NCBI RefSeq assembly: GCF_000015025.1
Contig: NC_008578.1
Location: 1,170,001-1,202,000 of the forward strand
Source: Acidothermus cellulolyticus 11B
Lineage (GTDB): Bacteria > Actinomycetota > Actinomycetes > Acidothermales > Acidothermaceae
Direction of reading: 5' to 3'
Length of the DNA: 32,000 bases
The notes under the pieces were generated by a model, which was given only the letters and a program-made list of their open reading frames with translations, ran no database searches and was not told where the DNA came from. Below, in pieces: positions 1 to 32,000 of this stretch. A program made the translations under genes and the position numbers. Position 1 is the first letter of the stretch, and each line of letters opens with the position of its first letter.

Positions 1-1
1 G

Positions 2-403
2 TTGCGGATTGTCCGGCTGCCGTACCATTTGTCGACGGTTACCCAAGCGGTGGCACGGGTTGCGCTTGCGCACGCGGCGGAATTGCTCGCTCAGGTCGCC
101 GAGATTCGCGCGGAACGGGACGCCGCCGTCGCCTGGCTGCGGGAATCCGGCTTCACGGCGGCGGAATCGGACGCGAATTTCGTGCTGTTCGGGATTTTCG
201 CCGATGCGCACCGGGTCTGGCAGGAATTGGTCGACGCCGGCGTGCTCATCCGGGAGACCGGGCCGGACGGTTGGCTGCGGGTGAGCATCGGGACACCGGA
301 GGAAATGCGCGCTTTCCGCACCGCCTTGGCCGCCGCACCGGCTGCGGGCCGGCGGGTGCGGCGTACCGACGGTGCGCCGCATCAGGAGGGAGGGGTGACG
401 TGA
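2..403 (+). CDS. hisC: histidinol-phosphate aminotransferase, C-terminal fragment (5' end lies outside the window)
   Basis: The frame is open from the window edge. The C-terminal sequence (NFVLFG...[23 protein letters not shown]) is typical of HisC. Its TGA (401-403) overlaps the hisB ATG (TGATG). Confidence 0.85.
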
Positions 404-1023
404 TGGACCCGACCGCTTCAGGCCGGCAGGCTCCCCGCAACCCTCGGCAGGCCACGGTCCAGCGGGAAACAAAAGAGACCTCGGTCTCCGTCGCTCTCGT
501 CGTTGACGGCACCGGCACGGTCGACATCGACACCGGTGTCCCGTTCTACGACCACATGCTTGCCCAGCTTGGCAAGCACGCGGGTTTCGATCTCACCGTC
601 GTCACTCGCGGTGATCTTGACGTCGACGCCCACCACACTGTCGAGGACACCGCCCTCGCCCTCGGCCAAGCGTTCCGCGAGGCGCTCGGCGACAAGGCGG
701 GCATCCGCCGGTTCGGCGACGCGCTGGTGCCCCTCGACGAAGCGCTCTGCCAGGTCGCTGTCGACCTCTCGGGGCGGCCGTACCTCGTGCACAGCGAACC
801 GGAGATGGTCGAACTCATCGGGACGTACGAAACCACGCTGACCCGCCACGTCTGGGAATCCTTTGTCGCGCAGGCGCACATCTGCCTGCACATCCAGGTG
901 CTGGCCGGGCGGAATGCGCATCACATCAACGAGGTGCAGTTCAAGGCCGTCGCCCGCGCGTTGCGGGACGCCGTCCGCCTGGACGGCGTGGCCGGCGTGC
1001 CGAGCACGAAAGGCGCCCTGTGA
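403..1023 (+). CDS. hisB: imidazoleglycerol-phosphate dehydratase
   Basis: 206 aa. The translation carries IGPD hallmarks ([54 protein letters not shown]). ATG 403 overlaps the hisC stop; GTG 400 is an alternative start. The ORF-track start at 271 is an upstream extension inside hisC. Confidence 0.95.
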
Positions 1024-1628
1024 AGCCGCGGATCGTGGTGCTCGACTACGGCTCGGGGAACGTCCGTTCCGTGCAACGCGCGCTGCAGCGCATCGGTGCG
1101 GAGGTGACGGTGACGGCGGACGCCGGCGCGGCGCTCGCGGCGGACGGGCTGGTCGTCCCCGGGGTTGGGGCGTTTGCCGCCTGCATGGCGGGAATTGTGC
1201 GGGTCGGCGGCATCGAGGTGCTGCGCAAGCGGCTGGAATCCCGAGCACCCCTCTTCGGCATTTGCGTCGGTTTTCAAGTTCTCTTCGACTACGGCGTGGA
1301 GAGCGGTGTGCGGACCGAGGGATTGGCCTTCTGGTCCGGAGGGGTCGAGCGGTTGGCGGCGGCCGTGCTCCCGCACATGGGATGGAATACCGTTACTGCG
1401 CCGGCAGACACCGTCCTGTTCCGCGGCGTCGGGGCTGAGCGGTTCTATTTCGTGCACTCGTACGCCCCGCACACACCGACAGGCAACGCCGCGCTCACGC
1501 GTTACGAGGACGACGTCTTCGTCTCCGCGGTCGAGGACGGCGTCGTTGTCGGCACCCAATTCCATCCGGAGAAATCCGGTGATGCGGGTGCGGTGGTGTT
1601 GCGGAACTGGATGGAGTCGTGGACGTGA
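1020..1628 (+). CDS. hisH: imidazole glycerol phosphate synthase, glutamine amidotransferase subunit
   Basis: 202 aa. Class-I GATase pattern ([41 protein letters not shown]). GTG 1020 overlaps the hisB TGA (GTGA). Confidence 0.95.
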
Positions 1629-2350
1629 CAGGTCTGGAAATCCTCCCGGCGGTCGACGTTGCCGGCGGCCAAGCGGTCCGACTGGTGCAAGGCGCGGCGG
1701 GGACGGAGACCCGCTACGGGTCGCCGCTGGAGGCCGCCCTGGCCTGGCAAGCGGCCGGGGCGCGCTGGATTCACCTCGTCGATTTGGATGCGGCGTTCGG
1801 CCGGGGGTCGAACCGGGAACTCCTTGCGGAGATCGTCGCGCGGGTCGACGTCGCCGTCGAACTCTCCGGCGGCATACGGGACGACGAGTCGCTGCGGGTC
1901 GCGCTGGCCACCGGATGCGCACGGGTGAACATCGGCACCGCCGCCCTGGAAAATCCGGAGTGGGTGCGCCGAGTGGTCGCCGAGTATGGCGAGAAAATCG
2001 CGGTCGGTCTCGACGTCCGGGACGGCCGGCTGGCGGCCCGGGGCTGGACGAAGGACGGCGGCGAGCTCTTCGAGGTTCTCGCCCGGCTCGACGCCGATGG
2101 CTGTGCGCGCTATGTCGTGACCGACGTCGCACGCGACGGCACACTGGGCGGACCGAACATCGAGCTGCTCCGCGCGGTCTGCGCCGCGACCGACCGGCCG
2201 GTGGTGGCAAGCGGCGGGATTTCCTCCCTGGACGACGTCCGCGCGGTTGCCGCTCTGGTGCCGCTCGGAGTCGAGGGGCTCATCATCGGAAAAGCGTTGT
2301 ACGCGGGCGTCTTCTCCCTTCGGGAGGCGATGACGGCCGCTCAGGCGTGA
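1619..2350 (+). CDS. priA: ProFAR isomerase; in actinobacteria this is the bifunctional HisA/TrpF enzyme PriA
   Basis: 243 aa with a (beta/alpha)8 HisA-family sequence ([49 protein letters not shown]). The start overlaps the hisH 3' end. No trpF is present in the adjacent trp cluster, consistent with a PriA role. Confidence 0.9.
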
Positions 2351-4127
2351 GAGGAACAACCGACGCCCGCGCCGGGACAGTCTCCGGTCCGGCCCCGCCC
2401 GGCGTGGGGCGCCGTCCCGGACCGCGGACGCCCTCCGGGAGGTGAAGGGCGAGCAGTTTCGCTGTGACGTCACGCGGGATTGCCCGCGGGGTGAGCCGGG
2501 ACACCACGACCATGGCCAGGAATGCGGTCGGCACCGTCCACACGGCGGGGACGGCGAGGAGCACCGCCGGCCATCCGGTCCGGCCGAGGCCCGCCATTGC
2601 GGAGATGATGGCGGCGGTCGCGGTACCGCCGCCGAGGAGCAGTCCCGCGAGGGCACCCGGACCGGTGAGCCGCCGCCACCAGATACCGAGGATGAGCAGC
2701 GGCCCGAACGAGGATGCGGCGATGGCGAACGCCCAACCGACGAGCACGTTGATGGAGAAGCTGCCTACGCCCAGACCACCGATGGTGACGGCGATCCCGG
2801 AACCGCATGCGGCGAGCCGAAATGCCCGGGAGCCGCGCCGCAGAATGTCATGACTGATCGCACCGGCCATCGCGATGAGCAGGCCCGACGACGTGGAGAG
2901 GAACGCCGCGACGGCCCCGGCGGTTGTCACTGCCCCCAGAAGGTCGCCGGCGAGCCCCGACGCCTGAGCGCGTGGCAGGACGAGGACGACGCCGTCGGTC
3001 TGGCCGGTGGCATACAGGCCGGGCGCGTTGAGCCGGCCGAGCAGCGCAAAGAGGCCGGGCAGGAGATAGAAGCACGAAACCAACAGCACGACGATTGCGG
3101 TGGTGCGCCGGGCGGCCTGTCCGTCGGGATTGGTGTAGAAGCGGACCAGGATGTGCGGCAATCCGAGCGCGCCGAGAAAAGTCGCGATGATGACGCCGTA
3201 GGTGGCGGCGAGCGGATGAATGAGCCGGCCGTTCAGGCGAATGAGCGGCGACATCCACTGCGTGCCGGTGGGGGTGGTGTTGCCGGCGACGGCCGGTGCC
3301 GGGGTTCCAGCCGGGAAGGTGAGTTCGGCGCCGGCGGCGATCCGGTGGGCGCCGGCGCCGAGCAGCCTCGCGCCGTGGAGTGAGGTGCTGTCGACCGTGC
3401 CGGAGCCGGTGACGGTGACCGGAGTCGTGACCATGATGGTCTCGGTGGTGGGGAAGCGAACACTTGTGGTGCGTGCGAAAACCGGCGGCGCGGGCCGCAC
3501 CGCGTCATGGAGCGGTGGATGGCGGATCACCGTGAGCAGGAGGAGCGCAGGGATGGCCAGCGCCGCGAGTTTCAACCAGAAGAGAAACGCCTGAACGATC
3601 GTGATACCGCGCATGCCGCCGCTGGCGATGGCCAGGGTGACGACGGTGCCGACCACGGTGACGCCGAGCCAGTACGGGGCGCCGAATATATCTTGCAAGG
3701 TGAGACCGGCGCCGCGCAGTTGAGGCAGCAGGTAGAAACCGCTGATCAGGATCACCACAACGGTCGCATATCGCCGAAGCCGCGGAGAATCAAGCCGGCC
3801 CTCGGCGAAATCCGGGATCGTGTACGCACCGAAGCGGCGCAGCGGAGCGGCGACGACGACAAGGAGCACGAGGTATCCGGCGGCGTATCCGACCGCATAC
3901 CACAAAGCGCCCAGGCCTTCGAACATCGCCAGCCCGGCGATGCCGAGGAAAGAAGCAGCCGAGAGGTATTCGCCGGAGATCGCCGAGGCATTGAGGAGCG
4001 GCGGCACTTGGCGCGCCGCGACGAGAAAGTCAGCCGGCGTGCGGGCCACCCGCAGCCCACGGACGCCGAGAATCGCCGTCACCACCGCGACGGCGAGCAC
4101 GGCTACCGCTGCAAGCGGCTCATTCAT
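2283..4127 (-). CDS. sodium:solute symporter family (SSS/SLC5) monocarboxylate transporter, ActP/MctC-like
   Basis: 614 aa, multi-TM. SSS signatures are present ([44 protein letters not shown]). It lies downstream of a DUF485 gene, as in yjcH-actP and cg0952-mctC. I chose ATG 4127 rather than the ORF-track 4238 because 4128-4238 is better explained by the small ORF in another frame. The substrate is not determinable from sequence. Confidence 0.85.
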
Positions 4128-4284
4128 CGAGGAGATCGCCGAAATTCCGGCCGCAGGTCGGGCAGGTCGCCGTCCCCGGTGTTTCGTTGAAGGCGCCGCA
4201 GGCGGGGCAGACGCGGTTCGCCCAACAGGCCGGGTCACCCCCCGTCTCGGGCTCCGGTGCGGCGGGAAGCGGTTCCTCGGTCAT
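4120..4284 (-). CDS. 54-aa zinc-ribbon micro-protein (two CPxCG knuckles); not present in the ORF track
   Basis: Hand translation: [54 protein letters not shown]. The ATG (4284-4282) overlaps the DUF485 TGA (ATGA), and GAGGAG lies 5 nt upstream. Its TGA (4122-4120) overlaps the symporter ATG (ATGAATGA). About 80% G/C at codon position 3. Confidence 0.6.
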   Translation of the reverse strand: MTEEPLPAAPEPETGGDPACWANRVCPACGAFNETPGTATCPTCGRNFGDLLDE

Positions 4285-4664
4285 GCGCTCTCCTCGTTGT
4301 CTTTGGCGAGAATCTCGGCGAAACGTCGTTCGACCCGGTGGGAGCGGCGGACGTACCAGAACGCCAGCGCCACCAGCGGCGGATACAGACCGCCGCCAAG
4401 GATGACGAGTGAGAGCGGGACGGGTCCCATCGTGGCGGTGGCCAGCGTCGGTAGCAGCACGACGAGGAGCGGGTAGAGCGCGACGAGTGCGGCGGCGGGC
4501 GCGAGCACGCTGAGACTCAGGCCGAGCTGCGCGCGCATCAGGGAGCGCAGCAGGGTTTCGCCGTAACTGCTCGCGGAGTAGAGGTCCTCGACCGCTGGGT
4601 ATCGGCGGCCGGCGGCCTGTCGCGGTGACGCGACGACGATCTCGCGGCGCGGATGCTGGGTCAC
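4281..4664 (-). CDS. DUF485-family small membrane protein (YjcH-like partner of SSS symporters)
   Basis: 127 aa with two predicted TM helices, followed by a basic, charged tail (WYVRRSHRVERRFAEIL). It sits upstream of the SSS gene. GTG 4664 overlaps the response-regulator TGA (GTGA). Confidence 0.7.
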   Translation of the reverse strand: MTQHPRREIVVASPRQAAGRRYPAVEDLYSASSYGETLLRSLMRAQLGLSLSVLAPAAALVALYPLLVVLLPTLATATMGPVPLSLVILGGGLYPPLVALAFWYVRRSHRVERRFAEILAKDNEESA

Positions 4665-5410
4665 GGCGCCTCCTCCCGGGGTGCGCGGCCGTGGAACAGC
4701 CGTTCCCGGAAGTCTCGGAGGTGACGGCGGCTCACCGGCAGGTGGTGGCCGCCGACGAGCACGCTGGTCTGACCGTCGCGGGTAGCGATCTCCCGGACCG
4801 CGCGCAGCGCCACCAGATGGCTGCGGTGAATGCGTGCGAAACCGTGCGGTTCCCAGCGCTCGGCGAGGACAGCGAGCGGCACTCGCACGAGGTAGCTGTG
4901 CCCATCATGAGTGTGCACCCGAACGTAGTCGCCGGCCGCCTCCACCCACTCGACCTCCGATCGGTCGATGAGCACGGTCCGGCCTGGGAGATCAGCGGCC
5001 AGGGTGGCGAACTGCTCGCCGCTGTCGCGATTGGCGGTCGACGTGCGGCCGGTGACCCTGGCCAGTGCGGCCGACAGCCGGTGGACATCGAACGGTTTGA
5101 GAACGTAGTCGACGGCCTGGACGCCGAAGGCGGCGACCGCATATTTCTCGTGGGCCGTGACGAACACAACCGCGGGCGCCCGGGCGAACCGGTTGAGCAC
5201 ACCGGCGAGTTCGAGGCCGTCCAGGCCGGGCATGACGACGTCGAGGAACACGACGTCCACGTCGTCGTGTTCGAGGCATCGCAACGCCTCCGCCGCATCG
5301 TGGGCGGCGTAAATTGTGCCGACCGCGGGGCACTGCCGCAGCGAATACACCAACTCGTCGAGCGCCGGCGGTTCGTCGTCCACTGCGAGAACGGACAGCT
5401 GCGTGGTCAC
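4661..5410 (-). CDS. two-component response regulator, REC + LytTR DNA-binding domain
   Basis: 249 aa. REC motifs (LAVDDEPP, VVFLDVVMPGLDG, KPF) and a C-terminal LytTR pattern (VEAAGDYVRVHT...FARIHRSHLVAL...LPVSRR). GTG 5410 overlaps the kinase TGA. Confidence 0.92.
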   Translation of the reverse strand: MTTQLSVLAVDDEPPALDELVYSLRQCPAVGTIYAAHDAAEALRCLEHDDVDVVFLDVVMPGLDGLELAGVLNRFARAPAVVFVTAHEKYAVAAFGVQAVDYVLKPFDVHRLSAALARVTGRTSTANRDSGEQFATLAADLPGRTVLIDRSEVEWVEAAGDYVRVHTHDGHSYLVRVPLAVLAERWEPHGFARIHRSHLVALRAVREIATRDGQTSVLVGGHHLPVSRRHLRDFRERLFHGRAPREEAP

Positions 5411-6597
5411 GAGGACACCCCCGCAAGGATCGCCGCGTGGTATTTCGGCACTCGGAACGTGACGCGCGTTCCGGCGCCGGGGCCGGTCTCGATGACCAGG
5501 CCGTACGAGTCGCCGAAGACCTTCCGGAGCCGCTCATCGACGTTGCGCAAGCCGATCGCCTCCTCGTCGGTCGTGCCGGCGAGAATGCGGCGGAGGCGCC
5601 GGGGATCGGCTCCGACCCCGTCGTCGTCCAAGCAGACGAGGACTTCGCTGTCCGCGTCCTATATGGAAATGTCCAGCCGACCGGATTGCTTGGGTTCGAG
5701 CCCGTGACGGATCGCGTTCTCCACCAGGGGTTGCAGGATCAAGGACGGGACCCGGACGGCGAGGACCTCCGGAGCAACGCGCAATGTGACGGCGAAGCGG
5801 TCGCCGAATCGGGCCTGCTCCAGTTCGAGATACAGCTCGACGAGGCGCAATTCTTCGGCCATGGTGGCAAATTGGCCGTGGCTGCGGAAGCAGTAGCGGG
5901 TGAAGTCGGCGAAGCCGACGAGAAGGCGACGGGCACGCTCCGGATACGACCGGACGAACGATTCAATCGCTGTCAAGGCGTTGTAGAGAAAATGCGGCGA
6001 GATCTGCGCTCGGAGGAAGCGGAGTTCAGCACGGGTCGCGCGCTCCTTTGACCGGTCGAGTTCGGCGAGCTTCAGCTGAGTGCAGAGAAACTCAGCGACT
6101 TCGCCGGTAAGGCGCAGGAGTCCGGCTCCGGCGGCGGCGTCGACCGCAGCCAGTGCGCCGAGAACTTTTCCTCCGATGCTGAGCGGGACGACGACGGCGC
6201 TCTGGAGGGCACAGCCGGCGCCCGATGCGCACTCGAGGGTACCCGCCGGCAGAACCTCGGGTCGGCCGGTGGCGATAGTCCGGCGTAGCGCGGAGTCCAG
6301 GAGAGCTCGGTGCGCATCGTCGACGCCGTCCGCCGCCAGAACTCCCTCGCCGTCGACGAGAAGGACGCCTCTGGTGCCGAGCAGGGCCCGCAGGTGGGGG
6401 ATCGCGGCCCCGGCTCCCTCGGCGGTCAAGCCGATGCGAAGCGCCGGCGCCGCGAGGTTGGCGGTCCGCAGCACCCGGTACGTCGCGCGCTGGTCTGTCG
6501 TACCGAGTGCTCGGTCGCCCCGCAGGCCGTACCGGAAAATGATGACGACGGCGCCGACCATAATCACCGCGGCGATCCAGAGGCCGACGTTCTTCAC
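5407..6597 (-). pseudogene. LytS/YehU-type sensor histidine kinase interrupted by an in-frame TAG (5659-5661). This could be a nonsense pseudogene, a sequencing error or read-through.
   Basis: A single frame contains one TM (VGLWIAAVIMVGAVVIIF), a GAF-like region, an H-box (FLRAQISPHFLYNAL) and an N-box (LVENAIRHG), then ...GRLDISI-TAG-DADSEVLVCLDDDGVG (G1) ...AIGLRNVDERL...GPGAGTRV (G2). The ORF track shows this as the tail of 5659..8799 plus the 74-aa ORF 5407..5631. I chose GTG 6597 as the start (GGGGG 5 nt upstream); 6603 and 6615 are possible. Confidence 0.8.
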
Positions 6598-6680
6598 CGT
6601 CACCCCCGTCCGCACGCCGAGGACTTTCTGCCCGAAGTATGACACTGACCAGCCGATCGAGGAAATCCGCGACGCCGTCA

Positions 6681-6754
6681 CTTTCGGCCGACGGCTGACT
6701 GCCGTTCGGCGCCCGCTGATGCACGTTCGGCGCAGGTCAGGCGCTGTTTGGCGA
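6681..6754. promoter_or_regulatory. array of four phased direct repeats; candidate LytTR operator in the divergent kinase/satP intergenic region
   Basis: CTTTCGGCCG (6681), CGTTCGGCGC (6703), CGTTCGGCGC (6724) and TGTTTGGCGA (6745). The start-to-start spacings are 22, 21 and 21 bp, and the two central 10-mers are identical. Confidence 0.45.
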
Positions 6755-6912
6755 TTGGCCGGCGCGCACTCGTTGCCGGGACCGCTGGGGAACTTCAACG
6801 ATTCTTGCGAGATCTCGTGGATGCTCCGGTGGCCGGCGACGTATTCGACGGCCGGATCGTCCCGGGAGGCATTGGGCGGTCGCCGACAGGGCGACAGGAA
6901 AGGGAGGGTGAC

Positions 6913-7593
6913 GTGTCCACGACCGTGGAATCCGGAAGGCTGGAACACGAGCAGCAGACGAAAGTGACGGGGATGCCGGCGCCGGCAGACCCGGCACCGC
7001 TTGGTCTCGCCGGTTTCGCACTCACAACATTCCTGCTCTCGGCAAAGAACGCGGGTTGGACGCACGGCACGGATGCCTGGCTCGGCTACGCATTCGCGTA
7101 CGGCGGTCTCGTCCAGTTGCTCGCCGGCATGTGGGAATTCCGCAACCGTAATGTTTTCGGTGCCACGGCATTTTCGACATACGGCGGCTTCTGGATCGGC
7201 CTCGGCCTTTACGTCAAGCTTGTCGCGCCCACCGCGCAGAATGGCTCGCAGGTCAGTAATGACCTCGCGTGGATTCTCCTTGCGTTTCTGATTTTCAACA
7301 GCTACATGCTGCTCTGGAGCCTGTGGACGAACTGGGCGGTATTCGGGGTGTTCCTCACCTTGGAGGTGACCGAGCTCGTGCTGGTCATCGGGAACTTCAA
7401 CGAGAACAGCAATGCCGTCAAGGCCGGTGGAGTGATCGGCGTCATCACCGCCGCGGTGGCGTGGTACACCTCGGCTGCCGGCGTTATCAACGGCATGGTG
7501 GGCCGTTCTCTGCTGCCGGTTGGATCGCCGCCGGCCGGGAATGTGGGTCGGGCGGCACCGGCTGTCACTCCGCAACCGGTTCCGCAACGCTAG
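6913..7593 (+). CDS. satP: GPR1/FUN34/YaaH-family acetate/succinate channel (SatP-like)
   Basis: 226 aa. It has the family signature DPAPLGLAGFALTTF (the NPAPLGL motif), six TM segments and FSTYGGFW. The start GTG 6913 lies 5 nt after a strong SD, AGGGAGG (6901-6907). ATG 6973 is an alternative start. Confidence 0.85.
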   Translation: MSTTVESGRLEHEQQTKVTGMPAPADPAPLGLAGFALTTFLLSAKNAGWTHGTDAWLGYAFAYGGLVQLLAGMWEFRNRNVFGATAFSTYGGFWIGLGLYVKLVAPTAQNGSQVSNDLAWILLAFLIFNSYMLLWSLWTNWAVFGVFLTLEVTELVLVIGNFNENSNAVKAGGVIGVITAAVAWYTSAAGVINGMVGRSLLPVGSPPAGNVGRAAPAVTPQPVPQR

Positions 7594-7641
7594 GAGCGAA
7601 TACGGCATGCATACGCGACGAAGAGGGGACGAAGGGAGCAG

Positions 7642-9786
7642 GTGATGGTGGCAGCAGATGATCGGGACACTCGTGCGGATGTCCCCGAGGTGGAGGTGTC
7701 CGAGGCGCAGATCGCGGTGCACTGGCGGGAGGAACCGTATTATTACCCGTCGGCCAAGTTCATCGCGCAGGCGAACGCGGGGGATCCGGCGATCCTGGAG
7801 CGTTTCAGTGAGCAGAATTTCCCCGAGTGCTTTCGGGTCTACGCCGATCTCCTGAGCTGGGACGCCTACTGGCACACGACGCTCGACACGAGCAATCCAC
7901 CGTTCTGGAAGTGGTTCGTCGGCGGCCGGCTCAACGCCTGCTACAACTGCGTCGATCGCCATTTGGCGGCGTCCGCGAACAAGGCGGCGTTCATCTGGGT
8001 TCCCGAACCGGAGAACGAGCCGACGCTGGCGCTCACCTACCAGGAGTTGTATCGACGGGTGAACGAATTCGCCGCACTGCTCCGCGACTTCGCCGGGGTG
8101 AAGACCGGAGACCGGGTGACGCTCCACTTGCCGATGGTGCCGGAATTGCCGATTGCCATGCTCGCCTGCGCCCGGCTCGGCGCCATCCATTCCCAGGTCT
8201 TCGCCGGCTTCAGCGGTGCCGCGTGCGGGGACCGGATCGCCGACGCAGAGAGCAAGGTGCTCATCACCATGGACGGGTACTACCGGGCCGGCGACTTGCT
8301 CGACCATAAGGTGAAAGCCGATGAGGCGGTGGCCCGTGCCGCCCAACAGGGGTGCACGGTGGAGAAGGTGCTCGTCTTCCGCCGCCACGCCGGGCAGTAC
8401 GCGTCCAAGAGCCCCATGGTCGACGGACGCGATTTCTTCGTCGACGACATTCTGCCGCAGTTCCGGAATAAGCTCGTCGCTCCGGTCTCCATGCCGGCCG
8501 AGTCCACGTTGTTTCTCATGTACACGAGCGGTACGACAGGCCGGCCGAAGGGGTGCCAGCACTCCACCGGCGGTTATCTCAGTTACGTGGCTGGGACGTC
8601 GAAGTACTACCTCGACATCCACCCGGAGGACACCTACTGGTGCTTCGCCGATATTGGGTGGATCACCGGGCACAGTTACATCGTGTACGGTCCATTGGCG
8701 CTGGGCACGACGAGTGTGATGTACGAAGGCACGCCGACGTATCCGGACGCCGGCCGCCCGTGGCGGATTGCCGAGCGCCTCGGCGTGAACATCTTCCACA
8801 CGTCACCGACAACGATCCGCATGCTCAGGAAGGTGGGGCCGGACGAGCCAGCCAAATACAACTACCACTTCAAGCTGATGACCACCGTCGGTGAGCCGAT
8901 CGAACCGGACGTCTGGCGCTGGTATTACGACGTGATTGGGAAAGGCGAAGCCGTCATCACCGACACGTGGTGGCAGACCGAGACCGGCGGTTTCCTCGGG
9001 TGCCAGCTCCCCGCGCTGGCGCCGATGAAGCCGGGCAGCTGCGGCCCTGGTGTACTCGGCGTCTTCCCGGTCATTTACGACGAGAACGGCGAGGTGGTGC
9101 CGCCGGGCAGCGGCCGGGCCGGCAATATGTGCATCCGCAACCCATGGCCTGGTGTATTCCAGGGCATTTGGAAGCAGCCGGAACGGTTCGTGCAGACCTA
9201 CTACGCCAAGTACTGCCGCAACCCCGAGAGCAAGGACTGGCGGGATTGGCCGTATTTCTCCGGTGACGGCGCTGTGCAGGCCGCCGACGGTTACTTCCGG
9301 ATCCTCGGCCGGGTGGACGACGTCATCAATGTGGCCGGGCACCGGCTCGGCACCAAAGAACTGGAATCCGCGACGCTGACCGTGCCGGAGATCGCGGAGG
9401 CAGCCGCGGTCCCGGTGATGGACGAGCTCCGGGGTCGGGCGGTGGAGATGTACGTGACGCTCAAACCCGGCGTGGCGGCAAGTACCGAGATCACGGAGAA
9501 GGTCACCAAGGCGATCGAGACGGAGATCGGTAAGATCGCCCGACCCAAGAGCATCTGGATCGTCAGTGATCTGCCGAAGACGCGGTCGGCGAAAATCATG
9601 CGCCGGATTCTGGCTGGGATCTCCAACTTCACCGACGTCGGCGACACGACGACGCTGGCCAACCCCGAGGTCGTCGAGGAGATTCGGCGGGCGGTTCAGA
9701 AGGCGAAGATCGACCGTGGCGAGGTGCCGCGGCAGCTTACCCCGGAGGAACTCGAAGAGATCCGCGCCTTCGGCCGGGTGGAGTAG
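7642..9786 (+). CDS. acs: AMP-forming acetyl-CoA synthetase family (acetate--CoA ligase)
   Basis: 714 aa. Motifs: WFVGGRLNACYNCVDRH, AMP-binding YTSGTTGRPKG, WWQTETGG and C-terminal RSAKIMRRIL (the catalytic, acetylatable Lys context). SD GAAGGGAG is at 7631-7638; the start is GTG 7642 or ATG 7645. Confidence 0.9.
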   Translation: MMVAADDRDTRADVPEVEVSEAQIAVHWREEPYYYPSAKFIAQANAGDPAILERFSEQNFPECFRVYADLLSWDAYWHTTLDTSNPPFWKWFVGGRLNACYNCVDRHLAASANKAAFIWVPEPENEPTLALTYQELYRRVNEFAALLRDFAGVKTGDRVTLHLPMVPELPIAMLACARLGAIHSQVFAGFSGAACGDRIADAESKVLITMDGYYRAGDLLDHKVKADEAVARAAQQGCTVEKVLVFRRHAGQYASKSPMVDGRDFFVDDILPQFRNKLVAPVSMPAESTLFLMYTSGTTGRPKGCQHSTGGYLSYVAGTSKYYLDIHPEDTYWCFADIGWITGHSYIVYGPLALGTTSVMYEGTPTYPDAGRPWRIAERLGVNIFHTSPTTIRMLRKVGPDEPAKYNYHFKLMTTVGEPIEPDVWRWYYDVIGKGEAVITDTWWQTETGGFLGCQLPALAPMKPGSCGPGVLGVFPVIYDENGEVVPPGSGRAGNMCIRNPWPGVFQGIWKQPERFVQTYYAKYCRNPESKDWRDWPYFSGDGAVQAADGYFRILGRVDDVINVAGHRLGTKELESATLTVPEIAEAAAVPVMDELRGRAVEMYVTLKPGVAASTEITEKVTKAIETEIGKIARPKSIWIVSDLPKTRSAKIMRRILAGISNFTDVGDTTTLANPEVVEEIRRAVQKAKIDRGEVPRQLTPEELEEIRAFGRVE

Positions 9787-9790
9787 CGGG

Positions 9791-9815
9791 GGCGGCAACC
9801 GAGGCGTTGCGCGCC
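9791..9815 (+). terminator. GC-rich hairpin 5 nt after the acs stop (candidate tail-less terminator)
   Basis: GGCGGCAAC-cgaggc-GTTGCgCGCC forms 9 bp with one bulge. No U-tract follows. hisF starts 26 nt downstream. Confidence 0.3.
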
Positions 9816-9840
9816 GGCCGGCGGTACGTACACTCGCCGC

Positions 9841-10698
9841 GTGACCGCAACGGCACCTGACGGCGCGCAACGCCTCGACGCCGGCGTAGCGATCCGGGTC
9901 ATCCCGTGCCTTGACGTTGACGCCGGGCGGGTGGTCAAAGGCGTCAACTTCGTCCACCTCCGTGACGCCGGCGACCCGGTGGAATTGGCCGCCGCCTACA
10001 ACGCCGAGGGTGCCGACGAGCTGGTCTTCCTCGACATCACGGCAAGCAGCGGCGACCGCGAGACCATGTACGACGTCGTCCGCCGTACGGCCGAGCAGGT
10101 CTTCATCCCCCTGACCGTCGGCGGCGGGGTCCGCAGCGTCGCGGATTTCGACCGGCTGCTGCGGGCCGGAGCCGACAAGGTGGGGGTCAACACGGCGGCC
10201 ATTGCCGATCCCCGGCTGCTGGCCGAAGGCGCCGACCGGTTCGGTGCGCAGTGCGTCGTCCTGTCCATCGACGCCCGCCGCCGGCCGGACATGCCGTCCG
10301 GATTCGAGGTGACCACCCACGGCGGCCGGCGTTCCGCGGAGCTCGACGCGGTCGAGTGGGCGATCCGCGCCGTCGACCTTGGAGCGGGGGAAATTCTCCT
10401 CAATTCGATGGACGCAGATGGAACCCAGGCGGGTTTCGATCTCGAGCTCATCCGTGCCGTGCGGTCGGCGGTCAACGTTCCGATTATTGCGAGCGGTGGC
10501 GCAGGCCGAGCAGCCGATTTTCCACCTGCGATCGCGGCTGGGGCAAACGCCGTTCTGGCGGCGAGCGTGTTTCATTTCGGCCTGCTGCGCATCGCAGACG
10601 TGAAAGACGCCCTTCGCCAGGCGGGATATCCGGTCCGCGACGCGACGTCCGCGCTGCGGGACCCCGGCCCGGCGCGCCACGACCCGGGCCCGGCGTAG
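9841..10698 (+). CDS. hisF: imidazole glycerol phosphate synthase, cyclase subunit
   Basis: 285 aa. Motifs: [45 protein letters not shown]. Confidence 0.95.
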
Positions 10699-10767
10699 CC
10701 GGTGACCCCGGCCGGGCGAGCCCAGACCGACCGTGGCGGAACGCCGGCGAGCCGGCAGAATGAGCAC

Positions 10768-11196
10768 ATGACCCGACGTCCTTCCAACCTCGACCCGGCG
10801 ATTGCCGCGCGGCTCAAGCGCGACGAGCACGGCCTTTTCCCCGCGGTGGCCCAGCAGTACGACACCGGCGAAGTCCTCATGGTGGGCTGGATGGACGACG
10901 AAGCGCTGCATCGCACGCTCACCACCGGACGGTGCACGTACTGGAGCCGGAGCCGCCAGGAGTACTGGGTCAAGGGGGAGACGTCCGGTCACCAGCAGTG
11001 GGTGAAGTCTGTGGCGCTCGACTGCGACGGCGACACGGTCCTCGTCAAGGTTGACCAGATCGGCGCAGCGTGTCACACCGGGGACCGCACGTGCTTTGAC
11101 GCCGGGCAGTTGCCCGCCGTCGTCGGCGAGCCACCCACACCGGTCGGCGCCGGTGAGCGGCAGCCGGCCTCCGGCACGGCGGACGCCGCACCGTGA
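10768..11196 (+). CDS. hisI: phosphoribosyl-AMP cyclohydrolase
   Basis: 142 aa from ATG 10768. Motifs: [48 protein letters not shown]. The ORF-track start at 10702 is a possible longer form. Confidence 0.9.
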
Positions 11197-12650
11197 CGAC
11201 GCTCGCCACCCGTCCGCCGACCGATTCGGGCATTCGCCGGCTGACCCGGCGGTTATTGGCGGACGGCGAAACCGCAATCGGCCTCTACCGGAAGCTCGCC
11301 GGCGACCGTCCGGGGACGTTCCTGCTGGAATCCGCCGAGAGCGGCAGATCCTGGTCGCGTTATTCCTTCGTCGGGGTGCGCAGCGCCGCTGTGCTGACGG
11401 AGCGCGGGGGCCGAGGGCACTGGCTGGGCACGCCGCCGCCCGGCGTTCCCACCGACGGCGACCCGCTGGCCGTCCTGGCGGGGACGCTCGACGCGCTGCG
11501 TACGCCGCGCGATCCGCAGTTGCCGCCGCTTGCCGGCGGGTTGGTCGGTTTCATCGGCTACGACATGGTCCGGCGCCTCGAGCGCCTTCCCCAGACGACA
11601 GTCGACGACCTCGGCCTGCCGGAGCTGCTCCTCCTTCTGGTCACGGACCTTGCCGTCTTGGACCACTACGACGGCAGTGTGCTGCTCATCGCCAACGTGT
11701 TGCCGGGTGATTCGGTGGACGCCGCGGCGGCGCGGCTTGACGAGATGACGTCCGCGCTGCGGCGTCCCGCACCATCGACGGTCACCGTGGTCGACCAGGT
11801 GCCGGCACGCGAGCCGCTGCGGCGCACCGCCAGCGACGAGTACTGCGCATGGGTGGAGCGGGCCCGGGAGTACATCCGGGCCGGCGACATTTTCCAGGTC
11901 GTTCTCAGTCAGCGTTTCGAGATGACGACGACGGCGTCGGCATTGGACATTTACCGGGTGCTGCGGACCCGCAATCCCAGTCCGTATCTTTTTCTCCTGC
12001 GGTTCGAGGGTTTCGACGTCGTCGGATCCAGTCCCGAGGCGCACGTGACCGTGAAGGACGGCCGCGCGACCATGCACCCGATCGCTGGCAGCAATCCCCG
12101 TGGGGCTACTCCCGAGGAAGACGCTGCGCTTGCCGCTGCGCTGCTTGCGGATCCGAAAGAACGTGCGGAACACGTGATGCTCGTCGATTTGGCCCGTAAT
12201 GACCTGGGCAGGGTGTGTGCGCCCGGCACGGTCGAGGTCGTGGATTTCATGGCGGTCGAGCGCTACAGCCACATCATGCACTTGGTCTCCACCGTGGTTG
12301 GGCAGGTTGCGCCGGGACGGAATGCGCTCGACGTTCTAACGGCGACATTTCCAGCCGGCACGCTCTCCGGTGCGCCCAAGGTACGGGCGATGGAAATCAT
12401 CGAGGAATTGGAGCCGACCCGCCGCGGCCTCTACGGCGGCGTTGTCGGGTACGTCGATTTTGCCGGCGACCTCGACACCGCGATTGCGATTCGTACCGCG
12501 TTGCTGCGCGACGGCACCGTCTACGTTCAGGCCGGAGCGGGATTGGTTGCCGATTCCAACCCGGTGAGAGAAGACCAGGAATGTTGCAACAAGGCCAACA
12601 CGGTGCTGTCCGCGGTGACGATCGCCGAAACGCTGCATCCCGCCGGCTGA
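11193..12650 (+). CDS. trpE: anthranilate synthase component I
   Basis: 485 aa. Chorismate-binding family motifs ([44 protein letters not shown]). GTG 11193 overlaps the hisI TGA. Confidence 0.95.
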
Positions 12651-13228
12651 CGGAATTCACCCTCACGATCGGCGGTCTGGTCGTCGTCGGCGGCCTTTTG
12701 CTCATTGCCGGCGGCCGGCCGTGGATCCGCTTCACGACGGTGAGCGCCGCCGGACTGCGCCTGTCGGCGGTCGCGACCGGGCATGACGCCGCGGGTACCG
12801 CGTACGCCGCGGGATTCGTCTTCCTTGCCGCAGCGGCCGCGATGCCGGCGGTCCGGGCCTGGCTTCGGCGTCTTCTGGGAATTCTGATCGGGCTGACGGC
12901 CGCGGCGACGGTGGCGACCTGCGGGTCGGTGCTCGCACACCCGGCCCGGGCGGCCGCCAGCCGGGCGGAGGCGGTCTCCCAACTCCGACCGCCGGTGATC
13001 ACGGCGACGTCCGTCATGATCTGGCCGTGGCTGGCCGGCGCCGGTGCGCTGATCGCCATCGCGCTCGCTGTGCTGGTCGCGGTGCGGTCCGCTCCCTGGC
13101 CGGCGATGGGCCGGCGTTACGACCGTGCGCCGCAGGATCGGCGTCCCCCTACAGCCGGACCTGCACGTTCCGCCCCGGAGGCGTCGGCGTGGGACCGACT
13201 CGACCGCGGCGAGGACCCGACGGTGTGA
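12581..13228 (+). CDS. Trp-biosynthesis-associated membrane protein (Rv1610-like, Trp_oprn_chp family)
   Basis: It has about four TM helices, a C-terminal Pro/Arg-rich tail, and the conserved trpE-X-trpC position. The start is uncertain: the only in-frame ATG or GTG upstream of TM1 is ATG 12581, 70 nt inside trpE. Confidence 0.6.
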
Positions 13229-13373
13229 CAAAATCCTCCGCAAGTAGGGCGATCGAGAGGACCCCATGCGTGGCCACGGTGTAACGAACGCTACCCTGGG
13301 CGAGTTCCTCAGTCCGAGGAATCACGTGTTCCGCCCGCAGCGCGGGAGCGGAACAGCGTCGGTCGGAGGGTCC

Positions 13374-14189
13374 GTGCCGGTGAGCCTGCTCGACGACATC
13401 ATGGCCGGTGTCCGGGCGGACGTCGCTGCGCGGCAACGTCTCGTGCCGTTGGACCAACTCAAGGCTCGTGCCGCCGGCCGGCCCCGTCCGCTGGACGGCG
13501 TCGCCGCCCTCAAGCGGGACGCGGTCACGGTCATCGCCGAGGTGAAACGGTCGAGTCCGTCTCGCGGCGATCTCGCGCCGATCCCCGATCCAGCTGCGCT
13601 CGCCCGCGAGTACGCCGCAGGCGGCGCCGCGGCAATCAGCGTGCTCACCGAGCCGCGCCGATTCCACGGTTCGCTGGCTGATCTCGAGGCCGTCCGGCAG
13701 GCCGTTGAGATTCCCGTGCTCCGCAAGGATTTCATCTACTGCTCGTACCAGCTCTGGGAAGCGCTGGCCTACGGCGCGGATCTCGTGTTGCTGATCGTCG
13801 CAGTGCTCGATCAGAGCGCGCTGGTGTCCCTGATTGAACGGGCGGAATCTCTCGGCCTCACCCCGCTCGTCGAAGTGCACACGGCCGAAGAAGTCAGTCG
13901 TGCCGTGGACGCCGGTGCGCGGATCATCGGCGTGAATGCCCGCGACCTGCGGACCTTCGAGGTCGACCGCGACCTTTTCGGACGGCTGGCGCCGCGGATT
14001 CCCAACGGAATCGTCAAGGTCGCCGAGTCGGGGGTGCGCGGACCGCGAGATCTCCTCGCGTATGCGGCAGCCGGGGCTGACGCCGTCCTGGTCGGGGAAG
14101 GACTGGTGACCGACCGGAACCCCCGGCAAGCCGTCGCCGAACTCGTCACGGCCGGCGCGCACCCGGCTCTCCGGCACGAGGCCATCTAG
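13374..14189 (+). CDS. trpC: indole-3-glycerol-phosphate synthase
   Basis: 271 aa. Motifs: [45 protein letters not shown] 13374 follows GGAGGG and gives an N-terminus colinear with mycobacterial TrpC. GTG 13380 and ATG 13266 are alternatives. Confidence 0.9.
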
Positions 14190-14211
14190 CCGTGGCCGAT
14201 CGGAGGCGCTG

Positions 14212-15489
14212 GTGAGCGGCGTCCGACCAGCGTTGCCGGATGCCGCCGGGCATTTCGGCCCGTTCGGCGGGCGCTTCGTACCGGAGGCGCTCGTCGCGGC
14301 ACTGGACGAGCTCGCCGCTGCACACGCGGTGGCGATGGCCGATCCGGATTTCCAGCGCGAACTACGGCAGCTGCTCACGTCCTACGCCGGCCGGCCGACA
14401 CCGATCACCGAGGCGCGGCGGTTCTCCGAGCACGCCGGCGGAGCCCGCATTCTGCTGAAACGCGAGGACCTGACGCACACCGGCTCCCACAAGATCAATA
14501 ACGTGCTGGGGCAGGCACTGCTCACTGTCCGGATGGGCAAGAAGCGGGTCATCGCCGAGACCGGGGCAGGCCAGCATGGCGTGGCGACCGCTACGGCTGC
14601 GGCGCTCTTCGGCTTGGACTGCACGATCTACATGGGCGAGGAGGACACGCGCCGGCAGGCCCTGAACGTGGCCCGGATGCGGTTGCTCGGCGCGGACGTC
14701 GTCCCGGTCGACGCCGGTACCCGCACGTTGAAAGATGCGATAAACGAGGCATTCCGCGACTGGGTGACGACCGTCGAATACACCCACTACGTCTTCGGCA
14801 CGGTGGCCGGCCCGCATCCTTTTCCCGCGGTGGTCCGCGATTTTCAGCGGATCATCGGCGACGAGACGCGGACCCAGGTGCTCGACGCTCTCGGACGGTT
14901 GCCGGACGCGGTGGTCGCCTGTGTCGGCGGCGGGTCCAATGCCATTGGGATTTTCACCGCCTTCCTTGCGGATCCGCAGGTCCGGCTGTACGGATTTGAA
15001 GCCGGCGGGGAGGGGATCGAGACGGGTCGGCATGCGGCGACGTTGAGCGCCGGGAGCCGGGGCGTCCTGCACGGCGCCCGCACCTACGTGCTGCAGGACG
15101 CCGACGGCCAGACCCGCCCGTCGCATTCCATTTCCGCGGGGTTGGACTACCCGGGCGTCGGGCCGGAACACGCGTGGCTGCGGGAAACCGGACGGGTCTG
15201 CTACCAGCCGGTCACCGACGCCGAAGCGATGGACGCGTTCCGGCTTCTGGCCCGCACGGAGGGCATTCTCGCGGCGTTGGAGAGCGCGCACGCCCTGGCC
15301 GGCGCGTTACGGGTCGGGCGGGAGCTTGGCCCCGGGAGTGTCGTGGTCGTCAGCTTGTCGGGGCGCGGCGACAAAGACGTGCAGACCGCGGCCCGGTGGT
15401 TCGGCCTTGATGCGTCGGACAGGTCCAGCAGGTCGGCCGCGTACCGCCGGCCGGGCTCCGGCGTGGACGTCCCCGGCAGGCCGATGTGA
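14212..15489 (+). CDS. trpB: tryptophan synthase beta chain
   Basis: 425 aa. Motifs: [29 protein letters not shown] (the PLP lysine), [19 protein letters not shown] lies upstream of GTG 14212. Confidence 0.95.
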
Positions 15490-16289
15490 CCGCCGTCGGT
15501 GAGGCTTTGCGCCGGTGCCGCGCGGAGGGCCGTGCCGCGCTGGTGGGTTACCTGCCGGCGTGTTTCCCGGACGTCGAGCGCGGCATCGCGAACCTCCAGG
15601 CCCTCCTCGACGGAGGCGTCGACATCCTGGAAATCGGCTTGCCGTACAGCGATCCCGTCCTCGATGGGCCGGTTATCGCCCGGGCCGCCGACGTGGCGCT
15701 CCGCGCCGGTTCCACGACGGCTGCCGTCCTGCGCACCCTCGAAGCGGTCGCGGCTTCCGGAGCCGCAGCCGTAATCATGACGTATTGGAATCCCGTCGAG
15801 CAGTACGGCGTCGACCGGTTCGCCGCAGCAGTGGCCGCCGCGGGAGGAAGCGGCCTCGTCACACCGGACTTGCTGCCCGATGAAGCGGAAGCCTGGCTGG
15901 CAGCCAGTGATGCACATGGCCTGGATCGGATTTTTCTCGTCGCCCCAAGCTCGACCGACGAACGGATCGCGTTGACCGTCCGGTTCTGCCGTGGGTTCGT
16001 CTATGCGGCGTCCGTGATGGGTGTCACCGGCGTCCGGGAGCGGGCAAGCGTCCAAGCCCCGGAGCTGGTCGCCCGGGTCCGCCGTTATACGTCACTGCCG
16101 GTTGGTGTCGGACTCGGCGTGGGCACGGCCGAGCAGGCGGCGGAGGTCGCCCAGTACGCTGACGCGGTCATCGTCGGTTCCGCGTTCGTGCGGTGTGTCT
16201 TCGACGCCGGGGACGACGCTCCGGCCGCGCTCCGCAAGCTCGCGGCCGACCTTGCCGCCGGGGTGCGCAGGATGCCGGCAACCGGGTAG
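15486..16289 (+). CDS. trpA: tryptophan synthase alpha chain
   Basis: 267 aa. Motifs: [39 protein letters not shown] 15486 overlaps the trpB TGA. Confidence 0.95.
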
Positions 16290-16302
16290 CGTCGAAGTCG
16301 CG

Positions 16303-17304
16303 ATGCACACACCCTTGGCCTACCTGCCGAGTCCGAGCCGCGGTGTTTGGCACCTCGGGCCGTTGCCGATCCGCGCATACGCCCTCTGCATCATCCTGGG
16401 AATCATCGTTGCCGTTGCGGTGACCGACCGGAGGTGGCGCAACCGCGGCGGTTCTCCCGGTACGGTCGGCACGCTCGTCACCTGGGCCATCCCGTTCGGC
16501 TTGGTCGGCGCGCGGCTGTACCACGTGGTCACCGATCCGGAGCTGTACTTCAAGCCGGGTCGCGACTGGGTCCGGGTGTTTTACATCTGGGACGGCGGTC
16601 TGGGCATCTGGGGTTCGATCGCCCTTGGAGCGCTCGGCGTGTGGATCGCCTGCCGTCGCTACGGCATTGCGTTCCCGGCGTTCGCGGACGCCGCAGCCCC
16701 CGGAATCGCGTTCGCACAGGCCATCGGCCGGTGGGGGAATTACTTCAACCAGGAGCTCTACGGCAAACCGACGACGATGCCGTGGGGTCTGCGGATTGAC
16801 GGAGCGCATACGGCGTCCGGCCTGCCGGGGATTTACCAGCCGACCTTCCTCTACGAATCGCTGTGGGACGCCGGAACCGCGGTTTTTGTGCTCTGGGCGG
16901 ATCGGCGGTTCCGGCTCGGTCATGGCCGGGCGTTTCTGCTGTACGCCGCGACGTACACGGTCGGCCGCGGGTGGATCGAGTACCTTCGAGTCGATCACGC
17001 CAACCACATCCTCGGGTTGCGCCTCAATGACTGGACGAGCATGCTCGTCTTCCTCGGCGCGGTGATTGCTTTCGTTGTGAGTGCGCGGCGCAGCCCAGGC
17101 CGTGAAGTGGTGGTCGAGGGATTACGTTCCGGCAGTACGCCGCCGGGCGTGGCTGCTGCCGACAGCAGCGGCGTCCCGGGCGGGTATGCGCCGGGCGCGG
17201 TGAGCAATTCGGCCGGCGAGGCGTCGTCTGCCGTGGCTGTCGACGTCGGGCCGCCCGGATCAGCACCGCCCCCAGGCGCGGATGGATCGGAGGTGGAGCG
17301 GTGA
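16303..17304 (+). CDS. lgt: prolipoprotein diacylglyceryl transferase
   Basis: 333 aa from ATG 16303. Motifs: IPSPSRGVWHLGPLPIRAYALCI, GARLYHV, GGLGIWG, GRWGNYFNQELYGKPT. It has an Ala/Pro/Gly-rich C-terminal tail. The ORF-track start at 16021 runs back into trpA. Confidence 0.92.
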   Translation: MHTPLAYLPSPSRGVWHLGPLPIRAYALCIILGIIVAVAVTDRRWRNRGGSPGTVGTLVTWAIPFGLVGARLYHVVTDPELYFKPGRDWVRVFYIWDGGLGIWGSIALGALGVWIACRRYGIAFPAFADAAAPGIAFAQAIGRWGNYFNQELYGKPTTMPWGLRIDGAHTASGLPGIYQPTFLYESLWDAGTAVFVLWADRRFRLGHGRAFLLYAATYTVGRGWIEYLRVDHANHILGLRLNDWTSMLVFLGAVIAFVVSARRSPGREVVVEGLRSGSTPPGVAAADSSGVPGGYAPGAVSNSAGEASSAVAVDVGPPGSAPPPGADGSEVER

Positions 17305-18038
17305 CGGCTGAGCGGACGAACGAGATGGCCGCTGACACGCCCCGGGCGGAGATCCATCACGATCACCGGGACGTGACCGGCGGGTGGTTGCGCCCGGCCG
17401 TGTTCGGCGCCATGGATGGAATGATCTCCAATGTCTCGTTGATCGCTGGCTTTGTTGGGGCAAGTGCGACACCGCACCTGGTGATTTTGAGCGGACTTGG
17501 CGGGCTGGTCGCCGGCGCGTTCTCGATGGGCGTGGGGGAGTACGTCTCGGTTGCCTCACAGGCGGATCTTGCGCGGGCTGAGATCGAGGTTGAGCGAACC
17601 GAGTTGCTGACCAACGCGCACGCGGAACGTGAAGAGTTGGCCCAGCTGTACATCGCGCGGGGCGTGGAACCCGAACTGGCCCGGGAAGTGGCCCGGCAGC
17701 TGTCGCGTGACCCCGAACGGGCGTTGGAAATCCACGCCCGCGAAGAGCTGGGGCTTACGCCGCACGACTTGCCGTCGCCAATCCTGGCCGCCCTGTCGTC
17801 CTTCCTGGCGTTCTCGGTCGGCGCTCTTCTTCCGCTGCTGCCCTTCCTGCTCGGCGCGACGGTGTTCTGGCCGGCGGTGCTGGTCACGGGGGTAGCGCTC
17901 TTTGCCGCCGGTTCAGCGGTGGTGCGGATCACCGCCCGGCCGTGGTGGTACGGCGGGTTGCGGCAGTTGCTCTTTGGTGCCGCTGCCGCCGGCGTGACGT
18001 ACGGCGTGGGTGCGGCGATCGGCACCCATGTGGCCTAG
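17301..18038 (+). CDS. VIT1/CCC1-family iron/manganese transporter
   Basis: 245 aa. Contains GAMDGMISNVSLIAGF, GEYVSV, a central acidic helix region and three C-terminal TMs. GTG 17301 overlaps the lgt TGA. Confidence 0.8.
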   Translation: MTAERTNEMAADTPRAEIHHDHRDVTGGWLRPAVFGAMDGMISNVSLIAGFVGASATPHLVILSGLGGLVAGAFSMGVGEYVSVASQADLARAEIEVERTELLTNAHAEREELAQLYIARGVEPELAREVARQLSRDPERALEIHAREELGLTPHDLPSPILAALSSFLAFSVGALLPLLPFLLGATVFWPAVLVTGVALFAAGSAVVRITARPWWYGGLRQLLFGAAAAGVTYGVGAAIGTHVA

Positions 18039-18242
18039 CCGCCCGAACTGAGGCGCACCGCCGCACTCCCGCGGGCGTTCCGTGGACGGACTGAGCGCGC
18101 CGCTCGGCTCTCTCCTCGCCGCGCGCCGGAACTTGTGGCAAGATAGGGGCGAGACTCTTCAGGGCCAGCGTCGTCCCTGGGTGTTCAGGTGACGGCGCTT
18201 TTTCATGCCCGCCGTCCCACCCGACTCGACGACGGGAGAACC

Positions 18243-22776
<4,534 letters not shown>

Positions 22777-22784
<8 letters not shown>

Positions 22785-24237
22785 TCCCAAAGGTTTCCTG
22801 ACCACTCCGCGTGAGACACCTGAGCTGCGGCCGGTGGCCGAACGGGTGCGGGACTGGAAAGAGGTCTACAAGCCGTTTCCGCACGAGAAGCTCGAACAGC
22901 AGGCCGGCCGGTGCATGGACTGCGGCATTCCGTTCTGCCACAACGCCTGCCCGCTCGGCAACCTCATTCCCGAGTGGAACGACCTCACCTGGCGCAGCGA
23001 CTGGCGGGAGGCCATCGAGCGGCTGCATGCCACCAACAATTTCCCGGAATTCACCGGCAGGCTCTGCCCCGCGCCGTGTGAGGCCGCGTGCGTCCTGTCG
23101 ATTGACCCGGACCAGACCGGAGGCCCGGTCACCATCAAGCTGGTCGAGCACGAACTCGCTGACCGAGCGTGGGACGAAGGATGGGTGACACCCCAGATTC
23201 CCGGGCGTCTGTCGGGCAAAACTGTCGCTGTTGTCGGTTCCGGGCCGGCAGGGCTGGCCGCCGCGCAGCAATTGACCCGCGCCGGACACACCGTCGTCGT
23301 CTACGAGCGGGCCGACCGGATCGGCGGGCTGCTGCGGTACGGCATACCCGAATTCAAAATGGAGAAATGGGTCCTCGACCGGCGCCTGGCTCAGATGGAG
23401 GCGGAGGGAACCCGCTTCCGCCCGAATGTGCATGTCGGCGTGGATATCTCGGCCCGCGAGCTGAAAAGTCGCTATGACGCCGTGGTTTTGGCGATCGGTG
23501 CAACCGTGCCACGGGACCTTCCCGCGCCCGGCCGGGAGTTGCGCGGCATCCACCAGGCGATGGAGTACCTGCCGATTGCCAACCGGGTCCAGCAGGGCGA
23601 CCTCGCTGAGCCGACGATTACGGCGAAGGACAAGCGGGTCGTCATTATCGGCGGCGGCGACACCGGCGCCGACTGCTTGGGCACCGCGCACCGGCAGGGC
23701 GCGAAATCCGTTGTGCAGCTGGAGATTCTGCCGCGACCGCCGCTGCGGCCCGCTCCGAGCACGCCGTGGCCGACCTGGCCGCTCATGTTGCGGACCTCCA
23801 CCGCCCATGAGGAAGGCGGCGAACGCCGGTTCTCGGTGAACACGCTGGAGTTCCTTGGCGACGGAGCGGGGAACGTGCGCGCGCTGCGGCTCGTCGAGGT
23901 CCGGATGGTTGACGGCCGGTTCGAACCGATTCCCGGAACCGAGCAGGAATTGCCGGCTGATCTCGTGCTGCTCGCCATGGGTTTTCTGGGTCCCGAACGC
24001 ACGCTCATCGAGCAATTCGGCCTGCAGACCGACGTCCGTGGAAACATCGCCCGCGATGAGTCGTATGCCACCAACGTTCCCGGGGTGTTCGTGTGCGGAG
24101 ATGCCGGGCGTGGTCAATCTCTCATCGTGTGGGCGATTGCCGAAGGCCGTGCGGCGGCGGCGGCGGTGGATCGGTTCCTCACCGGGGTTCCGCGGCTTCC
24201 CGTACCCATCGCACCGAGCGCACGTCCGCTCACCTGA
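22777..24237 (+). CDS. gltD: glutamate synthase small subunit (NADPH)
   Basis: 486 aa. Fe-S Cys clusters ([15 protein letters not shown]), [10 protein letters not shown] and [12 protein letters not shown] 22777 overlaps the gltB end by 8 nt. Confidence 0.95.
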
Positions 24238-24255
24238 GCTGCGGCGCGTCAGCCG

Positions 24256-24283
24256 TTCCAGGCGCGGCGGGTCCTCATATACT
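24256..24283 (+). promoter_or_regulatory. candidate pyk promoter (-35 TTCCAG, -10 TATACT)
   Basis: This is the only AT-rich patch (TCATATACT) in the 90-nt gltD-pyk spacer. TATACT is at 24278-24283, with a weak -35 16 nt upstream. By-eye match only. Confidence 0.2.
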
Positions 24284-24327
24284 CGCCACGTGCTGCTGAT
24301 GTCCCCAGATCCGGTGTTTTCCCGTCG

Positions 24328-25773
24328 ATGAGCCGGCGGGCGAAAATCGTTTGTACGCTCGGTCCGGCGACGGCGTCTCCGGAGACTATTCGGCAACTGG
24401 TAGCGGCGGGGATGGACGTCGCCCGGTTGAACGCCAGTCACGGTCGGCATGCCGAGCACGAAGAGATGTACCGCTGGGTACGCAAGGCCTCCGACGAGCT
24501 CGGCCGCGCTGTGGGCGTGCTCGTTGACTTGCAGGGTCCGAAAATCCGCCTCGGTCGGATCGCCGGCGGGCCGGTGACGCTGGCCGCTGGTGACGAGTTC
24601 ACCATCACCACTGAGGATGTGCCCGGCAGCGCGGCCCTGGTGTCTACCACGTATCCCGGTTTACCCACCGACGTGCATCCAGGGATGCGCATTCTTGTTG
24701 ACGACGGGCGGGTGAGTCTGGAGGTGCTTGACGTCAGCGGAACGCGGGTCCGTACCCGGGTGATCGACGGTGGGGTGATCTCCGATCACAAGGGGCTCAA
24801 TGTTCCCGGAGCCGCTCTCTCCGTGCCCGCGCTGAGCGACAAGGACGTCGACGACCTCCGGTGGGCGTTGCGTCTCGGCGTCGACATGGTCGCGCTCTCG
24901 TTTGTCCGTTCGGCGGCGGATTATGCCGACGTCGCCCGGGTCATGGACGAGGAGGGCCGGCGGGTTCCGGTCATCGCGAAAATCGAGAAGCCCCAAGCGG
25001 TTGAGCAATTGGACGCCATTACGGAGGCTTTTGACGGATTCATGATTGCCCGCGGTGACCTCGGCGTGGAAATGCCGATCGAACAAGTCCCGTTGGTGCA
25101 GAAGCGGGTCATCGCCGCGGCGCGGCGGGCGGCGAAACCCGTCATCGTCGCGACTCAGCTCCTCGACTCCATGATTAGCGCGACCCGGCCGACCCGCGCC
25201 GAGGTCTCGGACTGCGCGAACGCCGTCCTTGATGGAGCCGACGCGCTCATGCTCTCCGGCGAAACGAGCGTCGGCGCACATCCCGTTTTAACGGTCCAGA
25301 CCATGGCGCGCATCATCGAACGGGTCGAGGAGGAAGCCCTCGCTGAATTGCCCGACGTCGGCGGCCGGCCCCGCACCAAGGGAGGCGCTATCGCGCACGC
25401 CGCCGTCGTTCTCGGTGCCGATCTCGACGCGAAGTACCTCGTCGCCTTCACGGAATCGGGTGAGAGTGCGCGGCGGCTGGCCCGGTACCGGTCGCCCATT
25501 CCGCTCCTCGCGTTCACGCCGGTGCCGGCGACCCGTTCCTGCCTTGCCCTGACGTGGGGGGTGGAGACGTTCCTTGTCGCGCCGGTCTCCCACACCGACG
25601 AGATGGTCCGCCAAGTGGATCGCGCGCTGCTCGAGATTGACCGTTGCCGCCGCGGGGACCTCGTCGTCGTCATTGCCGGTACGCCGCCCGGGGTCTCCGG
25701 CTCGACCAACATGCTGCGGGTGCACCGGATCGGCGACACGATGGACGCCGACCATCCGGCGTTTCAACTCTGA
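24328..25773 (+). CDS. pyk: pyruvate kinase
   Basis: 481 aa. Motifs: KIVCTLGPA, MDVARLNASHG, DLQGPKIR, IAKIE, IARGDLGVE, VIVATQLLDSM, MLSGETS. Confidence 0.97.
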   Translation: MSRRAKIVCTLGPATASPETIRQLVAAGMDVARLNASHGRHAEHEEMYRWVRKASDELGRAVGVLVDLQGPKIRLGRIAGGPVTLAAGDEFTITTEDVPGSAALVSTTYPGLPTDVHPGMRILVDDGRVSLEVLDVSGTRVRTRVIDGGVISDHKGLNVPGAALSVPALSDKDVDDLRWALRLGVDMVALSFVRSAADYADVARVMDEEGRRVPVIAKIEKPQAVEQLDAITEAFDGFMIARGDLGVEMPIEQVPLVQKRVIAAARRAAKPVIVATQLLDSMISATRPTRAEVSDCANAVLDGADALMLSGETSVGAHPVLTVQTMARIIERVEEEALAELPDVGGRPRTKGGAIAHAAVVLGADLDAKYLVAFTESGESARRLARYRSPIPLLAFTPVPATRSCLALTWGVETFLVAPVSHTDEMVRQVDRALLEIDRCRRGDLVVVIAGTPPGVSGSTNMLRVHRIGDTMDADHPAFQL

Positions 25774-25797
25774 CCGGCGTCCAGCCGGCCTCCCGCG

Positions 25798-25870
25798 TAC
25801 CCCGGGTCGGATTCGAACCGACACTGGATGGTGTTTGAGACCATTGCCTCTACCGTTGGGCTACCGGGGC
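25798..25870 (-). tRNA. 73-nt tRNA with no encoded CCA. The anticodon reads CAA (nominally Leu) by manual fold, but the body is class I; isotype unresolved.
   Basis: Reverse complement: GCCCCGG-TA-GCC-CAACGGTAGA-GGC-A-ATGGT-CTCAAAC-ACCAT-CCAGT-GTCGG-TTCGAAT-CCGAC-CCGGGGT-A. It has canonical U8, A14, GG and a TTCGAAT T-loop with G53-C61. The pairs G1.U72 and the discriminator A73 are noted. Confidence 0.8.
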
Positions 25871-25877
25871 TCGTGCC

Positions 25878-26621
25878 GTGCACAGCACGCAGGATGAATC
25901 TACCGTGTCTCCATTCTCCGCCGACCGCTACGCTGCCAGCGTGCCCGACGACTCGACTCCGCAGGCGTCCCCTTCCCCGGCGCGGGTGCCGACCCCGGCC
26001 GAGGTGGCGGCGGCGTCCCGGCGGCAACGCCCTCGACGTCGCGCAGTGATCGCTGAGGACGAGGCGTTGATCCGGCTGGACTTGCGGGAGACGCTTGAGG
26101 AGTTGGGGTTTGACGTCGTCGGCGAGGCCGCTGACGGAGCGCACGCGGTGGAACTCGCCGCGCAGCTTCGCCCCGACGTCGTCGTGCTCGATGTCAAGAT
26201 GCCGGTGCTCGATGGCATAACGGCCGCCCGGCAGATCACGTCACAGCGCATCGCCCCGGTGGTGATTCTCACCGCTTTCTCCCAGCGTGATCTCATCGAG
26301 CGAGCCCGTGACGCCGGGGCGTTGGCCTACCTCGTCAAACCGTTCAACGCGGCCGAGTTGCTCCCCGCCATTGAGATCGCGACCAGCCGGCACGCCGAGT
26401 TGTTGGCTCTGGAACGCGAGGTGACCGAGCTCTCCGAGCGGCTGGAGACGAGAAAGATCATCGAGCGGGCGAAGGGGGTGCTCCAGACCGTGCACGGGTG
26501 GAGCGAGCCGGAGGCGTTCCGGTGGATTCAGCGGACCGCGATGAACGAGCGGGTGCCGATGCGTGACGTCGCCGAGCGTGTCCTGCGCGACGGCCGGGCG
26601 GACGGGCCGACGTCCTCGTGA
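25878..26621 (+). CDS. pdtaR: ANTAR-domain response regulator (PdtaR-like RNA-binding antiterminator)
   Basis: It aligns by eye along its length with M. tuberculosis PdtaR (VIAEDEALIR.DL, DVKMP..DGI, ILTAFSQRDL.ERARDAGA.AYLVKPF, LETRK..ERAKG.LQ, F.WIQR.AM). The start is uncertain (GTG 25878, 25905 or 25941). Confidence 0.9.
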   Translation: MHSTQDESTVSPFSADRYAASVPDDSTPQASPSPARVPTPAEVAAASRRQRPRRRAVIAEDEALIRLDLRETLEELGFDVVGEAADGAHAVELAAQLRPDVVVLDVKMPVLDGITAARQITSQRIAPVVILTAFSQRDLIERARDAGALAYLVKPFNAAELLPAIEIATSRHAELLALEREVTELSERLETRKIIERAKGVLQTVHGWSEPEAFRWIQRTAMNERVPMRDVAERVLRDGRADGPTSS

Positions 26622-26820
26622 CCGGGGGAATAGGCGCGGCGGCTGGTCACACCGTCCACACATGCGGCGCGGGCCGGCACCGCACCGGTGACTGTCAGAT
26701 CACGAGCAGGTTACGACCGGGGGTTCGTGTTCCGTTCGCCGGCCGATCGTGATACCGTCCAAGCCGACAGACCACAAGACCCGTCGGGTAAGGTCGGGTC
26801 CCACTCGACGAGGAGTGACA

Positions 26821-28002
26821 GTGAAACGACGGTTCGCAGCAGCGGTCATCCCGCTCACGGTGGCAGGCTTGGTGGTCTCAGCCTGCTCCAGTGGCAAGAG
26901 CTCGGGCGGTTCTGGTGGCAAGCCGGTCTTCAAGATCGGTTATGAGGGACCGCTCTCCGGGGGCAATGCCCAGCTCGGGTTGAACATGAAGTACGCCGTG
27001 CAGTTGGCCATCAACGAGGCGAACGCGAAAGGCGACCTTCCCTTCGTCCTCCAATACACCGAGGCCGATGACCAAGGCTCGGGAGACAAGTCGCCGGCCG
27101 CCGCACAGCAACTTATTGACGACAAGCAGGTGATGGCCGTGGTCGGTCCGGCATTCTCCGGAGCGACCAAAGCGGCCGAGCCGAAGTTCGCGGACGCGGA
27201 CCTGGCCACGGTGAGCCCGTCCGCCACCTCGCCGGCGTTGGCGACCTTCGGGTGGAAGACCTTCTTCCGGATCGTCGCGGACGACAACGCCCAGGGCCCG
27301 GCCGATGCGGACTACGCCGTCAACAAGCTCGGCATCAAGAACATCTTCGCGATCGACGACGCGAGTGCCTACGGGCAGCCGCTGGAGCAGGCGTTCGAGA
27401 ACCAGGCGAAGAAGGACGGCGCCCAGGTAACCCACCAGTCGGTGCCGGGCACCACGCAGTGCCAGGCCGGGTCAGGGAACACCCAGCAGTACCCGGCGGT
27501 CGCCACCACGATCAAGAATTCCGGTGCCGAACTCGTGTTCTACGCCGGCTACTACTGTGACTTCGCGCTGCTGGCGAAAGCCCTGCGGCAGGCTGGATAC
27601 ACCGGCAAACTCTTCTCCGACGACGCCAGCCTGGACCCGAAGTACATCGAACAGGCCGGCGCCTCGGTCGCCGAAGGCACGTACATCAGCTGCGCGTGCG
27701 CTGACATCACGACGAATCCGAAGGCACAGAGCTTCGTCACCAACTTCAAGAAGCTTGCTGGTTTCGACGTGAGCGTGTACTCGGCTGAGGCGTACGACGC
27801 CACCAACGTCATCATTTCGGTCCTCAAGGAGCTGGGCCCGAAGGCGACCCGCGCACAAGTTGTCGACAAGCTGCGCACCGTCGACTACCAGGGCATCACC
27901 AAGGAAGTGAAATTCCAGAGCAACGGAAATATCGCCGGCAGTGCGGTCTACATCTACCAGGTCCAGAACGGCAAAATCGTCTCGTTGGGCCTGAGCAGTT
28001 AG
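26821..28002 (+). CDS. livK: branched-chain amino acid ABC transporter substrate-binding lipoprotein
   Basis: 393 aa from GTG 26821 (GAGGAG 4 nt upstream). It has a signal peptide with a lipobox (LVVSAC) and PBP type-1 sequence (KIGYEGPLSGGNAQLG, AVVGPAFSG). Confidence 0.9.
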   Translation: MKRRFAAAVIPLTVAGLVVSACSSGKSSGGSGGKPVFKIGYEGPLSGGNAQLGLNMKYAVQLAINEANAKGDLPFVLQYTEADDQGSGDKSPAAAQQLIDDKQVMAVVGPAFSGATKAAEPKFADADLATVSPSATSPALATFGWKTFFRIVADDNAQGPADADYAVNKLGIKNIFAIDDASAYGQPLEQAFENQAKKDGAQVTHQSVPGTTQCQAGSGNTQQYPAVATTIKNSGAELVFYAGYYCDFALLAKALRQAGYTGKLFSDDASLDPKYIEQAGASVAEGTYISCACADITTNPKAQSFVTNFKKLAGFDVSVYSAEAYDATNVIISVLKELGPKATRAQVVDKLRTVDYQGITKEVKFQSNGNIAGSAVYIYQVQNGKIVSLGLSS

Positions 28003-28014
28003 CCGCGTGGAACC

Positions 28015-28049
28015 GTTGGGGGTCGGGTGCATCTCACCCGGCCCCCAAC
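28015..28049 (+). other. 15-bp stem-loop between livK and livH (intra-operon attenuator or mRNA stabiliser candidate)
   Basis: GTTGGGGGTCGGGTG-catct-CACCCGGCCCCCAAC gives 14 Watson-Crick pairs plus one G.U. It starts 13 nt after the livK TAG. No U-tract follows. Confidence 0.55.
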
Positions 28050-28075
28050 CCTGACCCTGGGGAGGTCGGCTCCTC

Positions 28076-29014
28076 GTGTGCGTCACCCGGCATTTCTGGG
28101 ATTTCTTCGTCAGCGGGCTGGCGAACGGATTCGTCTACGCGCTGATCGCCTTGGGATACACGCTGGTGTACGGCGTACTGCAGCTCATCAACTTCGCGCA
28201 CAGCGAAGTCTTCATGTCGGGTGGGTTTGGCGGCCTCTTTGCGATTAATTTCGCGATCGGCAGCCGGCATCCGCACGGTCTGTCGTCGGTGTGGTTTGTT
28301 CTTGTCGGGCTCGCCGCCGGTGCGGTGACCGGCGGTGTCGTCGCCTACATCCTCGAGCGGGTCGCGTATCGCCCGCTGCGGCGGCGCAACGCGCCCAAAT
28401 TGGCGTTCCTCATCAGCGCGATCGGAATGTCGTACTTCTTGTACAACCTGGCCGGGAAAGAATTCGGCCGCGACGCGCGCACGATGAAGCCGCCGTTCAC
28501 TGTCTCGCCGAACAAGCCGCTCTTCACCGTTTTCGGCGCCCCGGTGAATCTGTACGACGCGGTCATCGCCGTATCGGCCATCGCCATGCTGATCCTCCTC
28601 GACCGCGTCGTCCAGCAGACCCGACTGGGGCAGGGCATCCGGGCGGTCGCCCAGGACGCCGACACCGCCGCCCTGATGGGCGTGAACATCGACCGCGTCA
28701 TTGCGCAGACCTTCGTCCTCGGCGGATTGCTCGGCGGCGCCGCGGGTTTCCTCTTCGGGCTTGGCACGGCGGGGGTGAGTTACACGATGGGCTTCACCCC
28801 GGGCATCAAGGCGTTCACCGCTGCCGTGCTCGGGGGCATCGGAAATATCCGGGGGGCGATGCTCGGCGGTCTGCTGCTCGGCGTCGTCGAGAATCTCTCC
28901 TCGGCCTGCTTCGGCGCGAGCTGGGTGGACGTCGTCGCGTTTTACATTCTGGTTCTGGTCCTGCTCGTACGGCCGATGGGCCTGCTCGGCGAGCGGTTGG
29001 GGAGGTCGGCGTGA
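28076..29014 (+). CDS. livH: branched-chain amino acid ABC transporter permease
   Basis: 312 aa. The N-terminus is colinear with LivH (GLANGFVYALIALGYTLVYGVLQLINFAHSEVFM). GGGGAGG lies 9 nt upstream of GTG 28076. Confidence 0.92.
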   Translation: MCVTRHFWDFFVSGLANGFVYALIALGYTLVYGVLQLINFAHSEVFMSGGFGGLFAINFAIGSRHPHGLSSVWFVLVGLAAGAVTGGVVAYILERVAYRPLRRRNAPKLAFLISAIGMSYFLYNLAGKEFGRDARTMKPPFTVSPNKPLFTVFGAPVNLYDAVIAVSAIAMLILLDRVVQQTRLGQGIRAVAQDADTAALMGVNIDRVIAQTFVLGGLLGGAAGFLFGLGTAGVSYTMGFTPGIKAFTAAVLGGIGNIRGAMLGGLLLGVVENLSSACFGASWVDVVAFYILVLVLLVRPMGLLGERLGRSA

Positions 29015-30318
29015 CACTCCGGCGGGTCTGGGCGTGGGCCACGAGCCTGCGCGGTCGGCAACTATGGGTCACACTGGCCGGCGCACTTGTCGTCGACGTG
29101 ATGACCGGGCCCTCGGGAAGCCTGAACGATCCGACCGCCGGTTTCGCCGGGTCGCTGCTGAGCCGCCGCGTCGGGATCTTCCTCCTCATTGGGTTTGCCT
29201 TCTGGCTTCTCGTCACCTCCCGGGAGCGTCTTGCGGCGTGGTCGCGGAGCTGGACGGCGGCTGTCCGGCCGAGCCGCTGGCTGCCGTCGCGGTGGTATCG
29301 TCTCGCGGCGTACGGCGTCCTGCTCGCGGTCGCGATCGTCCTTCCGCTTGTCCTCTCCCCGTACTGGCAGGAAGTGGCGGTCGACCAGATCGGCGTGTAC
29401 GTCCTGCTTGCCCTCGGTCTCAACGTGGTCGTCGGGCTCGCCGGCCTGCTTGACCTCGGCTACATTGCGTTCTACGCGATCGGCGCCTACTCGTGTGCGT
29501 ACTGGACGGACTCCCTGCCTATTCATCCGCCGTTCGTGCTCAATCCGTTCGCCACAATCCCGTTCGCGATCGCCGCGGCGATGCTGGCCGGTGTGATCCT
29601 CGGCGCGCCGACACTGCGGCTCCGCGGTGACTATTTGGCGATCGTGACCCTTGGGTTCGGTGAAATCATCACGATCTACGCGACGAATCTGCAGAGCGTC
29701 ACCGGCGGGTCACCGGGGAACAGTCGGCCGATTCCGCACTTCTCCATCAACCTCTTCGGCCTGCATTACCGGTGGGGCATCGACAACATGCCGTACTATT
29801 ACCTGCTGCTGGCCTTCGTCGTGATGGTCATTGTTTTCTTTCACAACCTGGAGAACTCCCGGGTCGGCCGGGCGTGGACGGCGATCCGGGAGGATGAAGT
29901 TGCCGCCGCAGCCAGCGGAGTGAACACGTTCCGCTATAAACTGCTCGCGTTCGCCATCGGCGCGTCCACCTCCGGGTTTGCCGGCGTATTGTTCGCCAGT
30001 AAGATTCAAACCATTACGCCGCTCAGCTTCTTGTTGCAGCAGTCCATTCTCATTCTGGTCCTGGTGATATTCGGCGGCATGGGTTCCATCCCGGGAGCCA
30101 TCGTCGGGGCGGCCATCATCCAATGGTTCCCCAACGGCCTCAAAACGTACGTGCGCAAAGAGGACCTCTTCCTTTACCTTGGCGCACTGCTTGTCGTCAT
30201 GATGATTTACCGCCCGCAAGGCCTCATCCCGTCGCGTCGCCGGGCGCGCGAACTGGCGCTGGCCGAGAGCGGACTGGTGGAAGCCGACGCACTCACGACT
30301 GCGAGCAGGGACGTCTGA
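29011..30318 (+). CDS. livM: branched-chain amino acid ABC transporter permease
   Basis: 435 aa. LivM core (LALGLNVVVGLAGLLDLGYIAFYAIGAY, LRLRGDYLAIVTLGFGEI). GTG 29011 overlaps the livH TGA and follows GGGGAGG. The ORF-track start at 28291 is an out-of-frame run through livH. Confidence 0.9.
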   Translation: MTLRRVWAWATSLRGRQLWVTLAGALVVDVMTGPSGSLNDPTAGFAGSLLSRRVGIFLLIGFAFWLLVTSRERLAAWSRSWTAAVRPSRWLPSRWYRLAAYGVLLAVAIVLPLVLSPYWQEVAVDQIGVYVLLALGLNVVVGLAGLLDLGYIAFYAIGAYSCAYWTDSLPIHPPFVLNPFATIPFAIAAAMLAGVILGAPTLRLRGDYLAIVTLGFGEIITIYATNLQSVTGGSPGNSRPIPHFSINLFGLHYRWGIDNMPYYYLLLAFVVMVIVFFHNLENSRVGRAWTAIREDEVAAAASGVNTFRYKLLAFAIGASTSGFAGVLFASKIQTITPLSFLLQQSILILVLVIFGGMGSIPGAIVGAAIIQWFPNGLKTYVRKEDLFLYLGALLVVMMIYRPQGLIPSRRRARELALAESGLVEADALTTASRDV

Positions 30319-31151
30319 TGGCAAGCGGCACCGGTGACGACCCGATCCTCGAGGTGGATCGGGTGACCCTGCGGTTCGGCGGGGTGACGAGCCTCGCCGA
30401 GGTGTCCATTCGCCAACAGCGAGGCGAGTTGCTTGCCGTCATTGGTCCGAACGGCGCGGGAAAGACGTCCTTGTTCAACGCCATCACCGGTGTCTATCGG
30501 CCGCAGGACGGTGACATCCGATTCCGGGCGCGGGACCAGCGGCCGGTCTCGCTCATCGGGAAGAAGGTGCATGAGGTCACCAAGCTGGGTATTGCCCGCA
30601 CGTTTCAGAACATTCGGCTGTTCGCGGCCCTGACCGTCTTCGAGAACGTCAAGATTGGTATTGAATCGCGGCAGCGGACCGGCCCAGTCAGCGCGATGCT
30701 CCGGTTGCCGCGGACACTGCGGGAAGAACGCGACGGCGACCGGCTTGCCACTGAACTCCTTGACTTTGTGGGATTGCGGAACCGCGCGAACGACCTTGCG
30801 GCGTCACTGCCGTACGGTGCCCAGCGCCGGTTGGAAATCGCCCGGGCGCTCGGCACCCGCCCGCAGCTGCTGTTGCTCGACGAACCTGCCGCCGGCACAA
30901 ATCCCGTTGAGAAGGCCGAATTGGAAGACCTCATCCGGCACATCAATACCGAGATGGGCCTGTCCATTCTGCTCATCGAGCACGACATGCGGCTGGTGAT
31001 GTCCCTCGCCGAGCGGGTCGTCGTCCTGAATTTCGGCCGCGTCATCGCGGAAGGCCCACCGGCTCAGGTGCAGGCCGATCCGGCGGTCATTGAAGCCTAT
31101 TTGGGCACCCGCGCGTACCGAGCCGCGACCGGAGAGGAGGCGTCGGGGTGA
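30318..31151 (+). CDS. livG: branched-chain amino acid ABC transporter ATP-binding protein
   Basis: 277 aa. Walker A GPNGAGKTS, the signature region LPYGAQRRLEIARAL and Walker B LLLLDEPAAG. ATG 30318 overlaps the livM TGA (TGATG). Confidence 0.93.
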   Translation: MASGTGDDPILEVDRVTLRFGGVTSLAEVSIRQQRGELLAVIGPNGAGKTSLFNAITGVYRPQDGDIRFRARDQRPVSLIGKKVHEVTKLGIARTFQNIRLFAALTVFENVKIGIESRQRTGPVSAMLRLPRTLREERDGDRLATELLDFVGLRNRANDLAASLPYGAQRRLEIARALGTRPQLLLLDEPAAGTNPVEKAELEDLIRHINTEMGLSILLIEHDMRLVMSLAERVVVLNFGRVIAEGPPAQVQADPAVIEAYLGTRAYRAATGEEASG

Positions 31152-31861
31152 GCCTGCTGGAATTGCGCGACGTGCACGTACGGTATGGCGCCATCGCCGC
31201 TCTGCGCGGGGTCGACGTGACAGTTGAGAGCGGGGAGATCGTCACCCTGCTGGGTGCCAACGGTGCCGGTAAGACGACGACGCTGCGCACGATTTCCGGG
31301 CTCCTTCACCCACACACCGGCCAGATTTTCTTCGACGGACGACGGATCGACACCCTGCCCCCGCACGACATCGTGGGACTCGGGATCAGCCATGTGCCCG
31401 AGGGACGGCGGGTCTTTCCGCGGATGACCGTCACCGAGAATCTCGCGATGGGCGCCTACCGCCTGGGCCGTCCCAGAAAGTCGGACTTCGACCGCGTTTT
31501 CGCCCTCTTCCCGCGCCTCGCCGAGCGGCGTCATCAGGATGCGGGGACGCTGAGCGGGGGAGAGCAGCAGATGCTTGCCATCGGCCGCGGCCTGATGTCC
31601 CACCCCCAGTTGCTCTTGCTGGACGAGCCGTCGATGGGACTGGCTCCGCTCCTCGTCGAACAGATCTTCGACATCATCAAGGAGATCAACGAGCAGGGTA
31701 CGACGATTCTCGTCGTGGAACAGAACGCCGCCCAGGCGCTTGCCCTGGCGGATCGCGGCTACGTCCTGGAGACCGGCACGATCGTGCTCTCCGGACCGGC
31801 ACCGGAGCTGCGGATCGATCCGCGCGTGAAGGCCGCCTACCTCGGCGAGGGTGTCGCCTGA
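31148..31861 (+). CDS. livF: branched-chain amino acid ABC transporter ATP-binding protein
   Basis: 237 aa. Walker A GANGAGKTT, the signature LSGGEQQMLAIGRGL and Walker B LLLLDEPSMGL. GTG 31148 overlaps the livG TGA. Confidence 0.93.
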   Translation: MSLLELRDVHVRYGAIAALRGVDVTVESGEIVTLLGANGAGKTTTLRTISGLLHPHTGQIFFDGRRIDTLPPHDIVGLGISHVPEGRRVFPRMTVTENLAMGAYRLGRPRKSDFDRVFALFPRLAERRHQDAGTLSGGEQQMLAIGRGLMSHPQLLLLDEPSMGLAPLLVEQIFDIIKEINEQGTTILVVEQNAAQALALADRGYVLETGTIVLSGPAPELRIDPRVKAAYLGEGVA

Positions 31862-32000
31862 CCGGTCTAGGCGGGCCGCCAAGCCGGTCTGGCCGACGCA
31901 ACCGCTCACCGGCCGGATCACGGCGAGGAGGCCCGCGCGGGTGAGCCAACCGGGTGAGCCCGGGCACCTTTGGCGCCGCTTCAGCGGGAAGCGTTCTCTA

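Follow-up and report, generated by a model that had tools for sequence, protein, structure and literature searches.

A putative zinc-ribbon micro-protein gene between the small membrane protein and symporter genes of an Acidothermus operon

In the window (the whole stretch of 32,000 nucleotides of Acidothermus cellulolyticus DNA analysed here), a 54-codon open reading frame on the minus strand (4120..4284) encodes a small, acidic, Cys-rich putative zinc-ribbon protein, hereafter the ribbon, as supported by its translation, public gene calls and an orthologue. We are confident that this frame is a real translated gene. The comparison of related loci shows it to be an Acidothermus-specific insertion into a symporter operon and not a missing general subunit. 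Its product is a member of a large and as yet uncharacterised family of acidic stand-alone micro-proteins. Our best explanation, to which we give slightly under an even chance, is that the ribbon, once inserted in this operon, serves as a lineage-specific accessory of the transporter or the kinase encoded there.

Location, signals and annotation of the ribbon gene

The ribbon ATG (4284-4282) shares bases with the stop of the 127-aa gene that precedes it (TGA, 4283-4281), forming an ATGA, and a Shine-Dalgarno-like hexamer (GAGGAG; 4290..4295, minus strand) lies 5 nt 5' of it, falling within the final codons of that preceding gene on inspection of the sequence. At the other end, ATGAATGA holds both the ribbon stop (4122-4120) and the symporter ATG (4127), an overlap of 8 nt. 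The 54-aa product has a net charge of -7 and a pI of 4.05. It carries the family signature motif GGDPACW (residues 15-21; 4222..4242, minus strand), which includes a fifth conserved Cys (C20), followed by the knuckles CPACG (C26 and C29; 4195..4209, minus strand) and CPTCG (C41 and C44; 4150..4164, minus strand), whose cysteines are invariant in family alignments for the first knuckle and invariant or nearly so for the second. The initial annotation had described this minus-strand ORF (4284..4120) with its ATGA, ATGAATGA, GAGGAG and two CPxCG knuckles, and all of these were re-found in the sequence. Its description of the gene as unlisted holds only for the ORF track that it had used: the gene is present in public gene calls, and an exact-sequence look-up returned RefSeq WP_169303193.1, an identical sequence from A. 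cellulolyticus labelled hypothetical protein. The ribbon gene is thus already annotated and was not overlooked.

Evidence that the ribbon frame is coding

Counting every ORF of 40 aa or longer that touches the first 10 kb of the window gives 81, so that ORF length by itself means little here. Translated in all six frames, the window (63,996 residues) contains only three CPxCG motifs, two of them within the ribbon ORF, and a single CxxC-(8-20)-CxxC pair, which is the ribbon ORF's own; the double-knuckle motif is not due to chance. The G/C content at third codon positions (GC3) is 78.2% in the ribbon frame versus 59.5% in the frame of a possible symporter extension (4238..4128), matching earlier estimates of about 80% and 59%. 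Compared with the ribbon frame of the window, the L001/L002 sequences show five differences and L094 shows three, all of them synonymous and at third codon positions; pooled, these comparisons give seven distinct variable sites among A. cellulolyticus strains and contigs, and the probability that 7/7 sites fall on the third position by chance is about (1/3)^7.

A second Acidothermus species (L042) has a 52-aa orthologue at the same junction between the transmembrane (TM) and symporter genes, with ATGA overlaps on both sides, an AGGAGG 7 nt 5' of its ATG, and both GDPACWANRVC and all cysteines retained. Between the window ribbon and this orthologue, dN (0.54) is lower than dS (2.5), giving an omega of about 0.2, with synonymous sites saturated between the two species. 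The frame conservation, cysteine conservation and dN/dS below 1 that had been proposed as checks on the gene are all found in this comparison. Identity between the window and L042 is 47% for the ribbon versus 71-75% for the symporter and 69% for the response regulator, the ribbon protein diverging more quickly than these two neighbours. Purifying selection, together with the conserved frame and cysteines in a second species, argues for a genuine coding gene.

It is very unlikely that the region is a spurious ORF, a non-coding spacer or a structured RNA between the TM and symporter genes: GC-rich genomes do yield many chance ORFs, but here the variable sites are all synonymous, the frame and cysteines are kept in the L042 orthologue, and ribbon homologues number in the hundreds. 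The RNA fold of the region is no better than that of shuffles (z = -0.51), the junction has no Rfam match at E<=1, and where other lineages have a gap between the TM and symporter genes, it contains low-complexity repeats, not ribbon sequence. Hardly credible at all is that the region is an N-terminal extension of the symporter from a GTG at 4238, with the small frame untranslated, since the corresponding 651-aa ORF (4238..2283), open as it is in the window, is ruled out as the symporter by its GC3 (59.5% versus 78% for the small ORF), by polymorphisms among strains, silent in the ribbon, that fall on other codon positions of the extension frame, by the L042 symporter ORF, which opens only at the ATG overlapping the ribbon stop, and by symporter orthologues that align from residue 1 at ATG 4127 and abut the TM gene directly, the extension peptide being in addition low-complexity and rich in Arg, Pro and Ala.

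Predicted zinc-ribbon fold

After GGDPACW, the ribbon core has the hallmarks of a putative Cys4 zinc ribbon (C26/C29 and C41/C44). HMM matches for the ribbon and its family are weak and generic, of zinc-ribbon and rubredoxin-like types; the best Pfam match, Zn_ribbon_3, scores 21.6 bits where the cut-off demands 27, and all others are lower. The AlphaFold2 model is of moderate confidence (mean pLDDT 72, about 80 in the core) and has isolated bridge residues flanking both knuckles. Foldseek ranks rubredoxins and zinc ribbons first among its structural neighbours, all at E>1 and none significant, and solved structures yielded only generic knuckle matches and no relative of the ribbon. The zinc-ribbon-like product suggested initially is in line with these Cys4 hallmarks, weak HMM matches, moderate model and structural neighbours.

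Rubredoxins and the rubredoxin-like domain of rubrerythrins have CxxCG/CPxCG knuckles as the ribbon does, and are its top non-significant structural and HMM neighbours. Rubredoxin knuckles, however, are roughly 30 residues apart versus 11 in the ribbon, the best RUBY_RBDX match in the ribbon family (E 2.5e-5) is below threshold, and the ribbon operon is without redox partner genes. We rejected an assignment as rubredoxin on the basis of this short knuckle spacing and of the non-significant match to PDB rubredoxin (E about 0.13). A LysW-type amino-group carrier, which would have a conserved acidic C-terminal tail and be encoded alongside LysX/Y/Z-type genes, was likewise rejected (LysW E about 0.26-0.27), the C-terminus being unconserved in the family and the operon lacking lys/arg biosynthetic partners.

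The GGDPACW family and its genomic contexts

A single-sequence search of 5.8 billion sequences matched P0002-P0004 at E-values of 1e-5 to 6e-5, and a profile search retrieved 667 representative clusters at E<=1e-3, including 65 at E<=1e-10. Clustered at 90% identity, the family comes to between 1354 and 1654 clusters, with actinobacterial hosts (Actinomycetota) wherever the source names the organism. The members compared with the ribbon are homologous over their full length (40-56% identity) and share the signature GGDPACW-x2-RVCPxCG-x11-CxxCG. Across 71 sequences, 11 columns are invariant (G15, G16, C20, W21, R24, V25, C26, C29, G30, C41 and C44), and D17, P18 and A19 are 94-99% conserved; the window ribbon has all 11 invariant residues. 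It also fits the family in knuckle spacing (RVCPxCG, then 10-11 residues, then CxxCG) and in size and charge (45-75 aa, median net charge -7, highest pI 5.06). Conservation does not extend to the C-terminus. The inter-knuckle loop reads AFNETPGTAT in the window ribbon versus RLADEDPPTR in the family consensus, and both Acidothermus orthologues have GAF[ND]E where the consensus has RLADE; a non-consensus loop shared by the operon copies suggests specialisation.

Pfam and NCBIfam hold nothing above cut-off for the family, a few members have a weak precomputed match to PF26443 (DUF8122), and many carry the JGI automatic name "rubrerythrin". The ribbon domain is also found fused to the unrelated modules DUF488 and MarR. 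Our literature search found no paper on DUF485 combined with a zinc ribbon, on DUF8122 or on WP_169303193, and our searches of papers, protein names and solved structures returned nothing on the function of the family.

Look-ups of eight individual loci found the other family members as stand-alone genes in unrelated and variable contexts, unlike the Acidothermus copy, which is part of a stop/start-overlapping operon. Their neighbours comprise PNPOx, DoxX/PBP, DUF2249/hemerythrin, GntR/OYE, and ArgRS and NarG fragments; those of redox type are PNPOx, hemerythrin/DUF2249, ferredoxin, CMD, DoxX, OYE and Mn catalase. Crude clustering of neighbours returned no recurrent partner, a weak negative given that an overly strict ORF filter left 55 ORFs. 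In 86 family loci (419 kb), tblastn with three queries each for the symporter and the small subunit found an SSF pair near a family gene in a single Geodermatophilaceae synteny group, 0.6-3 kb away and non-adjacent. We therefore rejected any general association of the ribbon family with symporters.

The operon and its partners

Five genes coupled by overlaps, for a kinase, a LytTR regulator, a TM protein, the ribbon and the symporter, make up the operon, which is adjoined by divergent satP and acs genes. The first encodes a LytS-type histidine kinase (5407..6645, minus strand) with His_kinase and HATPase_c domains, as assigned from gene calls and from Pfam on the near-identical contig L003; Pfam detected no sensor domain in it. 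The initial annotation had listed this kinase as a 1046-aa ORF, a length that does not stand, the gene calls giving about 412 aa and the window copy having an in-frame TAG at 5661-5659. It is followed by a LytTR-type response regulator (Response_reg and LytTR, BtsR-like; 4661..5410, minus strand), whose stop shares bases with the GTG at which the TM gene begins.

The TM gene (4281..4664, minus strand) encodes a 127-aa protein with two predicted TM segments that appears, from sub-threshold Pfam matches, to be a divergent DUF485/DUF4212 relative. It matches DUF4212 at E=0.0027 (18.5 bits, cut-off 30) and DUF485 at E=0.024 (15.1 bits, cut-off 28). Its orthologues match DUF485 weakly in 22/22 cases, over nearly the whole profile (best E 3.2e-5), and DUF4212 in 18/22. 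The earlier naming of this gene as DUF485 holds in that the weak matches point to a relative, and fails in that the protein is below the Pfam thresholds for both DUF485 and DUF4212.

The symporter gene (2283..4127, minus strand) encodes a 614-aa sodium:solute symporter (Pfam SSF, PF00474, E=1e-36). Its closest types in NCBIfam are VC_2705 (219.5 bits, cut-off 320.75), ActP (137-174 bits, cut-offs 750-1099) and MctC (170 bits, cut-off 670), all of them below cut-off, and we rejected the symporter as an equivalog of ActP or MctC, its scores being far under those cut-offs. With yjcH-actP and cg0952-mctC the operon has in common the gene for a 2-TM protein immediately upstream of an SSF symporter gene, and the neighbouring acs and satP genes add to the resemblance. 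It differs from them in that its TM and symporter proteins fall below the curated cut-offs of those families, in that the unit is split by a third gene, and in that it shares an operon with a LytS-type/LytTR pair.

The TM-symporter junction in other genomes

In loci with the orthologous order of response regulator, TM and symporter genes, the last two overlap, or are separated by no more than about 31 nt, in 64/68 cases, so that the junction has no space for a third gene; in the window, a 153-nt insertion with the ribbon gene parts them. Among 78 related loci, the ribbon is at the junction in the two Acidothermus species only, and two loci with a junction gap (L043 and L082) contain low-complexity tandem repeats and no ribbon. 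That junctions elsewhere are without the ribbon, and that its family occurs in unrelated contexts, points to an insertion specific to Acidothermus. The absence of a third gene from 64/68 loci further implies that the transporter and its regulation work without the ribbon. The view of DUF485-like and symporter genes as two-gene units accordingly holds for these 64/68 loci of the orthologous group, and the proposal that the ribbon is an undescribed general component of DUF485-symporter units does not survive its restriction to the two Acidothermus species.

Similarity to known small proteins

In E. coli, small proteins are known to modulate transporters, as in the pairs AcrZ-AcrB, MgtS-MgtA/PitA, MntS-MntP and SgrT-PtsG; instead of a zinc ribbon, most of these modulators consist of a membrane helix or an unstructured peptide. 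AcrZ, MgtS, MntS and SgrT are unrelated in sequence to the ribbon and match it only in the mode of action proposed below, that of a protein of less than 60 aa tuning a membrane transporter. The haloarchaeal C(P)XCG zinc-finger micro-proteins (for example Brz, and HVO_0758 of Haloferax volcanii) likewise combine a length below 70 aa with a pair of C(P)XCG knuckles, and often adjoin genes that they influence; in Halobacterium salinarum, bop is regulated by Brz, whose gene lies just upstream of it (PMC2253796, PMC10716476, PMC11241148). They belong to another domain of life and have no significant sequence relationship to the ribbon, whose matches to DUF7575, DUF7577 and HVO_0758 (E about 1e-4 to 0.3) are below cut-offs. 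Zinc binding by the ribbon cannot be assumed, because several of the haloarchaeal proteins bind none (PMC11241148).

Proposed function of the ribbon

In the Acidothermus lineage, one member of the ribbon family entered the operon precisely where the 2-TM and symporter genes meet in an ATGA, with stop/start overlaps preserved on both sides. We propose that translational coupling would keep synthesis of the ribbon in step with that of the transporter. Its acidic character makes nucleic-acid binding unlikely; it would most likely be a zinc-stabilised, possibly thiol- or redox-sensitive, protein-binding module. Such a module could dock from the cytoplasm on its operon partners, either the TM/symporter transporter or the kinase, and thereby tune monocarboxylate uptake or signalling, acting as a dispensable lineage-specific accessory and not as a core subunit. 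That the ribbon is functionally tied to the transporter or the two-component system is a real possibility, to which we give somewhat less than an even chance. Its retention across two species with saturated synonymous sites, the overlapping junctions and the loop shared by both orthologues count for a role in the operon. Counting against such a role are the 64/68 orthologous junctions that have no third gene, the unrelated settings of family members elsewhere, the faster divergence of the ribbon relative to its neighbours, and a structural model of moderate confidence without significant Foldseek hits.

The main competing reading is that the ribbon is a hitch-hiker, doing in this operon the general job of its family (for example a thiol/redox or metal one), functionally unconnected with transport and with the two-component system. 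We consider such an unrelated role nearly as likely as that of transporter accessory, and it too falls moderately short of even. Stand-alone genes of the family are widespread and vary in their surroundings, several neighbours of family members elsewhere are of redox type, the ribbon domain also occurs fused to the unrelated DUF488 and MarR, the family has no general association with SSF genes in the 86 loci, and nearly all orthologous operons lack the ribbon, all of which fits a hitch-hiker. Weighing in the other direction are the precision of the insertion, with both overlaps kept in two species that have diverged to saturation at synonymous sites, and the non-consensus loop that the operon copies share. 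Genes of tightly coupled bacterial operons are, moreover, usually related in function, which also speaks against an unrelated role.

A more specific form of the accessory role, in which the ribbon would be a third subunit or co-sensor docked on the TM/symporter proteins from the cytoplasmic side and would signal the state of the transporter, or thiol/zinc status, to the kinase, seems unlikely. If true, it would couple acetate/pyruvate uptake to signalling and, by extension, the family of more than 1,300 clusters could be one of portable protein-binding regulatory micro-proteins of Actinobacteria.

Significance

The locus is a clean case in which a micro-protein gene has entered an operon precisely where a stop and a start codon overlap, and has then been kept under selection, and it draws attention to a large family of acidic zinc-ribbon micro-proteins with five cysteines and no curated model above cut-off. 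Should the ribbon modulate neither the symporter nor the kinase, it would simply add to the list of small hypothetical proteins, and DUF485-like/symporter units would still be described by the two-gene model. If the accessory role proposed here is true, a soluble zinc-ribbon type would join the known small-protein regulators of transporters, and modulation of the symporter or the kinase by the Acidothermus copy would give the first functional handle on the GGDPACW family.

The small ORF and its selection

The ORF, here called the ribbon, runs on the minus strand from an ATG at 4284 to a TGA at 4120 and encodes 54 aa. At its 5' end it overlaps the stop of the preceding 127-aa gene in an ATGA, with GAGGAG 5 nt before the ATG; at its 3' end, the stop and the symporter's ATG (4127) both fall in ATGAATGA. 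The ribbon frame has a GC3 of 78%, versus 59.5% in the frame of a possible symporter extension. All these features, reported in the initial annotation, were confirmed by sequence, translation and composition. At 67% GC, the window has 81 ORFs of 40 aa or more overlapping its first 10 kb, so ORF length alone is no proof. Across the six-frame translation of all 32 kb we found three CPxCG motifs, two of them in this ORF, and one CxxC-(8-20)-CxxC pair, the one in the ribbon. Gene calls on at least 23 public contigs include this exact protein, which is not unannotated: it is already listed in RefSeq (WP_169303193.1, "hypothetical protein", Acidothermus cellulolyticus).

Compared with the window, the ORF differs at five sites in contigs L001/L002 and at three in contig L094; the seven distinct sites are all synonymous and at third codon positions, which has a probability of about (1/3)^7 in the absence of frame constraint. 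A second species, Acidothermus sp. HOT.MAX.052 (L042), whose symporter is 71% identical, carries at the equivalent junction a 52-aa ORF (MSDEPVTSHDDVGDPACWANRVCLRCGAFDEENRGSRCAVCGYVLSIDADEA) with ATGA overlaps at both ends and AGGAGG upstream, found at NCBI as hypothetical protein IRZ02_01765. Between the two species dN is 0.54 and dS 2.5 (saturated), giving an omega of about 0.2, compared with symporter and regulator values of 0.14 and 0.13; the frame conservation and dN/dS below 1 that had been proposed as checks were thus both observed. Judged from these sequence comparisons, the ribbon is a real gene under selection. A symporter N-terminal extension from 4238 was rejected, since in L042 the symporter's reading frame does not stay open ahead of its ATG and symporter orthologues align from residue 1. 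A fold z-score of -0.51 and the lack of an Rfam match do not support an RNA element. Even taken jointly, an RNA element, an extended symporter and a spurious ORF are very improbable.

Comparison of orthologous loci

Scanning one genome per species gave 78 loci with a related symporter. A small transmembrane (TM) gene lies upstream of the symporter in 68 of them, and in 64 of these 68 its stop codon overlaps the start of the symporter gene or nearly abuts it (in most cases ATGA, gap -4), leaving no space for a third gene. The ribbon was found in L042 only. This bears out the initial premise that DUF485-SSS units of this type consist of two genes. The initial interpretation is supported in part: the real gene stands but the overlooked general component does not. 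By this comparison the ribbon was inserted at the TM-symporter junction in Acidothermus alone, precisely, and has been retained there, with its start and stop overlapping its neighbours.

Two loci have TM-symporter junctions of 110-140 nt, in Sphaerisporangium flaviroseum (L043, 5801-5940) and Nonomuraea candida (L082, 5834-5943). No ribbon was found in either; tandem low-complexity repeats (e.g. GDARDGDARDGDARPGDPRPGDPRPG, in frame with the symporter) replace the overlap and could represent a variable N-terminal extension or else a repeat between the genes.

Protein family and predicted fold

A single-sequence search returned four clusters only, owing to its word-index limit. A profile search of 1.84 billion representatives gave 667 matches with E<=1e-3, of which 65 had E<=1e-10, and profile searches of 90% clusters gave 1354 to 1654. 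The consensus is ...DEGGDPACWLxRVCPACGRLADEDPPTRCPACGAELPxD. G15, G16, C20, W21, R24, V25, C26, C29, G30, C41 and C44 are invariant across 71 sequences; the four knuckle cysteines are therefore conserved, and with C20 there are five. Members are 45-75 aa long and all acidic (median net charge -7, highest pI 5.06), and those with a named organism all come from Actinomycetota (Blastococcus, Actinomycetospora, Jatrophihabitantaceae, Pseudonocardiaceae, Streptosporangiaceae, Trebonia, Acidothermus). No Pfam or NCBIfam model matched the family above cut-off, and the sole specific label is a weak precomputed PF26443 (DUF8122) match in a few members. The GGDPACW module is also found as the C-terminal part of DUF488 proteins (P0042, P0059, P0063) and MarR regulators (P0029, P0263), and fused to other larger proteins (P0133), which suggests a portable binding or sensing module.

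AlphaFold2 (71 sequences) gave a mean pLDDT of 72, with a core of about 80 and disordered termini. Foldseek found no significant match in the PDB, the non-significant list being topped by rubredoxins, rubrerythrin, TFS4, LysW and NZF-type ribbons, and a PDB sequence profile search gave knuckle-level matches only; the predicted minimal Cys4 zinc ribbon is hence well motivated but not proven. Membership tests rejected both rubredoxin and LysW. The protein resembles in kind the haloarchaeal C(P)XCG micro-proteins Brz and HVO_0758 (PMC2253796, PMC10716476) but is not homologous to them; zinc binding is absent from some archaeal C(P)XCG proteins (PMC11241148). The ribbon is a new lineage-specific placement of a small CPxCG zinc-ribbon type, already annotated as hypothetical.

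Composition of the operon

From Pfam/NCBIfam scans and gene calls on near-identical contigs, the operon comprises a LytS-type kinase, a BtsR-like LytTR regulator, the 127-aa 2-TM protein, the ribbon and a 614-aa SSF symporter, with overlaps of 4-8 nt between successive genes. Genes for a GPR1/FUN34/YaaH (SatP-type) channel and for an acetyl-CoA synthetase diverge from it, and histidine-biosynthesis genes lie downstream. The 2-TM protein matches DUF485 and DUF4212 below threshold only; all 22 orthologues tested show such matches across nearly the full profile, which identifies it, at the level of profile similarity, as a divergent symporter small subunit. The models that come closest to the symporter are VC_2705, ActP and MctC, and it scores under the cut-off of each, so its substrate, probably a monocarboxylate, is inferred from gene context only. 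The symporter's C-terminal tail, of low complexity and rich in Arg/Pro, extends by about 70 nt into the 3' end of the convergent His_biosynth (hisA/hisF-like) gene (window about 2283-2353; L001 7935-8005).

For the kinase (5407-6645, minus strand, about 412 aa) the only Pfam matches are His_kinase, HATPase_c and, weakly and below threshold, GAF, with no 5TM LytS sensor domain reported. Its L042 orthologue (3515-4717) has a single N-terminal hydrophobic segment. The kinase may rely on a partner, e.g. the transporter, for sensing. At 5659-5661 (minus strand) the window has an in-frame TAG within the HATPase_c region (…GRLDISI*DADSE…) where near-identical contig L003 has GAG (Glu). The two differ at two positions across 1,550 bases, this site and 5946, both G in L003 and T in the window. 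The window's kinase would be truncated, or the TAG would be a sequencing or strain variant. A 1046-aa ORF (5659-8799, minus strand) was rejected as a gene: per L003 gene calls, the kinase corresponds to the C-terminal part alone, and the remainder is antisense to the divergent channel and synthetase genes.

Possible role of the ribbon

The ribbon would be translated by coupling, in step with the transporter, and would more probably bind protein than nucleic acid, the latter being unlikely given its strong acidity. Both operon copies carry a GAF[ND]E loop where the family consensus has RLADE, a sequence difference hinting that they are specialised. Coupling, acidity and this shared divergent loop favour a dispensable lineage-specific accessory that would dock on the transporter or on the kinase, a reading we hold tentatively, at somewhat below even confidence. 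AcrZ, MgtS, MntS and SgrT are small-protein modulators of transporters; the proposed action resembles theirs, although they differ structurally.

The ribbon could instead be a hitch-hiker performing the general job of its family, a rival that we hold to be about as likely as the accessory. Family neighbours vary (PNPOx, Fpg/metallo-beta-lactamase, ArgRS/aminotransferase, DoxX/PBP, DUF2249-hemerythrin, GntR/OYE, NarG fragments), our impression being that they are often redox-type proteins and that a thiol-sensitive role would suit the invariant fifth cysteine. An SSF pair lies nearby (0.6-3 kb) in one Geodermatophilaceae synteny group only among 86 family loci. In these Blastococcus-like genomes (L088, 4001-6786; L089, 4001-8147; L106, L138, L164) a stand-alone member and a DUF4212+SSF or DUF485+SSF pair are 0.6-3 kb apart in a conserved Fpg/metallo-beta-lactamase neighbourhood; with only one synteny group involved, their closeness may be due to chance.

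If the ribbon does contact the transporter or the kinase, as the accessory reading proposes, this would provide a first function for a large actinobacterial family.
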